This document shows, in pieces, positions 1-64,000 of a stretch of DNA of 64,000 bases. A program made the position numbers and the translations under genes. This DNA comes from Escherichia coli. Lineage in GTDB: Bacteria; Pseudomonadota; Gammaproteobacteria; Enterobacterales; Enterobacteriaceae. Numbering within the stretch: position 1 is the first letter of the stretch; every line of letters starts with the position of its first letter. Location of the stretch: NCBI RefSeq assembly GCF_030013205.1, contig NZ_CP122648.1. One strand, given 5' to 3'. The notes under the pieces were generated by a model. The model had not been told where the DNA came from. It ran no database searches and was given only the letters and a program-made list of their open reading frames with translations.

Positions 1-703
1 GAATAATCGTTCCGCCCAGATGGCGTTCACGCAGCATCAGCCAGATAAGCCCCCAACCGGTGAGCGTTGCCAGTGAGAATAAACTCCCGGCAAACAGCGT
101 ATGGTGCGGATTCTGATTACCGGTTTCCGGCATGGTGGTGATAAATTTTTGCCCGGTATATTGCTGAATGCGCACGCCCATTTTTTCGCTTAGCGGGATA
201 TGTTCGTACCACGCCTGTTGCAGCTGCGCGCACCAGTCGCCGCGATGCAGAATGTCATCCAGAGTGGCGACAGGTTTTATCATCAAAAAATGGCGAATCG
301 GCGTGGTGGTTGGCGTGGTGATTTCTCCCTGATTAACAAACCCCAGCTTGGCGAAAAACTCCACCGCGTCTTCGCGGGCGCTACAGGTCACGCGCTTAAC
401 ACCTTCCTGACGCGCCACAGATTCGAGGGTCATCGCCATCAGCGTTCCTAACCCTTTGTCCTGCACGTCGGGATGAACGGCCATAAAGCGAATGGACGCT
501 TCATTGTCGGCATTAATATACAGTCGGCCTACCGCCACCAGATTACCCTGCTCGTCGACGACCATCTGGTGATGCGCCATCGCATCCCACGCGTCGCGTT
601 CCGAACCTTTCGGTTGATGCAGGGGCTTACGCAACATTTCCCAGCGAAACTGATAGTAACGCTCTAATTCTTCTTCTGTTTGTGGAACCCGAAGGTGATA
701 CAT
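1..703 (-). CDS. yiiD: Acetyltransferase/thioesterase YiiD (FabY), 5' portion only; gene runs off the window start
   Basis: Minus-strand reading frame open from ATG at 701-703 to position 1; translation begins [30 protein letters not shown], recognised as the YiiD N-terminus. Not in the supplied ORF track because no stop lies in the window. Confidence 0.8.
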
Positions 704-747
704 AGCGATACTCTCTCTTGTTTCCCGTGACAACCCTGGAAGCTGGC

Positions 748-1185
748 TCATACCTGCAACCAGAATGTCACGGGGCCATCATTGACCAGCGATACCTGCA
801 TATCCGCAGCGAAGCGTCCTGTTTGCGTGTTCATCTCTTGCTGACGGCAGCGTTCGACGAAATAGTCATATAACGCCTCTGCGCGATCCGGTGATGCACC
901 TTTGGAGAAACTTGGACGCATCCCCCGTTCGGTATCTGCGGCAAGGGTAAACTGGGAAACCACCAGTACACTGCCGCCCGCCTGTTGCACGTTGAGATTC
1001 ATCTTGCCTTCGGCATCGCTAAAGATGCGGTAGCCGAGCACACGCTCGCACAGACGGTTTGCTTTCTGTTCGTCGTCATCCTTTTCGACACCCAATAACA
1101 CCAAAAGTCCCGCGCCAATTTCGCCCGTCACTTCTCCCTCCACGGTGACGCTGGCACGGGTTACGCGTTGAATTAATGCAATCAT
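748..1185 (-). CDS. dtd: D-aminoacyl-tRNA deacylase
   Basis: 145-aa [20 protein letters not shown]...; length and sequence match Dtd as remembered. 4-nt overlap with yihY. Confidence 0.95.
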
Positions 1186-2054
1186 GGTTCGTCGTCTTCT
1201 TCTTGTTCAGCAGCTTGTTTTAATTTGCGGTATTCCCCGAGAGTGACAGTAATTTCCGCGCCAAGCAAGACGATACACCATGTCCAGTAGACCCAAACAA
1301 AGAGAATGGGGATCACCGCCAGCACGCCGTAAATGAGCTGATATGACGGGAACATGGTGATATAAAGCGCGAAACCTTTCTTTCCTGCTTCGAACAGGAG
1401 TGCAGCGACAAACGCGCCGACAATCGCGTCGCGGTTAGGTACGCGGATGGTAGGAACAATGCTGTACAGCAACCAGAAGGAGATCCACGACAACAGCAGC
1501 GGAAAAATACGCAGCACGTTGTCGATGACAGTATTGAGATCGCTCGCCCAGCGCAGGGAGAGCAAATAGGAACTGATCGCCAGACTGGCCCCTGCCAGCA
1601 GCGGCCCCAGCGTTAAAATCATCCAGTACACGGCGAACGAGTAAATTTTTGGTCGAGCTCGTTTACTGCGCCAGATGGTATTCAACGCGCTATCGATGGA
1701 GTACATCAACAATAACGCGGTGACGATCAGCCCGCACGCCCCAACGGCGGTCATCTTGTTGGAATTGGCAACAAATTGTTCGATATACCGCTGAATAACA
1801 TCGCCAGTAGCAGGCAGAAAGTTGGCAAAAATAAAGTGACGCAACTGAATGCTGACGTCGGAAAACATGGGAAAAGCGGCGAAAAGCGCAAAAACAACGG
1901 CAACCAGCGGCACTAATGAGAGCAACGACACATAGGCAAGGTTACCTGCCAAGGTAGTCATGTTGTCCTCATCAATGCGTTGCCAGAGTAGTTTTAGCCA
2001 GGCCCATAGTGGACGGGTACGGTGCCTGGCTTTGTCCTGAATGGTTTTTAGCAT
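1182..2054 (-). CDS. yihY: YihY/BrkB-family inner membrane protein
   Basis: 290-aa hydrophobic ORF; conserved position between yihX and dtd. Confidence 0.9.
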
Positions 2055-2647
2055 AACACCTTCGCGAAATAGCCCGGGATGGTGGTTTTATCTTTCACCA
2101 GAATGCTGGTAATGCCTAGCTGATTAGCTCCTTCTATATTATCGGCGTTATCGTCGAAAAAGACCGTATCGCTGGGTGAAAAACCTTCCGCCTGCAAAAC
2201 ATGCTGGTAAATTCGTGCTTCAGGTTTGCGCATCCCCAGATCTTGCGACAGATAGATATGGTCAGCAGCATCACGAATTTCCGGGTATTCTTCCGGCCAG
2301 AAGGTGGTATGCAGGCGGTTGGTATTGGAAAGCACCACCACGCGATGCCCCTGCTCACGCAGTTTATGCATGATGGCGATCACTTCCGGGCGCAGCGCAA
2401 CAAACACCGCCTGCCAGCCGTGAGAGAACTGCTCATAGCTTAGCGGTAGAGCCATCTCATGACACAGCGCCTCTGCGAACGCTTCGTCGCTAATTTCCCC
2501 ACGCTCATGCTGATGAAACGCCTCGCCCATGTGGAAACTCTTCTTAAGCGTAGCCAGTGGAACACGCGTTAAATCGCTCCAGGCACCCAGCACACGGTTA
2601 AAGTCGATATCGACAATCACATTACCTAAATCAAAGATATAGAGCAT
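2048..2647 (-). CDS. yihX: HAD-family alpha-D-glucose-1-phosphate phosphatase
   Basis: ORF 2048..2668 trimmed to the internal Met giving [15 protein letters not shown] (HAD motif DxD near N-terminus); 199 aa. Confidence 0.9.
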
Positions 2648-2745
2648 TTTTGCCTCCTTTCGCGCCACAAGAAATTAACTGTAGCGGGAAAGGATAGGTT
2701 TGGCTATGTGGTCAGGTATGAAGCAAGGTCAACGGTCACAAAATT

Positions 2746-3531
2746 CTACGCGTCTTCCTGGGGAAGGATGATTTCAATTTGGCTGTCTTGTAAGCGTGAT
2801 TTTAGCGCAGCGGGCGGCAGCTCGTCGGTAAAGAGCGCAGTGACCTGTGCCACGTTACCAATTTCAACCGCCGCCGAAGCATGATACTTAGTGTGATCGG
2901 CGACCAGCAGAATATTTCTCGCGTGCGCCATCATCGTTTTCACCACGTTAGCTTCGTTAACATCAAACTCCATCAACGCGCCATCGCTCTCAATCGCCCC
3001 AACGCTTGTTACCAGATAATCAGCACGAAAATCAGCCACAAAGGACGCCGCTGAAGGGCCAATGATCCCGCTATTATGAGAGCGCAACGTACCGCCGGGC
3101 ACCATCACTTCAAAGCGCGGGTTGTGGTAAAGAATATGCGCCACACGCAGGCTGTTGGTGATTATCCGCAAATGATTGTGGTTAAGTAACGCCCGGGCAA
3201 CATGTTCAACAGTCGTACCGATGGTGATAAATATTGTCGATCCATCAGGAATATAGTCTGCCACCGCTTCGGCAATCGCTTTTTTCTCTTCAGTTTGCGA
3301 AACCTCACGCTGCTCAAACGCCGTATTAACGACGCTGGAGGCCCGACCCGCGCCACCGTGATGGCGCGTGATCAGCCCTTGCTCGCTTAATTTACGAATA
3401 TCCCGGCGGACCGTCTGCGTGGAGACATCCAGCAGATTTGCCAGCTCATCAATATTCATATACCCACGCTCGGCGATCAGCATGAGGAGTTGGTCGTGCC
3501 GCGGGTTACCGGTTAGTTCGGTAAGGCTCAT
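2746..3531 (-). CDS. yihW: DeoR-family transcriptional repressor of sulfoquinovose catabolism (CsqR)
   Basis: ORF 2746..3555 trimmed to MSLTELTGNPRHDQLLMLI...; N-terminal HTH plus DeoR C-terminal sugar-binding domain; 261 aa. Confidence 0.9.
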   Translation of the reverse strand: MSLTELTGNPRHDQLLMLIAERGYMNIDELANLLDVSTQTVRRDIRKLSEQGLITRHHGGAGRASSVVNTAFEQREVSQTEEKKAIAEAVADYIPDGSTIFITIGTTVEHVARALLNHNHLRIITNSLRVAHILYHNPRFEVMVPGGTLRSHNSGIIGPSAASFVADFRADYLVTSVGAIESDGALMEFDVNEANVVKTMMAHARNILLVADHTKYHASAAVEIGNVAQVTALFTDELPPAALKSRLQDSQIEIILPQEDA

Positions 3532-3564
3532 GAAAATTCCTCGAAAAACCATCACCCTGACATT

Positions 3565-4461
3565 TTATACAAAAAGTGACAAAAAAGATCGGGTTTGATC
3601 ACAGTCAGGGATCCCGGCTCGTCCACCGGGACGCGTGCATTTCAACGCCGCTACACCGCTGGCGAAGCGGACTGACTCCGCTAAATCCCCATCTGTTGCC
3701 AGCGCCACCGCCAATGCGCCGTGAAAAACATCACCCGCACCGGTGGTATCTACCACATCAACTTTGAAGGCCGGTTGATGTTGACGCCCGCCATTTTCCA
3801 GCCAGTCACAGCCTGCGCTGCCCTGGGTCACATAGACATGACCATTTGTGAGCGTTTGTGCCTGTTTTAGCGCACTGGCCATCTCTTTCACGCCCGTTAA
3901 GCGTGCCAGACCCGGTTCTGAAAAGGCCGCGTGATCGCTTAATGCCACCAGCTCGCTGATGTCCTGCGGCGTAATGTCCCCGTCCAGAACGGTCATCACG
4001 CCCGCCTGCCGGGCCAGAGTGAAGGCTTTTTTAGCACCGTCGTGCCAGCGTACATCTGCCAGCACAACATCCCACTGAGAGAAATCAATTTCCTCCAACC
4101 ACTCTGCGTCAGGCAGCAGGTCCGGGCTGGGGTAGTTAATGATTATCCGCTCGCCTTTGGCATCCACCATGATGGCGGATTGCGAAGATTTCGCCTGGTT
4201 ATACCGTTTGGTGTAACGGGTGTTAACGCCCCAGGATTCCAGCTCTGCCAGCAGGCTGTTGCCCGTGTCGTCATCACCTACGCGACCAATAAAATCAACC
4301 TGCGCCCCCAGCCTTGCCGCCGCAACCGCTGCCGTCGCCGCTGGCCCGCCACCAACTTCCGTATAATTTCTCGCCACGTATTTACCGCTCTCCGTCGGTA
4401 ATCCTTCCACGTAATAAATACGATCCATCACGGTAATACCTACACAAGCAACACGAATCAT
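3565..4461 (-). CDS. yihV: 6-deoxy-6-sulfofructose kinase (PfkB-family sugar kinase)
   Basis: ORF 3565..4467 trimmed to MIRVACVGITVMD; PfkB motifs (GGGPAATAAVAAARLG, DTTGAGD). Confidence 0.9.
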   Translation of the reverse strand: MIRVACVGITVMDRIYYVEGLPTESGKYVARNYTEVGGGPAATAAVAAARLGAQVDFIGRVGDDDTGNSLLAELESWGVNTRYTKRYNQAKSSQSAIMVDAKGERIIINYPSPDLLPDAEWLEEIDFSQWDVVLADVRWHDGAKKAFTLARQAGVMTVLDGDITPQDISELVALSDHAAFSEPGLARLTGVKEMASALKQAQTLTNGHVYVTQGSAGCDWLENGGRQHQPAFKVDVVDTTGAGDVFHGALAVALATDGDLAESVRFASGVAALKCTRPGGRAGIPDCDQTRSFLSLFV

Positions 4462-4628
4462 GGTCATTCCTTAAGCATTTTGGGATGCGTTCATTTTAAT
4501 TTCACCAATTGTTTAAAAAGTGACGGCTGTCAATTTTTTGACGATAACTTACAAATACGATCAAAAACAGACAAGCAAAGCATGTCATAAATGACAAAAA
4601 GTGACATTACTGTATTCAGGAGAGGGTT

Positions 4629-5525
4629 ATGGCAGCAATCGCGTTTATCGGTTTAGGACAAATGGGTTCGCCAATGGCGAGCAATTTATTGCAGCAAGGG
4701 CATCAACTTCGCGTCTTTGATGTGAACGCCGAAGCTGTGCGGCATCTGGTAGACAAAGGTGCGACTCCCGCCGCCAACCCGGCGCAGGCCGCTAAAGATG
4801 CCGAATTTATCATTACCATGTTGCCGAATGGCGATCTGGTGCGCAGCGTGTTGTTCGGTGAAAACGGCGTTTGCGAAAGCTTATCTACCGATGCGCTGGT
4901 CATCGATATGTCGACCATCCATCCGCTGCAAACCGATAAATTGATTGCCGATATGCAAGCCAAAGGCTTCAGCATGATGGATGTTCCGGTAGGCCGTACT
5001 TCTGCAAATGCCATTACCGGTACTCTGTTACTGCTGGCTGGCGGCACCGCTGAACAAGTTGAACGCGCCACACCGATCCTGATGGCGATGGGCAGTGAGT
5101 TGATCAACGCGGGCGGCCCGGGCATGGGGATCCGCGTTAAGCTCATCAACAACTACATGAGCATCGCGCTCAATGCGCTTTCGGCAGAAGCCGCCGTTTT
5201 GTGCGAAGCCCTGAATCTTCCCTTCGATGTTGCCGTCAAGGTGATGAGCGGCACCGCCGCCGGTAAAGGCCACTTCACCACTTCCTGGCCAAACAAAGTC
5301 CTCAGCGGGGATCTTTCTCCCGCCTTCATGATCGATCTTGCCCATAAGGATCTTGGTATCGCCCTTGATGTCGCCAACCAGCTGCATGTGCCAATGCCGC
5401 TGGGGGCCGCCTCACGGGAGGTTTATAGCCAGGCGCGCGCAGCGGGTCGCGGTCGCCAGGACTGGTCCGCCATTCTGGAACAGGTCCGTGTCAGTGCCGG
5501 GATGACTGCCAAAGTAAAAATGTAA
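4629..5525 (+). CDS. yihU: 3-sulfolactaldehyde reductase (beta-hydroxyacid dehydrogenase family)
   Basis: 298-aa ORF; N-terminal Rossmann motif [14 protein letters not shown]; RBS aggagagg upstream. Confidence 0.9.
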
Positions 5526-5548
5526 CGACTGGATAAAGGAATAAATGA

Positions 5549-6427
5549 ATGAATAAGTACACCATCAACGACATTACACGCGCATCGGGCGGTTTTGCCA
5601 TGCTGGCGGTCGATCAACGCGAAGCCATGCGCATGATGTTTGCCGCGGCTGGGGCACCCGCTCCAGTAGCCGATAGCGTTTTAACTGATTTCAAAGTTAA
5701 CGCTGCAAAGGCCCTCTCGCCTTATGCCTCGGCGATTCTGGTGGATCAGCAATTCTGTTACCGCCAGGTGGTTGAGCAAAACGCGATTGCCAAAAGTTGC
5801 GCCATGATTGTCGCCGCCGATGAGTTCATTCCTGGCAACGGTATTCCGGTAGATAGCGTGGTCATTGACCGCAGAATCAATCCGCTACAAATCAAACAAG
5901 ACGGTGGCAAAGCCTTAAAACTGCTGGTGCTGTGGCGTAGTGATGAAGATGCGCAGCAACGTCTGGATATGGTGAAAGAGTTTAACGAACTGTGCCACTC
6001 ACACGGCCTGGTAAGCATTATTGAGCCAGTCGTCCGCCCACCACGTCGTGGCGATAAATTCGATCGCGAACAAGCGATCATTGATGCCGCCAAAGAACTG
6101 GGCGACAGTGGCGCTGACCTCTACAAAGTTGAAATGCCGCTTTACGGTAAAGGTCCGCAACAAGAGCTTCTCAGTGCTTCACAACGTCTGAATGACCATA
6201 TCAATATGCCGTGGGTGATACTTTCTTCCGGTGTCGACGAAAAACTGTTCCCGCGTGCCGTACGCGTGGCAATGACAGCGGGTGCATCGGGCTTCCTGGC
6301 TGGTCGTGCCGTCTGGGCATCGGTTGTCGGTTTACCAGACAACGAGCTGATGCTGCGTGACGTTTGCGCACCGAAATTACAACAACTTGGCGATATCGTC
6401 GACGAAATGATGGCTAAACGCCGTTAA
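5549..6427 (+). CDS. yihT: 6-deoxy-6-sulfofructose-1-phosphate aldolase
   Basis: 292-aa ORF immediately downstream of yihU; class I aldolase-like; conserved synteny. Confidence 0.9.
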
Positions 6428-6442
6428 GATGGGGATACAAAA

Positions 6443-7684
6443 ATGAAATGGTTTAACACCTTAAGTCACAACCGTTGGCTGGAACAGGAAACCGACCGCA
6501 TCTTTGATTTTGGTAAAAATTCCGTAGTACCGACCGGATTTGGCTGGTTAGGCAATAAAGGGCAAATCAAAGAAGAGATGGGCACCCATCTGTGGATCAC
6601 CGCTCGTATGTTGCACGTTTATTCCGTTGCTGCGGCGATGGGTCGACCTGGCGCTTACTCGTTGGTTGATCACGGTATCAAAGCCATGAACGGCGCACTG
6701 CGCGATAAAAAATATGGCGGTTGGTATGCCTGCGTGAATGACGAGGGCGTGGTGGATGCCTCCAAACAGGGCTATCAACACTTCTTTGCTCTGCTGGGTG
6801 CTGCCAGCGCCGTCACTACCGGTCACCCGGAAGCCCGTAAACTTCTCGATTACGCCATTGAAATTATTGAGAAATACTTCTGGAGCGAAGAAGAGCAGAT
6901 GTGCCTGGAGTCCTGGGACGAAGCCTTCAGCAAAACCGAAGAGTACCGCGGCGGCAATGCCAACATGCACGCGGTGGAAGCCTTCCTGATTGTCTATGAC
7001 GTCACCCATGACAAAAAATGGCTGGATCGCGCGATTCGCGTGGCTTCCGTGATTATCCACGACGTCGCCAGAAATAATCATTATCGCGTTAACGAGCACT
7101 TCGATACCCAGTGGAATCCGCTGCCGGATTACAACAAAGATAACCCGGCGCACCGCTTCCGCGCATTCGGTGGCACGCCGGGCCACTGGATCGAATGGGG
7201 CCGTTTAATGCTGCACATCCACGCGGCCCTGGAAGCCCGTTGTGAACAGCCGCCTGCCTGGCTGCTAGAAGATGCCAAAGGTCTATTTAACGCCACCGTG
7301 CGCGATGCCTGGGCACCCGATGGCGCGGACGGGATTGTTTATACCGTTGACTGGGAAGGCAAACCGGTGGTTCGCGAACGTGTGCGTTGGCCTATCGTCG
7401 AAGCGATGGGTACGGCTTACGCGCTCTACACCGTCACCGGCGATCGCCAGTATGAAACCTGGTATCAGACATGGTGGGACTACTGCATTAAGTACCTGAT
7501 GGACTATGAAAATGGTTCCTGGTGGCAGGAGCTGGATGCGGACAATAAAGTCACCACGAAAGTCTGGGACGGCAAACAGGATATTTATCACCTGCTGCAT
7601 TGCCTGGTGATCCCGCGTATCCCGTTAGCGCCAGGCCTGGCTCCGGCGGTTGCAGCGGGCCTGCTGGACATTAACGCGAAATAA
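6443..7684 (+). CDS. yihS: Sulfoquinovose isomerase (AGE/N-acyl-glucosamine epimerase fold)
   Basis: 413-aa ORF; recognised as YihS; synteny. Confidence 0.9.
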
Positions 7685-7742
7685 CTGAGCTGAAATAACG
7701 GCATATCAGGCTACATGCCGGGTATGTCGTTATTCAATAAAG

Positions 7743-8654
7743 GTGCCTCGTATGCAAATCACCAACATGCATTGCAGTGGACAAACCGTTTCACTTGCCG
7801 CGGGGGATTATCACGCGACTATCGTGACGGTTGGTGCTGGTCTGGCTGAATTAACTTTTCAGGGTTGTCATTTAGTCATCCCACACAAACCCGAAGAGAT
7901 GCCGCTGGCGCATCTGGGTAAAGTGCTTATTCCGTGGCCGAACCGGATCGCCAACGGCTGTTATCGCTATCAGGGGCAGGACTATCAGTTACCCATTAAT
8001 GAACATAGTTCAAAAGCCGCTATTCACGGGCTGCTTGCCTGGCGTGACTGGCAAATTAGCGAATTAACCGCCACCAGCGTTACCCTGACAGCTTTTCTGC
8101 CGCCCAGTTACGGCTATCCGTTTATGCTGGCTTCACAAGTTGTTTATTCGCTCAATGCACGCACGGGTCTTTCCGTTGAGATCGCAAGCCAGAATATTGG
8201 TACTGTGACCGCACCTTATGGTGTGGGTATTCATCCTTATTTAACCTGCAACTTAACATCTGTTGATGACTATCTTTTCCAGCTTCCGGCAGAACAGGTT
8301 TATGCCGTCGATGAGCACGCAAATCCGACAACGCTTCACCACGTTGATGAGTTGGATTTAAATTTCACGCAGGCGAAAAAAATAGCCGCGACAAAAATCG
8401 ACCACACCTTTAAAACCGCTAATGATCTGTGGGAAATGACCATTACCCATCCACAGCATTTGCTTTCGGTGAGCCTCTGTTCCGATCAACCCTGGGTGCA
8501 GGTTTATAGCGGTGAAAAATTACAGCGTCAGGGACTGGCAGTTGAACCTATGAGTTGCCCGCCTGATGCGTTTAATTCCGGCACCGATTTAATATTACTG
8601 CAACCCGGAAAAACACACCGCCTGTTTTTTAATATTTACGGACAGAGAAAATAA
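7743..8654 (+). CDS. yihR: Aldose 1-epimerase family protein (sulfoquinovose mutarotase)
   Basis: 303-aa ORF from a GTG at 7743; an alternative ATG start at 7752 (MQITNMHCSG) has a better-spaced RBS. Start uncertain. Confidence 0.85.
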   Translation: MPRMQITNMHCSGQTVSLAAGDYHATIVTVGAGLAELTFQGCHLVIPHKPEEMPLAHLGKVLIPWPNRIANGCYRYQGQDYQLPINEHSSKAAIHGLLAWRDWQISELTATSVTLTAFLPPSYGYPFMLASQVVYSLNARTGLSVEIASQNIGTVTAPYGVGIHPYLTCNLTSVDDYLFQLPAEQVYAVDEHANPTTLHHVDELDLNFTQAKKIAATKIDHTFKTANDLWEMTITHPQHLLSVSLCSDQPWVQVYSGEKLQRQGLAVEPMSCPPDAFNSGTDLILLQPGKTHRLFFNIYGQRK

Positions 8655-8858
8655 CTTGTATTGATTAGCAGTCAAAATCATTGAAGAACATTTCACTCGC
8701 TAAAGGCAACGTTATGTATCATCAATTTATTAAGTTAAAAACAGCTCAGCTTCTTTAAAGTTTATATATATCAGTTTTATGAGAATCATTTTACATAAGC
8801 CTGTAATAACAATAACAGGAAGGAAACAACCTCGTTCTCAACTCTATGGAGATTATTT

Positions 8859-10895
8859 ATGGATACGCCACGCCCACAGTTATTAGATTTTCAATTTCAT
8901 CAGAATAACGACAGTCTTACCCTACGTTTTCAGGGCCGTCTTATTTTAACCCATAGTAAAGATAATCCTTGTTTATGGATTGGCTCAGGTATAGCGGATA
9001 TCGATATGTTCCGCGGTAATTTCAGCATTAAAGATAAATTGCAGGAGAAGATTGCGCTCACCGACGCTACCGTCAGCCAGTCACCGGATGGCTGGTTAAT
9101 CCATTTCAGCCGTGGTTCTGACATTAGCGCCACGCTGCGTATCTCTGCCGACGAACAGGGCCGTTTATTGCTGGAACTACAAAACGACAACCTTAACCAC
9201 AACCGTATCTGGCTGCGCCTTGCCGCTCAACCAGAGGACCATATCTACGGCTGCGGTGAACAATTCTCCTACTTTGATCTGCGCGGCAAACCGTTCCCGC
9301 TATGGACCAGTGAACAAGGCGTTGGTCGCAACAAGCAAACCTATGTCACCTGGCAGGCCGACTGCAAAGAGAACGCGGGCGGCGACTATTACTGGACTTT
9401 CTTCCCACAGCCTACGTTTGTCAGCACGCAGAAGTATTACTGCCATGTTGATAACAGTTGCTACATGAACTTCGACTTTAGCGCCCCGGAATACCATGAA
9501 CTGGCGCTGTGGGAAGACAAAGCAACGCTGCGTTTTGAATGTGCTGATACATACATCTCCCTGCTGGAAAAATTAACTGCCCTGCTGGGACGCCAGCCAG
9601 AACTGCCCGACTGGATTTATGACGGGGTAACGCTCGGCATTCAGGGCGGGACGGAAGTGTGTCAGAAGAAACTGGACACCATGCGTAACGCGGGTGTGAA
9701 GGTTAACGGCATCTGGGCGCAGGACTGGTCCGGGATCCGTATGACCTCTTTTGGCAAACGCGTAATGTGGAACTGGAAGTGGAACAGCGAAAACTATCCG
9801 CAACTGGACTCACGTATTAAGCAGTGGAACAAAGAGGGCGTGCAGTTCCTGGCCTATATCAACCCGTATGTAGCCAGCGATAAAGATCTCTGCGAAGAGG
9901 CGGCAAAGCGCGGTTATCTGGCAAAAGATGCCTCTGGCGGCGACTATCTGGTGGAGTTTGGCGAGTTCTATGGCGGCGTTGTCGATCTCACCAATCCAGA
10001 AGCCTACGCCTGGTTCAAGGAAGTGATCAAAAAGAACATGATTGAACTTGGCTGCGGCGGCTGGATGGCTGACTTCGGCGAGTATCTGCCCACCGACACG
10101 TACCTGCATAACGGCGTCAGCGCGGAAATTATGCATAACGCCTGGCCCGCGCTGTGGGCGAAATGTAACTACGAAGCCCTTGAAGAAACGGGCAAGCTCG
10201 GCGAGATCCTCTTCTTTATGCGCGCCGGTTCTACCGGTAGCCAGAAATACTCCACCATGATGTGGGCGGGCGACCAGAACGTCGACTGGAGTCTCGACGA
10301 TGGCCTGGCGTCGGTTGTCCCGGCGGCGCTGTCGCTGGCAATGACCGGACATGGCCTGCATCACAGCGACATTGGCGGTTACACCACCCTGTTTGAGATG
10401 AAGCGCAGCAAAGAGCTGCTGCTGCGCTGGTGCGATTTCAGCGCCTTCACGCCGATGATGCGCACCCACGAAGGTAACCGTCCTGGCGACAACTGGCAGT
10501 TTGACGGCGACGCGGAAACCATCGCCCATTTCGCCCGTATGACCACCGTCTTCACCACCCTGAAACCTTATCTGAAAGAGGCCGTCGCGCTGAATGCGAA
10601 GTCCGGTCTGCCGGTCATGCGCCCGCTGTTCCTGCATTACGAAGACGATGCGCACACTTACACCCTGAAATATCAGTACCTGTTAGGTCGCGACATTCTG
10701 GTCGCTCCGGTGCATGAAGAAGGCCGTAGCGACTGGACGCTCTATCTGCCGGAGGATAACTGGGTTCACGTCTGGACGGGTGAAGCGTTCCGGGGCGGGG
10801 AAGTTACCGTTAATGCGCCCATCGGCAAGCCGCCGGTCTTTTATCGCGCCGATAGCGAATGGGCGGCACTGTTCGCGTCGTTAAAAAGCATCTAA
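8859..10895 (+). CDS. yihQ: Sulfoquinovosidase (glycoside hydrolase family 31)
   Basis: 678-aa ORF; GH31-like; preceded by a 204-bp AT-rich intergenic region. Confidence 0.9.
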   Translation: MDTPRPQLLDFQFHQNNDSLTLRFQGRLILTHSKDNPCLWIGSGIADIDMFRGNFSIKDKLQEKIALTDATVSQSPDGWLIHFSRGSDISATLRISADEQGRLLLELQNDNLNHNRIWLRLAAQPEDHIYGCGEQFSYFDLRGKPFPLWTSEQGVGRNKQTYVTWQADCKENAGGDYYWTFFPQPTFVSTQKYYCHVDNSCYMNFDFSAPEYHELALWEDKATLRFECADTYISLLEKLTALLGRQPELPDWIYDGVTLGIQGGTEVCQKKLDTMRNAGVKVNGIWAQDWSGIRMTSFGKRVMWNWKWNSENYPQLDSRIKQWNKEGVQFLAYINPYVASDKDLCEEAAKRGYLAKDASGGDYLVEFGEFYGGVVDLTNPEAYAWFKEVIKKNMIELGCGGWMADFGEYLPTDTYLHNGVSAEIMHNAWPALWAKCNYEALEETGKLGEILFFMRAGSTGSQKYSTMMWAGDQNVDWSLDDGLASVVPAALSLAMTGHGLHHSDIGGYTTLFEMKRSKELLLRWCDFSAFTPMMRTHEGNRPGDNWQFDGDAETIAHFARMTTVFTTLKPYLKEAVALNAKSGLPVMRPLFLHYEDDAHTYTLKYQYLLGRDILVAPVHEEGRSDWTLYLPEDNWVHVWTGEAFRGGEVTVNAPIGKPPVFYRADSEWAALFASLKSI

Positions 10896-10940
10896 TCACA
10901 TCCGCCCGTGGGGAAACTCATGGGCAAAGGGAGAACATCG

Positions 10941-12326
10941 ATGAGTCACATCACAACGGAAGATCCAGCAACTTTACGCCTGCCCTTTAAAGAGAAACTC
11001 TCTTACGGTATCGGCGATCTGGCCTCTAACATCCTGCTGGATATTGGTACGCTTTATCTTTTGAAGTTTTATACCGACGTTCTGGGGCTACCTGGTACCT
11101 ATGGCGGCATTATCTTTTTGATCTCGAAATTCTTTACCGCCTTTACCGATATGGGAACCGGCATCATGTTGGATTCCCGACGCAAGATCGGTCCAAAAGG
11201 TAAGTTCCGTCCTTTTATTCTGTATGCGTCATTCCCGGTCACCTTACTGGCGATCGCCAACTTTGTCGGCACACCGTTTGATGTCACCGGTAAAACGGTG
11301 ATGGCCACTATTCTGTTTATGCTTTACGGACTGTTTTTCAGCATGATGAACTGCTCCTACGGCGCAATGGTCCCCGCTATCACCAAAAACCCCAACGAAC
11401 GCGCCTCACTGGCGGCATGGCGTCAGGGCGGCGCTACGCTGGGCCTGCTGCTGTGCACGGTGGGATTCGTGCCGGTTATGAATCTTATCGAGGGGAATCA
11501 GCAACTTGGCTATATCTTCGCCGCCACGCTGTTTTCACTGTTCGGCCTGCTGTTTATGTGGATCTGCTACTCGGGCGTGAAAGAGCGTTATGTCGAAACC
11601 CAACCTGCTAATCCGGCGCAAAAGCCTGGCCTGTTGCAATCTTTCCGCGCAATTGCCGGTAACCGCCCGCTGTTCATTCTGTGTATTGCTAACCTCTGCA
11701 CCTTAGGGGCGTTTAACGTCAAGCTCGCCATTCAGGTTTATTACACCCAGTACGTGCTTAACGATCCCATCCTGTTGTCATATATGGGATTTTTCAGCAT
11801 GGGCTGTATTTTCATCGGCGTGTTCCTGATGCCTGGCGCAGTCAGACGTTTTGGTAAGAAGAAGGTCTATATCGGCGGCCTGCTGATTTGGGTGCTTGGC
11901 GATCTGCTCAACTATTTCTTTGGCGGCGGTTCGGTCAGCTTCGTGACGTTCTCCTGCCTGGCATTCTTCGGCTCAGCGTTTGTTAACAGCCTGAACTGGG
12001 CGCTGGTTTCCGACACCGTGGAATATGGCGAATGGCGCACCGGCGTGCGTTCGGAAGGGACGGTCTACACCGGTTTCACCTTCTTTCGCAAAGTTTCTCA
12101 GGCGCTGGCTGGTTTCTTCCCCGGCTGGATGCTGACGCAAATCGGCTATGTGCCGAACGTCGCACAGGCTGACCACACCATTGAAGGGTTGCGCCAGCTG
12201 ATCTTCATCTACCCAAGCGCACTGGCAGTAGTCACCATTGTGGCGATGGGTTGCTTCTACAGTCTGAACGAGAAGATGTACGTCCGCATTGTTGAAGAGA
12301 TAGAAGCCCGTAAACGCACGGCGTAA
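10941..12326 (+). CDS. yihP: GPH-family sugar:cation symporter-like transporter (sulfoglycolysis-associated)
   Basis: ORF 10908..12326 trimmed to MSHITTEDPATLRL (RBS agggag 8 nt upstream); 461 aa; paralogous to yihO. Confidence 0.9.
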   Translation: MSHITTEDPATLRLPFKEKLSYGIGDLASNILLDIGTLYLLKFYTDVLGLPGTYGGIIFLISKFFTAFTDMGTGIMLDSRRKIGPKGKFRPFILYASFPVTLLAIANFVGTPFDVTGKTVMATILFMLYGLFFSMMNCSYGAMVPAITKNPNERASLAAWRQGGATLGLLLCTVGFVPVMNLIEGNQQLGYIFAATLFSLFGLLFMWICYSGVKERYVETQPANPAQKPGLLQSFRAIAGNRPLFILCIANLCTLGAFNVKLAIQVYYTQYVLNDPILLSYMGFFSMGCIFIGVFLMPGAVRRFGKKKVYIGGLLIWVLGDLLNYFFGGGSVSFVTFSCLAFFGSAFVNSLNWALVSDTVEYGEWRTGVRSEGTVYTGFTFFRKVSQALAGFFPGWMLTQIGYVPNVAQADHTIEGLRQLIFIYPSALAVVTIVAMGCFYSLNEKMYVRIVEEIEARKRTA

Positions 12327-12368
12327 TTATAATAAACAACGCCCTGCGGGGCGTTATAAGGAGTGATT

Positions 12369-13772
12369 ATGTCTGACCATAATCCACTGACATTAAGACT
12401 GAATCTGCGGGAAAAAATCACCTATGGTATGGGCGACGTCGGTTCGAATTTAATGCTCTGCATCGGTACTCTGTATCTCCTCAAATTTTATACCGATGAA
12501 TTAGGGATGCCTGCTTACTATGGCGGGATTATCTTTCTGGTGGCGAAGTTTTTTACCGCGTTTACCGATATGCTCACCGGATTTTTACTCGACTCGCGGA
12601 AAAATATTGGGCCTAAAGGCAAATTTCGTCCCTTTATTTTATATGCAGCGGTTCCGGCGGCGTTAATTGCAACGCTCCAGTTTATCGCCACCACCTTTAG
12701 TTTGCCGGTTAAAACGACGATTGCCACCGCACTGTTTATGATGTTTGGACTTTCATACAGTCTGATGAACTGCTCGTATGGTGCGATGATCCCGGCAATT
12801 ACCAAAAACCCGAATGAGCGCGCGCAGCTCGCGGCTTACCGCCAGGGTGGTGCAACCATAGGGCTATTGATTTGTACCGTGGCGTTTATTCCGTTGCAGT
12901 CGCTTTTTTCTGACTCCACCGTCGGTTATGCCTGCGCGGCACTGATGTTCTCCATTGGTGGCTTTATTTTTATGATGCTGTGCTACAGAGGCGTCAAAGA
13001 GCATTATGTGGACACGACGCCAACCGGACATAAAGCCAGTATTCTCAAATCTTTTTGCGCGATATTTCGTAATCCGCCATTGCTGGTTTTGTGCATTGCT
13101 AACCTGTGTACCCTGGCGGCATTTAATATCAAACTGGCGATTCAGGTCTATTACACCCAGTATGTGCTGAATGATATTAATTTATTGTCGTGGATGGGAT
13201 TTTTCAGTATGGGATGTATCCTCGTCGGCGTATTACTGGTGCCATTAACTGTAAAATGTTTTGGTAAAAAACAGGTTTATTTAGCTGGCATGGTGCTATG
13301 GGCGGTTGGTGATATCCTGAATTATTTCTGGGGAAGTAACTCTTTCACTTTCGTCATGTTCTCTTGTGTCGCCTTTTTTGGCACGGCCTTTGTAAACAGC
13401 CTGAACTGGGCACTGGTGCCAGATACCGTAGATTACGGTGAATGGAAAACCGGTATTCGTGCCGAAGGTTCTGTTTATACCGGTTATACCTTCTTTCGTA
13501 AAATTTCTGCCGCACTTGCTGGCTTCTTGCCAGGCATTATGCTGACGCAAATCGGTTATGTTCCCAACATCGCGCAAAGTGATGCGACATTACAGGGTTT
13601 GCGTCAGCTCATTTTTATCTGGCCTTGTGCACTGGCAATTATTGCTGCATTGACGATGGGATTCTTTTACACACTCAATGAAAAACGGTTTGCATTGATT
13701 ATTGAGGAAATCAACCAACGCAAAAATAAAGAGATGGCGACAGAAGAAAAAACGGCTTCCGTAACGTTATAA
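12369..13772 (+). CDS. yihO: GPH-family transporter (sulfoquinovose importer)
   Basis: ORF 12363..13772 trimmed to MSDHNPLTLRL (RBS aaggag upstream); 467 aa. Confidence 0.9.
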   Translation: MSDHNPLTLRLNLREKITYGMGDVGSNLMLCIGTLYLLKFYTDELGMPAYYGGIIFLVAKFFTAFTDMLTGFLLDSRKNIGPKGKFRPFILYAAVPAALIATLQFIATTFSLPVKTTIATALFMMFGLSYSLMNCSYGAMIPAITKNPNERAQLAAYRQGGATIGLLICTVAFIPLQSLFSDSTVGYACAALMFSIGGFIFMMLCYRGVKEHYVDTTPTGHKASILKSFCAIFRNPPLLVLCIANLCTLAAFNIKLAIQVYYTQYVLNDINLLSWMGFFSMGCILVGVLLVPLTVKCFGKKQVYLAGMVLWAVGDILNYFWGSNSFTFVMFSCVAFFGTAFVNSLNWALVPDTVDYGEWKTGIRAEGSVYTGYTFFRKISAALAGFLPGIMLTQIGYVPNIAQSDATLQGLRQLIFIWPCALAIIAALTMGFFYTLNEKRFALIIEEINQRKNKEMATEEKTASVTL

Positions 13773-13839
13773 ATGTCAATAGCCGCTATTTCCATCCTGG
13801 TGGGTGGCGGCCTCCCTACGTTTAAAAAATGGACTTATT

Positions 13840-14532
13840 ATGAAAAAGATTCATGCAATAATTTTATTATCTTCTCTGACCTCTGCCTCGGTATTTGCTG
13901 GCGCATACGTCGAAAACAGGGAGGCATATAATCTCGCCTCCGATCAGGGCGAGGTTATGCTACGTGTGGGTTATAACTTCGATATGGGCGCGGGTATTAT
14001 GTTAACCAATACCTATAACTATCAGCGAGAAGATGAACTAAAACATGGATATAACGAAATCGAAGGTTGGTATCCTTTATTTAAACCAACCGATAAATTA
14101 ACCATCCAGCCCGGTGGCTTAATTAATGATAAGAGTATCGGTTCGGGTGGTGCTGTTTATCTGGATGTTAACTACAAATTTACTCCGTGGTTTAACCTGA
14201 CAGTGCGTAATCGCTATAACCATAATAATTACAGTTCTACAGATTTGAGCGGGGAACTGGATAATAATGACACCTATGAAGTTGGCACCTACTGGAATTT
14301 TAAAATCACCGAGAAATTCTCCTATACATTTGAACCACATTACTTCATGCGAGTAAATGACTTTAATAGCAGCAATGGAAAAGATCATCACTGGGAAATC
14401 ACTAACACCTTCCGTTATCGCATTAATGAACACTGGCTGCCTTATTTCGAATTACGCTGGTTAGATCGTAATGTCGAACCGTACCACCGCGAGCAAAACC
14501 AGATTCGTATCGGGACGAAGTATTTCTTCTGA
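13840..14532 (+). CDS. ompL: Outer membrane porin L
   Basis: ORF 13804..14532 trimmed to MKKIHAIILLSSLTSASVFA (signal peptide); 230 aa; aromatic C-terminus ...KYFF typical of beta-barrel OMPs. Confidence 0.9.
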   Translation: MKKIHAIILLSSLTSASVFAGAYVENREAYNLASDQGEVMLRVGYNFDMGAGIMLTNTYNYQREDELKHGYNEIEGWYPLFKPTDKLTIQPGGLINDKSIGSGGAVYLDVNYKFTPWFNLTVRNRYNHNNYSSTDLSGELDNNDTYEVGTYWNFKITEKFSYTFEPHYFMRVNDFNSSNGKDHHWEITNTFRYRINEHWLPYFELRWLDRNVEPYHREQNQIRIGTKYFF

Positions 14533-14540
14533 TGTGAAAC

Positions 14541-14620
<80 letters not shown>

Positions 14621-14624
14621 TAAT

Positions 14625-15305
14625 TGTGCACAGAAAACCCCCAGCTAGGCTGGGGGTTCCGGAAAGCTTTCAGCTTTGAGCCAGTTATTAAAACCCCTTT
14701 TGATTTGTTAAAACACCTTGCGGTCTGGCAACTGCAAGTGTCAAACAAGAAATCAAAAGGGGGTCCCAATGGGGAACGAAAAGAGCTTAGCGCACACCCG
14801 ATGGAACTGTAAATATCACATGGTTTTTGCGCCAAAATACCGAAGACAGGTGTTCTACAGAGAGAAGCGTAGAGCAATAGGCAGTATTTTGAGAAAGCTG
14901 TGTGAGTGGAAAAGCGTACGGATTCTGGAAGCTGAATGCTGTGCAGATCATATCCATATGCTTGTGGAGATCCCGCCTAAAATGAGCGTATCCGGGTTTA
15001 TGGGATATCTGAAAGGGAAAAGCAGTCTGATGCTTTACGAGCAGTTTGGTGATTTGAAATTCAAATACAGGAACAGGGAGTTCTGGTGCAGAGGGTACTA
15101 CGTCGATACAGTGGGTAAGAACACGGCGAAGATACAGGATTACATAAAGCACCAGCTTGAAGAGGATAAAATGGGAGAGCAGTTATCGATTCCCTATCCG
15201 GGCAGCCCGTTTACGGGCCGTAAGTAACGAAGTTGGATGCAAATGTCAGATCGTGTGCGCCTGTTAGGGCGCGGCTGGTAAGAGAGCCTTATAGGCGCAT
15301 TTGAA
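14625..15305 (+). mobile_element. IS200-family (IS200/IS605) insertion element; ends approximate
   Basis: Contains a 152-aa tnpA ORF nearly identical to Salmonella IS200 TnpA as remembered; perfect hairpin cccccag-ctagg-ctggggg at about 14640-14658 upstream of tnpA; K-12 has no such element between ompL and yihN. Exact left and right ends not determinable without an empty-site comparison. Confidence 0.7.
14769..15227 (+). CDS. tnpA: IS200 transposase TnpA (HUH Y1 transposase)
   Basis: MGNEKSLAHTRWNCKYHMVFAPKYRRQVFY...HIHMLVEIPPK...; HUH motif (HIH) and the catalytic-Tyr region recognised; RBS aaagggg upstream. Confidence 0.9.
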   Translation: MGNEKSLAHTRWNCKYHMVFAPKYRRQVFYREKRRAIGSILRKLCEWKSVRILEAECCADHIHMLVEIPPKMSVSGFMGYLKGKSSLMLYEQFGDLKFKYRNREFWCRGYYVDTVGKNTAKIQDYIKHQLEEDKMGEQLSIPYPGSPFTGRK

Positions 15306-15307
15306 AA

Positions 15308-15334
15308 ACCTCCGGCTATGCCGGAGGATATTTA
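15308..15334 (-). terminator. Putative intrinsic terminator of yihN (could alternatively be the IS200 right-end hairpin)
   Basis: Minus-strand hairpin cctccggcatagccggagg followed by ttttt, directly 3' of the yihN stop. Confidence 0.45.
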
Positions 15335-16600
15335 TTAAGCTTCAGCCGCCAGCATCTCTTTCTTACGTTGGCTAATACGCTTAACCAGCATTACGGAAAC
15401 CACCGCACCACAGAATGCGAAGCAGGCCATAATGCCAAACACGATTTTGTAGCCAATAATCCCCGGATTTAAATCCAGAATGTAGCCATACAGACTGAAG
15501 CAGAACATCGCCGGGGCGTAACCAATAAAGCTACCCAACGCCATCGCCGCGCCTGTTTTATTTTCAGCAATTTTTGCTTCGCCGATAGGTGCAAAAAATA
15601 CGGCTCGCTGTGTAAAGACTATCGCGCCAAAGCCCAGCGTACATGCCATCCCTAAATATACCGGCATACTTTCGTGCGGCAGCATAATCAACAGTACGAG
15701 CGCAGCGGTACTGATGATAAAGGTGTAGCATAGATATTTACTCGGCGATTTCAGGATCTTATCTGAAATCATGCCACCAATCGGTCCACCAATCATTTTC
15801 AGACAGTATTGGTTAATGATGCCGTAAGCCCCCACCAGCGCAACGGGCAATAGATAGATGTTTTTCAGGAATGGAATGAAGAATGTCAGGCCACAGTAAA
15901 CCGCGTAAACGAAGAAGACGTTGAAAGCGATAAGCCAGATAGTTTTGTCTTTCAGCACCGAGGTCATACTGGTGTTTTTCGATGCTCCGTCTTCTTTTTT
16001 CACCTCAACGGACGGTGCCTCTTCTTTGTCATTCAGAACAAAGAAAATGATAATGCCTACGGCAATCACAATAAGGGAATAGAACCAGATGCCTGCTTTA
16101 AAACCCAATAAGCCACTGCCAAACCAGGTAAATACTGCCAACGCAGAAAATGCCACCACGGTATCGACAATGCCACGCCCTGTTTCGAAGAAGCCAAACA
16201 ACCGACCTTGTTGTTCGCTATTGCCCAATCGACTTACCGACTTGAGCAAGACCGGCCAGTTCATCATGTCGCAAGTAACGCCAAATAGCGCCCAGACAAA
16301 GAGGATGCCCCAATACCCCGGCATTGTCGTCAAATAAACACCCAGTAATCCTGTCGCAATGAGTGAGAATGACATGGTGTATCTGCGCGGTAGTTTATCG
16401 GCAAAATAAATAGACAGAAAAAAGCCCACTGTCGTGACAAATGAGTTTACCGACATAGCATTACCAATTTGACCATTGGTCAAATGGAAATATTCCTGCA
16501 TCGGGATATAAAACGCATCTTTCAGCGACGGTAATTTATAAATTGTACCGCCACACAATGTTAATAGACTAAATAACGCCCATTTCTTTTTCGTGAGCAT
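15335..16600 (-). CDS. yihN: MFS transporter
   Basis: 421-aa ORF, polytopic hydrophobic; synteny with yihM/yihL. Confidence 0.9.
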   Translation of the reverse strand: MLTKKKWALFSLLTLCGGTIYKLPSLKDAFYIPMQEYFHLTNGQIGNAMSVNSFVTTVGFFLSIYFADKLPRRYTMSFSLIATGLLGVYLTTMPGYWGILFVWALFGVTCDMMNWPVLLKSVSRLGNSEQQGRLFGFFETGRGIVDTVVAFSALAVFTWFGSGLLGFKAGIWFYSLIVIAVGIIIFFVLNDKEEAPSVEVKKEDGASKNTSMTSVLKDKTIWLIAFNVFFVYAVYCGLTFFIPFLKNIYLLPVALVGAYGIINQYCLKMIGGPIGGMISDKILKSPSKYLCYTFIISTAALVLLIMLPHESMPVYLGMACTLGFGAIVFTQRAVFFAPIGEAKIAENKTGAAMALGSFIGYAPAMFCFSLYGYILDLNPGIIGYKIVFGIMACFAFCGAVVSVMLVKRISQRKKEMLAAEA

Positions 16601-16701
16601 AACATCCCCTAAGCGATTTTTAAAATCACTGTTTTAAAGGCAATAAGATACCGACCATTCATATCGAATGGTTTTATTAACTGCGTATGAGTTAAAACTT
16701 A

Positions 16702-17682
16702 TTAGTGGTTCAGAAGATGGTTTGCCTCTTGTTTGATTTGTTGTAGTACGTTACGCACATGATTTATCTGATTAATTGCATCTTCTTTTTCTTTACGTAA
16801 CCGCGCATCCAGTAAATGATTTTCTGGCAATGGTGTTTCACTCATCTGGCGATAAGGGATCCACGGATTATCATCTTCGTCTTCAAAGCGGAACGCCGGC
16901 GCATAGTAATCAACCTCTTCTTCCAGGCCATATGCCGTCACCTGCGGCTCATCATCACCCAGGCATATAAGGTGCGTTAATAACGCTTTGAACGGCATAT
17001 CACCCTGACCTGAAATACAGGCTTTATGACCCAGGCCACCCTCTTCTTTAACGATCAAGGCATCTTTGATATGGACCTGGGTAATATGCGGTGCCATCGT
17101 TTTTAAAGCGTCGATGGGATGCTCATTTGCATTGATCATGTTCGCAAAATCAAACAGTAAGGAAAGAGATTCCATCTCACTTTCTTTGACCAGCGACACC
17201 AGCTCATGGCTTTTTAAATCTTCATGCTGTTCGATCGTAAAAGTCAGGCCGCTGTCCTGATACGTTTCCCGTACATAGGCAATGTCGTTAGCGATGATCG
17301 ATAATACGTCGCGCAAATTACCTTCATAACGTGGATAAAAACGTACGGACGATGCCCCAGTTTTCAACGCAATGGCGACGGCTTCGTCAATAGATGCCTT
17401 ATCTGAAGCGCTGGTTTCAATATGAATATCAAGGTTCAGACGGCGGGCTTTATCCCCAAAGGCAGAGAGTTCTTTATCGTCCATATTACCAAGAGAAAAA
17501 CGCTCGCCATCCAGAACATGGATTTTGACGCCACGTAGATTATTTTCACTTGCGATATCAAGTAAATCAGCAGGCAACACTCTTTCCAGCCGCATATTTA
17601 AATGAAAGGCATAAGCATGTAAATAAAGAGGAAGAGTGTCGACACGTTGTAGAATCTTTCTTGCGTTATTTATTGTCACCAT
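16702..17682 (-). CDS. yihM: Sugar phosphate isomerase/epimerase (xylose-isomerase-like TIM barrel)
   Basis: 326-aa ORF; recognised as YihM. Confidence 0.88.
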   Translation of the reverse strand: MVTINNARKILQRVDTLPLYLHAYAFHLNMRLERVLPADLLDIASENNLRGVKIHVLDGERFSLGNMDDKELSAFGDKARRLNLDIHIETSASDKASIDEAVAIALKTGASSVRFYPRYEGNLRDVLSIIANDIAYVRETYQDSGLTFTIEQHEDLKSHELVSLVKESEMESLSLLFDFANMINANEHPIDALKTMAPHITQVHIKDALIVKEEGGLGHKACISGQGDMPFKALLTHLICLGDDEPQVTAYGLEEEVDYYAPAFRFEDEDDNPWIPYRQMSETPLPENHLLDARLRKEKEDAINQINHVRNVLQQIKQEANHLLNH

Positions 17683-17689
17683 AAAACAC

Positions 17690-18400
17690 CTACAGATTAA
17701 TGATGAGGTCTACGGCCTCAAATCGCCAATATTCAATATCTATCTGGACAATATTGCCTTGCTGGTCGGCGCGATGCTTTTCAATTAAGATCGCTGGCAT
17801 ACCCACAGAACCGCCAAGATACTTGCTGATATCGCCCGGCATTCTGACGGGTTTGAAAATCAATTTTTTTACTACCGTCTCTTTTTGGTAGCACTTTTCC
17901 CAGACTGCAGAAAATGAGTGGTTTTCAAGTTGTTCAATAAAACCCGGAGCAACTTCAGGATTAATATATGTTTCGTGATAGAAAACTTTATGTCCTTCCA
18001 GCGCCCCCCAGCCGGTGATGCGATAGAGTTCAGTTGATGGTGTCACTGCAATCAGTGGCGCGAGCGTCTCGGGAATATCGCTGGTACGGTTTTTCTCGGT
18101 AAACCCCCAGGAAGGCTCTCGTCCTTGCTCAATTGCGGCCCGCTGAAAGCTCGCTGACAGCTCCGGACTGTAATTAAATCGCGGCTGGGTCACGAACCAC
18201 CCCTTACGATCCTTACGGAAGATTTTGGATTCTGCCTCGAGGTTCAACAACGCCTGGCGCAGCGTCATACGTTTAATGCCCAGCAGTTCTCCCAGCTCTC
18301 TTTCTGAAGGGAGTTTTCCACCCGGCGTGGTGATGCCATCTTTCAACCACCGATCCAGTTTCTCTTTTGCATTTTCTACGGTGGATTGATTCTCCGCCAT
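17690..18400 (-). CDS. yihL: GntR-family transcriptional regulator
   Basis: 236-aa ORF; N-terminal GntR wHTH (ERELGELLGIKRMTLRQAL), UTRA-like C-terminus. Confidence 0.9.
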   Translation of the reverse strand: MAENQSTVENAKEKLDRWLKDGITTPGGKLPSERELGELLGIKRMTLRQALLNLEAESKIFRKDRKGWFVTQPRFNYSPELSASFQRAAIEQGREPSWGFTEKNRTSDIPETLAPLIAVTPSTELYRITGWGALEGHKVFYHETYINPEVAPGFIEQLENHSFSAVWEKCYQKETVVKKLIFKPVRMPGDISKYLGGSVGMPAILIEKHRADQQGNIVQIDIEYWRFEAVDLIINL

Positions 18401-18565
18401 TGTTTAATCCTTTTGGTTTAAACCAGACGAAGCATCTTACGCTTACGCCAAAAAAGAAAGCAATTAACGGTGTATGACTTTGCAGATAATTGTGACAAAG
18501 CTCTCTATTGACGTAATCACAGACTTATAAGGGAGATACTCGCATTGGTGTGCGCTCACGACAGG

Positions 18566-18600
18566 TAAAAAAAACCTGCCAGCAATGGCAGGTTTTTTAT
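18566..18600 (-). terminator. Intrinsic terminator downstream of typA
   Basis: Hairpin cctgccagcaatggcagg flanked by an A-run and a T-run (can act on either strand). Confidence 0.6.
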
Positions 18601-18615
18601 GACTGAAAAACGAAA

Positions 18616-20439
18616 TTAATCGTCTTTCGGTGCGCGGTTGGCGCGGCGACGATCGTTTTCCGTCAGGTGACGTTTACGAATACGGATAGAGGTTGGAGTC
18701 ACTTCTACCAGTTCGTCATCATCGATGAACTCCAGAGCTTGTTCCAGAGTCATGCGGATAGGCGGAACCAGAACAACGGCTTCGTCAGTACCGGAAGCAC
18801 GCATGTTGGTCAGTTTCTTACCGGTCAGGCAGTTTACAGTCAGGTCGTTAGAGCGGCTGTGAATACCGATAATCTGACCTTCGTAAACTTCTGCACCGTG
18901 ACCGAGGAACAGCTTACCGCGATCCTGCAGACCGAACAGCGCGAACGCTACCGCTTTACCCTGACCGTTAGAGATCAGTACGCCGTTCTGACGCTGACCC
19001 ACTTCACCCGGACGTACGTCGTCGTAGTGGCTGAAGGTGGAGTACAGCAGACCAGTACCGGAAGTCATGGTCATGAACTCAGAACGGAAGCCAATCAGAC
19101 CACGGCTTGGGATCACGTAGTCGAGACGTACGCGGCCTTTACCGTCTGGATTCATGTTTTTCAGGTCGCCTTTACGTTCGCCCAGCGCCTGCATCACAGA
19201 ACCCTGATGCTGTTCTTCAACGTCCAGCGTCACGTTTTCATACGGCTCTTGTTTACGACCGTCGATTTCACGGAAGATTACTTTCGGACGGGATACCGCC
19301 AGTTCGAAACCTTCACGACGCATGTTTTCGATCAGAACAGACAGGTGCAGTTCGCCACGACCAGAAACGCGGAACGCATCGGCGTCTTCGGTTTCTTCTA
19401 CGCGCAGCGCAACGTTGTGTACCAGTTCTTTGTTCAGACGATCCAGGATCTGACGAGACGTTACGAACTTACCTTCTTTACCGCAGAACGGCGAGGTGTT
19501 AACGCAGAAGAACATAGAAACGGTCGGCTCATCAACGGAGAGTGCCGGCAGCGCTTCAACGTTTTGCGTGTCGCAAACGGTGTCAGAAATGTTCAGTTCG
19601 CCCAGGCCCGTGATCGCCACGATATCGCCAGCTTCCGCCAGATCGGTTTCGATACGTTCCAGACCGAGGTGGCCCAGCACTTTACCGACTTTCGCGTTGC
19701 GGGTTTTGCCTTCGCTATCGATGATAGTAACCTGCTGGTTCGGCTTCACTTTACCGCGCTTGATGCGGCCAATGCCGATAACGCCAACATAGCTGTTGTA
19801 ATCGAGCTGAGAAATCTGCATCTGGAACGGACCGTCAAGGTCAACGTCCGGCGCAGGAACGTGGTCAACAATCGCCTGATACAGCGGGGTCATGTCTTCC
19901 GCCATATCTTCGTGGTCCAGACCCGCGATACCGTTCAGCGCAGAAGCGTAAACGATCGGGAAGTCCAGCTGCTCGTCGGTCGCGTCGAGGTTAACGAACA
20001 GATCGAATACCTGATCCACAACCCAATCAGGACGCGCGCCAGGGCGGTCAACTTTGTTGATAACAACAATCGGCTTCAGGCCGTAAGCAAACGCTTTTTT
20101 GGTTACGAAGCGCGTTTGCGGCATCGGGCCGTCAAATGCGTCAACCACCAGCAGCACTGAGTCTACCATGGACATTACACGTTCAACTTCACCACCGAAG
20201 TCGGCGTGCCCCGGGGTATCAACGATGTTGATACGGTAATCATTCCATTTGATAGCGGTGTTTTTCGCGAGGATGGTAATCCCACGCTCTTTCTCCAAAT
20301 CGTTGGAGTCCATCACGCGCTCTTGGGTTTCGGCACGAGAGTCGAACGTACCGGATTGTTGGAGCAGCTTGTCTACCAGGGTGGTTTTACCATGGTCTAC
20401 GTGCGCGATGATGGCGATATTACGCAATTTTTCGATCAC
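18616..20439 (-). CDS. typA: Ribosome-associated translational GTPase BipA/TypA
   Basis: 607-aa [26 protein letters not shown]...; G1 AHVDHGKTT and G3 DTPGH motifs. Confidence 0.95.
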
Positions 20440-20587
20440 AACTTTGCCTCAGGCATTAGAAATAGCGCGTTATTGTACACGGATTAATCGCACTACAAAA
20501 CAGGATCACAAACATCCTCCGCAAACAAGTATTGCAGAGTCCCTTTGTGATCGCTTTCACGGAGCATAAAAAGGGTTATCCAAAGGT

Positions 20588-20640
20588 CATTGCACCAATA
20601 TGGTGCTTAATGTTTCCATTGAAGCACTATATTGGTGCAA
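20588..20640 (+). promoter_or_regulatory. Tandem NtrC (NRI) binding sites / enhancer upstream of glnA
   Basis: tgcaccaatatggtgc (20591-20606) and gcactatattggtgc (20624-20638), both fitting the NtrC TGCACC-N5-GGTGCA dyad. Confidence 0.65.
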
Positions 20641-20712
20641 CATTCACATCGTGGTGCAGCCCTGTTGCACGATGGTGCGCATGATAACGCCTTTTAGGGG
20701 CAATTTAAAAGT

Positions 20713-20728
20713 TGGCACAGATTTCGCT
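20713..20728 (+). promoter_or_regulatory. Sigma-54 promoter glnAp2
   Basis: tggcacagatttcgct: GG and GC at the -24/-12 spacing, about 85 nt upstream of the glnA ATG. Confidence 0.7.
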
Positions 20729-20811
20729 TTATCTTTTTTACGGCGACACGGCCAAAATAATTGCAGATTTCGTTACCACGACGACCATGACCAATCCAGG
20801 AGAGTTAAAGT

Positions 20812-22221
20812 ATGTCCGCTGAACACGTACTGACGATGCTGAACGAGCACGAAGTGAAGTTTGTTGATTTGCGCTTCACCGATACCAAAGGTAAAGAACA
20901 GCACGTCACTATCCCTGCTCATCAGGTGAATGCTGAATTCTTCGAAGAAGGCAAAATGTTTGACGGCTCCTCGATTGGCGGCTGGAAAGGCATTAACGAA
21001 TCCGACATGGTGCTGATGCCAGACGCATCCACCGCAGTGATTGATCCGTTCTTCGCCGATTCTACCCTGATTATCCGTTGCGACATCCTTGAACCTGGTA
21101 CCCTGCAAGGCTATGACCGTGACCCGCGCTCCATCGCGAAGCGCGCTGAAGATTACCTGCGTTCCACTGGCATTGCCGACACCGTACTGTTCGGGCCAGA
21201 ACCTGAATTCTTCCTGTTCGATGACATCCGTTTCGGATCTTCTATCTCCGGTTCCCACGTTGCTATCGACGATATCGAAGGCGCATGGAACTCCTCCACC
21301 CAATATGAAGGTGGTAACAAAGGTCACCGTCCGGCAGTGAAAGGCGGTTACTTCCCGGTTCCGCCGGTAGACTCTGCTCAGGATATTCGTTCTGAAATGT
21401 GTCTGGTGATGGAACAGATGGGTCTGGTGGTTGAAGCCCATCACCACGAAGTAGCGACTGCTGGTCAGAACGAAGTGGCTACCCGCTTCAATACCATGAC
21501 CAAAAAAGCTGACGAAATTCAGATCTACAAATATGTTGTGCACAACGTAGCGCACCGCTTCGGTAAAACCGCGACCTTTATGCCAAAACCGATGTTCGGT
21601 GATAACGGCTCCGGTATGCACTGCCACATGTCGCTGTCTAAAAACGGCGTCAACCTGTTCGCAGGCGACAAATACGCAGGTCTGTCTGAGCAGGCGCTGT
21701 ACTATATTGGCGGCGTAATCAAACACGCGAAAGCGATTAATGCCCTGGCAAACCCGACCACCAACTCTTACAAGCGTCTGGTCCCGGGCTACGAAGCACC
21801 GGTAATGCTGGCTTACTCTGCACGCAACCGTTCTGCGTCTATCCGTATTCCGGTGGTTTCTTCTCCGAAAGCACGTCGTATCGAAGTACGTTTCCCGGAT
21901 CCGGCGGCTAACCCGTACCTGTGCTTTGCTGCCCTGCTGATGGCCGGTCTTGATGGTATCAAGAACAAGATCCATCCGGGCGAAGCCATGGACAAAAACC
22001 TGTATGACCTGCCGCCGGAAGAAGCGAAAGAGATCCCACAGGTTGCTGGTTCTCTGGAAGAAGCACTGAACGAACTGGATCTGGACCGCGAGTTCCTGAA
22101 AGCCGGTGGCGTGTTCACTGATGAAGCGATCGATGCGTACATCGCTCTGCGTCGCGAAGAAGATGACCGCGTGCGTATGACTCCGCATCCGGTAGAGTTT
22201 GAGCTGTACTACAGCGTCTAA
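20812..22221 (+). CDS. glnA: Glutamine synthetase
   Basis: 469-aa [34 protein letters not shown]...; adenylylation site region NLYDLP present. Confidence 0.97.
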
Positions 22222-22306
22222 TAGTTGAAGTTGTACTACCCGGCGCAACAACGCCGGGATTTAGTTGCCGTGGAAACTTTCAGCCCATCTCTGCATGGGC
22301 TTTTTT
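22222..22306 (+). ncRNA. glnZ: glnA 3'UTR, likely source of the 3'UTR-derived sRNA GlnZ
   Basis: About 85 nt between the glnA stop and an intrinsic terminator (agcccat-ctctgc-atgggct + tttttt, 22282-22306); a GlnZ sRNA processed from the glnA 3'UTR is established in enterics. Exact 5' end not determinable from sequence. Confidence 0.4.
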
Positions 22307-22355
22307 CTCCGTCAATTCTCTGATGCTTCGCGCTTTTTATCCGTAAAAAGCTATA

Positions 22356-22375
22356 ATGCACTAAAATGGTGCAAC
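22356..22375 (+). promoter_or_regulatory. NtrC operator at the glnL promoter
   Basis: tgcactaaaatggtgcaa, an NtrC dyad overlapping a tataat-like -10 upstream of glnL. Confidence 0.55.
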
Positions 22376-22394
22376 CTGTTCAGGAGACTGCTTT

Positions 22395-23444
22395 ATGGCA
22401 ACAGGCACGCAGCCCGATGCTGGGCAGATCCTCAACTCGCTGATTAACAGTATTTTGTTAATCGATGACAACCTGGCGATCCATTACGCCAACCCCGCCG
22501 CGCAACAACTGCTCGCCCAAAGCTCCCGCAAATTGTTTGGTACACCGTTACCGGAACTGTTGAGCTACTTCTCATTAAATATCGAGCTGATGCAAGAAAG
22601 TCTGGAGGCGGGGCAAGGTTTTACTGATAACGAAGTGACGCTGGTCATCGACGGGCGTTCGCATATCCTTTCTGTGACGGCCCAGCGTATGCCGGACGGC
22701 ATGATCCTGCTGGAGATGGCACCGATGGATAACCAGCGCCGCTTAAGTCAGGAACAGCTACAGCACGCCCAGCAGGTTGCTGCCCGTGATTTAGTGCGCG
22801 GCCTGGCACATGAGATTAAAAATCCGCTTGGCGGTTTACGTGGCGCGGCGCAGCTGCTCAGCAAAGCATTACCTGACCCGTCACTACTCGAATATACCAA
22901 AGTGATTATCGAACAGGCGGACCGGCTGCGAAATCTGGTCGACCGTCTGTTGGGACCGCAACTGCCCGGTACGCGCGTTACCGAAAGTATTCATAAAGTG
23001 GCTGAACGCGTGGTGACGCTGGTGTCGATGGAACTGCCGGACAACGTGCGGTTGATTCGTGATTACGACCCCAGCCTGCCGGAACTGGCGCACGACCCGG
23101 ATCAAATTGAGCAAGTGCTCCTGAATATTGTGCGCAATGCGCTACAGGCGCTGGGGCCAGAGGGTGGTGAAATCATTCTGCGTACCCGCACAGCTTTTCA
23201 ACTGACCTTACACGGCGAGCGTTATCGGCTGGCGGCGCGAATTGATGTGGAAGATAACGGGCCAGGTATTCCGCTTCATTTGCAGGATACACTGTTTTAC
23301 CCGATGGTCAGCGGCCGCGAAGGTGGCACCGGGCTTGGCTTATCCATCGCCCGTAATTTGATTGATCAGCATTCAGGCAAAATTGAATTTACCAGTTGGC
23401 CAGGTCATACCGAGTTCTCGGTTTACCTGCCTATCAGGAAATAA
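22395..23444 (+). CDS. glnL: Nitrogen regulation sensor histidine kinase NtrB (NRII)
   Basis: 349-aa ORF; H-box HEIKNPLGG, and N, G1, G2 boxes. Confidence 0.95.
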
Positions 23445-23455
23445 AGGTGACGTTT

Positions 23456-24865
23456 ATGCAACGAGGGATAGTCTGGGTAGTCGATGACGATAGTTCCATC
23501 CGTTGGGTGCTTGAACGTGCGCTCGCTGGAGCGGGTTTAACCTGTACAACATTTGAGAACGGCGCGGAGGTACTGGAGGCGCTGGCGAGCAAAACGCCGG
23601 ATGTGCTGCTTTCAGATATCCGTATGCCGGGAATGGACGGGCTGGCGCTGCTCAAGCAGATTAAACAGCGCCATCCGATGCTTCCGGTCATCATTATGAC
23701 CGCACATTCCGATCTGGATGCTGCCGTCAGCGCCTATCAACAAGGGGCGTTTGATTATCTGCCCAAACCGTTTGATATCGACGAAGCCGTGGCGCTGGTT
23801 GAGCGCGCCATCAGCCATTATCAGGAACAGCAGCAGCCGCGTAATGTTCAGCTTAACGGCCCAACGACCGATATCATCGGCGAAGCGCCAGCCATGCAGG
23901 ACGTGTTCCGTATTATCGGTCGGCTTTCGCGTTCTTCTATTAGCGTGCTGATTAACGGCGAATCCGGCACCGGTAAAGAACTGGTCGCTCATGCCCTGCA
24001 TCGCCACAGTCCGCGAGCCAAAGCGCCATTTATCGCGCTGAATATGGCGGCTATCCCGAAGGATTTGATCGAATCAGAACTGTTTGGTCACGAGAAAGGC
24101 GCGTTTACCGGCGCGAATACCATTCGTCAGGGGCGTTTTGAACAGGCCGATGGTGGCACATTATTCCTCGATGAAATTGGCGATATGCCGCTGGATGTGC
24201 AGACCCGTTTGCTGCGCGTGCTGGCAGACGGTCAGTTTTATCGCGTTGGCGGCTATGCGCCGGTGAAAGTGGATGTGCGGATTATCGCTGCCACTCACCA
24301 GAATCTTGAACAGCGGGTGCAGGAAGGCAAGTTCCGTGAGGATCTGTTCCACCGCCTGAACGTCATCCGCGTTCATCTGCCGCCGCTGCGCGAACGTCGG
24401 GAAGATATTCCCCGTCTGGCACGCCATTTTTTACAGGTTGCCGCGCGCGAACTGGGAGTAGAAGCGAAGTTACTGCATCCGGAAACCGAAGCCGCGCTGA
24501 CGCGTCTGGCTTGGCCAGGCAACGTGCGCCAGCTGGAAAACACCTGCCGCTGGCTAACGGTAATGGCTGCCGGACAGGAAGTGTTGATTCAGGATTTGCC
24601 TGGCGAACTGTTTGAATCAACGGTTGCGGAGAGTACTTCGCAAATGCAACCGGACAGTTGGGCGACGCTGTTAGCGCAGTGGGCAGACAGGGCGCTGCGT
24701 TCCGGTCATCAAAATCTGCTTTCCGAAGCGCAGCCTGAGCTGGAGCGGACGTTACTGACGACCGCGTTGCGACATACGCAAGGGCATAAACAGGAAGCGG
24801 CGCGGCTACTCGGCTGGGGGCGTAACACTCTGACGCGGAAGTTAAAAGAGCTGGGGATGGAGTGA
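23456..24865 (+). CDS. glnG: Nitrogen regulation response regulator NtrC (NRI), sigma-54 activator
   Basis: ORF 23396..24865 trimmed to [20 protein letters not shown]; receiver domain, AAA+ ([14 protein letters not shown]) and C-terminal HTH; 469 aa. Confidence 0.95.
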
Positions 24866-24976
24866 TTCACGGCTTGTGTGTAAAGATTGATTATTGAGCG
24901 CAAATTGCTGGTATTTTGCGCTTTACTGTTCCGATAAGTTCAGTATGATCTTGCCCGGAAAACGGGGAGAGTCATT

Positions 24977-25087
24977 ATGCTGGAATCAATAATTAATCTG
25001 GTATCGAGTGGCGCAGTTGACAGCCACACACCGCAAACTGCTGTTGCTGCCGTGCTGTGTGCCGCGATGATTGGTCTGTTTAGTTGA
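24977..25087 (+). CDS. yshB: Small membrane protein YshB (36 aa)
   Basis: ATG at 24977 preceded by ggggaga; MLESIINLVSSGAVDSHTPQTAVAAVLCAAMIGLFS; recognised as the small protein annotated between glnG and hemN in K-12. Too short for the ORF track. Confidence 0.65.
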   Translation: MLESIINLVSSGAVDSHTPQTAVAAVLCAAMIGLFS

Positions 25088-25121
25088 GTTTCAGATTGCT
25101 GATGAAATGCTCTTTGTTCAT

Positions 25122-25209
25122 GCCGGATGCGGCGTGAACGCCTTATCCGGTCTACAAAAGCAATATTTTCAACAGGTTTTGTAGGCCTGATAAGCGTAGC
25201 GCATCAGGC
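25122..25209. repeat. BIME (pair of REP palindromic units)
   Basis: gccggatgcggcgtgaacgccttatccggtctac ... gtaggcctgataagcgtagcgcatcaggc. Confidence 0.7.
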
Positions 25210-25276
25210 AATCTTGTTCTCAGCACATTGATGGCGCTTTCGTTTTCTACTTTGTAAACGAAGCGCCATTCACTAT

Positions 25277-26650
25277 TTAAATCACCCGTGAGAACTGCTG
25301 CATCCGCGCTTTCTGGCGCAGATAGGTATCAAAGCACATGCAAATGTTGCGGATCAGCAAGCGACCTTTCGCCGTCACCTGAATCCCCTTCTCATCCACA
25401 TCCACCAGCCCATCTTTTGCTAACGGGGCGAGCAGCTTGAGATCTTCCGCAAAGTAATCAGCAAAGTGTAAATCCCACTGTTGCTCAATGGGGGCGTAAT
25501 CCAGACGGAAGTTGCAGATGAGCGACTTAATCACATCGCGGCGAATACAGTCATCACGCGTTAGCGCAATACCACGCCACAGCGCATTGCCTTGTTCATC
25601 CACTTGCTGATAGTAGTGCTTCAACTCTTTCTGGTTCTGCGCGTAGCAGTCGCCAATCATACTGATGGCGGAAACGCCCATCCCCAGCAGATCGGTATCG
25701 CCCTGAGTGGTGTAGCCCTGGAAGTTACGGTGCAGCACGCCTTCACGCTGGGCCACCGCCAGCTCGTCATCAGGACGGGCAAAGTGATCCATACCGATAA
25801 ACTGATAGCCCGATTGCGTCAGGAAGGCGATGGTTTCCTGCAGGATATCGAGTTTTTGCTGCGGACTCGGCAGGTCAGCATCTTTGATTTTGCGCTGAGC
25901 AGCAAAAATGGTCGGCAGATGCGCGTAGTTAAAGACACTCAGACGATCGGGGTTCAGCTCCGCCACACGTTTCAGGGTAAAGGCGAAACTCTCCGGCGTC
26001 TGTTTCGGCAGGCCGTAAATCAGGTCGATGTTGGTGGAGGTAAAGCCAATCTCACGCGCATGGTTAAGCAGTGCAAAGATGAATTCTTCATCCTGCTCGC
26101 GGTTAACCAGACGTTGCACTTCTTTGTTGAAGTCCTGCACGCCCATGCTCAGGCGATTAAAGCCCTCGGCGCGTAAATGATCGAGCACATCCAGTTCGAT
26201 TTCGCGCGGATCGACTTCGATCGAAATCTCCGCATCGGCATTGAACTGGAAGTTTTCGCGCAGCAGCTTCATCAGACGGCTGATTTGCGCTTTGTTCAGA
26301 TACGTCGGCGTACCACCGCCCCAGTGCAGCTGGCTCACCTTGCGCCCGGCAAAAAGCGGTGCACGATGGACGATTTCTTGCTCCAGCGCGTCCAGATACT
26401 GATCGGCCTTGTGCTGCTGGCGAGTAACTATCTTATTGCAACCGCAGAAGTAACAAAGCTTATGGCAGAACGGAATATGTACGTAGAGAGATAATGGACG
26501 CTCAGGATAGCGCGCCACGGCTTGTAAAAACGCCTGTTCGCCGAAGTCTTCTGAAAACTCCAGCGCGGTCGGGTACGAGGTGTATCGTGGCCCGGAATAG
26601 TTGTATTTCTGGATCAGGGCCAGATCCCAGTCGATTTGCTGTACAGACAT
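25277..26650 (-). CDS. hemN: Oxygen-independent coproporphyrinogen III oxidase (radical SAM)
   Basis: ORF 25277..26656 trimmed to MSVQQIDWDLALIQKYNYSG; radical-SAM Cys motif CHKLCYFCGC. Confidence 0.95.
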   Translation of the reverse strand: MSVQQIDWDLALIQKYNYSGPRYTSYPTALEFSEDFGEQAFLQAVARYPERPLSLYVHIPFCHKLCYFCGCNKIVTRQQHKADQYLDALEQEIVHRAPLFAGRKVSQLHWGGGTPTYLNKAQISRLMKLLRENFQFNADAEISIEVDPREIELDVLDHLRAEGFNRLSMGVQDFNKEVQRLVNREQDEEFIFALLNHAREIGFTSTNIDLIYGLPKQTPESFAFTLKRVAELNPDRLSVFNYAHLPTIFAAQRKIKDADLPSPQQKLDILQETIAFLTQSGYQFIGMDHFARPDDELAVAQREGVLHRNFQGYTTQGDTDLLGMGVSAISMIGDCYAQNQKELKHYYQQVDEQGNALWRGIALTRDDCIRRDVIKSLICNFRLDYAPIEQQWDLHFADYFAEDLKLLAPLAKDGLVDVDEKGIQVTAKGRLLIRNICMCFDTYLRQKARMQQFSRVI

Positions 26651-26838
26651 GCTCACTCCTTCCGATGGCGTCTCTGGCGGCTACGGCGTACCGGCGGATG
26701 CCCGTTTCGGGTCATCAGCCGGTTGCGCAGCCACTTTTGTCGCCGCGACAACCGCTGTAGTTTAACGAATAACCACACCAGATAACATATAACCGGAAGG
26801 GTTATCAGCAGAACGGGAAGGCCCACGGCGGCAATCCG

Positions 26839-27348
26839 TTAGTTGCCCCGCAGCAGACGCATCATGTCTTCTTGCTTCTCGTCTTCTTCCTCTTCTTCGT
26901 CATCGTCATAAGAGAGGCCGAGCTTCTGCATCAACTCATCAATACGATCCAGCTTGGCATCCACCCAGGATTGCTCTTCGGCGCTCAGGGTTTCGCCTGC
27001 TTCCAGACGTTCCAGCAGCGCATCCAGACGCTCATCCGTTTCCAGTAACTCCAACTCCGCCTGCGGTGAAAGCATAGGTTTCTCACTCTTCGGTTTGTGC
27101 TGTTTGGTGACTTTTTCAGTCACGCCCAATGGAATAGGGGTTTTACTGCCAATACGTGGATCTTTCGGTGCGTTCTGACCTTTGCTGCCTGACGTGGTGT
27201 TACCGCCCGCTGCGCGGCTGCCCGGCGCATGACCACGACGTTTTTTCTGACGCTTACGGTCACGAGCTTCCTGATCCAGCTCCTCGCGTGTTTTTCGACG
27301 CGCTTTTGCATGACCTTTGCTGCGTGAGTTTGAAGATGATGGTTTCAT
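26839..27348 (-). CDS. yihI: Der GTPase-activating protein YihI
   Basis: ORF 26839..27411 trimmed to [24 protein letters not shown]; highly basic N-terminus, acidic C-terminus; 169 aa. Confidence 0.9.
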
Positions 27349-27413
27349 AATGGTTCGTCTTTTAGCCGTTTTATTCAGTATAGATTTGCGGCGGAATCTA
27401 ACAGAAAGCAAGC

Positions 27414-27659
27414 AAAGAAAAAAGGCGACAGATTACTCTGTCGCCTTTTTTCCTGACTCATAACCCTTAACGGGTCTTACAATCCTTGCAGGCCGCCAAC
27501 ACACCCTGTTTTTCCATTAGCCGGAACAATCCGTGTTGATTCCATTTCCGTTTAATTACGTCTCCGGACGTTTGTCTTCCTGACAATCCTCTGTCTTCGC
27601 CTCCTGGCGCTCCTGACCCTCATCCTGAGTCATTGTTCCTGTTAGCGTCCTCGCTCTAT
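27414..27659 (-). ncRNA. csrC: CsrC small RNA (CsrA-sequestering)
   Basis: Minus strand reads ATAGAGCGAGGACGCTAACAGGAACAATGACTCAGGATGAGGGTCAGGAGCGCCAGGAGG..., with many GGA motifs, ending in the hairpin ggcgacagagtaatctgtcgcc + U-run; matches CsrC as remembered and its known yihA-yihI intergenic location. Confidence 0.85.
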
Positions 27660-27929
27660 GGGTGCTACTTTACGCCTTTGCTTTAAACAAACAATCAACC
27701 GCCATCAGTATTTGCACATTTTCAGAGTTTTATATAAAAGCAATTAACTGATTTATATAGCTTATTTGACATGCATCGCAGAATTTTCTCTGCTATTTCG
27801 CATAAAGACTATCGGCAATGTCTCACAAAGCGTATGGCTTTTACTTACAACGCTCACGCCGAAAAATCCGCCTTTTATTATGGTTCAGGTATAATCGCCG
27901 CAAAGCTTTGACTGACGGAGACGACCGCT

Positions 27930-28562
27930 TTGACTAATTTGAATTATCAACAGACGCATTTTGTGATGAGTGCGCCTGATATTCGCCACCTACCTTCCGA
28001 TACCGGAATTGAAGTGGCTTTTGCAGGCCGTTCCAACGCAGGTAAATCCAGCGCGCTGAACACGCTGACTAACCAGAAAAGCCTGGCTCGTACCTCAAAA
28101 ACCCCAGGGCGCACCCAGCTTATCAACCTGTTTGAAGTGGCTGACGGCAAGCGTCTGGTTGACCTGCCCGGCTATGGCTACGCGGAAGTCCCGGAAGAGA
28201 TGAAGCGCAAATGGCAGCGCGCGCTCGGCGAATACCTCGAAAAACGTCAGAGCCTGCAAGGTCTGGTGGTGCTAATGGATATTCGCCATCCGCTGAAAGA
28301 TTTGGATCAGCAGATGATTGAGTGGGCGGTAGACAGCAATATCGCCGTTCTGGTGCTGCTAACCAAAGCGGACAAACTGGCAAGCGGCGCACGTAAAGCG
28401 CAATTGAATATGGTGCGTGAAGCGGTGCTGGCGTTTAACGGTGATGTGCAGGTTGAAACCTTCTCTTCACTGAAGAAACAAGGCGTGGACAAGCTGCGGC
28501 AGAAACTGGATACCTGGTTTAGCGAGATGCAGCCTGTAGAAGAAACGCAGGACGGCGAATAA
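27930..28562 (+). CDS. engB: Ribosome biogenesis GTPase EngB (YihA/YsxC)
   Basis: 210-aa ORF starting at a TTG; [22 protein letters not shown]...; G1 GRSNAGKSS. Confidence 0.93.
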
Positions 28563-28582
28563 TTTTCTTGCCTTAATGCTTG

Positions 28583-28662
28583 TGCCGGATGTGGCGTATC
28601 CGGCCCGTAAATTCAATAGATTACACTTCTACCGTTGGCCTGATAAACAGGGCGCATCAGGC
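28583..28662. repeat. REP/BIME element
   Basis: gccggatgtggcgtatccggc ... ggcctgataaacagggcgcatcaggc. Confidence 0.6.
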
Positions 28663-28685
28663 ATTACGGATCTTTTCTTTCGCCC

Positions 28686-28796
28686 AATAAAAAACGCCCC
28701 AGTCATTACTGACTGGGGCGGCTAAAATATTCAGCCAAATCCGATTACGTGAAGTAAAAGGTCTGAAAGATAGAACATCTTACCTCTGTACCCTAC
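28686..28796 (-). ncRNA. spf: Spot 42 small RNA
   Basis: Minus strand reads GTAGGGTACAGAGGTAAGATGTTCTATCTTTCAGACC...GCCGCCCCAGTCAGTAATGACTGGGGCGTTTTTTATTGGGCG, matching Spot 42 including its terminator; immediately 3' of polA as in K-12. Confidence 0.9.
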
Positions 28797-28943
28797 GCGA
28801 CTAACTTTACTCTTTTTTGTTCAGTTCAGAAAGCATTTTTTGTAATTTTTTTTCAGTTGTTGCATAGGAATTTCTAATAGCCATCACAAAACGTGACAGC
28901 TTATGTTGCTTACTTACGAAAAAAGGGCATGTTCAGGCGAATC

Positions 28944-31730
28944 TTAGTGCGCCTGATCCCAGTTTTCGCCACTCCCCACTTCCACCAGCAGCGGCACATC
29001 CAGACGGGTACAGTTTTCCATCAGTTGATGAATCTGCTTCGCGACGGCATCGACATCATCTTTATGAACTTCAAATACCAGTTCATCGTGTACCTGCATG
29101 ATCATACGCACACGCGGTTGCTCAGCCTGTAGCCACGCATCAACGGCAATCATCGCCCGTTTGATAATGTCGGCGGCGGTTCCCTGCATTGGCGCGTTAA
29201 TGGCTGCACGTTCAGCCGCTGCACGACGAGCCCCATTGCTGGATTTGATATCCGGCAGATACAGACGGCGTCCGTCCAGCGTTTCAACGTAGCCCTGCTC
29301 TTTCGCCTGAGCACGGGTGCGTTCCATATACTCCAGCACGCCAGGGTAGCGTTCGAAGTAAAGGTCCATGTACTTCTGCGCTTCTTTACGTGGAATGTTC
29401 AATTGCCGCGCCAGACCGAAAGCACTCATGCCATAAATCAGACCAAAGTTGATCGCTTTCGCGCTACGGCGTTGCTCGCTGGTTACGGTTTCCAGTGGCA
29501 AACCAAACACTTCTGCCGCCGTAGCCCGGTGGATATCTTTTCCTTCCGCGAATGCGGTCAGCAAGCCTTTGTCACGCGAGAGATGCGCCATAATGCGCAG
29601 TTCAATCTGCGAGTAGTCCGCCGAGACAATCACATAATCCTCTGGCGCAATAAACGCCTGGCGGATACGACGACCTTCTTCGTTACGCACCGGAATGTTT
29701 TGCAGGTTAGGATCGGTTGACGATAAACGTCCCGTTGCAGTTACTGCCTGGTGATAAGAGGTATGCACACGCCCGGTTTTCGGGTTGATCATCAGCGGCA
29801 GCTTGTCGGTGTAAGTCGATTTCAGCTTCGCCAGACCACGATACTCCAGAATCACTTTTGGCAACGGATAGTCCAGCGCCAGTTCTTCCAGTACCTCTTC
29901 CGACGTTGACGGCGCGCCACCTGGCGTTTTCTTCAGCGGTTTAATGCCCTGTTTTTCAAACAGAATGGTTTGTAACTGCTTGGTGGAAGAAAGGTTAAAC
30001 TCCTCACCTGCAATTTCATGCGCTTTCTTTTCCAGCTCAGCCAGACGAAGAGTGAGCTCTTCAGAATGATTGTGCAGCACTTTCGGATCGATCTTCACAC
30101 CGTTACGTTCAATGCGTGAAAGCACCGGCACTAGCGGCATTTCGATATTCTCGAAGACGTTCAACGGACCTTTGTGTTTTTGCAGATCCGGCCACATTTT
30201 CAGATGCAGCTGCAAGGTGACATCTGCATCTTCGGCGGCGTAACGTCCGGCCTCTTCCAGGGCAATCTGGTTAAAGGTCAGTTGATTTTTACCTTTACCA
30301 GCAATCTCTTCAAAAGTGATGGTTTTGTGCTTCAACCAACGTTCCGCGAGGCTGTCCATATCGTGACGCCCGGCAACGCTATTGAGAATGTAGGACTCCA
30401 GCATGGTATCAAATGCAATCCCACGCAGCTCAATGCCGTAATTCGCCAGAATACCGCGATCGTATTTCAGGTTTTGCCCAACCTTCAGCGCCTTTTCATC
30501 TTCCAGCAGCGGTTTTAGCAACTCGAGTGCACGCTCGCGAGAGATTTGATCGGGCGCATCAAGATAATCATGAGCAACCGGAATATATGCCGCTACGCCT
30601 GGCTCGATAGCAAAAGAAAGCCCGACCAGGTTAGCAGAGATGTTATCAAGGCTGTCGGTTTCGGTATCAAATGCAAATACCGGCGCTTTTTCCAGCTTCG
30701 CAATCCACGCTTTCAGTGTTTCTTCATCAAGGATGGTGACGTAGTTGTCATAAGAAATCACCGTTGCCGTCACCTCTGGCGCTTCGTCTGCAACACTGGT
30801 TTCCTGCGGCCTGGCTGCGGGTTTCGCCCCTTTAGCCTGTAACCATTTGCCCGCTTCGACATCAGCAGTCCAGCGTTTGAACTCATACTTTTTGAACAGC
30901 CCCAACAACTCTTCCGCTGCCGGTTGCTGCACTTCCAGTTGTTCGCAGGTCAGCTCCAGTTCAACGTCGGTTTTAATCGTCGCCAGCTGGTATGAGAGAT
31001 AAGCAACTTCTTTGTTTTGCTCGAGCTTCGCTGCCATTGTTTTCGCGCCACGGAAGCTCAACCCGGCAATTTTTTCTGGCTCGGCATACAGCGTATCCAG
31101 TCCGCCAAGACCTTGCAGCAATGCCTGCGCGGTTTTTTCACCGACGCCCGGTACGCCAGGGATGTTATCGGAGGAGTCACCCATCAGCGCCAGGAAATCG
31201 ATGATCAGTTCTGGCGGCACGCCGTACTTATTCACCACCTCTTCCGGGCCGAGGATGGTATTCGTCATGGTGTTGATAAGCGTAATATTTGGCGTCACCA
31301 GCTGCGCCATATCTTTATCGCCAGTGCTGATCAGCACCGGACGCCCGGCTTTTTCGGCTTCGCGCGCCAGAGTACCGATAACGTCGTCCGCTTCTACGCC
31401 AGAAACCGCCAGCAGCGGCAGTCCCATCGCTTTAACCATCGCGTGCAGAGGTTCGATTTGTGCTCGCAGATCGTCCGGCATTGGCGGGCGATGTGATTTG
31501 TAATGTTCAAACAGTTCATCACGAAAGGTTTTTCCCTTGGCGTCAAAGACCACCGCTGCATGCGTCGGTTTATATTGCATGATCAGACTGCGCAGCATGT
31601 TGAGGACACCATACATCGCACCGGTCGGCTCGCCTGCGCTGTTAGTCAGCGGGGGAAACGCGTGATATGCGCGATAAAGATAAGATGAACCATCTACAAG
31701 GATAAGTGGATTTTGGTGGATCTGAACCAT
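28944..31730 (-). CDS. polA: DNA polymerase I
   Basis: 928-aa [28 protein letters not shown]...; 5'-3' exonuclease, 3'-5' exonuclease and polymerase domains. Confidence 0.97.
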
Positions 31731-32093
31731 AATGTCCGTGCCTGTTTATCAGATTATGGGTAAAGGATGCCACAGACAGGATGAAAACATGAGTTTTTCA
31801 CCGCTTTTCGTGAAAATCTTTTGTAGATCTTCTGGATCGCTCGCAAATCGTCATGTGGATAACTTTGTGCATAAATTATTTACATCGCTTTTAATTTATT
31901 ATCATGCTTTTTACAGCATGATGTTTGTCTTTGTTTTTCATGAAGTTAAAAATAAGACCATCCCTAGTAATTGAGATAATGGGATTTTTTCTAATGTGGA
32001 TAGATATGAATTATTTTTCTCCTTAAGGATCATCCGTTATTTGGGTCGTTTTCTGCTAAAATCTGCGCCTTGCGCTTCTTTAGCGCACTGTCT

Positions 32094-33026
32094 ATGGCTA
32101 ACTTTTTGAATAAATTCATTATGACGAGAATACTCGCTGCGATAACCCTTTTGCTGAGTATCGTATTGACCATTTTGGTCACTATTTTTTGCTCCGTCCC
32201 GATCATCATTGCCGGGATTGTAAAACTATTGCTTCCTGTGCCAGTCATTTGGCGAAAGGTTTCGCGTTTTTGTGATTTTATGATGTATTGCTGGTGCGAA
32301 GGTCTGGCGGTATTACTGCATCTGAACCCACACCTGCAATGGGAAGTTCACGGGCTGGAAGGGTTAAGTAAGAAGAACTGGTATCTGCTTATTTGTAACC
32401 ACCGTAGTTGGGCAGATATTGTCGTACTGTGCGTGCTGTTTCGTAAGCACATTCCGATGAATAAATATTTCCTCAAGCAGCAGCTGGCCTGGGTGCCTTT
32501 TCTTGGCCTGGCGTGCTGGGCGCTGGATATGCCGTTTATGAAGCGTTATTCCCGCGCTTATTTATTACGTCATCCGGAGCGACGTGGTAAAGATGTCGAA
32601 ACCACTCGGCGTTCTTGTGAAAAGTTTCGCCTGCATCCCACCACCATTGTCAATTTCGTTGAAGGCTCCCGTTTCACGCAAGAAAAACATCTGCAAACCC
32701 ACTCCACTTTTCAAAACTTGTTGCCACCAAAGGCGGCAGGCATTGCGATGGCGCTAAATGTACTGGGTAAACAATTCGATAAACTGCTTAATGTTACGCT
32801 GTGTTATCCGGACAATAACCGTCAGCCGTTCTTCGATATGTTAAGCGGTAAACTGACGCGAATTGTCGTACATGTGGATTTGCAGCCTATTTCCGATGAG
32901 TTACATGGCGACTACATCAATGACAAAAGCTTTAAGCGCCATTTTCAGCAATGGCTGAACTCACTGTGGCAGGAAAAAGACCGACTTCTGACGTCGTTGA
33001 TGTCATCACAGCGTCAGAATAAGTAA
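32094..33026 (+). CDS. yihG: PlsC-family acyltransferase YihG
   Basis: ORF 32070..33026 trimmed to [17 protein letters not shown]; acyltransferase H(X4)D motif region (NHRSWADIV); 310 aa. Confidence 0.88.
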
Positions 33027-33031
33027 GTTTT

Positions 33032-33062
33032 ACTCGCCTCTGAATGAGCAGAGGCGAGTGAG
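33032..33062 (+). terminator. Intrinsic terminator between convergent yihG and yihF
   Basis: Hairpin actcgcctctg-aatgag-cagaggcgagt followed by T-rich sequence. Confidence 0.5.
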
Positions 33063-33066
33063 TATT

Positions 33067-34497
33067 TTAATGAACAAAACGTCCGGCACGAGACATAAAT
33101 TCTTCTTCGCTCATTTCCTGTCCGTTAAAAACAACTTTACCCGGTGTATAACGCAGTTGCAGCGAGGCGGTATTGTTGTCAATCGTGATTAACTGAAACA
33201 TCTGACCTAATGTCATCATCCCGCTGATTTGTTTATCAGCCCGCTTTTGCGCTTTTTCAGCATCCATTCCTTCAGATAAATTAAGCTGTTTTGCGGTTTC
33301 TGTGACGACATTAAGCGGTAACTTCACATCAAAATTGAGCGATTTAATATCTTTGTTTGTGGATGATGAGGATTTGGCTGGGTCGGCAATACTGATATCC
33401 AGATTGGCATTTAGTTCGCCGAGTGCATTCTTCCATCTTACCGGTTGTTTAATGGTCGGCTCACTTTTTTGTAATAACGGTAAATACTCTTTGAACAATG
33501 CAGCATTCACTTCTTGCAGAGCAACTTCATCGTTTGCTAACTCAGGGTGTGCAGCAAGCTGCTTCTGCATCGCAATGTTATACTGGATGATAAATTGGCG
33601 CACCGCTGAAGGATCAATAGATTCAGCAATCAATGACCACTCACCACTACCGAGTTGCTGATTCCCTTTTGTTAACTTATCAAGTTCGTAGGTCAGATTG
33701 ACATTGATATAATCTTTGTCTTTAACGCGATCCAGCCTGGTTTTTGCAACGAAAGCATCGATTTGGGCAACGTCTTCCCCGTGATTGATAATGTTAATCT
33801 GATTAAATTTCGACTCGCTTTCACCAACCGGAAATTTCTTTTCTTCTAATCGCGCCAGAGAATCAATGGTAAAACTTTTTGCCGTTACTTTGTTCATTGG
33901 TGATAATTGCAGAACAATATCTTCGACTTTGCCTTCAATATCCAGGTTAGACAATGAACTACCATCACCATTAAAAGTAAACTGGCCCTCACCAAAAGAA
34001 AACTTTCCATACTCTGCAGGGGCAACATCTAATGTCGTAGAGAATGAGCCACCAAACGCGAATCGCAATGTCGCTTCCACGGGCGATTTATTTTTCGCGG
34101 CGATAAATAGCGGTTGTGTCAGTTCATTATTCACTAAGTTCACTTTTGCCGCTGCCAGTGCGGGGATGACATTACCACGCATTAACATTGTGATGGGCAA
34201 CGGACCGTGCTCAACATCCACATCAAATGCAACTTTCTGGCCTGGCTTGATATTGAGATCGGGTGCACCGTTATCAAATGTTATTTGCATTTGAAAATGA
34301 GAATTAAAAAAGCCTTTGTCAAAGTTTTTATAACTTAACGTCATATCGTAGGCATGTTCACCTTTCTTTTTAGCATCGTTAAAATCTTTAATGAACTTTT
34401 CGACACCAGGCTGAATTTGCGTACCTGTGTACCATGTGCCACCACCCCAGATTACGGCAAACGCAACAATAACACCTGTAGCTGACTTACGTATCAT
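33067..34497 (-). CDS. yihF: DUF945-family secreted/periplasmic protein YihF
   Basis: ORF 33067..34539 trimmed to MIRKSATGVIVAFAVIWGGG (signal-anchor-like); about 476 aa. Confidence 0.85.
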   Translation of the reverse strand: MIRKSATGVIVAFAVIWGGGTWYTGTQIQPGVEKFIKDFNDAKKKGEHAYDMTLSYKNFDKGFFNSHFQMQITFDNGAPDLNIKPGQKVAFDVDVEHGPLPITMLMRGNVIPALAAAKVNLVNNELTQPLFIAAKNKSPVEATLRFAFGGSFSTTLDVAPAEYGKFSFGEGQFTFNGDGSSLSNLDIEGKVEDIVLQLSPMNKVTAKSFTIDSLARLEEKKFPVGESESKFNQINIINHGEDVAQIDAFVAKTRLDRVKDKDYINVNLTYELDKLTKGNQQLGSGEWSLIAESIDPSAVRQFIIQYNIAMQKQLAAHPELANDEVALQEVNAALFKEYLPLLQKSEPTIKQPVRWKNALGELNANLDISIADPAKSSSSTNKDIKSLNFDVKLPLNVVTETAKQLNLSEGMDAEKAQKRADKQISGMMTLGQMFQLITIDNNTASLQLRYTPGKVVFNGQEMSEEEFMSRAGRFVH

Positions 34498-34595
34498 ATA
34501 AATATTCCCTGATAAAACAGCAAAACTTTGAATATCCACTTATGCTGAAATAATGTCCAGCGGCAGGATGCATTATCAGAATGTATTTATATTTA

Positions 34596-34630
34596 TAAAA
34601 TAATAAAAAAAGCCCGTGAATATTCACGGG
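34596..34630 (-). terminator. Intrinsic terminator of dsbA
   Basis: Minus-strand hairpin agcccgtgaatattcacgggct followed by a U-run, 3' of the dsbA stop. Confidence 0.6.
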
Positions 34631-34651
34631 CTTTATGTAATTTACATTGAA

Positions 34652-35278
34652 TTATTTTTTCTCGGACAGATATTTCACTGTATCAGCATACTGCTGAACA
34701 AAAACATCCATATTGCTGGTATCCATACCCTGCGGATTCAGCTGATATTTACCGTTAACAAACATCGCCGGAACACCACGCAATTGCACGTCAGCTGCAG
34801 CTTTTTCCTGCTGAGCGACCAGAGATTTCACCACGAAGCTGTTCCACGCCGCGTCGTACTCTTCACCTTTAATACCTGCGTTGATAAATACATCGCGGAT
34901 ATCAGATGCTGAACGAATAGTCTGGGTTTTCTGTACGCCTTCAAACAGCGGAACAGTCACTTTGTCTTCCACGCCCAGCGCCATCGCCACAGCCCATGCC
35001 TGAGTCAGATCTTTGCCCAGATCACCACCCATGAAGTTGACGTGGTATTTAGTCATCTTCACGCCTTCCGGCAGTTTTTTCTTCACGTTATCAGAAATAT
35101 GCAGAACTTCTTCAAACTGATAGCAGTGCGGGCAGAAGAAAGAGAAAAACTCCAGCACTTGCGGCGCGCCAGCTACCGGTTTTTCCAGGGTAGTGTACTG
35201 TTTACCATCTTCATACTGCGCCGCCGATGCGCTAAACGCTAAAACTAAACCAGCCAGCGCCAGCCAAATCTTTTTCAT
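34652..35278 (-). CDS. dsbA: Periplasmic thiol:disulfide oxidoreductase DsbA
   Basis: 208-aa [38 protein letters not shown]...; active site CPHC. Confidence 0.97.
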
Positions 35279-35294
35279 GATCTACTCTCTCCGA

Positions 35295-36281
35295 TTAATA
35301 CATAGGTGTTAATTGCAAAGGGGGTTCTTGTAGAACTTTTGCCTGTTCTATAAAAGTCGCCGTCTGTCGCAGCCAGTAATCTTCCCCGGTTAACCACGGG
35401 AAATTTTTCGGGAACGCGGGATCAGCCCAACGCCGCATTAGCCAGGCAAGATAATAAACCAAACGCATGGCGCGTAAAGGTTCAATCAGTCCGATTTCAG
35501 CGGTGTCGAACTCGCTAAATTCTTCATAAGCTTCAATAATAGTTTCCAGTTGCATCCGCTGCTCGGCTTTATCGCCATTGAGCAACATCCACAAATCCTG
35601 AACGGCTGGACCATTACGTGCATCATCCAGATCAACAAACATTGGACCATCGCGCCAGAGAATATTCCCGGCGTGGCAGTCTCCATGTAGCCGCAGAACG
35701 GTGAAATCTTCCCGCCAGTGTGCTGTAACGGCGGCGATCAGCTCATCTGTCGCTTTCAGGAATGCCGCTTTCAACCCGGAAGGTATCAGTGTAGCGTCCT
35801 CAAACAGCTTGCGTGGCTCAATGAGATATTCATTCAGACCGATGGTCGGGCGATGGATAAAAAGCTGTTTGCGCCCCGTCTGGTGCATACGCCCTAAATA
35901 ACGCCCAACCGCTTCCATTTGATCGATATTATCAGCTTCGAACTGGCGACCACCGACGCTTGGAAAAACAGCGAAATAAAATCCCTGATGATTCAATAAA
36001 GTCTGACCGTTAAAGGCCACAGGTGCTGCGACCGGAACTTCATCGTTAACCAGCTGCAACGCAAATTGATGTTCTTCGAGGATTTGATCGGCTGTCCAAC
36101 GTTCAGGACGATAAAATTTGACGACAAAACGTCGACGATCTTCGTCCTGAAATTGATAGACACGGTTTTCATAGCTGTTAAGCGGGGTAAGACCGGAATC
36201 CACCCGGATCCCTTGCTCAAACAGAGCATCCATGATGGTATCCGGGTGTAGTGTCTGGAAAGTAAAAGCGCTGTTGTTCAT
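35295..36281 (-). CDS. srkA: Stress response Ser/Thr kinase SrkA (YihE/RdoA)
   Basis: 328-aa ORF; kinase-fold motifs (HGDCHAGNILW, DLDD). Confidence 0.93.
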   Translation of the reverse strand: MNNSAFTFQTLHPDTIMDALFEQGIRVDSGLTPLNSYENRVYQFQDEDRRRFVVKFYRPERWTADQILEEHQFALQLVNDEVPVAAPVAFNGQTLLNHQGFYFAVFPSVGGRQFEADNIDQMEAVGRYLGRMHQTGRKQLFIHRPTIGLNEYLIEPRKLFEDATLIPSGLKAAFLKATDELIAAVTAHWREDFTVLRLHGDCHAGNILWRDGPMFVDLDDARNGPAVQDLWMLLNGDKAEQRMQLETIIEAYEEFSEFDTAEIGLIEPLRAMRLVYYLAWLMRRWADPAFPKNFPWLTGEDYWLRQTATFIEQAKVLQEPPLQLTPMY

Positions 36282-36346
36282 CCCATCATCCGGAAAACAT
36301 TACGAATGATGAAGGATATCATTTCACGATGATTTTGGTGGCACCG

Positions 36347-36361
36347 CTTACAAGCTTTTAC
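36347..36361 (-). promoter_or_regulatory. Candidate CpxR box upstream of srkA-dsbA
   Basis: Minus strand reads GTAAA-agctt-GTAAG, resembling the CpxR tandem GTAAA(N5)GTAAA consensus; dsbA is a known Cpx regulon member. Assignment by motif only. Confidence 0.35.
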
Positions 36362-36627
36362 TCTTTAATTACGCCGCGAGCGCGTAACAGCGCCGTTTTG
36401 AAGTCTTCTTCATAATCTTTCTGCAAACCCGGGATCACCGCATCTTTCGCGGAATCACGCATTTTCAGGTGATAGATCAGAATGTCATCCGTCAAATCCG
36501 CCAGTTCGCCGTCAAAACCTGACTCTTTCGCCAGTTTCTGCAAAAATTGCAGCAGGTTAAGGTCTGGCTCTTTTTGCCAGGCTGGCTGGAGGAGTTCAAT
36601 AACTTCATTCAGACGTTTACATTTCAT
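36358..36627 (-). CDS. yihD: DUF1040-family protein YihD
   Basis: ORF 36358..36657 trimmed to [23 protein letters not shown]; 89 aa. Confidence 0.88.
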
Positions 36628-36696
36628 AGTAATGCTCCTTACTCTTGAGACAGACACGTTAGCAGGGTCAATCCCACAATAAAAGAGGCGATATCG

Positions 36697-37281
36697 GTGA
36701 ATCTGATGACGACGATAACAGGCGTTGTGCTGGCGGGCGGTAAAGCCAGACGAATGGGCGGCGTAGATAAAGGATTGCTGGAATTAAATGGCAAACCGCT
36801 GTGGCAACATGTCGCTGACGCGCTTATGACGCAGCTCTCTCACGTCGTGGTTAATGCTAATCGTCATCAGGAAATCTATCAGGCAAGCGGTCTGAAAGTG
36901 ATTGAAGATTCACTGGCGGATTACCCAGGCCCTCTGGCAGGAATGCTTTCAGTAATGCAGCAGGAAGCTGGTGAGTGGTTTTTGTTTTGTCCGTGCGATA
37001 CGCCTTACATTCCCCCAGATTTAGCCGCCCGGCTTAATCATCAGCGCAAAGATGCGCCTGTCGTGTGGGTCCATGACGGTGAACGCGATCACCCGACTAT
37101 TGCTCTGGTAAACCGCGCTATTGAGCCTTTATTACTGGAATATCTGCAAGCAGGAGAACGCCGGGTAATGGCATTTATGCGTCTGGCTGGCGGTCATGCG
37201 GTTGATTTCAGCGATCATAAAGATGCATTTGTTAACGTGAATACGCCAGAGGAGCTTGCCCGATGGCAGGAAAAACGATGA
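36697..37281 (+). CDS. mobA: Molybdenum cofactor guanylyltransferase
   Basis: 194-aa ORF; N-terminal [11 protein letters not shown] nucleotide-binding motif. Confidence 0.95.
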
Positions 37282-37790
37282 TACCGTTACTCGCCTTTGC
37301 CGCGTGGAGTGGTACCGGAAAAACTACGCTTTTGAAAAAACTGATCCCGGCATTATGCGCCAGAGGGATCCGTCCAGGGCTGATTAAGCATACGCACCAT
37401 GATATGGATGTTGATAAGCCAGGCAAAGATAGCTATGAGCTGCGCAAGGCTGGCGCGGCACAAACCATCGTTGCCAGCCAGCAACGATGGGCCTTGATGA
37501 CGGAAACACCAGACGAAGAAGAGCTGGATCTACAGTTTCTCGCAAGTCGAATGGATACCTCAAAGCTGGATTTGATTCTGGTCGAAGGGTTTAAGCATGA
37601 AGAGATCGCAAAGATTGTGCTGTTTCGCGATAGAGCCGGACATCGACCTGAAGAATTAGTGATAGACAGGCATGTTATTGCTGTAGCCAGTGATGTGCCG
37701 CTTAATCTTGATGTCGCATTACTGGATATTAATGATGTTGAGGGGCTGGCTGATTTTGTGGTGGAGTGGATGCAAAAGCAGAACGGATAA
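37278..37790 (+). CDS. mobB: Molybdopterin-guanine dinucleotide biosynthesis adapter MobB
   Basis: ATG overlapping the mobA stop (ATGA); [22 protein letters not shown] (P-loop); about 170 aa. Confidence 0.9.
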
Positions 37791-37797
37791 GCAAGAG

Positions 37798-37833
37798 TAG
37801 GCTGGATAAGACGCGCCAGCGTCGCATCCGGCA
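37798..37833. repeat. REP element
   Basis: taggctggataagacgcgccagcgtcgcatccggca. Confidence 0.5.
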
Positions 37834-37844
37834 TTTTTTTTGCA

Positions 37845-37880
37845 CCAACGCAAAAAGGCCATCCTGACGGATGGCCTTTC
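37845..37880 (-). terminator. rRNA operon terminator (T1-like) 3' of the 5S gene
   Basis: Minus-strand hairpin ggccatccgtcaggatggcc followed by U-rich sequence. Confidence 0.6.
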
Positions 37881-37890
37881 GCTTAATTTG

Positions 37891-38010
37891 ATGCCTGGCA
37901 GTTCCCTACTCTCGCATGGGGAGACCCCACACTACCATCGGCGCTACGGCGTTTCACTTCTGAGTTCGGCATGGGGTCAGGTGGGACCACCGCGCTAAGG
38001 CCGCCAGGCA
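37891..38010 (-). rRNA. rrfA: 5S ribosomal RNA
   Basis: Minus strand reads TGCCTGGCGGCC...GGAACTGCCAGGCAT over 120 nt, matching E. coli 5S rRNA with at most one mismatch to my recollection. Confidence 0.95.
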
Positions 38011-38102
38011 AATTCTGTTTCATCAGACCGCTTCTGCGTTCTGATTTAATCTGTATCAGGCTGAAAATCTTCTCTCATCCGCCAAAACATCTTCGGCGTT
38101 GT

Positions 38103-41007
<2,905 letters not shown>

Positions 41008-41190
41008 TCACAACCCGAAGATGTTTCTTTCGATTCATCATCGTGTTGCGAAAATTTGAGAGACTCACGAACAACTTTCGTTGTTCAGTGTTTCAATTTT
41101 CAGCTTGATCCAGATTTTTAAAGAGCAAAACTTCGCAGTGAACCTTTGCAGGTACACTCTGAAGTATTTTTTATTTAATCACTACAGAGA

Positions 41191-41266
41191 TGGTGGAGCT
41201 ATGCGGGATCGAACCGCAGACCTCCTGCGTGCAAAGCAGGCGCTCTCCCAGCTGAGCTATAGCCCC
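41191..41266 (-). tRNA. alaT: tRNA-Ala (anticodon UGC), rRNA spacer
   Basis: Minus strand reads GGGGCTATAGCTCAGCTGGGAGAGCGCCTGCTTTGCACGCAGGAGGTCTGCGGTTCGATCCCGCATAGCTCCACCA. Confidence 0.95.
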
Positions 41267-41308
41267 ATAACATGTAGTTAAAACCTCTTCAAATTTGCCG
41301 TGCAAATT

Positions 41309-41385
<77 letters not shown>

Positions 41386-41453
41386 GTAGAGGTTTTACTG
41401 CTCATTTTCATCAGACAATCTGTGTGAGCACTTCAAAGAACGCTTCTTTAAGG

Positions 41454-42995
<1,542 letters not shown>

Positions 42996-43125
42996 AAAAG
43001 TTTGATGCTCAAAGAATTAAACTTCGTAATGAATTACGTGTTCACTCTTGAGACTTGGTATTCATTTTTCGTCTTGCGACGTTAAGAATCCGTATCTTCG
43101 AGTGCCCACACAGATTGTCTGATAA

Positions 43126-43139
43126 ATTGTTAAAGAGCA
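43126..43139 (-). promoter_or_regulatory. rrn leader boxA antitermination element
   Basis: Minus strand reads TGCTCTTTAACAATTT in the 16S leader. Confidence 0.6.
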
Positions 43140-43169
43140 GTGCCGCTTCGCTTTTTCTCAGCGGCGCGG

Positions 43170-43210
43170 GGTGTGCATAATACGCTTTCCCGCTACAGAG
43201 TCAAGCATTT
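43170..43210 (-). promoter_or_regulatory. rRNA promoter P2
   Basis: Minus strand: -35 TTGACT (43199-43204), 16-bp spacer, -10 TATTAT (43177-43182). Confidence 0.6.
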
Positions 43211-43289
43211 TTTTTGCTTTTCCCTGTTGAGATTCTCAGGAGAACCCCGCTGACCCGGCGGCGTGTTTGCCGTTGTTCCGTGTCAGTGG

Positions 43290-43345
43290 TGGCGCATTAT
43301 AGGGAGTTATTCCGGCCTGACAAGAGGAAATTTAAAATAATTTTC
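43290..43345 (-). promoter_or_regulatory. rRNA promoter P1 with UP element
   Basis: Minus strand reads AGAAAATTATTTTAAATTTCCTCTTGTCAGGCCGGAATAACTCCCTATAATGCGCCACCACTG: AT-rich UP element, -35 TTGTCA, 16-bp spacer, -10 TATAAT. Confidence 0.7.
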
Positions 43346-43373
43346 TGACCGCGCATTTTTTTATTCTTTATGC

Positions 43374-43919
43374 TTATTTCAGCGTCGGTTTGTCGGTTAA
43401 ATGGGCGATTTCTCGGGCGAAATTCGCCACCTGCTCCCAATCGGTATAGACAACTTCTTTGCGCGTATCCGTTTCACCGCCTGACATCTTCATAATCAGC
43501 TTGATCATAAAACGGTCGTACCAGCGATAACGTGGGTAACGCAGCGCCCCGGCAATGACCGCGCAGCGATCGGGACGCCATTGCGAGTTCATCAGAAACT
43601 TCCGCGCGTAGCTGTTGGTCTGTGGAGTACGCTTCTCCGGTTTGCGCGCCACCAGGTTTACGGAATAAAAGGCGCTCGGCATCGAATTCAGTCGCGTCGC
43701 ATGTTTTTTGACAAATTCCTGGAACGCAGAGTGGTAGTGACCATAGCGAATAGAAGCACCAATGACCACACGGTCATAGTTTTCCCATTGTGGTTCTTCA
43801 ATGCGGTGCACATTGGCGACATCCGTCTGGATCCCCAGTTCTTTCAGTTCCGAAGCCAAGTAGGAGGCAATCTCGCGCGTTTGTCCGTCCCTTGTTGAGA
43901 AAAGAATTAATGTTTTCAC
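43374..43919 (-). CDS. hemG: Protoporphyrinogen IX dehydrogenase (flavodoxin-like, menaquinone-dependent)
   Basis: 181-aa [32 protein letters not shown]...; sits directly upstream of the rRNA operon as in K-12 rrnA. Confidence 0.95.
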
Positions 43920-43930
43920 GTATTACTCCA

Positions 43931-45382
43931 TCATTCACGCCAGAAAGTCGGGGTAAAGAGCACCAGCAATGTAAAGACCTCAAGACGACCAAACAGCATG
44001 TTGGCAATCAGGATCCATTTAGCCACCGGGTTCATACTGGTAAAGTTATCAGCAACCACGCCAAGCCCTGGCCCCAGGTTATTCAATGTCGCAACAACTG
44101 AGGCAAAGGCAGAAAAGTCATCCACGCCCGTGGCGATAATCGCCAGCATACTGACAATAAACACCAATGCATAGGCGGAGAAAAATCCCCAAACGGCTTC
44201 GAGGATACGTTCCGGCAGTGCGCGATTCCCCAGCTTAATGCTATAGACGGCGTTCGGATGCACCAGTCGTTTCAGCTCACGGTTCCCCTGCTTAAACAGC
44301 AGCAGGATGCGGATCACTTTCAGGCCACCGCCCGTTGACCCGGCACAACCGCCGATAAAAGCTGAACATAAGAGCAGTACCGGCAAAAAGAGCGGCCAGC
44401 GGGCAATGCTGTCAGTCGTAAACCCGGCGGTTGTCGCCATCGACACCACCTGGAAAAACGCCTGGTTAATTGTCATCAGCGCCGAACTATAGACATTATG
44501 AAACCACAGCACGAGGGTACAAATAATCACCAGCGTAAACTGTACGCCGATAAACATGCGAAATTCCGGATCGCGCCAATAAACCTTCAGACTACGCCCA
44601 CTTAACAGCGAAAAGTGCAGACCGTAGTTACAGCCGGAGATCAACAGGAAGATAGCAATGATAGTGTTAATTGTCGGGCTGTCGAAATAACCGATACTGG
44701 CATCATGTGTCGAGAAGCCGCCAATAGCGATAGTCGCAAAGCTATGGCCGATGGCATCAAAGGCATCCATTCCGGCAAACCACAACGCCAGCGCACAGGC
44801 GACGGTCAGCAAGACATAAATCAACCACAGGGTTTTCGCCGTTTCCGCAATTCGCGGGCGCATTTTGTTATCTTTCAGCGGGCCGGGCATTTCTGCGCGA
44901 TAGAGCTGCATCCCACCCACGCCGAGGATAGGCAGTATCGCAACCGCCAACACGATGATCCCCATCCCGCCAAACCATTGCAGCATCTGGCGATAAAAGA
45001 GGATGGCGTGAGGGAGCGAATCCAGCCCCACCAGCGTAGTGGCCCCCGTGGTGGTCAGGCCAGAGAAAGATTCAAAAAACGCATCGGTAATCGTGAGGTT
45101 CGGGCTTTCCGAGAAGATAAAAGGGAGCGCACCGACGCTACCCAGCACGGTCCAGAACAGCACCACTATCAGAAACCCCTCACGGGATTTCAGTTCGCCC
45201 TTCTCTTTACGGTTCGGCCACCACAGCATAGAGCCAATGGCGAGGGCGACAAAAAAGGTCTGGGTAAAAGCGCGGCCCGCTCCATCCCGGTAGATGAGTG
45301 CTACCAGTCCAGGGATAATCATGGTCCCTGAAAATAAGATGACCAGTAGTCCAACGATTCGGGTAATGGCGCGAAAATGCAT
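43931..45382 (-). CDS. trkH: Trk potassium uptake protein TrkH
   Basis: 483-aa polytopic ORF, MHFRAITRIVGLLVILFSGTM.... Confidence 0.95.
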   Translation of the reverse strand: MHFRAITRIVGLLVILFSGTMIIPGLVALIYRDGAGRAFTQTFFVALAIGSMLWWPNRKEKGELKSREGFLIVVLFWTVLGSVGALPFIFSESPNLTITDAFFESFSGLTTTGATTLVGLDSLPHAILFYRQMLQWFGGMGIIVLAVAILPILGVGGMQLYRAEMPGPLKDNKMRPRIAETAKTLWLIYVLLTVACALALWFAGMDAFDAIGHSFATIAIGGFSTHDASIGYFDSPTINTIIAIFLLISGCNYGLHFSLLSGRSLKVYWRDPEFRMFIGVQFTLVIICTLVLWFHNVYSSALMTINQAFFQVVSMATTAGFTTDSIARWPLFLPVLLLCSAFIGGCAGSTGGGLKVIRILLLFKQGNRELKRLVHPNAVYSIKLGNRALPERILEAVWGFFSAYALVFIVSMLAIIATGVDDFSAFASVVATLNNLGPGLGVVADNFTSMNPVAKWILIANMLFGRLEVFTLLVLFTPTFWRE

Positions 45383-45420
45383 CTCTGCCGCTTCCTTAGT
45401 TCTGCAAAACGAAGTGGGGA

Positions 45421-46038
45421 TTATTCTTCAATCGCTAACAATTGCAATGAACCACGGCTAAAATCCGCCAGCTTTGCGGAAAATTCAGCCACTTTCGCCG
45501 CCGGAAGCGCCACCCGCAGCAGAACGAATGCCTGATAATCACTGTTGATAATTTTGCCGTCACACTGCCCCAGCAACGCTTCAATGCCGGTTAACTGACT
45601 ATATTCACATTGCAAAGTATATTCGGTTAATGGCGTCTTGCGTTGGGTCGTTAGCTGGCGCAGCGCCTGATTCACGCCGCCACCATACGCTTTCACTAAC
45701 CCACCGGTGCCAAGCAATATGCCACCGTAGTAGCGCACTACCACAGCGGTAATTTCCCCGACGCCGCTGCCCATTAGCTGGGCGAGCATCGGTTTACCTG
45801 CCGTTCCCGCCGGCTCCCCATCGTCAGAGAAACCCAGCTGTTGAGAATCATCCGGCGCACCCGCCACCCACGCCACGCAATGGTGGCGGGCATCGGGGTG
45901 TTCTGCTCGCACCGATTCAACAAACGCTTTCGCCGCCTCAACGCCATCGGTATGCGCCAACATCGTTATGAAGCGGCTCTTTTTGATCTCTTCAACGACC
46001 GTGACTGGTGCCGCAGGAATTAACCAGCTTTCCATCAC
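45421..46038 (-). CDS. yigZ: IMPACT-family protein YigZ
   Basis: About 204-aa ORF; start codon overlaps the pepQ stop. Confidence 0.9.
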
Positions 46039-47366
46039 GCCAGTTTCAGATCCCGGGTCATGTTTTCCACGTTGTTTTCGTGGATCACCACGTTGTCTTC
46101 GATACGAATGCCGCCGAACGGTTTCAGTGCTTCAATTTTCTGCCAGTTAAAGTGTTTACTGAACTGCCCTTCACGCCACGGTGCCAGTAGCGATTCGATG
46201 AAGTAGATACCCGGCTCGATGGTTAACACCATGCCCGGCTGGAGAATACGGGTGCAGCGCAGGTACGGATATTTTGCCGGTGCCGCGAGGTGCGTACCGC
46301 TATCATCCTGCATAAAACCGGCTACGTCATGCACCTGCAGGCCCAGCGGATGGCCGATACCGTGCGGCATAAACGGTCCGGTGAGATCGTTTTCGACCAT
46401 CGCTTCTTCACTCATATCGGTGATGATTTGATGTTTACGCAGCAATTTGGCGATGCGCTGATGGAACTGGATGTGGTAATCCACATAGCTGACGCCAGCT
46501 TTCATGGTGGCGATCAGCGCAAGTTGTTCATCATTTACGTCTTTCACCAGCTGTGCGTAGTCGTTGTCGCTTTTTGCCGACCAGGTACGGGTCAGGTCAG
46601 CCGCATAGCCGTTATATTCGGCCCCGGCATCCAGCAGGAAGCTACGCATCTCTTCCGGTGCCTGGTGGTCCAGTTTGGTGTAATGCAGCACCGCAGCGTG
46701 TTCGTTAAGCGCCACAATGTTGCTGTAAGGTACGTCGGTATCACGATGACCGGTCGCGGTCAGATAGGCAATGTTGATATCGAACTCGCTCATGCCAGAA
46801 CGGAACGCTTCTTCTGCCGCGCGATGACCGTTGACCGCCATTTTCTGCGCTTCACGCATACAGGCCAGTTCGTACTCGGTTTTGAAGGAGCGATAGTAAT
46901 GCAGGTAGTCGATCACCCCTTTCGGGTTGATGTTGCTGGCCTCAATACCCAGTTGCAGCGCACGTTCCGGCACCGGACCGATATAACCGATATTGCCGCG
47001 CGCAGCAGGCAACAGACTACCAATGCCATCGGCTTTCGGCAGCGCGATCACTTCCACATCTTCAGTCCAGAAGGAGGTCGGCAGCGGTTCGACGTTGTGC
47101 CAGTAATCAACCGGCAGATAGAACCACAGTTTCGGCTTATTCACGCCATCCACCAGCAGCCAGCAGTTTGGCACCTGAGTTACCGGCACCCACGCTTTAA
47201 ATTGCGGGTTCACTTTAAACGGATAGGGATGATCGTCGAGAAAAACGTTGAACAGTTCGCCGGAGTGAATAAGTAACGCATCCAGCTTGAAGCGCGCCAG
47301 CGCATCGCGAGTCCGTTCTTGTAAGGTAGCTATATGATTTTTATAGAGTGAGGCCAGTGATTCCAT
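46035..47366 (-). CDS. pepQ: Xaa-Pro dipeptidase (prolidase)
   Basis: 443-aa [29 protein letters not shown]...; M24B metal-ligand region [13 protein letters not shown]. Confidence 0.95.
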
Positions 47367-47513
47367 TTTTTACCCTTCTGTTTTTTTGACCTTAAGTCTC
47401 CGCATCTTAGCACATCGTTCATCCAGAGCGTGATTTCTGCCGAGCGTGATCAGATCGGCATTTCTTTAATCTTTTATTTGCATATTTTTAACACAAAACA
47501 CACACTTCGATGC

Positions 47514-47530
47514 ATCTGGTACGACCAGAT
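47514..47530 (+). promoter_or_regulatory. FadR operator in the fadBA promoter
   Basis: atctggtacgaccagat, a perfect palindrome fitting the FadR ANCTGGTCNGACCTNNT consensus, about 26 nt upstream of the fadB ATG. Confidence 0.65.
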
Positions 47531-47555
47531 CACCTTGCGGATTCAGGAGACTGAC

Positions 47556-49745
47556 ATGCTTTACAAAGGCGACACCCTGTACCTTGACTGGCTGGAAGAT
47601 GGCATTGCCGAACTGGTATTTGATGCCCCAGGTTCAGTTAATAAACTCGACACTGCCACCGTCGCCAGCCTCGGCGAGGCCATCGGCGTGCTGGAACAGC
47701 AATCAGATCTAAAAGGGCTGCTGCTGCGTTCGAACAAAGCAGCCTTTATCGTCGGTGCTGATATCACCGAATTTTTGTCCCTGTTCCTCGTTCCTGAAGA
47801 ACAGTTAAGCCAGTGGCTACATTTTGCCAATAGCGTGTTTAATCGCCTGGAAGATCTGCCGGTGCCGACCATTGCTGCCGTCAACGGCTATGCGCTGGGC
47901 GGTGGCTGCGAATGCGTGCTGGCGACCGATTATCGTCTGGCGACGCCGGATCTGCGCATCGGTCTGCCGGAAACCAAACTGGGCATCATGCCGGGCTTTG
48001 GCGGTTCTGTACGTATGCCACGTATGCTGGGCGCTGACAGTGCGCTGGAAATCATTGCCGCCGGTAAAGATGTCGGCGCGGATCAAGCGCTGAAAATCGG
48101 TCTGGTGGATGGCGTAGTCAAAGCAGAAAAACTGATTGAAGGGGCGATGGCGATTTTACGCCAGGCCATTAACGGCGACCTCGACTGGAAAGCGAAACGT
48201 CAGCCGAAGCTGGAACCGCTAAAACTGAGCAAGATTGAAGCCACCATGAGCTTCACCATCGCTAAAGGGATGGTCGCGCAAACGGCGGGGAAACATTATC
48301 CGGCCCCCATCACCGCAGTAAAAACCATTGAAGCGGCGGCCCGTTTTGGTCGTGAAGAAGCATTAAATCTGGAAAACAAAAGCTTTGTCCCGCTGGCGCA
48401 CACCAACGAAGCCCGCGCACTGGTCGGCATTTTCCTTAACGATCAATATGTAAAAGGCAAAGCGAAGAAACTCACCAAAGACGTTGAAACACCGAAACGG
48501 GCCGCTGTGCTGGGCGCAGGCATTATGGGCGGCGGCATCGCTTACCAGTCTGCGTGGAAAGGCGTGCCGGTTGTCATGAAAGATATCAACGACAAGTCGT
48601 TAACCCTCGGCATGACCGAAGCCGCGAAACTGCTGAACAAGCAGCTTGAGCGCGGCAAGATCGATGGTCTGAAACTGGCTGGCGTGATCTCCACGATCCA
48701 CCCAACGCTCGATTACTCTGGTTTTGACCGCGTAGATGTTGTGGTAGAAGCGGTTGTCGAAAACCCGAAAGTGAAAAAAGCCGTACTGGCAGAAACCGAA
48801 CAAAAAGTACGCCCGAATACCGTGCTTGCGTCTAACACTTCAACCATTCCTATCAGCGAACTGGCCAACGCGCTGGAGCGTCCGGAAAACTTCTGCGGGA
48901 TGCACTTCTTTAACCCGGTCCACCGAATGCCGTTGGTGGAAATTATTCGCGGCGAGAAAAGCTCCGACGAAACCATCGCGAAAGTTGTCGCCTGGGCGAG
49001 CAAGATGGGCAAAACGCCGATTGTGGTTAACGACTGCCCCGGATTCTTCGTTAACCGCGTGCTGTTCCCCTACTTCGCGGGTTTCAGCCAGCTGCTGCGC
49101 GACGGCGCGGATTTCCGCAAGATCGATAAAGTGATGGAAAAACAGTTTGGCTGGCCGATGGGGCCGGCATATCTGCTGGACGTTGTGGGGATTGATACCG
49201 CGCATCACGCTCAGGCGGTGATGGCAGCAGGCTTCCCGCAGCGGATGCAGAAAGATTACCGCGATGCCATCGACGCGCTGTTTGATGCCAACCGCTTTGG
49301 TCAGAAGAACGGCCTCGGTTTCTGGCGTTATAAAGAAGACAGTAAAGGCAAGCCGAAGAAAGAAGAAGATGCCGTCGTTGACGACCTGCTGGCAGAAGTG
49401 AGCCAGCCGAAGCGCGATTTCAGCGAAGAAGAGATTATCGCCCGCATGATGATCCCGATGGTCAACGAAGTGGTGCGCTGTCTGGAAGAAGGCATTATCG
49501 CCACTCCGGCAGAAGCGGATATGGCGCTGGTCTACGGCCTGGGCTTCCCTCCGTTCCACGGTGGTGCGTTCCGCTGGCTGGACACCCTCGGTAGCGCAAA
49601 ATACCTCGATATGGCACAGCAATATCAGCACCTCGGCCCGCTGTATGAAGTGCCGGAAGGTCTGCGTAATAAAGCGCGTCATAACGAACCGTACTATCCC
49701 CCGGTTGAGCCAGCCCGTCCGGTTGGCGACCTGAAAACGGCTTAA
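47556..49745 (+). CDS. fadB: Fatty acid oxidation complex alpha subunit (enoyl-CoA hydratase / 3-hydroxyacyl-CoA dehydrogenase)
   Basis: ORF 47430..49745 trimmed to [23 protein letters not shown] (RBS aggag 7 nt upstream); 729 aa. Confidence 0.95.
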
Positions 49746-50918
<1,173 letters not shown>

Positions 50919-50924
50919 CCACTT

Positions 50925-51035
50925 GCCGAATGCGGCGTGAACGCCTTATCCGGTCTACCGATCCGGCACCAATGTAGGCCTGATAAGACGCGCCAGCGTC
51001 GCATCAGGCATCGTGTGCCGAATGCCGGATGCGAC
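50925..51035. repeat. BIME cluster (three REP units)
   Basis: gccgaatgcggcgtgaacgccttatccggtctac, gtaggcctgataagacgcgccagcgtcgcatcaggc, gccgaatgccggatgcgac. Confidence 0.7.
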
Positions 51036-51078
51036 ATAGATCTAAATGCCACTGTATAAAGTTTTAGTTGCCGTTCTT

Positions 51079-51103
51079 CCCGCCTGTCAGGGGCGGGTTT
51101 TTT
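51079..51103 (+). terminator. Intrinsic terminator downstream of fadBA
   Basis: cccgcc-tgtcag-gggcggg followed by tttttt. Confidence 0.6.
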
Positions 51104-51108
51104 ATATC

Positions 51109-51810
51109 TCAGATAAATGCAAACGCATCGCCAAACAGGCGATCTTCCCGCGCATTACGCTCACTGCAAAACAGGTCACGGGCAATTTTCGCCATCTCAA
51201 AACGTCCGGCAATATAGATATCATGCTCTGCCAGCGTACCATGATCCTGCAATACCGCCGTTAACACGGTGCCAGTACGCCCACGCCAGCCCGCTTCCGG
51301 TTGTTCAACCACCGGCACCACTTGCAAACCTGGATGCTTAAGCGAAAGCGCCTCAAGCTCGGAGAGATCATAAAGATGCTGCTCTTCACGCCCGCCCCAG
51401 TAAATGGTGATATCACGGTTTGGGTTACGCGCCAGCGCCGTCAGCAAAATCGAGCGCGCATAAGAGAACCCGGTGCCGCCCGCGATGAGAATCATTGGAC
51501 GTTCTTCATCATCGCGCAGCCATGCCTCACCGTGCGGAATATCGACCACGATTTGATGATCTTTAAGAATGCGGTCCATGACTGCTTTCGCGTAAAGGTT
51601 GATTTCAGAAGCGCCAATATGCAGCTCGATAAACCCTTTTTCATCCGGCGTCGAGGCCATTGAGAACGGACGTTTGTCGCGCTCATCCATCACTACCATC
51701 AAATACTGACCAGCACGAAAAGAAAAGGCCGCGTCTGGCACGATGCGGACACGATATACGGTATCCGTGATAGCTTCTACCGAGGTCACTTTACAGCTTA
51801 AGGTTGTCAT
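51109..51810 (-). CDS. fre: NAD(P)H-flavin reductase
   Basis: ORF 51109..51843 trimmed to [23 protein letters not shown]; 233 aa. Confidence 0.93.
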
Positions 51811-51855
51811 GCGCTTTCTCTGTCGGATCGATAAATAGGGCAAAACAAACGCGCA

Positions 51856-53349
51856 TCAGGCGCTTTTACCGTTGTTAAAAATAGCCAGTTCATCCCAGAT
51901 GGCGTCAATATGCGCGACAACATCTGGATCTTTTTTGATGGGACGTCCCCATTCACGCTGGGTTTCCCCCGGCCATTTATTCGTGGCATCCAGCCCCATT
52001 TTTGAACCCAGCCCGGAGACAGGCGAGGCAAAATCCAGATAATCAATAGGCGTATTTTCTACCAGAACAGTATCCCGCGCCGGGTCCATACGGGTAGTAA
52101 TCGCCCAAATCACATCGTTCCAGTCGCGTGCGTTGACGTCATCATCGCAAACGATCACAAACTTAGTGTACATAAACTGGCGTAAGAACGACCAGACGCC
52201 CATCATGACGCGCTTCGCGTGTCCGGCGTACTGTTTTTTGATCGTCACTACCGCCAGACGATAAGAACAGCCTTCCGGCGGCAGGTAAAAATCGACAATT
52301 TCCGGGAACTGTTTTTGCAGAATCGGCACAAACACTTCGTTCAACGCCACGCCCAGTACCGCAGGCTCATCAGGCGGACGCCCGGTATAGGTGGAATGGT
52401 AAATCGCATCTTCACGCTGGGTAATATGCGTCACGGTGAATACCGGGAAACTATCAACTTCGTTATAGTAACCGGTGTGGTCGCCATACGGCCCTTCCGG
52501 CGCAGTTTCGCCTTGTTCGATATACCCTTCCAGCACAATCTCCGCACTGGCGGGCACTTCGAGATCATTGGAAATACACTTTACTACTTCGGTTTTGGTG
52601 CCGCGTAGCAATCCGGCAAACGCATACTCTGAAAGCGTATCCGGAACGGGGGTGACTGCACCGAGAATCGTGGCGGGATCGGCACCCAGCGCCACAGAAA
52701 CCGGGAAACGTTCGCCCGGATGCGCCACACACCACTCCTGATAATCCAGCGCGCCGCCGCGATGCGACAGCCAGCGCATAATCAGTTTGTTTTTACCAAT
52801 CAGCTGCTGGCGATAAATGCCCAGATTCTGCCGCTCTTTATGCGGGCCGCGCGTCACTGTCAGCCCCCAGGTAATCAGCGGCGCGGCATCTTCCGGCCAG
52901 CAGGTCATAATGGGGATACGGTGAAGATCGACGTCATCGCCGGAGATAATTTTTTGCTGACACGGCGCACCACGCAGTCGCTTTGTCGGCATGTTCAATA
53001 CTTGCTTGAACTGCGGCAGTTTATCAAACAGGTCGCGGAAACCTTTTGGCGGCTCCGGCTCTTTCAGAAACGCCAATAATTTACCAACTTCACGCAGCGC
53101 CGAAACATCTTCCTGCCCCATGCCCATCGCCACGCGCTTTGGCGTACCGAACAGGTTGCACAGCACCGGCATTGAGTAGCCTTTAGGGTTTTCGAACAAC
53201 AGCGCAGGCCCACCGGCACGCAAAGTGCGGTCAGCAATTTCAGTGATTTCCAGATGCGGATCCACCGGGAGCGTGATACGTTTTAGCTCACCCTGCTGTT
53301 CAAGCAGCGTCAGGAAGTCGCGTAAATCGTTATATTTCATGGCGTCCAT
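51856..53349 (-). CDS. ubiD: 3-octaprenyl-4-hydroxybenzoate decarboxylase
   Basis: 497-aa [28 protein letters not shown].... Confidence 0.95.
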
Positions 53350-53470
53350 TGTAGCCTCTTAATCTGCGCCCATTATACGGCGTTCATCTTTGCGATGCTG
53401 TAAATTTGTTAAATTAGCGTGAACTCTGACGGTATAACGCAAACCGGGGAATATAATTAACTTAGCGTAA

Positions 53471-54783
<1,313 letters not shown>

Positions 54784-54824
54784 CCTGTACTCCATATGAC
54801 AACCGCCCTGACGGGCGGTTGAAT

Positions 54825-55601
54825 TTATTCTTCAGTTTTTTCGCTTTCTGCTTCAGCGTCGTTTTCCTCTTCCCGATTTCGCCCTTTACCAACGTAAAAG
54901 CGTGAGAAGAAGACACCGATTTCAAACAGGCAATACATCGGGATCGCCAGCAGCGTTTGCGAGAAGACATCCGGCGGCGTCAGCAGCATCCCGACAACAA
55001 ATGCGCCAACCAGCACATACGGACGTTTTTTGCGTAAGTCTTCTGGCGAGGTAATTCCCATCCAGCACAGCAGCACTATTGCCACAGGCACTTCAAAGGA
55101 GACACCAAACGCCATAAACAGCGCCATAACGAAGCTTAAATAGCTCGCGATGTCGGTGGATACCTGTACCCCTTCCGGCGCGGTATTGGCAAGGAAGCCA
55201 AATGCCAGCGGAAAGACCACAAAGTAGGCGAACGCCATGCCGATATAAAACAACAGAGAGCTGGAAACCAGCAGCGGCACCACCAGGCGACGTTCATGCT
55301 TATACAGCGCTGGGGCGATAAACGCCCACACCTGATAGAGAATCACCGGCGCTGACAGAATCAGCGACACCATAAAGGTCAGCTTGATCGGCGTAAAGAA
55401 CGGCGAGGCCACGTCGGTGGCGATCATCGTTGAACCTTGCGGCAACTGCTTGATCAATGGCGCGGATACCAGGTGATAGATGTCATTGGCGAAATAGACC
55501 AGACACAGGAATATCACGATCACCGCGATAATGCAGTTCAGCAGACGCTTACGCAGCTCAATCAGATGCGTGATAAGCGGTTGAGTATCTTCTACAGACA
55601 T
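54825..55601 (-). CDS. tatC: Twin-arginine translocase subunit TatC
   Basis: 258-aa polytopic [24 protein letters not shown].... Confidence 0.95.
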
Positions 55602-55603
55602 GT

Positions 55604-56119
55604 TTACGGTTTATCACTCGACGAAGGGGAAGGTGCAGCGGTTTTCGGTTCAGCGTCCGCAGCAGGTTTTACCACCGGCTCTGGCGTGGTTTCTGGCTTC
55701 TGTTCCGGCGAACTGGCCTGCGTTTGTGCAGCAGCAGGCGTTACGCCTTCATGCGCAGTTTCATTGTCTTTCACCACCGGGTTGTGGATGGTGTGCGCTT
55801 CATCGCTCGCCTTTTCAGGATCGTTTGCAACGTAGGAACGCTTCATCGACTCCGCGGCCTGGCGTAGTTCATCCATCGACGCTTTCAGTTCGGGCGTCAG
55901 GTTAGTGAGGCTCGCCTTTTCAACCTTTTTCAGACTGTCCTGAAACTCCTGGAGTTTTAACTCCTGGGTCAGTTCGTTCTGCACCGTTGTCGCCAGTGAA
56001 CGCAACGCGCGAATCCAGCCCGCGACCGTTTTTACCGCCACAGGCAGTCGTTGCGGCCCCAGAACGACGAGGCCGATGATGAACACCAATAGCAGTTCGC
56101 TAAAACCGATATCAAACAC
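55604..56119 (-). CDS. tatB: Twin-arginine translocase subunit TatB
   Basis: 171-aa [29 protein letters not shown].... Confidence 0.95.
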
Positions 56120-56122
56120 GGA

Positions 56123-56392
56123 TTACACCTGCTCTTTATCGTGGCGCTTCGCGTCTTCTGTTTTAGCCTGTTCCTGATTCGTATCCGCCTGCTTATCGGC
56201 GATAGTTTTCGCAGTAAAATCAGCATCCTGACTGGTTTTATCCTGCTTTGGTTCATCATCGCTCATTGCTTTTTTAAAGCCTTTGATCGACGCACCAAGA
56301 TCGGAACCGATGGAGCCGAGCTTTTTGGTGCCAAAAAGCAGTACAACGATGACGGCAATAATCAATAACTGCCAAATACTGATACCACCCAT
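56123..56392 (-). CDS. tatA: Twin-arginine translocase subunit TatA
   Basis: ORF 56123..56434 trimmed to [25 protein letters not shown]; 89 aa. Confidence 0.93.
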
Positions 56393-56470
56393 ACATGTTC
56401 CTCTGTGGTAGATGATGATTAAACAAGACCGCATTATACGTTACACGGCCCGCCTTGAGCGATGAAAAAA

Positions 56471-58713
<2,243 letters not shown>

Positions 58714-58726
58714 TTCCGGTCTCCTG

Positions 58727-59482
58727 TCAGAACTTATAACCACGATGCAACGCCACAACCCCTGCCGTCAGATTGTAGTAGTCGACACTTTCGAATCCGG
58801 CATCCTGCATCATGGCTTTCAGGGTATCCTGATCGGGATGCATACGGATGGATTCTGCCAGATAACGATAGCTGTCGGCGTCGTTCGCGACCAGTGAGCC
58901 AATACGCGGCAGCACATGGAAGGAGTATGCATCATAGGCTTTGCTCAGCGGCTCGATAATCGGCTTCGAGAACTCAAGCACCAGCAGGCGGCCGCCGGGT
59001 TTCAGCACGCGATACATTGAACGCAGTGCTTTATCTTTGTCGGTGACGTTACGCAGACCAAACGAAATGGTGATGCAATCAAAGGTGTTATCCGGGAACG
59101 GCAGCGCCTCAGCGTTCGCTTGAACATACTCAACGTTGCCAATCACACCGATATTACGCAGCTTCTCGCGTCCCATTTTGAGCATGGATTCATTGATATC
59201 AGCAAGGACCACTTTGCCAGTTTCTCCGACCAGGCGGGAGAATTTCGCTGTCAGGTCGCCGGTGCCACCAGCCAGATCCAGCACGGTCTGCCCGCGGCGT
59301 ACGCCGCTGCAATCAATCGTGAATCGCTTCCACAAACGATGAATACCGAATGACATCAAATCATTCATGACATCGTATTTTGATGCCACGGAATGGAAAA
59401 CGTGAGCGACCATATCCGCTTTTTGTTCCTTCGCGACGGTCTGAAAACCAAAGTGCGTCGTTTCTTGTGACTTATCCACCAT
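58727..59482 (-). CDS. ubiE: Ubiquinone/menaquinone C-methyltransferase
   Basis: 251-aa ORF; SAM-binding motif [10 protein letters not shown]. Confidence 0.95.
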
Positions 59483-59576
59483 CTCAATGCCTGCTCATCA
59501 AAAAATTGTTCCAGAAGTGTAACAGATTGGGCGTCGATGCCCTAGATTTCTACCCGGCTTAACTACCCCCAATGGG

Positions 59577-61004
59577 CTAGCGCGACTGCTGATTATATTC
59601 ATCATCGCGTTGATAAGCTTCATCATTCGGCTGCTCCGGAACCGACCGCAGTCGATACTCTTCATCCTGGCTCACCGCCTGTTCAGCCAAATCCGGATTA
59701 ATCTCGCGTTTAATTTCTACCCCTAAACCGCGAAACGCTTCTGCCTGCGCCAGCACATTTCCGCGACCTGAAGAGAGTTTTTTCATTGCCTGGCGGTAGT
59801 TATCCTGCGCTTTGTCGAGACTTTGACCAATCGCGGACATGTCATCGATGAACAAACGCATCTTGTCGTACAGCTTGCTGGCACGATCGGCGATTTGCTG
59901 GGCGTTGCGGCTTTGATGCTCATAACGCCACAGGTTGGCGATAGTGCGCAGCGCCACCAGCAGCGTAGTCGGGCTAACCAGCATGATATTGTTTTTCAAC
60001 GCTTCGGTGATCAGCTCCGGCTGGCGGTCAAGCGCCAGTAAAAAAGCGGGTTCAACGGGAATAAACATCAGCACGTAATCCAGGGTTCGCAGCCCCGGCA
60101 GCTGTTGATAATCTTTGCGTCCCAGCAAACGGATATGGTTACGCACCGACGCGATATGTTCCTGTAGCGCGCTTTCGCGGGTGTAGTCATCTTCGGCGTT
60201 GAAATAGCGTTCATAGGCGACCAGCGTCATTTTGGCGTCGATCACCACATCTTTTCCCTGCGGCAACCGCACGATGACATCCGGCTGCATCCGCGAGCGG
60301 GCGTCATTTTCGATGCTGACCTGGGTTTCATATTCATACCCTTCACGCAGACCGGAAGCCTCCAGCACCCGCGTCAATACTACCTCGCCCCAGTTGCCCT
60401 GGGTTTTATTGTCGCCTTTCAGCGCGCGCGTCAGGTTGATCGCTTCCTGGGCCATTTGCGCGTTGAGCTGCTGGAGATTGCGAATTTCGTGGGTCAGGGT
60501 ATGGCGTTCTTGTGCTTCTTTACCAAAGCTGTCCTGAACCTGACGGCGGAAACCGTCCAGTTGTTCACGTAGCGGCGACAACAGGCTGTTCAGACTCTGA
60601 CGGTTTTGCTCATCAACCCGGCGATTGCTGTGCTCAAAAATACGGTTGGCGAGGTTTTCAAACTGCTCACTGAGGCGCTGCTCGCTGTTAATCATCTGGC
60701 GAATTTTATCGTCAGCATGTTGCTGTGCGGCTTCCATCCGCGTGGTTACTTCACGCAGATCGGCCTCCAGAGAGGTGTTAATACTTTGCAGGCTGCGCAC
60801 TTCGTTATTGAGTAACTCGCACTCAGCGCGCCAGTGCTCGCTTTGGGTAATTTGTTGTTTTGCCGCGCTTAACTCCGCGACCATCTCTTCACGTTCAGCT
60901 AATTGCTCGGCTTTTTGCTGCGCATGTTGATAACTGGCAAACAGCCAGCCAATTGCCACACCCACCAACGCAATAACTGCGTAAACCATGATTGAGAAAT
61001 CCAC
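59577..61004 (-). CDS. rmuC: DNA recombination protein RmuC
   Basis: 475-aa ORF with N-terminal TM segment and long coiled-coil region. Confidence 0.9.
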   Translation of the reverse strand: MDFSIMVYAVIALVGVAIGWLFASYQHAQQKAEQLAEREEMVAELSAAKQQITQSEHWRAECELLNNEVRSLQSINTSLEADLREVTTRMEAAQQHADDKIRQMINSEQRLSEQFENLANRIFEHSNRRVDEQNRQSLNSLLSPLREQLDGFRRQVQDSFGKEAQERHTLTHEIRNLQQLNAQMAQEAINLTRALKGDNKTQGNWGEVVLTRVLEASGLREGYEYETQVSIENDARSRMQPDVIVRLPQGKDVVIDAKMTLVAYERYFNAEDDYTRESALQEHIASVRNHIRLLGRKDYQQLPGLRTLDYVLMFIPVEPAFLLALDRQPELITEALKNNIMLVSPTTLLVALRTIANLWRYEHQSRNAQQIADRASKLYDKMRLFIDDMSAIGQSLDKAQDNYRQAMKKLSSGRGNVLAQAEAFRGLGVEIKREINPDLAEQAVSQDEEYRLRSVPEQPNDEAYQRDDEYNQQSR

Positions 61005-61106
61005 AACGCCTCCTGACGCAACAACTTACCCGCACAAAATAGAATTGTGCTGTACAAACGTCCAGTTGGAAAGGCATTTCCTGCGAGGCGCTACGCAAAA
61101 ATACAA

Positions 61107-61127
61107 AAGGCCGAACGCGTCGGCCTT
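61107..61127 (-). terminator. Intrinsic terminator of udp
   Basis: Minus-strand hairpin aaggccga-cgcgt-tcggcctt followed by T-rich sequence, 3' of the udp stop. Confidence 0.5.
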
Positions 61128-61144
61128 CAGACAGGAGAAGAGGA

Positions 61145-61906
61145 TTACAGCAGACGACGCGCCGCTTCCACCACGATTTTCACCGCTTGGCTTTCAGTTT
61201 GTTTCATCGTCTCAGCATTCGGGATCTCTTGCTGGGTGCGGTTAACGATAACGCCCGCCACCATACCCGCACGCAGGCCCTGACTTGCACACATGGTCAG
61301 CAGGGTTGCAGATTCCATTTCATAGTTCATTACGCCCATCGCCTGCCACTCTTCCATAGAACCTTTAAAGTGACGAACTACGCGACCAGAGTAAGTATCG
61401 TAACGTTCCTGACCTGGGTAGAAGGTATCAGAAGAAGCCGTCACGCCAACGTGAGTCGTCGCGCCAATGGATTTCGCCGCTTCAACCAGAGCAGTCGTAC
61501 ATTCGAAATCAGCGACAGCCGGGAATTCCAGCGGTGCGAAGTGCAAGCTCGCGCCATCCAGACGAACAGACGCCGTGGTAACCAGAACATCGCCAACATT
61601 AATATGCGGCTGAATAGCGCCCGTTGTACCGATACGCAGGAAGGTGCGAATGCCCAGCTGTGCCAGCTCTTCAACAGCAATAGAGGTAGACGGGCCGCCG
61701 ATACCGGTAGAGCAGACGATAACAGGTTTACCATCCAGCTCTGCACGCCAGGTGGTGAATTCGCGGTGAGATGCCAGCTTAACCGGCTTATCCATCAGCG
61801 CGGCGATCTTTTCCACACGATCCGGGTCGCCAGGGACGATGGCAAGCGTAGCCCCTTGTAAATCGTTTTTAGTGAGGCCGAGATGAAAAACATCAGACTT
61901 GGACAT
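61145..61906 (-). CDS. udp: Uridine phosphorylase
   Basis: ORF 61145..61912 trimmed to [31 protein letters not shown]; 253 aa. Confidence 0.95.
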
Positions 61907-61978
61907 ATACAACTCCTCTGTGAATCGGTTTAGTCAGAAGAAGCAAAAAGACACTTTACCGAAGGGTTTAACATTTTT

Positions 61979-62047
61979 TCGTGATGCTCATCACCATGAC
62001 GCAAATGCGTTGCATAAATTTACCCATCAAAAGTGATGCAAATCACA
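61979..62047 (-). promoter_or_regulatory. udp promoter region with tandem CRP sites (CytR-type architecture)
   Basis: Two CRP-like dyads, tcGTGATgctcaTCACc (61979-61996) and aaGTGATgcaaaTCACAt (62031-62047), centres about 52 bp apart, matching the known -41.5/-93.5 arrangement of the udp promoter. Confidence 0.55.
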
Positions 62048-62167
62048 TAAATCACTCTTCATTCTGCAGGACTGCATAAAAGATGAGCCGATTCAGGCAA
62101 TGTGATTTGTTGCATGCTGACTATAGTTAACATTGCGCAACATTTTTATAAGGGTACGGAGAATACC

Positions 62168-62980
62168 ATGGCAACAACACAACAATCTGGATTTGCACCT
62201 GTTGCATCGCCTCTCGCTTCGACCATCGTTCAGACCCCGGACGACGCGATTGCGGCGGGCTTCACCTCTATCCCCTCACAAGGGGATAACATGCCTGCTT
62301 ACCATGCCAGACCAAAGCAGAGCGATGGCCCACTGCCAGTGGTCATTGTAGTGCAGGAAATTTTTGGCGTGCATGAACATATCCGCGACATTTGTCGCCG
62401 TCTGGCGCTGGAGGGGTATCTGGCTATCGCACCTGAACTTTACTTCCGCGAAGGCGATCCGAATGATTTTGCCGATATCCCCACGTTGCTTAGCGGTCTG
62501 GTAGCAAAAGTGCCTGACTCGCAGGTGCTGGCCGATCTCGATCATGTCGCCAGTTGGGCTTCCCGCAACGGCGGCGATGTTCATCGTTTAATGATCACCG
62601 GATTCTGCTGGGGTGGACGTATCACCTGGCTGTATGCTGCGCATAACCCGCAACTGAAAGCGGCGGTGGCATGGTACGGCAAACTGACGGGCGATAAGTC
62701 GCTGAATTCACCGAAACAACCTGTTGATATCGCAACCGATCTTAACGCGCCGGTTCTCGGCTTATATGGCGGTCAGGATAACAGCATTCCGCAGGAGAGC
62801 GTTGAAACCATGCGCCAGGCGCTGCGGGCTGCTAATGCGAAAGCAGAGATTATCGTCTACCCGGATGCCGGGCATGCATTCAACGCCGATTATCGCCCGA
62901 GCTATCATGCCGAATCTGCGAAAGATGGCTGGCAGCGAATGCTGGAGTGGTTTAAGCAGTATGGAGGGAAGCGGAGTTAG
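62168..62980 (+). CDS. ysgA: Dienelactone hydrolase-family protein (carboxymethylenebutenolidase homologue)
   Basis: ORF 62102..62980 trimmed to MATTQQSGFAPVASPLAS (RBS ggag upstream); alpha/beta hydrolase with nucleophile elbow GFCWGG; 271 aa. Confidence 0.9.
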   Translation: MATTQQSGFAPVASPLASTIVQTPDDAIAAGFTSIPSQGDNMPAYHARPKQSDGPLPVVIVVQEIFGVHEHIRDICRRLALEGYLAIAPELYFREGDPNDFADIPTLLSGLVAKVPDSQVLADLDHVASWASRNGGDVHRLMITGFCWGGRITWLYAAHNPQLKAAVAWYGKLTGDKSLNSPKQPVDIATDLNAPVLGLYGGQDNSIPQESVETMRQALRAANAKAEIIVYPDAGHAFNADYRPSYHAESAKDGWQRMLEWFKQYGGKRS

Positions 62981-63371
62981 TTTCCTCTTAGTCTATATTT
63001 GAGATGGTGAGTGAACGAGTGCGTTTTGCTGCCATCTCTGTCCCCCAAAAAATAATCAGTATGAATTGATTGGAGAGCACGACTCCGCTATTTGACCTTA
63101 AGAAAGTCGGCAAGTAATAGTCATAAGTGAGTCTCTTCACTGGCAGACACCTTAGAGATTTACCATCAACTCCCATTCTCAAACAAACATTAATTATTAT
63201 CAACACATTCACATTAATTATAAATTATCTCAGACCTTCCTGATAAAAAGATATTAAAGTGAAACATTTTGTTTTTCACATTTTAGTTCATCCCTTTTAG
63301 GCGTAAATAAAGGTAAAAAATAACAATACTATTTTTCTTTCACAAAAGAATTAACAAAAGGTTTTTCAAGG

Positions 63372-64000
63372 ATGAGTGATATTATTTACCTGAACATAAC
63401 CGGAGAACAACAAGGATGTATTTCCTCTCGTTGTGGAACGAGCGCATCAATAGGTAATCGCTGGCAGATTGGCCATGAAGATGAAATCTTCGCGTTCTCG
63501 CTCTCTAATAGTATTACGAATACAGGCAAAGGGTCACAATTGCATGGCCTTAGTTTCTGTAAATTGATTGACAAAAGCTCCCCGTTACTTATTAACGCTA
63601 TTAACAATAACGAGCAGTTGTTCATGGAGTTTGACTTCTATCGGATCAATAGATTTGGTCGATGGGAGAAATATTACAACATTCAACTTCGCGGCGCGCT
63701 CTTATCAGCAATCAATCACCTGTTTACTGAGAACAATCTGGATACAGAAACCATCACTGTCAGTTATGAATATATACTCTCCAGGCATCTGATTGCTAAT
63801 ACTGAATTTAGTTATTTGGCATTTCCCGATAACTACAACCGTCTGTTTATACCACGGCCAAAAACTAAAGATGATAATGGCCTCAAAACACTCAATAGTA
63901 AAGCGGTTGGCAGACTGCTTGCTGCTGGCGGCATATACAATGGGAATATCGAAGGATTCAGGGAAACAGCAAACAAGTTGGGAGGAGATGCACCTGCTGG
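63372..64000 (+). CDS. Hcp-like (type VI secretion tube protein family) ORF with C-terminal extension; 3' end beyond the window
   Basis: ATG at 63372, open to the window end (at least 209 codons, checked codon by codon). N-terminus MSDIIYLNITGEQQGCISSRCGTSASIGNRWQIGHEDE... and internal LSFCKLIDKSSPLLINAINNNEQLFMEFDFYRINRFGRWEKYY match Hcp hallmarks (GHEDE, KxIDKSSPxL, FxFYRIN). An Hcp domain is normally complete by about 150-160 aa; this ORF continues (…IPRPKTKDDNGLKTLNSKAVGRLLAAGGIYNGNIEGFRETANKLGGDAPA…). Low-GC relative to flanking core genes. Not in the ORF track because no stop lies in the window. Confidence 0.7.
   Translation, partial: MSDIIYLNITGEQQGCISSRCGTSASIGNRWQIGHEDEIFAFSLSNSITNTGKGSQLHGLSFCKLIDKSSPLLINAINNNEQLFMEFDFYRINRFGRWEKYYNIQLRGALLSAINHLFTENNLDTETITVSYEYILSRHLIANTEFSYLAFPDNYNRLFIPRPKTKDDNGLKTLNSKAVGRLLAAGGIYNGNIEGFRETANKLGGDAPA

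What the first reader, a model, noticed from the sequence alone, without database searches (positions are those of the whole stretch)
20588..20728. Canonical glnA enhancer and sigma-54 promoter
Two strong NtrC dyads lie about 110-140 bp upstream of a clear -24/-12 element (TGGCAC-N5-TCGCT), the textbook glnAp2 architecture. A third NtrC dyad overlaps the glnL promoter at 22356-22375. This supports the annotation and strand assignment for the whole glnALG operon.
Basis: partly seen in the sequence, partly recalled or inferred. Interest (0 to 1): 0.2.

Follow-up and report, generated by a model that had tools for sequence, protein, structure and literature searches.

The report
Textbook E. coli glnA enhancer-promoter
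This is the well-known control region of the E. coli glutamine synthetase operon, where the nitrogen regulator NtrC binds upstream and switches on a sigma-54 promoter; it is real but ordinary.

Summary
The window is E. coli chromosome, 99.994% identical to pig isolate K_EC180. Positions 20588-20728 are the typA-glnA intergenic region, differing from K-12 MG1655 at 2 of 391 bases.

Two NtrC dyads (20591-20607 and 20623-20639) lie upstream of TGGCAC-N5-TCGCT (20713-20728). Their centres match the published -140 and -108 if transcription starts at about 20739. A third, perfect dyad (22357-22373) abuts the TATAAT of the glnL promoter.

These three are the only matches in 64 kb to the published NtrC consensus. 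None of 1000 random sequences had two such sites within 200 bp.

The sigma-54 element is the best PWM hit in the window (15.7 bits). That score alone is at chance level for 64 kb, so context carries the argument.

The dyads sit at -140/-108 in nearly all of about 80 enterobacterial species. About 33 chance 17-mer hits in unrelated taxa have none.

The only non-textbook details are a rare pig-lineage T>G change in the published CCCTTTT bend element, an NtrB P294L substitution, and an Rfam sRNA family (ES222) on the opposite strand. Already known; low interest.

The parts
20547..20562 (.). CRP site TGTGATCGCTTTCACG upstream of glnAp1, centred about 70 bp upstream of the inferred glnAp1 start
   Evidence: Read directly from the sequence. 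It is a strongly conserved block in 76 enterobacterial sequences. A classical CRP site upstream of glnAp1 is reported in PMC1865078. The assignment of this exact sequence to that site is my inference.
20591..20607 (.). NtrC high-affinity site I (enhancer), TGCACCAATATGGTGCT, centre 20599 = -140
   Evidence: 1 mismatch to the consensus. The GCAC and GTGC cores are invariant in 76 of 76 sequences. It sits at -140 in nearly all enterobacterial loci. The published position is -140.
20589..20624 (+). glnAp1, a weak sigma-70 promoter. Its -35-like TTGCAC (20589-20594) lies inside site I, and its start at about 20624 lies inside site II
   Evidence: The position is inferred from the statement that glnAp1 lies 115 bp upstream of glnAp2, is activated by CRP and is blocked by NtrC-P (PMC1865078). 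The simple sigma-70 scan did not detect it, which fits a weak promoter.
20623..20639 (.). NtrC high-affinity site II (enhancer), AGCACTATATTGGTGCA, centre 20631 = -108. It is 32 bp (three helical turns) from site I
   Evidence: The published position is -108.
20642..20702 (.). Three low-affinity NtrC sites III, IV and V. Published centres are -89, -66 and -45, which correspond to 20650, 20673 and 20694. III has a perfect TGGTGCA half-site at 20652-20658. IV is TGCAC-GAT-GGTGC at 20666-20678. V is degenerate.
   Evidence: Positions are taken from PMC5159524 and mapped onto the window. The half-sites are visible, and GGTGCAG and TTGCAC are conserved blocks. No binding was tested here.
20660..20666 (.). 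Proposed intrinsic bend element. It is CCCTTTT in K-12 and CCCTGTT here, because of a T>G change at 20664.
   Evidence: One search shows the SNP. (PMC2709558, citing Carmona et al. 1997) describes the CCCTTTT bend 'centred at -73'. The identical 60-mer occurs in only 14 of 5426 E. coli genomes. T is present in 70 of 76 enterobacterial sequences.
20713..20728 (+). glnAp2 sigma-54 promoter, TGGCACAGATTTCGCT. GG is at 20714-20715 (-25/-24) and GC at 20726-20727 (-13/-12). The start site is inferred at about 20739, 73 nt before the ATG.
   Evidence: top PWM score in the window, 15.7 bits. It is identical to the EcoCyc glnA sigma-54 promoter listed in S2 Table of PMC12316311. The start site is inferred from the dyad centres and the published -140/-108.
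20739..20811 (+). glnA 5' untranslated leader, with Shine-Dalgarno AGGAG at 20798-20802
   Evidence: The leader boundaries are inferred.
20812..22221 (+). glnA, glutamine synthetase (469 aa)
   Evidence: NF007006, 1048.6 bits against a cut-off of 845. 100% identical to K-12 GlnA. Annotated as glnA.
22222..22307 (+). glnA 3' UTR, the short EsrF / class I form of the sRNA GlnZ. The seed GTTGCCGTGGAAACTT lies directly before the terminator hairpin at 22282-22301 and its T-run.
   Evidence: One search shows the K-12 REP insertion is absent. One search finds the terminator. One search shows 100% identity to O157:H7. The classes are described in bioRxiv 10.1101/2022.04.01.486790.
22352..22373 (+). 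glnL promoter -10 TATAAT (22352-22357), overlapped by the NtrC operator dyad TGCACTAAAATGGTGCA (22357-22373)
   Evidence: The dyad next to TATAAT or TATACT is conserved in 58 of 62 loci. Negative control of glnLp by NtrC is reported in PMC3870243. There is an NtrC ChIP-seq peak at glnLG.
22395..23444 (+). glnL (NtrB / NRII sensor kinase), P294L relative to K-12
   Evidence: NF008293, 698.6 bits against a cut-off of 240.
23456..24865 (+). glnG (NtrC / NRI), the sigma-54 enhancer-binding protein that recognises the dyads
   Evidence: NF008176, 1051.7 bits against a cut-off of 620. GAFTGA at residue 215 and the Walker A motif GESGTGK at 168, with 100% identity to K-12.

Best explanation
This is the glnALG control region of E. 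coli.

Under nitrogen limitation, NtrB phosphorylates NtrC. NtrC-P dimers bind the two high-affinity dyads at -140 and -108 and assemble into an AAA+ hexamer. By looping the roughly 100 bp of intervening DNA, the hexamer contacts sigma-54 RNA polymerase, which is held in a closed complex at TGGCAC-N5-TCGCT. ATP hydrolysis then opens the promoter (glnAp2).

The same two dyads cover the -35 region and the start site of the weak, CRP-activated sigma-70 promoter glnAp1. NtrC-P therefore shuts glnAp1 off while it turns glnAp2 on.

Three weak sites between the enhancer and the promoter modulate output at high NtrC-P.

A third strong dyad over the glnL -10/start region lets NtrC repress the internal sigma-70 promoter that supplies basal NtrB and NtrC.

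Shown here: the sequence elements, their non-random co-occurrence, near-identity to K-12, deep conservation of position and of the half-site cores, and the identity of the genes.

Inferred from published K-12 work: binding, looping, activation and repression.
For: - 389 of 391 bases are identical to K-12 MG1655, and the region is present in 5425 of 5426 complete E. coli genomes.
- The three dyads are the only sites in 64 kb within 2 mismatches of the NtrC consensus. None of 1000 random sequences had a pair within 200 bp.
- The dyad centres are 32 bp apart, exactly as published for -140 and -108.
- The sigma-54 element is the top PWM hit in the window and lies within the range of known promoters. 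It is the same sequence as the curated EcoCyc glnA promoter.
- Of 120 loci that hold the exact 17-mer, 82 have a glnA start downstream. Nearly all of these carry both dyads at -140/-108 (+/-1), while about 33 chance hits in unrelated phyla carry none.
- The GCAC and GTGC cores are invariant in 76 of 76 sequences while the spacer varies.
- GlnA, NtrB and NtrC all score above the equivalog cut-offs, and NtrC has GAFTGA and a Walker A motif.
- Published NtrC ChIP-seq peaks exist at glnALG and glnLG. In gSELEX, NtrC gave 97% signal at the glnA-typA spacer.
Against: Nothing contradicts it. Three caveats apply.
- The -24/-12 match alone is at chance level for 64 kb and has a C in place of the consensus T at -14.
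- This strain has a rare T>G change in the proposed bend element next to site IV and an NtrB P294L change. Their effects are untested.
- rpoN is not in the window.
- No expression or binding data exist for this strain.
Confidence: 0.97

Rival explanations
1. The dyads are primarily repressor operators for the sigma-70 promoters (glnAp1 and glnLp) and not an enhancer for a sigma-54 promoter. On this reading the TGGCAC-N5-TCGCT match is a chance occurrence.
For: The sigma-54 motif alone is not above chance in 64 kb. Dyads I and II do overlap glnAp1, and the third overlaps the glnL -10, so operator function is real.
Against: The sequence is the curated, experimentally studied glnAp2. The exact 17-mer lies upstream of glnA in more than 80 enterobacterial species, at a fixed distance from the dyads. 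Repression and activation are both documented and are complementary, not alternative.
Confidence: 0.02
2. The palindromes are conserved because they form stems in an RNA made from the opposite strand (Rfam ES222 sRNA, or the typA leader, 20628 to 20521), rather than as protein-binding sites.
For: The Rfam family ES222 matches 20521-20628 on the minus strand at 133 bits against a gathering score of 62. Its consensus structure uses the palindromic segments.
Against: In 76 sequences, 20602 is A instead of G in 19, with no compensating change at its would-be partner 20596 (C in 75 of 76). The GCAC and GTGC cores are invariant rather than covarying. The same dyad recurs at glnL, where no such RNA is matched. 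NtrC binding at this locus is shown experimentally. The two readings can coexist: an RNA may be transcribed across protein-binding sites.
Confidence: 0.01

Closest known systems
E. coli K-12 glnAp1/glnAp2 control region of glnALG (NtrC sites I-V, sigma-54 promoter, CRP site)
   Same: 389 of 391 bases are identical. The dyad spacing, the -24/-12 sequence, the distance to the glnA ATG and the flanking genes typA and glnA are all the same.
   Different: There are two SNPs.
- 20599 C>T lies in the unspecified centre of site I. This allele is in about a quarter of E. coli genomes (1278 of 5425 share the 60-mer) and is the majority base across Enterobacteriaceae (56 of 76).
- 20664 T>G changes the proposed bend element CCCTTTT to CCCTGTT. 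The identical 60-mer occurs in 14 of 5426 genomes.
glnL operator-promoter (glnLp) of the glnALG operon
   Same: The last 120 bp before glnL are identical to K-12, including TATAAT and the dyad.
   Different: The upstream part of the glnA-glnL spacer is the short O157:H7-type (EsrF / class I GlnZ) form, without the K-12 REP insertion.
Other NtrC-dependent sigma-54 promoters of E. coli (glnK, glnHp2, nac, astC)
   Same: They share the GG-N10-GC promoter class and the same activator (sequences).
   Different: glnAp2 scores lower than most of them against the PWM, 15.7 bits against a median of 17.7. It is combined with an overlapping sigma-70 promoter.

Membership tests
NtrC-dependent sigma-54 enhancer-promoter (glnAp2 type) | A -24 GG and -12 GC element with the fixed spacing, matching the sigma-54 consensus | tested here: met
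   TGGCACAGATTTCGCT at 20713-20728 has 1 mismatch to TGGCAC-N5-TTGCW. It scores 15.7 bits on a PWM built from 25 other E. coli promoters, whose leave-one-out range is 13.0-23.0, and it is the top hit in the window. The score alone is not above chance for 64 kb.
NtrC-dependent sigma-54 enhancer-promoter (glnAp2 type) | Two or more NtrC dyads (TGCACCAnnnTGGTGCA) about 100-150 bp upstream of the start site | tested here: met
   Sites at 20591-20607 and 20623-20639 have 1 and 2 mismatches. No pair occurred in 1000 random sequences. Their centres fit the published -140 and -108.
NtrC-dependent sigma-54 enhancer-promoter (glnAp2 type) | Placed upstream of, and co-oriented with, a nitrogen-assimilation gene | tested here: met
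   glnA starts at 20812 on the + strand.
NtrC-dependent sigma-54 enhancer-promoter (glnAp2 type) | A cognate enhancer-binding protein with receiver, AAA+ (GAFTGA) and DNA-binding domains is encoded | tested here: met
   glnG at 23456-24865 matches NF008176 at 1051.7 bits. GAFTGA is at residue 215 and the Walker A motif at 168, and the protein is identical to K-12 NtrC.
NtrC-dependent sigma-54 enhancer-promoter (glnAp2 type) | Architecture conserved in orthologous loci | tested here: met
   The dyads sit at -140/-108 (+/-1) in nearly all of 82 enterobacterial glnA loci and are absent from the chance hits. The loci were selected by an exact match to the promoter 17-mer, so only the upstream conservation is independent evidence.
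NtrC-dependent sigma-54 enhancer-promoter (glnAp2 type) | rpoN (sigma-54) present in the genome | not testable with these tools
   rpoN is not in the 64-kb window. From general knowledge of E. coli it is expected elsewhere in the genome; this was not checked.
NtrC-dependent sigma-54 enhancer-promoter (glnAp2 type) | NtrC-P binding, and glnG- and rpoN-dependent transcription from the predicted start | not testable with these tools
   This is known only for K-12 from the literature: ChIP-seq and EMSA, gSELEX, and in vitro work summarised.
glnL operator-promoter | A sigma-70 -10 element directly overlapped by an NtrC dyad, shortly upstream of glnL | tested here: met
   TATAAT at 22352-22357 shares its last T with the perfect dyad at 22357-22373, which ends 22 bp before the glnL ATG. 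This is conserved in 58 of 62 loci.
Rfam RF02755 ES222 sRNA (opposite strand) | Covariance-model score above the gathering threshold | tested here: met
   133 bits against 62, at 20521-20628 on the minus strand. Whether it is a separate functional RNA could not be tested, and no literature was found.

The most novel reading that the evidence does not exclude
The pig-associated E. coli lineage that this window comes from carries two rare, linked changes in the nitrogen-control circuit. One is T>G at about -75 of glnAp2, in the published CCCTTTT bend element and 2 bp from low-affinity NtrC site IV. The other is NtrB P294L. Together they might retune glnALG output, for example through looping efficiency on relaxed DNA or through the kinase/phosphatase balance, as a lineage-specific adaptation. 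They may equally be neutral clonal markers.
Probability: 0.05. Interest if true: 0.25.

Novelty: already known. Interest (0 to 1): 0.05.

Why it matters
It matters only as a positive control. The first-stage reader correctly recognised the classic bacterial enhancer from raw sequence, and that anchors the annotation and strand of glnALG in this window.

There is one methodological lesson. The sigma-54 -24/-12 motif on its own is not statistically distinguishable from background in 64 kb. The call rests on its co-occurrence with clustered NtrC dyads, its position before glnA, and its conservation.

Tried and rejected
- Curated matrices. Barrios et al. 1999 (PMC148710) and Ueno-Nishio et al. 1984 (PMC214728) are not held. 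The file held for S3 Table of PMC12316311 contains protein motifs, not the promoter PSSM. I therefore built a PWM from the 25 non-glnA EcoCyc promoters in its S2 Table.
- No independent curated set of NtrC sites was available. The published 17-bp consensus was used in place of a matrix.
- PMC4551910 held no usable table of sites.
- A literature search for ES222 returned only unrelated papers. A search for the bipA/typA promoter was unproductive, so the 5' end and the promoter of the minus-strand transcript remain unresolved. I saw no convincing -10 element upstream of 20628 on the minus strand.
- The simple sigma-70 scan found neither glnAp1 nor glnLp. It gave one chance-level minus-strand hit at 20709-20681.
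- Rfam has no GlnZ family that reaches threshold here. The only related hit is a sub-threshold match to Ysr49, at 34 bits against a gathering score of 95.
- I considered and rejected the idea that the palindromes are RNA stems, because there is no compensatory variation.

Full report
**What is in the sequence**

Reading 20300-20900 shows, on the + strand:
- TGCACCAATATGGTGCT at 20591-20607
- AGCACTATATTGGTGCA at 20623-20639
- TGGCAC-AGATT-TCGCT at 20713-20728
- an ATG at 20812, preceded by AGGAG

Reading 22180-22480 shows a terminator hairpin with a T-run. It is followed by TATAAT at 22352-22357, whose last T is the first base of the perfect dyad TGCACTAAAATGGTGCA (22357-22373). The next ORF starts with ATG at 22395.

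**Where the window comes from**

The 391 bp around the finding match 5425 of 5426 complete E. coli genomes, 14 of them at 100%. The whole window is 99.994% identical to NZ_CP062203.1 (strain K_EC180, pig faeces) over 64 kb.

The annotated gene order around the finding is yihL, typA (- strand), glnA, glnL, glnG, yshB (+ strand) and hemN. Against K-12 MG1655, the typA-glnA spacer plus the first codons of glnA differ at only 2 of 391 positions.

The three ORFs score above the NCBIfam equivalog cut-offs for glutamine synthetase, NR(II) and NR(I). GlnA and NtrC are identical in protein sequence to K-12, and NtrB differs by P294L. NtrC carries the GAFTGA and Walker A motifs.

**Is it more than chance?**

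For the NtrC dyads, yes.
- With the published 17-bp consensus TGCACCAnnnTGGTGCA (quoted in PMC8743547) and up to two mismatches, the window contains exactly three sites, the three in question. Shuffles give 0.36 on average.
- With the looser pattern TGCACY-N5-GGTGCA and up to one mismatch, the same three sites are again the only ones.
- In 1000 first-order Markov sequences of 64 kb, none had two sites within 200 bp and only 4 had three or more sites.

For the sigma-54 element taken alone, no.
- The consensus with up to one mismatch gives 3 hits against 3.03 expected.
- I built a PWM from 25 other E. coli sigma-54 promoters listed from EcoCyc in S2 Table of PMC12316311. glnAp2 is the top site in the window at 15.7 bits, within the leave-one-out range of the known promoters (13.0-23.0, median 17.7). 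Random 64-kb sequences reach a maximum of 15.9 bits on average. A second site inside yihO scores 15.5 bits.

What makes the promoter call secure is context.

**Context and conservation**

The two dyad centres (20599, 20631) are 32 bp apart, as are the published -140 and -108 (PMC1865078; PMC5159524). This places +1 at about 20739, 73 nt before the ATG. It also places the GG and GC at -25/-24 and -13/-12.

An exact search for the promoter 17-mer in one genome per species returned 120 loci. In 82 of them a glnA start follows. Nearly all of those with enough upstream sequence carry both dyads at -140/-108 (+/-1). The roughly 33 hits in Bacteroidales, Lachnospiraceae, Planctomycetia and other unrelated groups are the number of chance hits expected for a 17-mer in about 300 Gb, and they carry none.

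In an alignment of 76 distinct enterobacterial sequences, the conserved blocks are:
- the CRP site
- the half-sites of dyads I and II
- the GGTGCAG and TTGCAC of the weak sites
- the stretch from CGCCTTTT to the promoter

The GCAC and GTGC cores are invariant in 76 of 76 sequences while the central bases vary. Because the loci were chosen by the promoter 17-mer, only the upstream conservation is independent evidence.

The glnL dyad, next to TATAAT or TATACT, is present in 58 of 62 loci.

**How it works**

The steps below are from published K-12 work and were not tested here.

NtrC-P binds sites I and II, oligomerises, and by DNA looping activates sigma-54 holoenzyme bound at -24/-12.

glnAp1 is a weak sigma-70 promoter 115 bp upstream of glnAp2. 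[quoted passage not shown] Mapped onto the window, its start (about 20624) falls in site II and its -35-like TTGCAC falls in site I. The CRP-like TGTGATCGCTTTCACG sits at 20547-20562.

Low-affinity sites centred at -89, -66 and -45 map to 20650, 20673 and 20694. The literature gives them roles in boosting and then limiting output (the 'governor').

NtrC negatively controls glnLp.

NtrC occupancy at glnALG and glnLG has been shown by ChIP-seq and EMSA and by gSELEX.

**Rivals**

*The sigma-54 match is fortuitous and the dyads are only operators.* This is excluded in practice by identity to the characterised promoter and by the fixed dyad-to-promoter geometry across genera.

*The palindromes are RNA stems of the minus-strand Rfam family ES222.* That family matches 20521-20628 at 133 bits. 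The pattern of variation argues against this reading. G>A at 20602 occurs in 19 of 76 sequences, with no compensating change at 20596. An RNA may still be transcribed across the sites.

**What differs from the textbook sequence**

- 20599 C>T lies in the unspecified centre of site I. This allele is common in E. coli (1278 of 5425 genomes share the 60-mer) and is the majority base in Enterobacteriaceae. K-12 is the unusual one.
- 20664 T>G turns the proposed intrinsic bend element CCCTTTT into CCCTGTT. It lies 2 bp from site IV. The identical 60-mer occurs in 14 of 5426 genomes, and those listed are from pigs. T is found in 70 of 76 enterobacterial sequences. According, that element mattered only on relaxed templates in vitro, so the change is probably neutral.
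- NtrB P294L: the identical 60-mer occurs in 17 genomes, all from pig isolates. That count is a lower bound for the amino-acid change.
- The glnA 3' UTR is the short O157:H7 (EsrF / class I GlnZ) form, which is present in most E. coli.

**Verdict**

The element is already known, and it was mapped experimentally in the K-12 sequence, which differs here at only 2 of 391 bases. Interest is low.

Noticed in passing
window 20521-20628 (- strand): The Rfam family ES222 sRNA (RF02755) matches at 133 bits against a gathering score of 62. The match runs from inside NtrC site II, across site I and the CRP site, towards typA. It may be a fragment of the typA leader. No paper on ES222 was found in the held library, and I saw no convincing -10 element upstream of 20628.
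   Followed up: partly
window 20664: A T>G change turns the published glnAp2 bend element CCCTTTT into CCCTGTT, 2 bp from low-affinity NtrC site IV. The identical 60-mer occurs in only 14 of 5426 complete E. coli genomes, and those listed are pig ETEC or O139:H1 isolates. T is present in 70 of 76 enterobacterial sequences.
   Followed up: partly
window 23274-23276 (glnL codon 294): NtrB P294L is the only amino-acid difference from K-12 across GlnA, NtrB, NtrC and TypA. The identical 60-mer occurs in 17 genomes, all from pig isolates.
   Followed up: partly
window 22222-22307: The glnA 3' UTR is the short EsrF / class I GlnZ form. It is 100% identical to O157:H7 and lacks the REP insertion of K-12 GlnZ. 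This form covers at least 80% of the query in 3850 of 5425 genomes. Rfam gives only a sub-threshold Ysr49 hit (34 bits).
   Followed up: yes
window 13376-13397 (+ strand), inside yihO: There is a second sigma-54-like site, TTTTGGCACGGCCTTTGTAAAC, scoring 15.5 bits, almost equal to glnAp2. It has no NtrC dyads nearby and its score is at chance level for 64 kb.
   Followed up: no
window 14636-15226: An IS200C transposase gene (14768-15226) with the STnc490 Hfq-binding RNA (14636-14759) lies between ompL and yihN.
   Followed up: no
window 27406-27659, 28688-28806, 37893-42995, 58108-58359, 63372-64000: Other features seen in the window: CsrC and Spot 42 sRNAs; an rrn operon with tRNA-Ile and tRNA-Ala and a StyR-44 element; the Rfam 'Erse' sRNA inside ubiJ; and a type VI secretion tube gene (tssD/Hcp) cut by the window end.
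   Followed up: no

What the first reader, a model, noticed from the sequence alone, without database searches (positions are those of the whole stretch)
22222..22306. Short glnA 3'UTR with terminator, candidate GlnZ sRNA
The 85 nt between the glnA stop and a strong intrinsic terminator include an internal GC hairpin (22239-22258). sRNAs processed from the glnA 3'UTR are documented in enterics, and some E. coli lineages carry longer 3'UTR variants. The short form here may indicate the lineage-specific variant present in this strain.
Basis: partly seen in the sequence, partly recalled or inferred. Interest (0 to 1): 0.3.

Follow-up and report, generated by a model that had tools for sequence, protein, structure and literature searches.

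The report
Known short GlnZ (EsrF) small RNA
The 85 bases after the glutamine synthetase gene are the already described short ("O157-type") form of the GlnZ/EsrF regulatory RNA, identical to the published one, so the feature is real but ordinary.

Summary
glnA ends at 22221. Bases 22222-22306 hold a 7-bp all-GC hairpin (22239-22258), a single-stranded stretch UUUAGUUGCCGUGGAAACUUU (22260-22280), and a terminator hairpin with a U-tract (22282-22306).

The glnA-glnL spacer is 100% identical to that of E. coli O157:H7 Sakai. There, exactly this 85-nt RNA has been mapped (EsrF, Jia 2021) and characterised as the "O157-type"/Class I GlnZ (Miyakoshi 2022; Walling 2022).

The seed is identical to that of K-12 GlnZ. 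In the closest complete genome (porcine ETEC4079) it pairs with the published sites in the sucA, glnP and aceE leaders, including the experimentally validated G-C(-99) pair in aceE.

The short form is not a rare lineage marker. It is the commonest E. coli allele: 2857 of 5426 complete genomes, against 1571 K-12-type and about 994 O111-type. The seed-plus-terminator module sits right after glnA in at least 114 species of Enterobacterales.

Most likely mechanism (from the literature, not tested here): NtrC/sigma-54 drives glnA transcription, RNase E releases the 3'UTR, and the RNA represses sucA, glnP and aceE with Hfq.

Novelty: already known. Interest: low.

The parts
20591..20639 (+). Two NtrC-type binding sites upstream of glnA (20591-20607 and 20623-20639)
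   Evidence: Matches to TGCACYN4TGGTGCA with 1 mismatch each. Assignment to NtrC rests on established knowledge of the glnA control region.
20713..20728 (+). Sigma-54 promoter-like element (glnAp2): TGGCAC-N5-TCGCT
   Evidence: One-mismatch match to TGGCACN5TTGCW, 84 nt upstream of the glnA start. The motif count in the whole window is no more than chance, so the assignment rests on position and on known glnA biology.
20812..22221 (+). glnA coding sequence (469 aa), the parental mRNA of the sRNA
   Evidence: ORF list. Annotated as glnA in all matching E. coli genomes.
22222..22306 (+). GlnZ, O157-type / Class I (= EsrF): the complete 85-nt glnA 3'UTR
   Evidence: 100% identical to O157:H7 Sakai over 211 nt of spacer. 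EsrF was mapped by 5'/3' RACE to exactly 85 nt starting at the T after the glnA stop (PMC8092317). The 85-nt O157 type is described in PMC9731577.
22239..22258 (+). 5' hairpin (7 G-C pairs, loop CAACAA) between stop codon and seed
   Evidence: paired with probability above 0.97. Absent from the K-12 type and retained in the O111 type. Homologous hairpin in Enterobacter sichuanensis and E. mori. E. coli N96 keeps the stem with a different loop.
22256..22264 (+). GGGAUUUAG, the motif reported to pair with the flhB leader (EsrF model)
   Evidence: Motif given in PMC8092317. Its first three bases are the 3' arm of the hairpin. Opening nt 34-43 costs 9.5 kcal/mol.
22260..22280 (+). Seed region UUUAGUUGCCGUGGAAACUUU (core UUGCCGUGGA, 22265-22274)
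   Evidence: Identical in the K-12 and short types; the O111 type lacks one C. Invariant GTTGCCGTGGAAACTTT downstream of glnA in 114 species. Pairs with sucA, glnP and aceE leaders of the same strain. Opening cost 3-4 kcal/mol.
22282..22306 (+). Rho-independent terminator: hairpin 22282-22301 and U-run 22301-22306. Presumed Hfq-binding 3' module.
   Evidence: Terminator scan and fold. Identical in all three E. coli types. 98.5% of cells paired across 93 distinct sequences, nearly invariant. 3' RACE end reported in PMC8092317.
22357..22373 (+). Perfect NtrC-type palindrome TGCACTAAAATGGTGCA in the glnL promoter region, downstream of the sRNA. Not part of GlnZ; marks the next transcription unit.
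   Evidence: Zero-mismatch match. glnL starts at 22395.

Best explanation
[quoted passage not shown] The same molecule was first published as EsrF.

Proposed mechanism:
1. Under nitrogen limitation, NtrC activates the sigma-54 promoter glnAp2 and glnA is transcribed to the terminator at 22282-22306.
2. RNase E cuts near the stop codon and releases an RNA of about 85 nt (plus shorter species). This RNA consists of a 5' hairpin, a single-stranded seed and a terminator with a U-tail that binds Hfq.
3. The seed (UUUAGUUGCCGUGGAAAC) pairs with the 5' leaders of sucA, glnP and aceE and lowers their expression. This diverts 2-oxoglutarate towards glutamate/glutamine synthesis and limits glutamine import.

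Shown here: sequence identity with the characterised RNA, the anatomy, seed conservation, the presence of the target sites in the same strain, and the promoter motifs. Taken from the literature or inferred: expression, RNase E processing, Hfq binding and repression.
For: Identity with the published RNA:
- The spacer is 100% identical to O157:H7 Sakai. A 48-nt core is 100% identical to EDL933 (H89).
- Literature on exactly this allele: an 85-nt O157-type 3'UTR is detected by northern blot and induced on glutamine as sole N source. O157 GlnZ acts on aceE, and a U41G change weakens this (PMC9731577). EHEC EsrF is induced by low nitrogen and represses glnP, sucA and aceE in K-12 (bioRxiv 10.1101/2022.04.01.486790). 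RACE gives 85 nt starting right after the stop codon, and abundance is Hfq-dependent (PMC8092317).

Seed and targets:
- The seed is shared by the three E. coli 3'UTR types while the rest differs.
- In ETEC4079, which is 100% identical to the window over 24 kb, seed duplexes form with sucA -48..-27 (-20.4 kcal/mol), glnP -22..-11 (-18.4) and aceE -105..-91 (-20.8). GlnZ G46 pairs with aceE C-99, which is the published compensatory pair (G12/C-99 in K-12 numbering).
- The seed is cheap to open, at 3-4 kcal/mol.

Conservation and regulation:
Of these, 114 lie directly after the GlnA C-terminus EFELYYSV* in Enterobacterales.
- Sigma-54 and NtrC motifs lie upstream of glnA.
- No sigma-70-like promoter was found on the + strand in 20400-22800. 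This fits processing rather than separate transcription.
Against: - Nothing here measures RNA. Expression, 5' end, RNase E dependence and Hfq binding in this strain are inferred from O157 and K-12.
- The individual seed-target energies are not rare. Among 506 random 250-nt tiles of the window, 9 (sucA), 34 (glnP) and 5 (aceE) pair at least as well. The pairing argument therefore rests on coincidence with published sites, not on energy.
- Jia et al. reported the opposite regulation (higher at high ammonium, own promoter, TEX-resistant 5' end) for the same RNA.
- The cross-species conservation of the seed was obtained with a pattern that required most of the seed, so it shows breadth but not unbiased conservation.
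Confidence: 0.9

Rival explanations
1. EsrF model. [quoted passage not shown] This would raise flhB expression, motility and virulence.
For: Published for the identical sequence in O157 (PMC8092317). The flhB leader of ETEC4079 carries CUAAAUCCC at -93..-85, within the published -82..-97 site. A 10-bp duplex of -15.5 kcal/mol is possible.
Against: - No sigma-70-like promoter was found on the + strand anywhere in 20400-22800. By eye, the best hexamers upstream of 22222 (TTGAGC and TACTAC) are 2 nt apart.
- Two independent groups found induction by low nitrogen and disagreed explicitly with Jia et al.; RNase E-dependent release was shown for the Salmonella and K-12 glnA mRNAs.
- The GlnZ side of the flhB duplex includes four bases of the all-GC hairpin arm. 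Opening costs 9.5 kcal/mol, against 3-4 for the canonical seed.
- The hairpin, and so part of the motif, is absent from K-12-type GlnZ.
- This strain is a porcine ETEC/O139-like background, not EHEC.
Confidence: 0.12
2. It is only the glnA terminator/attenuator region that insulates glnA from glnLG, with no trans-acting function. The hairpins merely set the level of read-through.
For: Both hairpins score as terminator-like. Partial read-through into glnLG is established for this operon. The terminator helix itself shows almost no covariation.
Against: - A terminator does not need an invariant 17-20-nt single-stranded sequence upstream.
- That sequence is kept in all three E. coli 3'UTR types, while up to 145 nt are inserted on either side of it.
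- It is found after glnA in 114 species with 3'UTRs of 37-211 nt.
- It matches validated target sites.
Confidence: 0.04

Closest known systems
GlnZ, O157-type (Miyakoshi et al. 2022, eLife, PMC9731577) = Class I GlnZ / EsrF of EHEC O157:H7 (Walling et al. 2022; Jia et al. 2021, mBio, PMC8092317)
   Same: Identical sequence over the whole glnA-glnL spacer. Same length (85 nt), same position directly after the glnA stop, same seed, hairpin and terminator.
   Different: Nothing at sequence level. Only the host differs: porcine ETEC/O139:H1-like rather than EHEC O157:H7.
GlnZ of E. coli K-12 (197-nt 3'UTR, Class III)
   Same: Same seed UUUAGUUGCCGUGGAAAC and identical terminator. Same validated targets: sucA, glnP, aceE.
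   Different: In K-12 the seed starts 4 nt after the stop codon and the 5' hairpin is absent. About 150 nt, including a REP element, lie between the seed and the terminator. K-12 nt 4-38 also align with the short form beyond the seed into the terminator's 5' arm and loop.
GlnZ, O111-type (230-nt 3'UTR)
   Same: Same 5' part including the hairpin, and same terminator.
   Different: About 145 extra nt between the hairpin and the seed, and one C missing from the seed (GGAAAUUU). The insert is a repeated element with a second, roughly 85%-identical copy between nfi and hemE in 286 genomes.
Rfam RF02766 Ysr49 (Yersinia sRNA 49)
   Same: In Y. pestis it covers exactly the glnA 3'UTR, from the first nt after the stop codon to the U-tract, and ends in the GlnZ seed and terminator. 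It is therefore the Yersinia orthologue of GlnZ.
   Different: The 5' two thirds are unrelated. The window scores 34.1 bits against a gathering score of 95, so it is not a member of the Rfam family as defined.
Other 3'UTR-derived Hfq sRNAs released by RNase E (CpxQ, SdhX, NarS)
   Same: Same logic: the sRNA shares the promoter of the upstream gene, uses the mRNA's own terminator as its Hfq module, and regulates the same pathway. This comparison rests on established knowledge and on the discussion in PMC9731577.
   Different: Different genes, seeds and targets. No sequence relationship.

Membership tests
GlnZ (glnA 3'UTR-derived sRNA) | Lies on the glnA strand, starts at or near the glnA stop codon, and ends at the glnA terminator | tested here: met
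   Stop at 22219-22221, terminator at 22282-22306, no intervening gene.
GlnZ (glnA 3'UTR-derived sRNA) | Conserved seed of about 20 nt (UUUAGUUGCCGUGGAAAC) | tested here: met
   Identical to K-12 and to O157. GTTGCCGTGGAAACTTT is invariant in 93 distinct Enterobacterales sequences, although most of it was required by the search pattern.
GlnZ (glnA 3'UTR-derived sRNA) | Conserved Rho-independent terminator with U-tail (Hfq module) | tested here: met
   Hfq binding itself was not tested.
GlnZ (glnA 3'UTR-derived sRNA) | Seed complementary to the sucA, glnP (and, in E. coli, aceE) leaders at the published sites | tested here: met
   Target leaders taken from ETEC4079, the genome identical to the window. 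Duplexes. The aceE G46-C(-99) pair equals the published compensatory pair.
GlnZ (glnA 3'UTR-derived sRNA) | Made from the NtrC/sigma-54-driven glnA transcript and induced by nitrogen limitation | tested here: inconclusive
   Promoter and NtrC motifs are present, and there is no internal sigma-70-like promoter. Expression cannot be measured here.
GlnZ (glnA 3'UTR-derived sRNA) | Released from the mRNA by RNase E; Hfq-dependent | not testable with these tools
   Literature only. The upstream cleavage site reported in the K-12 CDS lies in sequence identical to the window up to the stop codon.
EsrF (EHEC O157:H7) | 85-nt RNA with the EDL933/Sakai sequence, containing GGGAUUUAG; flhB leader containing CUAAAUCCC | tested here: met
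   (H89).
EsrF (EHEC O157:H7) | Own promoter within the 3' end of glnA | tested here: not met
   No sigma-70-like site on the + strand in 20400-22800 by the consensus scan. A consensus scan cannot exclude a weak or non-canonical promoter.
Rfam RF02766 Ysr49 | Score at or above the gathering threshold (95 bits) | tested here: not met
   34.1 bits, E = 1.2e-4. The Y. pestis locus scores 159.7 bits.

The most novel reading that the evidence does not exclude
In the short allele the seed begins 38 nt after the stop codon, behind a very stable hairpin, and so outside the reach of a terminating ribosome. In K-12 the seed starts 4 nt after the stop codon, and release by RNase E was shown to be essential, supposedly because translation interferes with pairing. 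In the roughly 70% of E. coli genomes that carry the hairpin (short and O111 types), the unprocessed glnA mRNA might therefore regulate sucA, glnP and aceE directly. This would make the same regulator processing-dependent in some lineages and processing-independent in others. Unrelated, strongly structured segments recur at this position in other genera (64 of 75 with z below -2). That would fit selection for such a spacer or 5' protective stem, but it is equally explained by neutral insertion of hairpin-forming repeats.
Probability: 0.15. Interest if true: 0.35.

Novelty: already known. Interest (0 to 1): 0.1.

Why it matters
GlnZ links nitrogen status to carbon flux. The mRNA that encodes glutamine synthetase also delivers an RNA that lowers 2-oxoglutarate dehydrogenase, pyruvate dehydrogenase and glutamine import. 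For this window the value is annotation. The feature can be labelled glnZ (O157-type/Class I, synonym esrF) with confidence, and is not unexplained spacer.

Three small points extend the literature:
- The allele census over 5426 complete genomes (53% short, 29% K-12-type, 18% O111-type). It shows that the laboratory K-12 form is a minority allele.
- Direct confirmation that all three canonical target sites, and the disputed flhB site, are present in a non-EHEC, non-K-12 background.
- The observation that Rfam already holds the Yersinia orthologue under the name Ysr49, while having no family that captures E. coli GlnZ.

Tried and rejected
- **Rfam:** no family reaches its threshold on the window or on the K-12 and O111 loci. 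The only hits are a sub-threshold Ysr49 match and weak REP-related naRNA4 matches.
- **Whole-RNA duplexfold against whole leaders:** this gave meaningless 80-nt "duplexes" with giant loops. I replaced it with seed-only duplexes and a background of window tiles.
- **Covariation in the terminator:** uninformative, because the helix is nearly invariant (1 compensatory cell; shuffles do as well). It neither supports nor contradicts the hairpin.
- **Seed accessibility across 108 distinct 3'UTRs:** only a weak signal (median P(unpaired) 0.51 against 0.42 for whole UTRs). Not used as evidence.
- **Alignment A4:** it wrongly included a whole 2.3-kb locus. Only the E. coli N96 and Enterobacter sichuanensis rows were used.
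- **Small ORFs across the spacer** (22265-22447 on +, 22236-22361 on -): considered and dropped. They are mechanical ORFs that overlap the terminator and the glnL promoter, and nothing supports them.
- **The 22239-22258 hairpin as a REP element:** considered and not supported. No REP-type Rfam hit appears here, unlike the K-12 insert.

Full report
**1. What is in the sequence**

The window carries typA (18616-20439, minus strand), glnA (20812-22221, plus strand, 469 aa) and glnL (22395-23444), followed by glnG. The glnA stop codon TAA is at 22219-22221.

The 85 nt that follow (22222-22306) read UAGUUGAAGUUGUACUA-CCCGGCG-CAACAA-CGCCGGG-A-UUUAGUUGCCGUGGAAACUUU-C-AGCCCAU-CUCUGC-AUGGGCU-UUUUU. They contain four elements:
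- a hairpin with seven G-C pairs at 22239-22258;
- a 21-nt stretch at 22260-22280, much of it predicted single-stranded;
- a seven-pair terminator hairpin at 22282-22301;
- a run of six U at 22301-22306.

These elements were found by the terminator scan, the MFE and centroid folds and base-pair probabilities. The fold is moderately better than shuffles (z = -2.25).

One nuance: the 85 nt include the terminator.

**2. Identity**

Megablast of 22100-22420 finds the locus in 5425 of 5426 complete E. coli genomes. The matches have three different spans: 321, 433 and 466 nt. Alignment with representatives shows why:
- The window has the shortest glnA 3'UTR, at 85 nt.
- K-12 strains have 197 nt.
- A third group has 230 nt.

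These are exactly the O157, K-12 and O111 types described by Miyakoshi et al. (PMC9731577). The short and K-12 forms correspond to Classes I and III of Walling et al. (bioRxiv 10.1101/2022.04.01.486790).

I fetched the O157:H7 Sakai locus. The window is 100% identical to it over 211 nt, from the end of glnA to the start of glnL. EDL933 is identical over the 48-nt core (H89).

Jia et al. mapped an RNA they called EsrF by 5' and 3' RACE to exactly 85 nt. It starts at the T next to the glnA stop codon and ends at the terminator (PMC8092317).

**3. Host and allele frequencies**

Window 10000-34000 is 100% identical to a group of porcine ETEC and O139:H1 genomes, for example ETEC4079 (NZ_CP122643.1). 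The host is therefore neither EHEC nor K-12.

I counted alleles with three type-specific queries:
- A 48-nt query across the point where the O111-type insert sits can only seed a megablast hit if the junction is uninterrupted. It hits 2857 genomes.
- The K-12-specific 148 nt hit 1571 genomes.
- The O111-type insert hits 994 genomes at 95% identity or better.

The sum is 5422 of the 5425 genomes that have the locus. The short form is thus the commonest allele, at about 53%.

**4. The seed and its targets**

The stretch UUUAGUUGCCGUGGAAAC is the only part of the 3'UTR, besides the terminator, shared by all three E. coli types. The O111 type lacks one C in it. It is the published GlnZ seed.

I located the three validated targets in ETEC4079 itself and computed seed-only duplexes.

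| Target leader | Position relative to start codon | Duplex energy (kcal/mol) | Random 250-nt window tiles pairing at least as well |
|---|---|---|---|
| sucA | -48..-27 | -20.4 | 9 of 506 |
| glnP | -22..-11 (just upstream of the Shine-Dalgarno) | -18.4 | 34 of 506 |
| aceE | -105..-91 | -20.8 | 5 of 506 |

In the aceE duplex, GlnZ G46 (22267) pairs with C-99. This is the very pair proven by compensatory mutation in K-12 (G12C / C-99G).

The energies are not exceptional against the background. The evidence lies in the agreement with experimentally defined sites.

Opening the seed costs 3-4 kcal/mol.

**5. The EsrF/flhB claim**

The flhB leader of ETEC4079 carries CUAAAUCCC at -93..-85, as published for O157. 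A 10-bp duplex is possible. However, the GlnZ partner (nt 34-43) includes four bases of the all-GC hairpin arm, and opening it costs 9.5 kcal/mol.

The consensus scan finds no sigma-70-like promoter on the plus strand anywhere between 20400 and 22800. Both later studies found induction by low, not high, nitrogen; RNase E-dependent release was shown for the Salmonella and K-12 glnA mRNAs.

I therefore rank the EsrF regulatory model low. The flhB pairing itself is not excluded.

**6. Upstream control**

Three sets of motifs bear on control:
- A sigma-54-type element, TGGCAC-N5-TCGCT, lies at 20713-20728.
- Two NtrC-type sites lie at 20591-20607 and 20623-20639. These positions are as expected for glnAp2.
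- A perfect NtrC palindrome at 22357-22373 belongs to the glnL promoter downstream of the sRNA.

**7. Breadth outside E. coli**

I scanned one genome per species for GCCGTGGAAACTTTNNGCCC.
- 114 loci lie directly downstream of a GlnA C-terminus EFELYYSV*.
- 2 are cut by a contig end.
- 4 are chance hits outside Enterobacterales.

The genera include Citrobacter, Enterobacter, Klebsiella, Raoultella, Kluyvera, Serratia, Yersinia, Pantoea, Erwinia, Edwardsiella, Rahnella, Sodalis and Plesiomonas.

The distance from the stop codon to the seed ranges from 10 to 171 nt, and the 3'UTR length from 37 to 211 nt. About a third of species have a minimal 3'UTR of about 59 nt with no hairpin.

Bases not required by the pattern are also nearly invariant: the UU before GCCG, the rest of the terminator stem and the U-tract. 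Because the pattern demanded most of the seed, this shows distribution and not unbiased conservation.

Enterobacter sichuanensis and E. mori have an 81-nt 3'UTR with a homologous hairpin. A divergent E. coli (strain N96) keeps the stem with a different loop and an unchanged seed.

In other genera the pre-seed segment is unrelated in sequence but usually strongly structured. Of 75 segments of at least 30 nt, 64 have z below -2.

**8. Databases**

Rfam 15 has no family that captures this RNA at threshold. The best hit is Ysr49 (RF02766) at 34 bits, against a gathering score of 95.

Run on Yersinia pestis, Ysr49 scores 159.7 bits. It spans exactly from the first base after the glnA stop codon to the U-tract and ends in the GlnZ seed and terminator. 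Ysr49 is thus the Yersinia orthologue under another name.

**9. Verdict**

The feature is the already characterised O157-type/Class I GlnZ (EsrF), present here in its commonest E. coli form.

The mechanism is NtrC/sigma-54-driven glnA transcription, release by RNase E, and Hfq-assisted repression of sucA, glnP and aceE through the seed. It is taken from the literature. Here it is supported by sequence identity, anatomy and the presence of the target sites, not by any measurement of RNA.

The only open angle I can see is whether the hairpin spacer of the short allele makes RNase E processing dispensable. I give this a low probability and modest interest.

Novelty: already known. Interest: about 0.1.

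Noticed in passing
L123 3863-3986 (Yersinia pestis NCTC5923); window 22202-22306: Rfam RF02766 'Ysr49' is the Yersinia glnA 3'UTR sRNA. It starts at the first nt after the glnA stop codon and ends in the GlnZ seed and terminator (159.7 bits). Rfam has no family that reaches threshold on E. coli GlnZ (34 bits on the window). The two names appear not to be linked in the database.
   Followed up: partly
L002 460-606 (O111-type insert); L011 2501-2632 (E. coli WCHEC4533, between nfi and hemE): The roughly 145-nt insert of the O111-type glnA 3'UTR is a repeated element. 286 E. coli genomes carry an approximately 85%-identical copy between nfi and hemE, and some genomes have two places. Its nature (MITE-like or another small repeat) was not determined.
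   Followed up: partly
L001 426-460 (K-12 3'UTR nt 4-38) versus window 22259-22293: K-12 homology with the short form runs past the seed into the 5' arm and loop of the terminator (30 of 34 identical). The K-12 hairpin GCCUG-UCUCUG-GCAGGC looks like a decayed copy of the terminator. The K-12 allele may therefore have arisen by duplication or insertion within the terminator, rather than by a simple REP insertion between seed and terminator.
   Followed up: partly
L014-L133 (glnA 3'UTRs of Enterobacterales): [quoted passage not shown] About a third of species have a minimal 3'UTR of about 59 nt with no hairpin. Most genera have UUUUGUUGCC where E. coli, Citrobacter, Kluyvera and Trabulsiella have UUUAGUUGCC. 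That A pairs with aceE U-95 in E. coli.
   Followed up: partly
L134 150-200 (E. coli N96, Tibetan pig): A divergent short-type allele. The hairpin loop and one stem position differ (CCCGGUG...GGCCGGG, keeping 5 G-C pairs and 1 G-U pair), while the seed and terminator are unchanged.
   Followed up: yes
L004 (E. coli AMSHJX01, NZ_CP030939.1): This is the only genome that lacks most of the query. glnL sits next to a clsB fragment instead of glnA, and nearly every gene in the region is annotated as frameshifted. It is probably a low-quality assembly or a rearrangement.
   Followed up: no
window 22357-22373: A perfect NtrC-type palindrome TGCACTAAAATGGTGCA lies next to a TATAAT-like hexamer (GCTATAATGC, 22349-22358) upstream of glnL. 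This is the classical NtrC-repressed glnL promoter, immediately downstream of the GlnZ terminator.
   Followed up: no
L007 2229-2427 (ETEC4079 sdhB-sucA spacer): The sdhB-sucA spacer of this strain is 199 nt, and the GlnZ site lies at -48..-27 relative to the sucA start. The eLife paper places the Salmonella site at about -166, so the position of the target site varies between backgrounds, as does the position of the seed.
   Followed up: no

What the first reader, a model, noticed from the sequence alone, without database searches (positions are those of the whole stretch)
24977..25087. 36-codon small ORF (yshB) between glnG and hemN
A short ORF with a decent RBS encoding a hydrophobic C-terminus, missed by the length threshold of the ORF track. 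Matches a small protein annotated in K-12 as I recall. Function unknown.
Basis: partly seen in the sequence, partly recalled or inferred. Interest (0 to 1): 0.2.

Follow-up and report, generated by a model that had tools for sequence, protein, structure and literature searches.

The report
Known small membrane protein gene yshB

Summary
The ORF is at 24977-25087 (+) and encodes MLESIINLVSSGAVDSHTPQTAVAAVLCAAMIGLFS. It lies between glnG and the convergent hemN.

It is yshB. The protein is identical to K-12 MG1655 b4686. The CDS differs from K-12 at 4 synonymous sites. It scores 72 bits against NCBIfam NF033841 (cut-off 34). RefSeq annotates it as a "YshB family small membrane protein". It is single-copy in 5425 of 5426 complete E. 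coli genomes.

An ORF this short is not above chance on its own, but conservation settles it:
- Orthologs of 36-37 codons sit in the same glnG-yshB-hemN slot in six Enterobacteriaceae genera and in Erwiniaceae.
- They keep the ATG, the Shine-Dalgarno sequence and a TTTACT-16-TATGAT promoter.
- Variable columns per codon position are 14/3/29, and pN/pS is about 0.16.

Published work reports:
- detection of the protein by mass spectrometry;
- an own promoter that is not induced by nitrogen limitation;
- cleavage of tagged YshB by the intramembrane protease RseP;
- a role for the Salmonella homolog in intracellular replication and virulence.

The molecular mechanism is unknown. My best inference is a C-terminally anchored helical peptide that modulates a larger inner-membrane protein.

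Interest is low.

The parts
24977..25087 (+). yshB coding sequence: 36 codons plus a TGA stop. It encodes MLESIINLVSSGAVDSHTPQTAVAAVLCAAMIGLFS.
   Evidence: ORF list. RefSeq annotation at the same bases in a 100%-identical strain. Protein identical to K-12 b4686. NCBIfam NF033841, 72.1 bits. Coding-type substitution pattern.
24964..24971 (+). Shine-Dalgarno sequence GGGGAGAG. The GGAG core is at 24966-24969, 7 nt before the ATG.
   Evidence: Read. A G-rich SD (GGGAG or GGGGG) is at the same distance in all 11 orthologous loci.
24922..24949 (+). Sigma-70-type promoter-like site: -35 TTTACT (24922-24927), 16-nt spacer, -10 TATGAT (24944-24949). The transcription start is inferred at about 24955-24958, giving a leader of about 20 nt.
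   Evidence: Consensus scan, 9 of 12 matches. That alone is not above the shuffle expectation of 0.8. However, both hexamers are conserved in register from Escherichia to Erwiniaceae (TTTACT/TTTACA and TATGAT/TATCAT/TATTAT). PMC9731577 states that yshB has its own promoter. The start site itself is inferred, not shown.
24897..24922 (+). Hairpin AGCGCAAA-N10-TTTGCGCT followed by TTaCTgTT. It is the likely terminator of the glnALG operon. Its 3' end abuts the yshB -35 hexamer.
   Evidence: Inverted repeat I4. Conserved in all Enterobacteriaceae loci. The terminator function is inferred, and the simple terminator scan did not call it.
25116..25212 (.). REP/BIME-type extragenic palindromes in the yshB 3' region. 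They are not part of the gene proper and vary between strains and species.
   Evidence: Inverted repeats I1 and I2. Partial match to Rfam naRNA4, a REP-derived family, at 32 bits, below its gathering score. The 431-nt query containing this stretch gives 8-52 places per genome. The stretch is absent from the short yshB-hemN spacers of Enterobacter, Leclercia and Erwiniaceae.
25231..25269 (.). Hairpin ATGGCGCTT...AAGCGCCAT between the convergent yshB and hemN genes. It is the likely shared, bidirectional terminator.
   Evidence: Inverted repeat I3. Strong predicted stem. Every orthologous locus has a GC-rich hairpin in the yshB-hemN spacer, though not the same sequence. The function is inferred.

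Best explanation
This is yshB, a genuine, independently transcribed gene for a 36-residue small inner-membrane protein.

Shown here:
- The ORF, its SD and a promoter-like site are conserved in position and frame across Enterobacteriaceae and Erwiniaceae, under strong purifying selection.
- It is a single-copy core gene of E. coli.

Taken from the literature:
- The protein is made. It was detected intact by top-down mass spectrometry, and synthesis-rate data predicted more than 11,000 copies per stationary-phase cell.
- Tagged YshB is cleaved by the S2P intramembrane protease RseP in vivo and in vitro.
- The Salmonella homolog promotes intracellular replication and virulence.

Inferred (about 40-50% for this step):
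- The peptide forms two helices, 2-15 and 17-35.
- The C-terminal helix (about P19-S36) anchors it in the inner membrane in the N-in/C-out orientation, which RseP substrates generally have.
- It has no catalytic activity. It would act by binding and modulating a larger inner-membrane protein through the invariant H17-x-P19-Q20-T21-A22...A25..C28-A29 surface, as MgrB does with PhoQ. AcrZ with AcrB and MgtS with MgtA are the other examples I have in mind (from my own knowledge).
- RseP and another protease would set its level.
- The partner is unknown.
For: Identity:
- Exact coordinates match the RefSeq yshB CDS.
- K-12 b4686 has an identical protein and 4 synonymous differences.
- NF033841 equivalog, 72.1 bits against a cut-off of 34.
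- The exact sequence sits in a cluster named YSHB_ECOLI / 'YshB family small membrane protein'.

Core gene: 5425 of 5426 complete genomes, one place each, at least 95% identity.

Synteny: glnA-glnL-glnG-yshB-<hemN-<yihI is found in E. marmotae, Salmonella, Citrobacter, Leclercia, two Enterobacter species and an unnamed Erwiniaceae species. A metagenome contig has the same order with glnG called in two pieces. In Erwinia tracheiphila one extra gene lies before hemN.

Coding signature:
- The ATG is kept in all 11 loci. The stop is in the same place (36-37 codons) in 10; the metagenome contig reads through to 51 codons.
- Variable columns per codon position are 14/3/29 in Enterobacteriaceae.
- Pairwise dN/dS is 0.04-0.21, while synonymous sites are near saturation (pS 0.42-0.76, apart from the closest pair, E. 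coli and E. marmotae, at 0.22).
- Mean pN/pS is 0.16 in the yshB frame, against 1.3-7 in four other frames.

Promoter and SD are conserved.

Structure and composition:
- AF2 predicts helices 2-15 and 17-35, mean pLDDT 72.8.
- GRAVY is 1.12, the hydrophobic core is residues 21-36, and there is no K or R.
- Invariant residues are M1 E3 H17 P19 Q20 T21 A22 A25 C28 A29 F35.

Literature:
- RseP class I substrate in four assays (PMC10470546).
- Own promoter, not nitrogen-induced (PMC9731577).
- Top-down MS detection (PMC12529367).
- Copy-number prediction (PMC7549839).
- Core smORF family of Enterobacteriaceae (bioRxiv 10.1101/2020.07.27.224071).
Against: Nothing argues against the gene being real. 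The mechanism is weakly supported.
- No interaction partner is known.
- The apolar stretch (residues 21-36) is only 15-16 residues long, or about 18 counting from P19, and it runs to the very C-terminus. That is short for a full membrane span.
- The peptide has no Lys or Arg, so the positive-inside rule gives no orientation.
- The RseP results were obtained with N-terminally tagged constructs. The authors say cleavage of the authentic form remains to be established.
- I could not read the primary papers (Hemm 2008 and 2010, Fontaine 2011, Bomjan 2019). Their content is cited second-hand.
- dN/dS alone does not separate the sense frame from its mirror antisense frame (0.16 against 0.21). That separation rests on the start codon, SD, stops in four taxa, the promoter and protein detection.
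Confidence: 0.85

Rival explanations
1. The ORF is a chance open frame in an intergenic spacer or in a non-coding transcript. Nothing is translated.
For: Short ORFs are abundant here. Ten other ORFs of 20-64 codons overlap the same 411-nt spacer. The promoter-like match is not above the shuffle expectation (1 found, 0.8 expected).
Against: The frame, length, ATG and SD are conserved across two families. The stop is kept in 10 of 11 loci. Substitutions concentrate at third positions (14/3/29), and pN/pS is 0.16 while synonymous sites are near saturation. There is a curated NCBIfam equivalog. The intact protein was detected by top-down MS.
Confidence: 0.01
2. The transcript acts mainly as a regulatory small RNA (or dual-function RNA), and the peptide is incidental. 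NrsZ, an sRNA, occupies the corresponding position downstream of ntrBC in Pseudomonas.
For: PMC9731577 notes that Pseudomonas has the RpoN-dependent sRNA NrsZ downstream of ntrBC, in the locus where Salmonella carries yshB. The transcript is short and has its own promoter. From my recollection of the Bomjan et al. abstract, which I could not verify, YshB was found during a search for sRNAs.
Against: Synonymous sites are close to saturation between genera while the amino-acid sequence is kept. That is the opposite of what constraint on RNA sequence or structure would give. No Rfam family matches the region at E<=1 apart from a REP-derived partial hit downstream. yshB is not induced by nitrogen limitation.
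Confidence: 0.04
3. The peptide is a type I toxin of the Hok/Ldr/Ibs/TisB kind: a small hydrophobic membrane-damaging peptide held in check by an antisense RNA.
For: It is small and hydrophobic and has a predicted membrane helix. In the RseP screen it falls in the same substrate class as HokB and HokE.
Against: It is a single-copy core gene with fixed synteny across two families, unlike the patchy, multi-copy toxin loci. No antisense RNA family or conserved antisense promoter was found. It has no Lys or Arg. It is predicted to be present at more than 11,000 copies per stationary-phase cell, which implies no toxicity at that level. Loss of function reduces fitness in the host rather than relieving toxicity (citing Bomjan 2019).
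Confidence: 0.02
4. It is a leader peptide whose translation controls a downstream gene by attenuation.
For: It is a short ORF with a good SD in an intergenic region, and hairpins follow it.
Against: No co-oriented gene lies downstream. The next gene, hemN, is convergent, and in all but one of the loci examined the spacer to it is only 30-189 nt; in Erwinia tracheiphila an extra gene intervenes. The peptide sequence itself, rather than a run of regulatory codons, is conserved.
Confidence: 0.01

Closest known systems
YshB (E. coli K-12 b4686; NCBIfam NF033841 'YshB family small membrane protein'; a Pfam entry PF28018 is listed in precomputed annotations)
   Same: The protein sequence is identical, the position between glnG and hemN is the same, and the length is the same. 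This is the gene itself.
   Different: There are 4 synonymous nucleotide differences from the MG1655 allele. The sequence just downstream of the stop codon also differs.
Salmonella enterica YshB (Bomjan et al. 2019, J Bacteriol 201:e00314-19)
   Same: It is the ortholog: 36 aa, 92% identical, with the same synteny, promoter and SD.
   Different: Three substitutions: V23L, M31L and I32V. The intracellular-replication and virulence phenotype was described for Salmonella. Whether the E. coli protein has a corresponding role is untested.
Small single-pass regulatory membrane peptides of enterobacteria (MgrB-PhoQ, AcrZ-AcrB, MgtS-MgtA, CydX-CydAB)
   Same: The size class is under 50 aa, with one predicted membrane helix and no enzymatic domain. 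It has stand-alone expression. MgrB and CydX were also candidate RseP substrates in the same screen. This is the model for how YshB probably works.
   Different: There is no sequence relationship. No partner is known for YshB. YshB has no basic residues, and its hydrophobic segment runs to the C-terminus. The resemblance is functional analogy only, not membership.
NrsZ sRNA downstream of ntrBC in Pseudomonas aeruginosa
   Same: It occupies the equivalent genomic slot, directly after the ntrC/glnG gene.
   Different: NrsZ is a non-coding, RpoN- and NtrC-dependent RNA. yshB is protein-coding, has its own sigma-70-type promoter and is not induced by nitrogen limitation. No yshB homolog lies next to glnG in the Pseudomonas loci fetched.

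Membership tests
YshB family small membrane protein (NCBIfam NF033841, equivalog) | Full-length match to the family profile above the curated cut-off | tested here: met
   72.1 bits against a cut-off of 34, E = 2.4e-20, residues 1-36 on profile positions 1-40.
YshB family small membrane protein (NCBIfam NF033841, equivalog) | Same sequence and locus as the type member, E. coli K-12 b4686 | tested here: met
   MG1655 annotates yshB between hemN and glnG. The translation is identical and the 4 nucleotide differences are synonymous.
YshB family small membrane protein (NCBIfam NF033841, equivalog) | Orthologs conserved in frame, length and synteny in related genera | tested here: met
   Orthologs of 36-37 codons follow glnG in Escherichia, Salmonella, Citrobacter, Leclercia, Enterobacter, a Klebsiella-like metagenome contig and Erwiniaceae. 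pN/pS is 0.16.
YshB family small membrane protein (NCBIfam NF033841, equivalog) | A membrane-spanning segment, with the protein located in the inner membrane | tested here: inconclusive
   There is a hydrophobic helix at about 19/21-36. It is only 16-18 residues long and has no flanking basic residues. Localisation cannot be tested here. Cleavage of tagged YshB by the intramembrane protease RseP supports membrane insertion (PMC10470546).
Pfam family for YshB (PF28018, as listed in precomputed annotations) | Match to the Pfam model | tested here: inconclusive
   The local Pfam-A copy returned no family at E<=1. The precomputed table lists PF28018:YshB for every ortholog. The local copy most likely lacks this model, so the negative result is not informative.
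Type I toxin-antitoxin peptides (Hok, Ldr, Ibs, TisB type) | A cis- or divergently encoded antisense RNA, patchy or multi-copy distribution, and toxicity on expression | tested here: not met
   It is single-copy in 5425 of 5426 genomes with fixed synteny. There is no Rfam antisense RNA and no antisense promoter-like site. High natural abundance is predicted. Toxicity itself was not tested.
Transcription-attenuation leader peptides | A co-oriented structural gene immediately downstream, under control of the leader | tested here: not met
   The downstream gene, hemN, is convergent.

The most novel reading that the evidence does not exclude
YshB is a tail-anchored peptide with no basic residues. 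Its invariant membrane-proximal H17-T-P-Q-T-A motif and C28 would dock it onto one specific inner-membrane complex. That complex might be connected with its fixed neighbours (anaerobic haem synthesis by HemN, or NtrBC signalling). RseP cleavage would act as the off-switch. This would give a defined molecular mechanism for the Salmonella intracellular-replication phenotype. Nothing here tests it. The synteny and the conserved motif are compatible with it but do not demonstrate it.
Probability: 0.12. Interest if true: 0.35.

Novelty: already known. Interest (0 to 1): 0.08.

Why it matters
It matters little as a discovery. yshB has been annotated in K-12, is named by NCBI's annotation pipeline, has a family model, and is the subject of published work.

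The case is useful as a calibration point. An ORF below the length threshold of the ORF track can still be a genuine, highly expressed core gene, and comparative codon analysis recovers it cleanly.

The open question is the molecular partner and mechanism of YshB. That question is of moderate interest for small-protein biology and Salmonella pathogenesis, but sequence analysis of this window does not advance it.

Tried and rejected

2. I used the single genome-contig scan on GlnG as a neutral anchor. Only Citrobacter werkmanii (which has yshB) and Photorhabdus were close relatives. In Photorhabdus a transposase-like ORF follows glnG and no yshB is present. That design therefore gave a poor sample of Enterobacterales. 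I replaced it with exact-protein look-ups of family members. Those loci were selected for having the gene, so they show conservation where it is present. They do not give an unbiased presence/absence map.

3. The whole-library phmmer search returned 15 hits. Most are frameshifted or mis-started variants of the same family. Only the Erwiniaceae sequences extended the range.

4. A local HMM search of all stop-to-stop pieces in the 80 GlnG-anchored loci found no further homologs in Vibrio, Shewanella, Pseudomonas and others.

5. dN/dS used as the sole discriminator was rejected. The mirror antisense frame shares the wobble positions and scores 0.21 against 0.16. The strand assignment rests on the start codon, SD, promoter, stops in four taxa and protein detection.

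6. The local Pfam scan was negative, although a Pfam YshB entry exists in precomputed tables.

7. The simple terminator scan found nothing. The hairpins were found by repeat search and folding instead.

8. The primary papers were not in the held library: Hemm 2008 and 2010, Fontaine 2011, Bomjan 2019 and Storz 2014. One id that I recalled wrongly returned an unrelated paper.

9. I made no fold search. A 36-residue two-helix model at pLDDT 73 would give meaningless matches.

Full report
**Observation.**
The window has an ATG-initiated ORF of 36 codons at 24977-25087 (+), ending in TGA. It encodes MLESIINLVSSGAVDSHTPQTAVAAVLCAAMIGLFS.

It sits in the 411-nt spacer between the end of glnG (24865, + strand) and the end of the convergent hemN (25277, - strand).

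GGGGAGAG lies at 24964-24971, with its GGAG core 7 nt before the ATG. Residues 21-36 are strongly apolar (mean Kyte-Doolittle about 2.4). The peptide as a whole has GRAVY 1.12, two acidic residues and no Lys or Arg.

An ORF of this size is not significant by itself. Ten other ORFs of 20-64 codons overlap the same spacer.

**Identity.**
- A megablast of the spacer against 5,426 complete E. coli genomes hits the annotated feature 'yshB: YshB family small membrane protein', flanked by glnG and hemN.
- In a 100%-identical strain the annotated CDS coincides base for base with the ORF.
- The K-12 MG1655 record carries yshB (b4686, YP_002791260.1) in the same place. Its protein is identical, and the CDS differs at four synonymous positions.
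- NCBIfam NF033841 (small_YshB, equivalog) matches over the full length at 72.1 bits, against a curated cut-off of 34.
- The exact sequence belongs to a cluster named YSHB_ECOLI.
- The local Pfam copy gave nothing. Precomputed annotations list PF28018:YshB for all orthologs, so the local copy probably lacks that model.

**Is it more than chance?**
A 176-nt query covering the promoter and ORF is present once in 5425 of 5426 complete E. coli genomes, at 95% identity or more.

Family members from other taxa were traced to their contigs. Each time the gene lies directly after glnA-glnL-glnG and before the convergent hemN and yihI:
- E. marmotae, Salmonella, Citrobacter werkmanii, Leclercia, Enterobacter bugandensis and E. 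asburiae;
- a Klebsiella-like metagenome contig, where glnG is called in two pieces;
- Erwinia tracheiphila, where one extra gene precedes hemN;
- another Erwiniaceae species.

All 11 loci keep the ATG. Ten keep a stop giving 36-37 codons. The exception is the error-prone metagenome contig, which reads through to 51 codons.

Among the eight Enterobacteriaceae sequences, variable columns per codon position are 14, 3 and 29 of 36. Pairwise Nei-Gojobori dN/dS is 0.04-0.21, with synonymous differences near saturation (pS 0.42-0.76 apart from the closest pair, E. coli and E. marmotae, at 0.22).

As a control I computed the same statistic in all six frames. Mean pN/pS is 0.16 in the yshB frame and 1.3-7.1 in four others. 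It is 0.21 in the mirror antisense frame, which shares the wobble positions. dN/dS alone therefore does not fix the strand. The strand is fixed by the following:
- the conserved ATG and SD;
- the conserved promoter;
- stops in the antisense frame in four taxa, and no start codon for it;
- published detection of the protein.

**Range.**
The whole-library phmmer search found only 15 representatives. All are Enterobacteriaceae or Erwiniaceae sequences, or mis-called variants of them.

No homolog was found by tblastn or by a family HMM in GlnG-anchored loci from Photorhabdus, Vibrio, Shewanella, Pseudomonas and more distant Proteobacteria. That sample has very few Enterobacterales, so the exact phylogenetic boundary is not established.

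**Expression signals.**
A sigma-70-type match, TTTACT-16 nt-TATGAT, lies at 24922-24949. As a pattern match it is no more than the shuffle expectation. However, both hexamers are conserved in register as far as Erwiniaceae, as is the G-rich SD. [quoted passage not shown]

The -35 hexamer directly follows a conserved hairpin (24897-24922) that probably terminates glnALG.

Downstream of the stop, this strain has REP/BIME palindromes (about 25116-25212). A strong hairpin follows at 25231-25269, between the convergent genes. Other genera have much shorter spacers (30-100 nt), with a different GC-rich hairpin or REP. Termination by these hairpins is inferred.

**The protein.**
The alignment of ten diverse members shows these invariant residues: M1, E3, H17, P19, Q20, T21, A22, A25, C28, A29 and F35. 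The best-conserved block is the polar HTPQTA motif, at the N-terminal edge of the apolar segment.

AlphaFold2 on this shallow alignment predicts helices 2-15 and 17-35, at mean pLDDT 72.8.

The apolar segment is short (16-18 residues) and runs to the C-terminus. With no basic residue, orientation cannot be predicted from sequence.

**Literature read here.**
- PMC10470546: N-terminally tagged YshB is a 'class I' RseP substrate. It was positive with plasmid-borne and chromosomal RseP in vivo, and with purified enzyme in vitro. Another, unidentified protease also clips it. The authors note that cleavage of the authentic protein remains to be shown. They cite Bomjan et al. 2019 for a role of the Salmonella homolog in replication in host cells and in virulence.
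- PMC12529367: intact YshB was detected by top-down proteomics. It has no tryptic sites.
- PMC7549839 and PMC10502375: more than 11,000 copies per stationary-phase cell were predicted from synthesis-rate data. A C-terminally His-tagged version was not detectable.
- bioRxiv 10.1101/2020.07.27.224071: this is a core smORF family in E. coli, Klebsiella, Salmonella and Shigella.
- The primary papers (Hemm 2008 and 2010, Fontaine 2011, Bomjan 2019) were not available.

**Mechanism.**
Shown: this is a conserved, translated, independently transcribed small-protein gene.

Reported by others: membrane-protease susceptibility and a Salmonella infection phenotype.

Inferred (roughly 40-50%): the C-terminal helix anchors the peptide in the inner membrane in the N-in/C-out orientation that RseP substrates generally have. 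The peptide would act by binding a larger membrane protein through the invariant HTPQTA...A..CA face, in the manner of MgrB, AcrZ or MgtS. Proteolysis would limit its level. No partner is known.

**Rivals.**
- Chance ORF: excluded by conservation and protein detection.
- Regulatory RNA: disfavoured, because synonymous sites are free to vary and no RNA family matches.
- Type I toxin: disfavoured, because it is a single-copy, syntenic core gene with no antisense RNA and high natural abundance.
- Leader peptide: excluded, because the downstream gene is convergent.

**Verdict.**
The gene is already known and annotated, so the finding is ordinary. The only open biology is YshB's molecular partner, and this window cannot resolve that.

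Noticed in passing
window 25116-25212: REP/BIME-type palindromes lie between yshB and hemN, with a partial naRNA4 (REP-derived) match at 32 bits, below its gathering score. This stretch makes the 431-nt query hit 8-52 places per genome. Only 5241 of 5426 genomes cover at least 80% of that query, against 5425 for the yshB core. The REP content of the spacer therefore varies between strains. It is absent in Enterobacter, Leclercia and Erwiniaceae.
   Followed up: partly
L097:301-481 (E. coli EC21GDE043, NZ_CP099721.1): This is a natural null allele. Codon 20 is CAA->TAA, which truncates YshB to 19 residues, and the RefSeq annotation has no yshB there. In addition, one of the 5426 complete genomes has no match at all.
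   Followed up: partly
window 24977-25084, - strand: The mirror antisense frame of yshB has no stop over the whole interval in 7 of 8 Enterobacteriaceae. Its pN/pS is 0.21 because it shares the wobble positions. It has no start codon for the full length, and it has stops in the Klebsiella-like contig and in Erwiniaceae. It appears to be a by-product of the sense coding constraint, not a gene.
   Followed up: yes
The local Pfam-A library returns no family for YshB. The precomputed annotations attached to public contigs list PF28018:YshB. The local Pfam copy seems to lack this model, so negative Pfam results for other small proteins may be similarly uninformative.
   Followed up: no
window 27406-27659 (-), 28688-28806 (-), 14636-14759 (+), 20521-20628 (-), 58108-58359 (-), 37893-42995 (-): The Rfam gathering-level scan of the whole window finds CsrC, Spot 42, STnc490, ES222, the Erse sRNA and a complete rrn operon (16S, two tRNAs, 23S, 5S, plus StyR-44). 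The GlnZ sRNA that K-12 annotates in the glnA 3'UTR is not reported, presumably because no Rfam model reaches threshold.
   Followed up: no
L003:4536-5945 (Photorhabdus caribbeanensis): Directly downstream of glnG there is a 469-aa ORF on the opposite strand whose translation looks like an IS-family transposase to me (not searched). No yshB homolog is present. I cannot tell whether yshB was never there or was displaced.
   Followed up: no
Two of the 5425 yshB matches are on records labelled as plasmids. These are most likely mislabelled or chimeric replicons carrying the chromosomal glnG-hemN region. I did not inspect them.
   Followed up: no
window 23396-24865: The mechanical ORF list starts glnG at a TTG at 23396 (489 aa). 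The annotated GlnG (469 aa) starts at the ATG at 23456. The difference is only an artefact of the longest-ORF rule.
   Followed up: yes
L095:3001-3156 (metagenome contig, Klebsiella-like): Here the yshB homolog has lost its stop and runs to 51 codons, overlapping the hemN 3' end. glnG is also split in two on the same contig. This suggests assembly or sequencing errors rather than biology. Several other 50%-cluster representatives (P0032, P0035-P0038) are likewise frameshifted or mis-started versions.
   Followed up: partly

Follow-up and report, generated by a model that had tools for sequence, protein, structure and literature searches.

The 246 nt at positions 27414..27659 on the minus strand of the window (the whole stretch of Escherichia coli DNA that was analyzed, 64,000 nucleotides long) are almost certainly E. 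coli csrC, the gene of a noncoding RNA that acts as a CsrA sponge, with a likely separate yihI promoter behind its terminator. Transcription starts (+1) at 27659 and the annotated 3' end is 27414; the gene corresponds to Rfam family RF00084 and to b4457 of E. coli K-12. This copy is a known gene at a known locus, nearly universal in the species and already known, and no departures from known CsrC biology were found among the features examined. Every testable feature that defines CsrC and CsrA-sequestering RNAs in general (Kulkarni et al. 2006, PMC1488887) was found in the window.

An Rfam scan of the whole window matched CsrC (RF00084) at 27406..27659 on the minus strand with 277.9 bits and an E-value of 1e-87, the gathering score of the family being 61; the alignment is full-length, spanning model positions 1-255 of 255, and is not truncated. 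The RefSeq ncRNA csrC of K-12 (b4457, 246 nt) aligns to 27659..27414 without gaps and with 245 of 246 nucleotides identical. An earlier note, made from the letters of the window alone, had recognized a full-length CsrC match and had proposed these two checks, an alignment to K-12 and an Rfam/Infernal scan; both bear it out, the alignment fixes the coordinates that it gave (27414-27659) as exact, and the strand, which it did not give, is minus. The sole mismatch to K-12 is at nt 144, where the window has U and K-12 has A; the base lies directly 5' of one GGA and turns AAGGAA into AUGGAA. Three other aligned Escherichia sequences have U144 as well, and so the substitution is normal variation. 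The 581-bp spacer between yihA and yihI, inside which csrC has its intergenic place, differs from that of K-12 at three positions, one in csrC and two elsewhere, and from A144U and the two other substitutions no functional difference would be expected.

Among 5426 complete E. coli genomes csrC was found in 5424, with at least 99% identity in 5359. For comparison beyond the species, 43 loci with a conserved csrC pattern from other Enterobacteriaceae species were aligned with the window (n = 44); the approximately 12 genera include Citrobacter, Enterobacter, Salmonella, Leclercia, Lelliottia, Yokenella, Pseudocitrobacter, Superficieibacter and Huaxiibacter, together with other Escherichia. The csrC orthologues in this alignment are 244-246 nt long, and wherever flanking sequence was available the order of the genes, with csrC and yihI pointing away from yihA, is kept in all 43 loci of the other species. 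The constancy of the yihA/yihI neighborhood around csrC was reported by Kulkarni et al. 2006 (PMC1488887).

The core promoter of csrC occupies 27667..27694 on the minus strand, with a -35 hexamer TTGTTT (27694..27689), a spacer of 16 nt, and a -10 hexamer TAAAGT (27672..27667). It is weak, having three of six consensus matches at -35 and four of six at -10, which fits an activator-dependent promoter; TTGT and G-TA-AGT are invariant in 44 of 44 aligned sequences. A consensus promoter scan of 27200..28000 returned zero sigma-70 sites. The scan misses both the csrC promoter, whose activity is established, and the yihI promoter candidate described below because their -35 hexamers fall below its cut-off, and since it overlooks an active promoter its empty result is not read as absence of promoters. 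Farther upstream, at 27810..27827 on the minus strand (-168..-151), the sequence TGTGAGACATTGCCGATA is an exact match, and the single occurrence in the window, of the 18-nt inverted repeat published as the site at which UvrY of the BarA-UvrY system binds at E. coli csrC (Zere et al. 2015, PMC4682653). An additional half-site, TGTAAG, is located at 27849..27844 on the minus strand (-190..-185). The region of csrC that was crosslinked in ChIP-exo extends from -223 to -143 (Zere et al. 2015, PMC4682653), and the copy of the repeat in the window falls within it.

At the other end of the gene, a terminator scan identified the intrinsic terminator of csrC at 27415..27454 on the minus strand, consisting of an A-tract, a GC-rich stem, a UAAU loop and a U-tract. 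The hairpin has 18 pairs (7 GC), a loop of 4 nt and the tail UUUUUUCUUU, with a predicted stability of -27.7 kcal/mol; across the 44 species the terminator has 96% column identity and 32 of its 41 columns are invariant. Because the A-tract mirrors the U-tract, the terminator reads on both strands (the plus-strand version has -25.0 kcal/mol), and the same symmetry accounts for a partial Rfam match on the plus strand at model positions 200-244. The spacer from the 3' end of csrC to the ATG of yihI, 27413..27349, has exactly 65 nt and is of the same length in K-12, in agreement with the intrinsic terminator and the distance of about 65 nt on the same strand that the earlier note had described. 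Term-seq data from K-12 place an internal RNA 3' end in csrC, at K-12 position 4051237, which is nt 202 of csrC and position 27458 of the window on the minus strand, just 5' of the terminator hairpin (Adams et al. 2021 supplement, PMC7815308). The csrC entries listed in that Term-seq supplement are all this same internal end, which was scored as not Rho-dependent, with values of 0.50 and 1.02 (Adams et al. 2021, PMC7815308); it may be an intermediate of processing or decay.

The distance from csrC to yihI falls between 59 and 66 nt in all but two of the 44 species, and for those two the values are artefacts of a string search that met an earlier ATGAAA. The first six bases past csrC are variable, with a deletion of 5 nt in Citrobacter. 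Seven nt past the 3' end begins a conserved block of 31 nt, TTTCTGTTAGATTCCGCCGCAAATCTATACT (27377..27407, minus strand), in which 24 of the 30 positions from 27406 to 27377 are invariant among the 44 sequences from approximately 12 genera; identity over spacer positions 11-37 is 94%, compared with 81% for the body of csrC and 74% for its promoter. In E. coli the block is single-copy and at least 99% identical in 5418 of 5425 genomes, and a second copy was sought without success in the genomes searched, each of which has it in one place. The last six bases of the block, 27382..27377, are an invariant TATACT, the predicted -10 box of yihI, which is preceded by TC in Escherichia, Salmonella and Enterobacter and by TG, making an extended -10, in some Citrobacter. 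The combination of TC with TATACT, that is TCTATACT, is presumably a sigma-S-like -10 element. The consensus scan is empty at this candidate promoter because of its poor -35. Counting 7 nt past the -10 box puts the predicted start site of yihI at about 27370, 22 nt before the ATG, and the predicted start site and 5' leader together occupy 27349..27376 on the minus strand; the leader is predicted to be unstructured (-1.4 kcal/mol). This position coincides with the start site at -22 that PlatProm predicted for yihI of EHEC with a score of 11.84 (Table 1, PMC4765031). Full-text literature searches on the yihI promoter and RpoS yielded the PlatProm prediction only and no experimental start site, and the supplementary data of the SMRT-Cappable-seq and Cappable-seq studies list the genes neither by name nor at the positions expected. 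Judged from the sequence, the conserved block behind the terminator is most likely a separate promoter of yihI, and the unstructured leader agrees with this. The tight packing of the csrC terminator with the promoter and leader of yihI, which the earlier note had pointed out, finds comparative and indirect support in the conserved block, in the invariant TATACT and in the PlatProm start at -22.

Conservation of a block behind the terminator that is stricter than conservation of csrC itself may mean that the block is an operator, or may come from a constraint imposed by the overlap of terminator and promoter. A regulatory coupling of csrC and yihI, either through an operator in the block or through occlusion of the yihI -35 by RNA polymerases terminating on csrC, is unlikely. 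Compatible with it are the exceptional conservation of the spacer in comparison with ordinary promoter spacers, the fixed distance, and the sigma-S-like character that we assign to the -10 in Escherichia. If such coupling were true, the production of YihI, and hence 50S ribosome biogenesis, would be inversely tied to the activity of the Csr and BarA-UvrY systems. The block is a precise candidate for the promoter or operator that would serve yihI at so short a distance from a strong terminator. In a comparison made by eye and informally, against consensus sequences, the block gave no convincing match to a site for sigma-28, sigma-32, sigma-E, CRP, FNR, ArcA, LexA, IHF or PhoB. RNAalifold pairs alignment columns 80-94 with 308-321 (in the window, approximately 27622..27608 with 27406..27393), a pairing of the GGA-rich 5' part of csrC with the pyrimidine-rich block that would occur in any read-through transcript; given that nearly all of the columns are invariant, that there is one compensatory change and that the partner lies beyond the terminator and hence outside the mature RNA, this long-range pairing is probably an artefact of purine and pyrimidine composition.

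Less probable still is an arrangement in which yihI has no promoter of its own and csrC serves as its long 5' leader, with yihI expressed mainly by read-through of the terminator. Such an arrangement could draw on the position of csrC and yihI on the same strand only 65 nt apart, on the consensus scan, which placed no sigma-70 promoter in the spacer, and on the near-fixed spacing of the two genes. It has to contend with a very strong terminator (-27.7 kcal/mol, with a perfect stem and U6CU3 as its tail), with an invariant TATACT that is suitably spaced from the ATG and better conserved than csrC, with the start at -22 predicted independently by PlatProm (PMC4765031), and with the values of 0.50 and 1.02 by which the region past the internal 3' end of csrC is without Rho dependence (PMC7815308). 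The strength of the terminator and the conserved -10 box make dependence of yihI on read-through unlikely, and a promoter of its own for yihI is the preferred reading.

The RefSeq annotation of csrC raises the further alternative that the region encodes a small protein, since features named 'hypothetical protein' are placed there elsewhere in E. coli. Such a feature lies under the match in all of the E. coli records listed. In the one record that was inspected, that of E. coli O157:H7 PV15-279 as annotated by RefSeq/PGAP, the feature is marked as a pseudogene ('hypothetical protein; frameshifted; internal stop'). It falls within csrC and corresponds to window positions 27467..27633 on the minus strand, and the record has no ncRNA feature in its place. 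In the window, zero minus-strand ORFs of at least 40 aa lie wholly inside csrC, and the only ORF that reaches the region is an extension of the yihI frame from a TTG start, which is bounded at 27411 and thus outside csrC. Moreover, the K-12 annotation is ncRNA, and what is conserved is hairpins with compensatory changes, not codons. A protein-coding function is therefore very improbable, and csrC is read as a gene for a noncoding RNA. Among the records examined, only that of K-12 has a csrC ncRNA feature, and the pseudo-CDS over csrC is probably a systematic misannotation; automated readers of RefSeq/PGAP records for non-K-12 E. coli will miss csrC because a meaningless pseudo-CDS stands there.

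The csrC RNA of the window has 14 GGA motifs, the same number as in K-12, among which are counted 9 AGGA and 6 CAGGA in 246 nt. Loss of these motifs was what the earlier note, which had remarked on their multiplicity, had named as evidence against its reading, and all 14 of 14 are retained relative to K-12. Over both strands of the 64 kb, csrC is the 246-nt interval richest in GGA, the mean being 3.0 ± 1.8, and its antisense strand has two. The Rfam consensus structure leaves 11 of the 14 motifs fully unpaired, with hairpin loops holding six of them and linkers the other five. The orthologues have 13-16 GGA each, and 12 of the 14 positions each recur in 40 or more of the 44 sequences. The small hairpins of csrC have compensatory changes between AU and GC (23 versus 21 sequences) and between UA and CG (29 versus 14), and the predicted minimum free energy of the RNA, -87.7 kcal/mol, has z = -7.0 in comparison with dinucleotide shuffles. 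That the GGA motifs and the Rfam match are chance products of a purine-rich spacer with no functional RNA is a negligible prospect, for although mononucleotide shuffles of the A/G-rich csrC sequence average 7.8 ± 2.3 GGA with a maximum of 15, chance does not fit with an Rfam E-value of 1e-87, 245/246 identity to an experimentally characterized gene, GGA positions conserved and hairpins changing in compensatory fashion across genera, and a published UvrY site upstream. The second GGA-richest interval of the window, 9563..9808 on the plus strand, has 12 GGA in 246 nt and lies within an ORF of 678 aa (8859..10895, plus strand); it was considered as a CsrA decoy and dismissed, its motifs being most likely due to coding composition.

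The closest known relative is CsrC of K-12 (b4457, also named sraK, ryiB or tpk2; RF00084), which shares with the csrC of the window its length, its 14 GGA, the terminator, the distance of 65 nt to yihI, the UvrY repeat and the flanking genes, and differs by A at nt 144 and by the two substitutions elsewhere in the 581-bp spacer. CsrB of E. coli, of the CsrB/RsmB family in Rfam clan CL00106, is likewise a decoy for CsrA with multiple GGA, displayed in hairpin loops (PMC1488887), and like csrC it has UvrY as an activator acting on an 18-nt repeat far upstream (PMC4682653). Unlike csrC, it is approximately 360 nt long and located at a different locus, adjoining syd, its repeat is a better palindrome, and IHF is needed by csrB but not by csrC (PMC4682653); a homology search with either of the two RNAs does not retrieve the other (PMC1488887). 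RsmY and RsmZ in Pseudomonas and CsrB1-4 in Vibrio have an analogous function as GGA-rich sponges of CsrA or RsmA and resemble CsrC in control of the GacA/UvrY type and in having rho-independent terminators (PMC1488887), but belong to separate sequence families with other lengths and genomic contexts.

By its identity with the K-12 gene, the csrC of the window is a CsrA sponge under UvrY control, and its mode of action can be proposed on that footing. Transcription would begin at 27659 from the weak sigma-70-type promoter upon activation by phosphorylated UvrY at the repeat at -168..-151, and the transcript would fold into short hairpins that display GGA in their loops and in single-stranded linkers. 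As a CsrA dimer binds two GGA sites, one CsrC could titrate several dimers off their mRNA targets. The strong intrinsic terminator would end csrC transcription, and the conserved block that begins seven bases on would likely serve as the promoter of yihI, giving two independently controlled units arranged head to tail at approximately 65 nt. Together, CsrC and CsrB determine how much CsrA is free, and in this way influence carbon storage, biofilm formation, motility and the expression of virulence genes; the role of CsrC has been known since 2003, and the copy in the window adds nothing new to CsrC biology. Sequestration of CsrA by CsrC and activation of CsrC by UvrY are taken from published work on K-12 (PMC4682653, PMC1488887).

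The order of genes in the window is hemN, yihI, csrC, yihA, spf, polA and an rrn operon, inverted relative to the numbering of K-12. The gene downstream of csrC, yihI (26839..27348, minus strand), encodes a Der GTPase-activating protein of 169 aa that matches Pfam PF04220 with 186.5 bits and NCBIfam NF003560 with 169.2 bits and is 100% identical to YihI of K-12. A longer ORF in the yihI frame is also open from an upstream TTG, and the other evidence favors the ATG at 27348..27346, on which the K-12 start, the PGAP start and the Pfam and NCBIfam matches concur. On the other side of csrC, yihA/engB (27930..28562, plus strand) has a TTG start and encodes a ribosome-biogenesis GTPase of 210 aa that matches TIGR03598 with 252.2 bits and is 100% identical to that of K-12; its position on the plus strand from 27930 agrees with the divergent yihI-yihA spacer of the earlier note. 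Spot 42 (28688..28806, minus strand), which additionally encodes SpfP in the K-12 annotation, has the same place as in K-12, flanked by polA and yihA. Besides Spot 42, Rfam matches above the gathering scores were obtained for Erse (58108..58359, minus strand), STnc490 (14636..14759, plus strand), ES222 (20521..20628, minus strand) and StyR-44 (41015..41123, minus strand). A complete rrn operon, its spacer containing two tRNAs, occupies 37893..42995 on the minus strand.

The spacer between yihI and hemN is filled by an ORF of 57 codons with a GTG start (26653..26826, minus strand; VGLPVLLITLPVICYLVWLFVKLQRLSRRQKWLRNRL...), which begins four codons past the TAA of yihI in the same frame and stops 2 nt before the ATG of hemN. 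Its product would have a hydrophobic helix and, after it, a basic tail; the K-12 annotation does not include the ORF. Three observations speak against its being a gene: the start codon is not conserved, being GCA or GTC in other genera, the variable columns number 24, 25 and 33 by codon position and so do not concentrate at the third, and there are zero Pfam or NCBIfam matches. The frame is open in 31 of 31 distinct orthologues from approximately 10 genera, in all of which the other two frames are closed, and the ORF is the same as X067, which was called translated in ribosome profiling of EHEC (PMC4765031).

What the first reader, a model, noticed from the sequence alone, without database searches (positions are those of the whole stretch)
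28686..28796. Spot 42 (spf) immediately 3' of polA
Exact-looking match including the terminator. A known sRNA of the CRP regulon, included to account for the polA-yihA spacer.
Basis: partly seen in the sequence, partly recalled or inferred. Interest (0 to 1): 0.2.

Follow-up and report, generated by a model that had tools for sequence, protein, structure and literature searches.

The report
Spot 42 small RNA gene (spf)
This is the ordinary, textbook Escherichia coli spf gene, which makes the glucose-responsive Spot 42 regulatory RNA and its 15-residue peptide SpfP; it is letter-for-letter identical to the K-12 copy and sits in its usual place after polA.

Summary
Window 28686-28796, minus strand, is the spf gene. 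It is 111/111 nt identical to K-12 MG1655 spf (b3864) and scores 122.8 bits against Rfam RF00021 (gathering score 80). It lies 147 bp downstream of polA on the same strand and converges on yihA/engB. The terminator hairpin and U-tail, the three published target-pairing stretches, the SpfP reading frame (MFYLSDLLLHVIGFG) and the published CRP site upstream are all intact.

The same 111 nt occur in 5424 of 5426 complete E. coli genomes. In a sample of 120 species genomes from Enterobacterales, Vibrionales, Aeromonadales and a few Alteromonadales, nt 1-41 are invariant, the polA-spf-yihA order is usually kept, and hairpin 2 and the terminator show compensatory base changes.

The mechanism comes from published work on an identical sequence. 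Spot 42 is an Hfq-dependent, CRP-repressed base-pairing RNA that silences secondary-carbon-source genes such as galK. It is also the mRNA for SpfP, which inhibits CRP.

The only local peculiarity is a common A/G polymorphism at -40 of the promoter.

Verdict: already known, low interest.

The parts
28686..28796 (-). spf gene (Spot 42 RNA). These are the K-12-annotation-equivalent 111 nt; the 109-nt RNA of the literature is 28688-28796. RNA nucleotide n corresponds to window position 28797-n.
   Evidence: 111/111 identical to K-12 b3864. Rfam RF00021 at 122.8 bits against gathering score 80. Present in 5424 of 5426 complete E. coli genomes, 5423 of them at >=99% identity.
28789..28796 (-). Pairing region I (RNA nt 1-8, GUAGGGUA).
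   Evidence: Complementary, with one G-U pair, to galK +49..+56 of K-12 gal mRNA. Published mutational and compensatory evidence is in PMC8577784. Invariant in all 118 full-length homologues, and not constrained by my search pattern.
28783..28786 (-). Shine-Dalgarno-like GAGG (RNA nt 11-14) for spfP, buried in hairpin 1.
   Evidence: Read from the sequence. Predicted unpaired probability is 0.01. [quoted passage not shown]
28731..28778 (-). spfP coding sequence: 15 codons plus UGA (RNA nt 19-66).
   Evidence: Translates to MFYLSDLLLHVIGFG*. Annotated as spfP b4837 in K-12 and in other RefSeq records. Function is described in PMC8916003.
28761..28770 (-). Pairing region II (RNA nt 27-36, UCUUUCAGAC).
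   Evidence: Ten contiguous Watson-Crick pairs with galK +5..+14, as described in PMC8577784.
28736..28748 (-). Single-stranded linker and pairing region III (RNA nt 49-61). It includes the GGA reported as a CsrA site.
   Evidence: Unpaired in the MFE and consensus structures, with mean unpaired probability 0.8. Nt 53-61 pair with galK -19..-11, overlapping the galK SD. The CsrA statement comes from PMC12612679.
28720..28736 (-). Hairpin 2 (RNA nt 61-77).
   Evidence: Predicted. The closing pair changes from G-C to A-U in 7 of 48 homologues, a change on both sides.
28689..28720 (-). Rho-independent terminator hairpin plus U6 tail, the typical Hfq-binding 3' module.
   Evidence: Terminator scan finds CGCCCCAGTCAGTAATGACTGGGGCG followed by TTTTTT. 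Eight of its ten pairs show changes on both sides among homologues.
28797..28943 (-). polA-spf spacer with the spf promoter. A likely -10 TAAAGT lies at 28809-28804, placed by position relative to the annotated +1.
   Evidence: Identical to K-12 except an extra C in the C-run at 28925-28927 and A instead of G at 28836, which is -40. The -10 assignment is inferred from position only. The consensus promoter scan reported nothing here.
28870..28891 (-). Published CRP-binding site of spf, TTTTGTGATGGCTATTAGAAAT, centred about -85.
   Evidence: The exact 22-mer quoted in PMC3295665 (citing Polayes et al. 1988) is present unchanged (sequence print). It matches 8 of 10 positions of the TGTGA-N6-TCACA core.
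28563..28685 (.). spf-yihA spacer with two REP-like palindromes (28584-28604 and 28638-28662). This is context, not part of spf.
   Evidence: Inverted repeats GCCGGAT/ATCCGGC and GCCTGAT/ATCAGGC. Three substitutions relative to K-12, at 28651, 28650 and 28626. The REP assignment rests on my knowledge of the REP consensus and was not tested.

Best explanation
This is the chromosomal spf gene of an Escherichia coli strain. It is transcribed from its own promoter on the minus strand of the window, downstream of polA. It ends at a Rho-independent terminator and yields the 109-nt Spot 42 RNA.

What is shown here: the gene is identical to K-12 spf; its position between polA and yihA; the terminator; the intact pairing regions, SpfP reading frame and CRP site; and structure covariation in homologues.

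What is taken from published experiments on the identical K-12 sequence: cAMP-CRP represses transcription, so the RNA is abundant in glucose. With Hfq, its single-stranded stretches I, II and III pair with mRNAs for uptake and catabolism of secondary carbon sources. At the galT-galK junction this blocks galK expression and produces galET transcripts through Rho-dependent termination and RNase E cleavage. The same RNA is translated, more so at 42-45 C when hairpin 1 opens, into the 15-residue SpfP. [quoted passage not shown]

What is inferred: this strain's copy behaves the same way, because every nucleotide of the RNA and the CRP site are unchanged.
For: 111/111 identity to K-12 spf, and only 5 differences across the 381-bp intergenic region. 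Rfam RF00021 at 122.8 bits against gathering score 80. polA and yihA flanks are 99.8% and 100% identical to K-12. Terminator found. Stable fold, z = -5.08. SpfP ORF intact and annotated in RefSeq. Published galK complementarities reproduced: 8, 10 and 9 pairs at +49..56, +5..14 and -19..-11. Published CRP 22-mer intact (PMC3295665). Near-universal in E. coli. In 120 species genomes from four orders, nt 1-41 are invariant, 95 keep polA-spf-yihA, and 9 of 34 predicted pairs show compensatory changes. Mechanism: PMC8916003, PMC8577784, PMC5991649, PMC12612679.
Against: Nothing here contradicts the explanation, but four results are weaker than they might look. No expression data exist for this strain. 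The generic sigma-70 scan did not flag the promoter. Thermodynamic folding predicts regions I and II to be largely or partly paired (unpaired probabilities 0.3 and 0.47), not 'unstructured'. My shuffle test of short complementarities to galK is not significant on its own (1 stretch of >=8 Watson-Crick pairs, reached by 283 of 1000 shuffles; 8 stretches with G-U allowed, reached by 142 of 1000), so target pairing rests on published genetics. Finally, the -40 A/G difference from K-12 could change promoter strength.
Confidence: 0.97

Rival explanations
1. The locus works only as a non-coding base-pairing RNA. The 15-codon frame is incidental to sequence constraints on the RNA, and SpfP has no physiological role at native expression levels.
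For: The SD and AUG are buried in hairpin 1 (unpaired probabilities 0.01 and about 0.3). The ORF overlaps pairing regions II and III, so its conservation could come from RNA-level selection alone. Among homologues I count about 3 synonymous and 5 non-synonymous substitution types, which gives no clear coding signal (my reading). Some species have lost the stop codon or the frame. Earlier work concluded that Spot 42 is not an mRNA (cited in PMC8916003 and PMC3295665).
Against: PMC8916003 detected chromosomally tagged SpfP, separated the coding and pairing functions genetically with recoded and STOP alleles, showed co-purification with CRP, and saw chromosomal spfSTOP phenotypes at 42 C. A 15-codon ORF is kept in 112 of 119 sampled species, and His10, which that paper names as critical for SpfP function, is kept in all of these 15-codon ORFs.
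Confidence: 0.1
2. The RNA is not an independent gene but a 3'-UTR product of polA, made by read-through and processing.
For: spf is co-oriented with polA and only 147 bp downstream. No canonical terminator was detected between polA and spf, and no consensus promoter was reported by the scan. The polA-spf linkage is widely conserved.
Against: K-12 spf has a mapped +1 and its own CRP-repressed promoter (PMC8916003 Fig. 1 legend; PMC3295665 citing Polayes 1988), and that DNA is unchanged here apart from the base at -40. The Aeromonas homologues lack polA upstream yet keep spf.
Confidence: 0.02
3. Chance resemblance or a decayed pseudogene copy.
For: None.
Against: E = 3.6e-24 against the Rfam model, 100% identity to the type gene, and the expected synteny.
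Confidence: 0.005

Closest known systems
Escherichia coli K-12 spf (b3864), Spot 42 RNA; Rfam RF00021
   Same: Every one of the 111 annotated nucleotides, the terminator, the three pairing regions, the position between polA and yihA, and the upstream CRP 22-mer.
   Different: Only flanking DNA differs: A instead of G at -40 (window 28836), one extra C just after polA, and three substitutions in the downstream REP-like region.
SpfP (b4837) and dual-function sRNAs such as SgrS/SgrT and AzuCR/AzuC
   Same: An identical 15-codon ORF preceded by GAGG, lying inside the sRNA and overlapping its pairing regions. As with AzuCR, coding and pairing sequences overlap (PMC8916003).
   Different: No difference from K-12 SpfP. 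Compared with SgrST, the peptide is far shorter and its ORF is not separate from the pairing region.
Spot 42 of Vibrionaceae and Aeromonadaceae (e.g. Aliivibrio salmonicida, PMC3295665)
   Same: Nt 1-41 are identical, with the same three-hairpin layout and terminator. In Vibrionales the polA-spf-yihA order is also the same.
   Different: Substitutions at nt 42-61 (region III and SpfP residues 9, 13, 14), a shorter hairpin 2 loop, and different terminator stems. The sampled Aeromonas loci lack polA upstream.

Membership tests
Spot 42 RNA (spf; Rfam RF00021) | Covariance-model score at or above the curated gathering threshold | tested here: met
   122.8 bits against gathering score 80, full model 1-115, E = 3.6e-24.
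Spot 42 RNA (spf; Rfam RF00021) | Sequence identity to the type gene (K-12 b3864), including the target-pairing regions I, II and III | tested here: met
   111/111 identical. The three galK complementarities are reproduced.
Spot 42 RNA (spf; Rfam RF00021) | Genomic position: downstream of polA on the same strand and convergent with yihA/engB | tested here: met
   polA 28944-31730(-) and yihA 27930-28562(+). The same arrangement occurs in 95 of 120 homologous loci.
Spot 42 RNA (spf; Rfam RF00021) | Three-hairpin secondary structure supported by covariation | tested here: met
   The RNAalifold consensus equals the MFE structure. Nine of 34 pairs have changes on both sides, all in hairpin 2 and the terminator. 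Hairpin 1 shows only G-C/G-U and U-A/U-G switches on one side, because its 5' arm is invariant.
Spot 42 RNA (spf; Rfam RF00021) | Pairing regions are single-stranded in the free RNA | tested here: inconclusive
   Predicted unpaired probabilities are 0.8 for region III, 0.47 for region II and 0.3 for region I. The published structure is based on probing, which cannot be reproduced here.
Hfq-dependent trans-acting sRNAs | Rho-independent terminator with a 3' U-tail; binding to Hfq | tested here: met
   The terminator plus U6 is met by sequence. Hfq binding itself cannot be tested with these tools and is taken from the literature (PMC8916003).
CRP regulon (CRP-repressed promoter) | CRP-binding site upstream of spf; repression by cAMP-CRP | tested here: met
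   The published 22-mer is present unchanged at 28891-28870(-) (PMC3295665). Repression itself is not testable here.
Dual-function RNA encoding SpfP | 15-codon ORF MFYLSDLLLHVIGFG with an SD, including His10 | tested here: met
   His10 is described as critical in PMC8916003.
Dual-function RNA encoding SpfP | Peptide is translated and binds CRP | not testable with these tools
   Taken from PMC8916003, which worked on the identical K-12 sequence.

The most novel reading that the evidence does not exclude
The 15-codon SpfP frame is kept in 112 of 119 sampled species across Enterobacterales, Vibrionales and Aeromonadales, always with His10 and the same stop position. This would mean that peptide-level control of CRP by spf is ancestral to the whole Spot 42 family and not a peculiarity of E. 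coli. Separately, the common A/G polymorphism at -40 of the promoter (this window carries the minority A allele) might set different Spot 42 levels in different E. coli lineages. Neither reading is excluded. Neither is supported beyond sequence conservation, which RNA-level constraint alone could explain.
Probability: 0.3. Interest if true: 0.25.

Novelty: already known. Interest (0 to 1): 0.05.

Why it matters
It matters only as correct annotation. The polA-yihA spacer of this window is fully accounted for by a known gene: spf with its promoter and CRP site, followed by REP-like palindromes. The one useful correction is that the locus should be annotated as dual-function (Spot 42 RNA plus spfP) and on the minus strand. 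No open question becomes testable through this copy.

Tried and rejected
1. The generic sigma-70 promoter scan of 28500-29000 found no site. The known spf promoter falls below that tool's consensus threshold, so this is not evidence against a promoter.

2. Shuffle tests of complementarity between Spot 42 and the K-12 galT-galK junction were not significant. There was 1 perfect stretch of >=8 nt, reached by 283 of 1000 shuffles (shuffle mean 0.34). With G-U allowed there were 8 stretches of >=8, reached by 142 of 1000 shuffles. Short seed pairings cannot be validated this way.

3. RNAduplex on the full-length RNAs (-73.1 kcal/mol against -54.6 +/- 5.4 for shuffles) ignores intramolecular structure. 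I do not use it as evidence.

4. I looked for a coding-specific signal in the SpfP frame across homologues and found about 3 synonymous and 5 non-synonymous substitution types. That is too few, and too confounded by RNA constraints, to decide. The first 6 codons were also fixed by my search pattern, so their conservation is by construction.

5. Weak sub-threshold Rfam hits on the same stretch (PyrR, VrrA, NsiR1, ncS54; E = 0.09-0.32) all ride on the terminator hairpin and were dismissed.

6. CRP-like half-sites nearer the promoter, at -26.5 and -62.5, match only 6 of 10 positions and were not pursued.

Full report
**Observation.**
- A scan of the whole window against Rfam 15 gives one Spot_42 (RF00021) match, at 28688-28806(-). 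It scores 122.8 bits against a gathering score of 80, E = 3.6e-24, and covers the full model. A permissive rescan of 28500-29000 returns the same hit. It adds only sub-threshold matches that ride on the terminator hairpin.
- The K-12 MG1655 record annotates spf (b3864) at 4049899-4050009, 111 nt, with spfP (b4837) inside it.
- Aligning the complete polA-yihA intergenic region of the window with that of K-12 shows 100% identity over the 111 nt of spf. There are only five differences in 381 columns, all outside the gene.
The 109-nt RNA of the literature is 28688-28796.

**Surroundings.**
- The ORF at 28944-31730(-) is PolA, 926/928 identical to K-12.
- The ORF at 27930-28562(+) is YihA/EngB, 210/210 identical.
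- spf +1 lies 147 bp after the polA stop codon on the same strand, and the gene converges on yihA.
- CsrC follows beyond yihA at 27406-27659(-), as in K-12.
- The window is E. coli DNA. The 381-bp spacer is found in 5424 of 5426 complete E. coli genomes. The 111-nt gene is found in 5424, in 5423 of them at >=99% identity, once per genome.

**Anatomy.** RNA nucleotide n corresponds to window position 28797-n.
- The RNA folds into three hairpins: nt 1-48, nt 61-77, and nt 78-101 followed by a U-tail. The MFE is -40.6 kcal/mol with z = -5.08.
- The terminator is found independently at 28720-28695(-), followed by TTTTTT.
- The reading frame at nt 19-66 (28778-28731) translates to MFYLSDLLLHVIGFG*. 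It is preceded by GAGG at nt 11-14.
- Both the SD and the AUG are inside hairpin 1, with predicted unpaired probabilities of 0.01 and about 0.3. This fits the published idea that translation rises when the stem melts at 42-45 C (PMC8916003).
- Upstream, the 22-mer TTTTGTGATGGCTATTAGAAAT is present unchanged at 28891-28870(-), centred near -85. PMC3295665 quotes this sequence, citing Polayes et al. 1988, as the CRP site of E. coli spf.
- A TAAAGT at -13..-8 is the likely -10 hexamer. This rests on position only, and the consensus promoter scanner reports nothing here.

**Target pairing.**
- I fetched the K-12 gal operon and searched for complementarity with the window's Spot 42.
- The three stretches described by PMC8577784 are all recovered. 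Region I (nt 1-8) pairs with galK +49..+56. Region II (nt 27-36) makes ten Watson-Crick pairs with +5..+14. Region III (nt 53-61) pairs with -19..-11, overlapping the galK SD.
- My shuffle controls show that stretches of this length are not statistically distinctive on their own: shuffles reached the observed count 283 times in 1000 (Watson-Crick only) and 142 times in 1000 (G-U allowed).
- That these pairings are functional therefore rests on the published compensatory-mutation experiments, not on my computation.
- ViennaRNA predicts only region III as clearly open (0.8). Region II is at 0.47 and region I at 0.3. The 'three unstructured regions' of the literature are not reproduced by thermodynamic prediction alone.

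**Relatives.**
They come from Enterobacterales, Vibrionales, Aeromonadales, Plesiomonas and a few Alteromonadales.
- Nt 1-41 are identical in all 118 full-length copies. Nt 1-12 and 37-41 lie outside the search pattern, so their invariance is a real result.
- polA lies upstream on the same strand and yihA converges downstream in 95 of the 120 loci. Most exceptions are Aeromonas, which lacks polA there.
- In an alignment of the window with 47 distinct homologues, RNAalifold recovers the same three hairpins. Nine of 34 pairs have changes on both sides, all in hairpin 2 and the terminator. Hairpin 1 changes only by one-sided G-C/G-U and U-A/U-G switches, because its 5' arm never varies.
- A 15-codon frame with the same stop position is kept in 112 of 119 loci, and His10 is kept in all of these. 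The variants are L9F, F14L, G15S and G13E/F14C.
- The frame is lost or extended in a few: (Ali)agarivorans has a 1-nt deletion, two Yersinia and Vibrio ruber have lost the stop, and one Photorhabdus has an insertion. Bowmanella has a truncated RNA of about 40 nt fused to a terminator.
- The ORF overlaps pairing regions, and the first six codons were fixed by my pattern. This conservation therefore cannot be credited to the peptide alone.

**Mechanism.** This is established for the identical K-12 sequence and inferred for this copy.
- cAMP-CRP represses spf, so Spot 42 accumulates in glucose.
- With Hfq, the RNA pairs through regions I-III with mRNAs for secondary carbon-source use, including galK, srlA, fucI, gltA and sthA. 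This forms a multi-output feed-forward loop with CRP (PMC8916003; PMC12612679).
- At galK, region II pairing leads to Rho-dependent termination and region I pairing to RNase E cleavage (PMC8577784).
- The RNA is also translated into SpfP, which binds CRP and blocks activation of promoters such as galE P1 and malE, especially at high temperature (PMC8916003).
- CsrA is reported to bind the GGA in region III and to protect the RNA from RNase E (PMC12612679).

**Rivals.**
- A purely non-coding reading is weakened by the genetics in PMC8916003, but my sequence analysis cannot exclude it.
- A polA 3'-UTR origin is contradicted by the mapped K-12 +1 and its own CRP-repressed promoter, and by Aeromonas copies that lack polA upstream.
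- Chance resemblance is excluded.

**Differences from K-12.**
- There is an extra C in the run at 28925-28927, just after polA.
- There is an A instead of G at 28836, which is -40 of spf.
- There are three substitutions, at 28651, 28650 and 28626, in or near two REP-like palindromes.
- The 71-nt promoter stretch around -40 is identical in 1474 of 5418 E. coli genomes and differs by at least one base in 3944. The window therefore carries a common minority haplotype. Its effect is unknown.

**Verdict.** The observation and the interpretation are both correct. The finding is the known spf gene, with the strand and the SpfP coding function to be added. Novelty: already known. Interest: 0.05.

Noticed in passing
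window 28836 (minus strand, -40 relative to spf +1): A here, G in K-12, just upstream of the presumed -35 region and extending an A-tract. The surrounding 71 nt are identical in 1474 of 5418 complete E. coli genomes and differ in 3944. It is a common polymorphism of unknown effect on Spot 42 levels.
   Followed up: partly
window 28563-28685: Two REP-like palindromes lie between spf and yihA: GCCGGAT...ATCCGGC at 28584-28604 and GCCTGAT...ATCAGGC at 28638-28662. They carry three substitutions relative to K-12. They probably form a BIME serving the 3' end of yihA.
   Followed up: partly
window 27406-27659 (-): CsrC sRNA: a full-length Rfam hit at 277.9 bits, on the far side of yihA as in K-12.
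   Followed up: no
window 37893-42995 (-): A complete rRNA operon: 16S at 41454-42995, two tRNAs at 41194-41385, 23S at 38103-41007 and 5S at 37893-38008. A StyR-44 hit lies at 41015-41123 in the spacer before 23S. By position relative to polA this should be rrnA.
   Followed up: no
window 14636-14759 (+), 20521-20628 (-), 58108-58359 (-): Further Rfam sRNA hits above gathering score: STnc490 (146.4 bits), ES222 (133 bits) and Erse (317.4 bits).
   Followed up: no
window 28944-31730 (-): PolA differs from K-12 at two residues, P5H and K307R.
   Followed up: no
L042:12921-13038 (-) (Bowmanella yangjiangensis): A truncated Spot 42-like gene: nt 1-40 are identical to E. coli but run straight into a GC-rich terminator, with no region III or hairpin 2. 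It may be a minimal version of the sRNA.
   Followed up: no
L094, L122 ((Ali)agarivorans); L041, L101 (Yersinia); L072 (Vibrio ruber); L119 (Photorhabdus tasmaniensis): The SpfP frame is disrupted or extended here. A 1-nt deletion gives 10 aa, TGA changed to TGT gives 24 or 43 aa, and an insertion gives 18 aa. The RNA is otherwise conserved. These are natural tests of whether the peptide is dispensable.
   Followed up: partly
L013, L029, L039, L071 and other Aeromonas loci: spf is kept next to yihA, but polA is not upstream.
   Followed up: no
E. coli genome collection: Two of 5426 complete genomes have no spf match, and in two the match lies on a record labelled as a plasmid. I did not examine these.
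   Followed up: no

Follow-up and report, generated by a model that had tools for sequence, protein, structure and literature searches.

A known CpxR box upstream of srkA-dsbA in Escherichia coli overlaps the yihD stop codon and lies at fixed spacing from a candidate extended -10 element

The pho boxes of PhoB and the sites of OmpR are direct repeats that accommodate a dimer of the response regulator, and they lie beside or in place of a poor -35 element at promoters with a functional -10. CpxR boxes are built on a similar plan, being defined as two direct-repeat GTAAA pentamers with a spacer of 5 nt (sometimes 6). Tandem GTAAA pentamers with a 5-nt spacer are found in the boxes of cpxP/cpxR (GTAAAACAACGTAAA), ppiA (GTAAAATTAGGTAAA) and skp (GTAAAACCTGGTAAG). 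Upstream of the srkA-dsbA operon, a CpxR-P footprint was reportedly obtained by Pogliano et al. in 1997, and dsbA is said, after work by Belin and Boquet in 1994, to be transcribed partly from the promoter of the gene upstream of it.

The gene dsbA was among the first three to be recognised as CpxR-regulated. It is cotranscribed with yihE (srkA) under CpxRA control (PMC9663540), and both srkA and dsbA are included in the CpxR regulon of RegulonDB. The exact 15-mer GTAAAAGCTTGTAAG appears in PMC9600279 Table S1 as a known CpxR site, that of srkA (yihE), with De Wulf et al. 2002 (J Biol Chem 277:26652) given as its source. A full-text search for the 15-mer found it in no main text; it is present in that supplement. 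The CpxR box upstream of srkA-dsbA is already known, and there is nothing new in the site itself. Its position relative to the neighbouring genes, its conservation and the promoter that it may serve are described here.

The window, that is the whole stretch of 64,000 nucleotides analysed, is E. coli chromosome with the gene order mobA / yihD-srkA-dsbA. At 95-100% identity, a 1,551-bp stretch around the box has matches in 5,425 of 5,426 complete E. coli genomes; its RefSeq annotation comprises dsbA, srkA, yihD and mobA. MG1655 carries the same box unchanged at 4042335-4042349, and no indels separate the two strains in this region. Three nearby differences from MG1655 were found: T/C at 36343, A/G at 36310 and one srkA codon. 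The features referred to below are as follows.

34652..35278, minus strand: dsbA, the second gene, 16 nt past the srkA stop
35295..36281, minus strand: srkA (yihE/rdoA), the first gene of the regulated unit
36306..36307, minus strand: predicted start of transcription (about MG1655 4042389-4042390), placed by means of the -10 and the conserved CATTCG block
36313..36321, minus strand: candidate extended -10, TG-a-TATCCT (TG at 36321-36320, hexamer at 36318-36313), from conservation and fixed spacing
36336..36341, minus strand: -35 position, CCACCA, with no -35 consensus
36347..36361, minus strand: CpxR box GTAAA-AGCTT-GTAAG, two direct-repeat pentamers with starts 10 bp apart
36358..36627, minus strand: yihD, from the RefSeq annotation mapped onto the window; last codon GAG and stop TAA at 36363-36358
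36697-37281, plus strand: mobA

Beyond these genes, a complete rRNA operon (37893-42995, minus strand) contains 16S, two tRNAs, 23S and 5S, with a StyR-44 match in the spacer. It lies just past mobB and converges on mobAB, which fits the K-12 map around rrnA.

An earlier note on this DNA had claimed a tandem GTAAA box on the minus strand, lying partly inside the yihD 3' end. GTAAA-N5-GTAAG is indeed present there: read directly from the sequence, the minus strand from 36361 to 36347 is GTAAAAGCTTGTAAG, which matches the CpxR consensus at 9 of 10 positions. The interval assigned to it, 36343-36361, covers the 15-mer and also takes in, at its low end, four bases outside the box that read CGGT on the minus strand. 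The overlap with yihD is real and amounts to only 4 nt, namely G36361, the third base of the Glu89 codon GAG, and the TAA stop at 36360-36358; the other 11 of the 15 box bases are non-coding. The box and srkA are on the same strand, with the srkA ATG (36281) 66 nt downstream of the box end.

The window holds two exact matches to GTAAA-N5-GTAAR where 0.21 would be expected; 2 of 100 shuffles gave as many. The consensus with one mismatch allowed showed no enrichment in the window (4 observed, 3.6 expected). Pattern matching by itself is therefore only suggestive, and the case for the box rests on its rank, its conservation and the literature.

The CpxR motif scan that the earlier note had called for was carried out with a matrix derived from PMC9600279 Table S1, using 40 of its 41 known CpxR sites and leaving out that of srkA. 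The box scored 13.3 with this leave-one-out matrix (known sites, 2.1 to 20.0, median 14.0) and ranked 3rd among the 127,972 window positions on both strands. No other strong CpxR-type site was found by the scan within 34600-36700, the 2.1 kb that hold yihD, srkA and dsbA; the next best match there scored 8.7, and 73 positions of the window score 8 or more. A second CpxR site inside srkA, sought as an explanation for the stronger response of dsbA, was likewise not found, no match there exceeding 8.7, which is background level.

The same scan placed GTAAACGTCTGAATG, at 36606-36620 (minus strand) within yihD codons 3-8, at a score of 6.9. It corresponds in E. coli to the motif GTAAACGCCTGAATG, which a Salmonella paper took for yihE-dsbA in building its CpxR weight matrix, while the genome scan of that paper gave GTAAAACCTTGTAAG. 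The sequence GTAAACGTCTGAATG inside yihD is a weak match and is probably not a functional CpxR site.

The best matrix match of the whole window was a perfect consensus, GTAAATAAAGGTAAA, at 63303-63317 (plus strand) with a score of 18.6. A gene starting at 63372, 55 nt downstream of this match, is annotated as tssD (type VI secretion tube protein, Hcp) and runs past the window end. This region is AT-rich accessory DNA found in 848 of 5,426 E. coli genomes, with IS1 adjoining in some. CpxR control of another Hcp gene, hcp2B, has been published for avian pathogenic E. coli (APEC). Identity of the tssD-linked box at 63303 with the published hcp2B site was considered and rejected: the hcp2B promoter primers are absent from the window, and the tssD box would thus be a different target.

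Conservation was assessed in a single scan of species-representative genomes, which recovered 80 Enterobacteriaceae loci with SrkA 78-99% identical. GTAAA-N5-GTAA[G/T] was present in all 80 species, 61-66 nt before the srkA ATG. The pentamers are invariant except for the last base, which is G in 73 species and T in 7, and the spacer occurs as AGCTT, ACCTT, AGGTT, TGCTT or AGCAT. Among the sampled E. coli strains, polymorphisms affect the spacer or positions downstream of the box, and none was seen in the pentamers or the -10. The conservation of the box exceeds that of neighbouring neutral positions: none of the 80 species departs from GTAA in the second pentamer, and the non-coding columns on either side are variable.

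On the yihD side, part of the conservation of the first pentamer could reflect coding constraint. The yihD stop is TAA in all recovered genes, and the codon before it is GAG in all 78 other species, whereas Glu elsewhere in yihD is encoded by GAA in 65% of cases; a few codons further upstream, wobble positions are free to vary. The synonymous positions of yihD codons 87-89 and the stop (ATT AAA GAG and TAA, 36358-36369, minus strand) are 95-100% fixed in about 80 species, and the conserved block reaches about 8 nt upstream of the 15-mer, into yihD. A GTAAT at 36372-36368, at N6 spacing, was considered as a third CpxR half-site and found unconvincing, its wobble A being present in only 63% of species.

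Downstream of the box, the sole other strongly conserved non-coding block is TGaTATCCT, which is invariant or nearly so in the 80 species. All 81 sequences have exactly 28 nt separating the box from the -10 hexamer, and length variation (29-32 nt) is confined to the stretch between the -10 and the srkA ATG. The hexamer at the -35 position, CCACCA or CCACCG, shows little conservation and also varies among E. coli strains. TGaTATCCT has the attributes of an extended -10 element, with TGn, an A at position 2 and a T at position 6 of the hexamer, and a weak or absent -35. No promoter was called at TGaTATCCT by a simple consensus promoter scan. The first -10 candidate, TGaAATGAT at 36326-36318, was rejected because its TG is not conserved, and TGaTATCCT was taken instead.

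Fixed 28-nt spacing together with the lack of a -35 is what is expected of an activator site coupled to a -35-less promoter. The arrangement points to an activator-dependent sigma-70 promoter with an extended -10 at srkA, with a start predicted near 36306-36307 that would put the box centre at about -47/-48.

These features are accommodated by the following mechanism. Upon envelope stress, the sensor CpxA phosphorylates CpxR, and a CpxR-P dimer of the OmpR/PhoB winged-helix type would bind GTAAA and GTAAG head-to-tail, one helical turn apart. The site would lie just upstream of the -35 position of a promoter with an extended -10 and no usable -35. Bound CpxR-P would then provide the missing upstream contact for RNA polymerase and raise srkA-dsbA transcription. 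Our analysis establishes the sequence of the box, its position, its likeness to known sites, its conservation and its spacing, and the catalogue entry and the CpxR dependence of the operon come from published work; we infer which sequence is the -10, where transcription starts, where the box is centred and that polymerase is recruited by CpxR-P. Overall, we put the probability at roughly 0.9 that CpxR-P recognises this box at the srkA (yihE/rdoA) promoter, from which, as the distal promoter, dsbA is transcribed too, and that CpxR-P aids sigma-70 at a -35-less extended -10 promoter.

The published expression data are in keeping with a box that lies, by its position here, upstream of a CpxR-dependent transcription unit. 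In published RNA-seq of a cpxR deletion, dsbA and srkA changed by log2 -1.96 and -0.97, respectively, in LB, and by -1.08 and -0.07 in ethanol. In addition, srkA was up 3.5-fold in cpxA24 and was at 0.90-fold upon NlpE overproduction. One ChIP-exo study has srkA and dsbA absent from its CpxR direct targets. Cpx induction of srkA is modest and condition-dependent. The claim of the earlier note that the box serves the srkA/dsbA promoter is supported by the identity of the catalogued 15-mer, the drop upon cpxR deletion, the Salmonella site at an equal distance, the rank in the matrix scan, the presence in 80 of 80 species and the spacing to the -10, and none of the findings indicates a CpxR site elsewhere for this operon.

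CpxR might bind the box and act mainly in some way other than activation of the srkA promoter, for instance by blocking read-through from yihD, or the site might be shared with another OmpR-family regulator. Read-through is plausible given that no terminator is predicted between yihD and srkA, and the smaller effect of cpxR deletion on srkA than on dsbA, as well as the conserved stretch of about 8 nt on the yihD side of the box, would suit such a role. Against this, regulation is positive for both srkA and dsbA, the invariant distance to the -10 is the prediction for an activator site, and nothing in the data points to a second regulator. Neither a roadblock role nor a second regulator has direct support, and we regard this alternative as improbable.

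An RNA-level element in place of a protein-binding DNA site, be it a yihD terminator, a structure in the srkA leader or a small RNA, is suggested by the position at a gene end and by a 10-bp hairpin that can be drawn in the leader (36312-36283). No terminator-like site was found between yihD and srkA, the fold energy was no better than that of shuffled sequence (z = -0.37), Rfam gave no match at E-values up to 1, and the box is unpaired in the predicted fold. The leader hairpin would occlude the ribosome-binding region; it showed no compensatory pairs in 81 sequences and was rejected for lack of covariation. The terminator scan, fold z-score, Rfam search and covariation analysis thus revealed neither a terminator nor a structured RNA at the yihD 3' end, and we give this explanation very little credence. 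Within the same leader, ATTCG (36303-36307, minus strand) and CGGA (36290-36294, minus strand) are invariant across the 80 species. They are able to pair, and no compensatory changes supporting a structure were seen across these species.

The reading of the box as a chance match whose conservation merely reflects the end of the yihD reading frame, to which the unenriched one-mismatch consensus and the 4 of 15 bases taken up by the yihD codon and stop lend some colour, is largely refuted and very unlikely given the 11 non-coding bases, the invariant second-pentamer GTAA amid varying flanks, the fixed synonymous base of the GAG codon, the constant distance to the -10 and the listing as a known CpxR site.

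With the box taken as the CpxR-P site of the srkA promoter, the published RNA-seq presents one difficulty: dsbA is more CpxR-dependent than srkA, though the sole strong CpxR site is upstream of srkA. A single upstream site combined with an independent dsbA promoter does not predict the stronger dsbA response. Read-through from yihD or differences in mRNA stability might lie behind it. A sigma-70-like match that the consensus scan called inside srkA, at 35451-35478 (minus strand; TTTACG, 16 nt, TATTAT), precedes the dsbA ATG by about 175-200 nt and may be the dsbA-proximal promoter that the literature describes.

The pattern of fixed positions in yihD invites a more speculative proposal, namely that regulatory site and yihD reading frame place mutual constraints on one another: the box would dictate the last codons and stop of yihD (ATT AAA GAG TAA) throughout the family, and the conserved block, with a third GTAA repeat one turn upstream (GTAAT at 36372-36368), might reflect CpxR-P binding to more than two repeats. 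Read-through from yihD would perhaps be affected as well, which could be part of the reason for the greater CpxR dependence of dsbA. We consider this proposal unlikely.

The scan recovers a textbook Cpx regulon site from raw sequence and adds little that is new. Across 80 Enterobacteriaceae species, neither the box nor the way it overlaps the yihD stop nor the 28 nt between it and the candidate extended -10 changes. The locus would serve as a clean illustration of how the binding site of a regulator can hold a synonymous codon and a stop codon constant.

Compared with the described systems, the box shows no differences from the catalogued CpxR site of E. coli K-12 srkA (yihE)-dsbA, having the same 15-mer at the same locus. 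Relative to the boxes of cpxP, ppiA and skp, it has one departure from the perfect consensus and overlaps the stop codon of the upstream gene. The departing second pentamer, GTAAG, also occurs in the catalogued skp and bamE sites. The srkA box scores in the middle of the range (13.3; the highest of the known sites has 20.0), in line with the modest induction. In Salmonella Typhimurium, the site predicted for yihE (STM3996), GTAAAACCTTGTAAG, is at the orthologous position, 66 bp upstream, and was flagged 'coding region'; the pentamers are the same and the spacer is ACCTT rather than the AGCTT of the E. coli box. Pseudomonas aeruginosa dsbA has been reported to be without any CpxR site, and the arrangement is therefore lineage-specific. 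The sites of PhoB and OmpR differ from the srkA box in the regulator and in the sequence of the repeats, and the geometry at srkA, with a centre at about -47/-48, is the one predicted from the candidate -10.

Follow-up and report, generated by a model that had tools for sequence, protein, structure and literature searches.

The 17-mer ATCTGGTACGACCAGAT / atctggtacgaccagat, read on the + strand at positions 47514–47530 of the window (the whole stretch of 64,000 nucleotides of Escherichia coli DNA that was analysed), is almost certainly the FadR operator of the E. coli fadBA operon. The operator is real, had been rightly interpreted in the preliminary description of this DNA, and is already known; it is a textbook element. 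Its sequence identity, its position relative to the published transcription start and its conservation were obtained in the present analysis; FadR binding, release by acyl-CoA and the size of repression are taken from the literature. The features of the locus, with the basis of each assignment, are as follows.

46035–47366, − strand: pepQ, divergent neighbour (ORF list, RefSeq; upstream in 72/72 Enterobacterales loci)
47445–47460, no strand assigned: candidate class I CRP site cGTGA-tcagat-CGGCA, centred at −61.5 (conservation, fixed spacing)
47463–47505, − strand: ArcA-P binding region, four 11-bp-phased direct repeats (Park et al. 2013, mapped to the window)
47478–47483, + strand: candidate −35 hexamer TTGCAT, −36 to −31 (conserved TTTGCAT block)
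47501–47506, + strand: candidate −10 hexamer CACACT, −13 to −8 (conserved in 67 Enterobacterales)
47514, + strand: fadBA transcription start, +1 (published K-12 numbering)
47514–47530, no strand assigned: FadR operator of fadBA, +1 to +17 (sequence, inverted repeat, literature identity, conservation)
47545–47549, + strand: Shine-Dalgarno sequence AGGAG, 6 nt before the ATG (sequence)
47556–49745, + strand: fadB coding sequence, 729 aa (ATG 47556; RefSeq of the identical and K-12 loci; conserved N-terminus)
49755–50918, + strand: fadA, 387 aa, second gene of the operon (ORF list, RefSeq)

Identity of the operator

The assignment to FadR and fadBA made earlier was borne out by exact identity: the site is that of the K-12 EMSA probe and of the crystallised 19-mer CATCTGGTACGACCAGATC, whose complete sequence occupies 47513–47531. 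The FadR EMSA probe for fadBA, ACTTCGACTCATCTGGTACGACCAGATCACCTTGCGG, was shifted by wild-type FadR and not by the W60G mutant; expression of a fadBA-lacZ fusion rose more than 3-fold on deletion of fadR and 3.5-fold in the fadR16 (W60G) strain K113 (PMC4259882). In the structure of FadR with the crystallised operator CATCTGGTACGACCAGATC, base-specific contacts are made mainly via the TGG of each half-site (PMC3592433); the recognition triplets TGG/CCA were found in both arms of the present operator. Both the 17-mer and the flanked 19-mer are the same as in the K-12 fadB operator OB (DiRusso et al. 1992; structures: Xu et al. 2001, van Aalten et al. 2001; cited in PMC3592433, PMC9329746), and the +1 to +17 position, the leader, the Shine-Dalgarno sequence, the ATG and the neighbouring genes are shared as well; the two loci differ only in the surrounding promoter, at four positions.

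The operator is a 7-3-7 inverted repeat with arms ATCTGGT (47514–47520) and ACCAGAT (47524–47530). It had been described as perfectly palindromic; this is accurate for the 7-nt arms and not for the whole site, the 3-nt centre ACG (47521–47523) being asymmetric, so that the reverse complement differs at these three central bases. Palindromy was rejected as evidence: perfect 7-3-7 inverted repeats occur about as frequently as chance predicts (8 in the window vs 3.7 ± 1.8 in shuffles), and the significance of the site rests on its identity to the FadR operator, not on its symmetry. The exact 17-mer is expected 7e-6 times per 64 kb; in shuffles 0.08 matches with at most 3 mismatches are to be expected, and the window contains just two, namely this site on each strand.

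The published FadR consensus is aaCTGGTCnGACC(T/A)Gtt, and the sites of fadL, fadE, fadBA and fadIJ overlap the transcription start (PMC9329746). No other site in the 64 kb comes as close as 1 mismatch to the published consensus core CTGGTCNGACCWG; the operator itself deviates at one of the 12 specified core positions, with A for C at position 8. A FadR matrix scan, suggested earlier as a check, gave the operator as the top match (14.6 vs 11.5 for the next) of a symmetric half-site model built without fadB, in which the left halves of six published non-fadB sites were applied symmetrically. In an asymmetric six-site matrix, also built without fadB, the operator ranked only 27th of 127,968 positions, outside the top 12, because the training sites of that matrix have degenerate right halves.

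The second-best match of the symmetric model is CGCTGGTACGACCGTTT at 43510–43526 (− strand), which has the 11-mer CTGGTACGACC in common with the fadB operator and 3 mismatches to the consensus core. From its position, and by analogy with locus L001, it appears to fall within hemG; the match is probably due to chance.

Relation to other FadR sites

The repressing operators of fadL, fadD, fadE, fadIJ, fadH and fadM share with that of fadB the common 17-bp consensus, the overlap with −10/+1 and relief by acyl-CoA. The operators of fadL and fadD have degenerate right halves, whereas the 7-bp arms of the fadB operator are perfectly symmetric; fadBA has one FadR site, fadL and fadD have two each, and repression by FadR is 5–10-fold for fadBA vs 2–3-fold for fadL and fadD. 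The sites of fabA and fabB (AACTGATCGGACTTGTT and GGCTGATCGGACTTGTT) are bound by the same protein and follow the same half-site pattern as fadB; FadR acts there as an activator, whereas the fadB site at +1 to +17 represses. Activating FadR sites (fabA, fabB) lie around −40, upstream of the −35 region.

Position of the operator in the promoter

Transcription start: Two published numberings were transferred to the window. The FIS site TTGCATATTTTTAACACAA was numbered −36 to −18 of fadBA by Feng & Cronan (PMC3460868); this string is found at 47478–47496, and +1 is therefore 47514. Four 11-bp-phased ArcA repeats (at 4029048/59/70/81) were placed by Park et al. (2013; ChIP-seq supplement) at U00096.2 4029045–4029087, −50 to −9 of fadBA, the operon being 27-fold ArcA-repressed under anaerobic conditions; the corresponding 43-mer was located in NC_000913.3 (offset 1977), where the implied +1 is 4029036/7 and the first operator base is 4029036. 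The two independent numberings thus put +1 on the first base of the operator, which accordingly spans +1 to +17. No fadB entry was found in the genome-wide transcription start site supplements that were searched.

Promoter elements: The claim that the operator overlaps the fadBA promoter applies to the start and the initial transcribed region (+1 to +17); the overlap does not extend to the −10 and −35 hexamers. The candidate −10 hexamer CACACT is separated from TTGCAT by 17 nt and from +1 by 7 nt. A simple sigma-70 scan of 47250–47650 gave no promoter above threshold; the poor quality of the two hexamers accounts for this and would suit a weak promoter that depends on an activator. In the upstream regions of 67 Enterobacterales, phylogenetic footprinting gave the conserved blocks TTTGCAT (−37 to −31), TTAACA (−26 to −21), CACACT (−13 to −8), the operator, AGGAG and ATG. 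The best ArcA repeat, TGTTAA, is the reverse complement of 47488–47493; the ArcA region contains 2 SNPs relative to K-12. Repression of fadBA by ArcA-P is synergistic with that by FadR (PMC9329746, PMC3460868).

Start codon of fadB: The operator had been said to confirm ATG 47556 as the start of fadB in preference to the upstream in-frame GTG at 47430. The choice of ATG is right, and agrees with the 729 aa of RefSeq; the operator alone is no proof of it, the evidence being the transcription start, the Shine-Dalgarno sequence and conservation. Since +1 (47514) is downstream of GTG 47430, this codon is not on the fadBA mRNA made from this promoter. GGAG was found 6–7 nt before the ATG in 80/80 orthologs, and the FadB N-terminus after the ATG is conserved (MLYQGETL in part of the orthologs). 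The GTG, 126 nt upstream of the ATG, is kept in only 9 of the 80, and in 48 of the 80 a stop codon is reached upstream before any in-frame start codon.

A 9-nt direct repeat, GAGCGTGAT, is present at 47426–47434 and 47442–47450 (copies 16 nt apart). Its upstream copy supplies the GTG 47430 that opens a spurious long ORF, and shows little conservation beyond the E. coli/Citrobacter group; the downstream one forms the left half of the CRP-like block treated below.

Locus and promoter allele

The 254 nt around the operator (189 nt of intergenic DNA and the first 65 nt of fadB) are 100% identical to E. coli strain CFSAN018748, and this region was present in 5425 of 5426 complete genomes. In the RefSeq annotation of the CFSAN018748 locus hemG, trkH, yigZ and pepQ are on one strand and fadB and fadA on the other, in agreement with the ORFs of the window; the two genes of fatty-acid degradation, fadB and fadA, are thus directly downstream of the operator. 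The fadR gene itself is not part of the window; in E. coli it has another chromosomal location.

When the entire intergenic region was aligned with that of K-12 MG1655, the operator, leader and start codon proved identical; the differences are confined to four positions, 47476 (A/G, −38), 47499 (C/T, −15) and 47511–47512 (TG/CT, −3/−2). These changes leave the operator untouched and could alter promoter strength, perhaps also the choice of start site. The −15 change (C vs T in K-12) falls within the first ArcA repeat and shortly before the −10 hexamer. The promoter allele of this strain is common in E. coli (2348 genomes at least 99% identical over the 254-nt query).

The fadB promoter region was found at 5430 places in the 5425 genomes, up to 3 per genome and once on a plasmid record; the extra copies could be due to duplication or to assembly artefacts. 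On the pepQ side of the intergenic region, the complement GTGCTAAGATG of a conserved block, CATCTTAGCAC (47403–47413), reads as an extended −10 element (TGnTAAGAT), and the block is a candidate pepQ promoter.

Conservation of the operator and alternative readings

Orthologous loci: 80 fadB loci, one genome per species, were chosen by FadB protein similarity only (65–99% identity, Escherichia to Vibrio). Absence of the site from orthologous promoters, named beforehand as the observation that would speak against the operator, was not seen at any of the 80. In the 300 nt preceding fadB the best match had 1 core mismatch at 79 of the 80 loci and 2 at the remaining one; of the control pieces taken from inside fadB, 318/320 had at least 3 core mismatches. 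The arms hardly vary among Enterobacterales and stop 22–28 nt short of the ATG; in Vibrionaceae AACAGGTCAAACCAGTT-like sites occur 39–57 nt before it. The 45-nt stretch that runs from the operator to the ATG shows no difference in 5414 of the 5425 E. coli genomes; strain R2, among the other 11, reads ACCTGG..., with a change at the non-core position 2.

Centre of the operator: The three central bases are ACG, ATG or AAG (A-N-G) in Enterobacteriaceae and Erwiniaceae, and CAT or CGT (C-N-T, the opposite orientation) in Serratia, Yersinia, Hafnia, Rahnella, Photorhabdus, Xenorhabdus, Providencia and Proteus. The C-N-T centre thus spans Yersiniaceae, Hafniaceae and Morganellaceae; C-N-A is found in Vibrionaceae, and the fully symmetric C-N-G in 0/80 species. 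At 79 of the 80 loci the one deviating inner position of the centre is the sole core mismatch; L078 has an extra mismatch in an arm. The pattern reflects only about 3 independent clades and may be due to drift.

Inverted repeat as RNA: The inverted repeat is transcribed, and the mRNA is consequently predicted to carry a 7-bp hairpin; the repeat might then matter mainly as RNA, the 5'-terminal hairpin stabilising the fadBA mRNA and protein binding being secondary. In the predicted fold of the leader (MFE −14.8 kcal/mol, z = −1.96) a 7-bp stem with a triloop occupies the extreme 5' end, and 5'-terminal stem-loops protect E. coli mRNAs. This reading is nevertheless very improbable: the arms are invariant and do not covary, and so show no RNA-specific signal; FadR contacts the very bases that are conserved; the arms of the Vibrionaceae sites are not fully complementary, yet the FadR half-site pattern is kept; and FadR binding and repression are experimentally established in the literature. 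A role of the predicted hairpin would be at most an additional side effect of a FadR operator. That the site is a chance inverted repeat without function, or belongs to a regulator other than FadR, has a practically negligible probability in spite of the commonness of such repeats (8 in the window vs about 3.7 expected), the sequence being exactly that of the crystallised, EMSA-verified FadR operator, retained at a constant spacing to the ATG in all 80 orthologous promoters and nearly invariant in 5425 E. coli genomes.

Conserved block upstream of the −35 region

Upstream of the candidate −35 hexamer a second conserved block was found, of the overall form (T/C)GTGATC...GCA and reading TGTGATC-N-(T/C)TGCA in most other genera. 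Its GTGA(T/C/A)C part is present in 72/72 Enterobacterales, 67–69 nt from the operator (sd 0.46 nt), and lies 65–1439 nt from the ATG of the divergent pepQ; the distance to the operator being fixed and that to pepQ variable, the block belongs to the fadBA promoter. Its interpretation as a pepQ promoter element was rejected on the same variation of the pepQ distance (65 to 1439 nt).

The centre of the block, 47452.5, corresponds to −61.5, the canonical class I position of CRP (the others being −71.5, −82.5 and −92.5). Relative to TGTGA-N6-TCACA (the core of the 22-bp symmetric site) the left half matches at 4/5 positions in E. coli (cGTGA); most genera match at 5/5, within a longer TGTGATC. The right half, nnGCA, is weak (2–3/5). 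Both halves together give 6/10 for E. coli and 8/10 for 22 species; about one shuffled region in three reaches such scores, and the match taken alone is not significant.

Expression of fadBA-lacZ falls in a crp deletion, but no CRP site was identified and indirect action via FIS was proposed (PMC3460868); a review of 2022 lists direct CRP control of fadBA as an open question (PMC9329746). Among the papers searched, none reported a CRP site in this block of fadBA. The CRP genomic-SELEX paper does not mention fadB or pepQ in its main text, and the two genes are also absent from Crp ChIP-exo supplements consisting of a 699-promoter table and a text file, neither of which is a list of Crp sites. 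Position and conservation make it possible, if not quite probable, that the block at −61.5 is an overlooked class I cAMP-CRP site of fadBA.

Proposed mode of action

In the absence of long-chain fatty acids the FadR dimer (GntR family, winged helix-turn-helix) would bind the operator, reading mainly TGG/CCA in each 7-bp arm. Placed on +1 to +17, right after a weak −10 hexamer, it would occupy DNA needed by RNA polymerase in the open complex, and fadB and fadA would be repressed. According to a review, FadR sites that overlap the start, that of fadBA included, block RNA polymerase (PMC9329746). Occlusion of the polymerase, rather than blocked promoter escape, is the literature model of the repressing step and is plausible from the geometry.

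Long-chain acyl-CoA, which releases FadR from DNA (PMC9329746; title of DiRusso et al. 1992), would be bound by the C-terminal domain of FadR and so take the protein off the operator, the operon being then derepressed 5- to 10-fold; expression of fadBA is 5- to 10-fold higher without FadR (PMC3460868). Under anaerobic conditions this promoter is also repressed by ArcA-P bound at −50 to −9, and its full activity requires cAMP-CRP.

Significance

For annotation purposes the site pins down the regulatory setting of fadBA and backs the start of the 729-aa FadB. The FadR operator of fadBA is among the best-characterised bacterial operators (footprinted, crystallised and used in fatty-acid biosensors), and its presence here is nothing new biologically. 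The candidate CRP-like element is possibly new: it is position-locked and deeply conserved, and direct CRP control of fadBA has never been demonstrated. If the candidate is a true CRP site, catabolite control of fadBA would be direct and not indirect via FIS, which would answer the question left open in PMC9329746.
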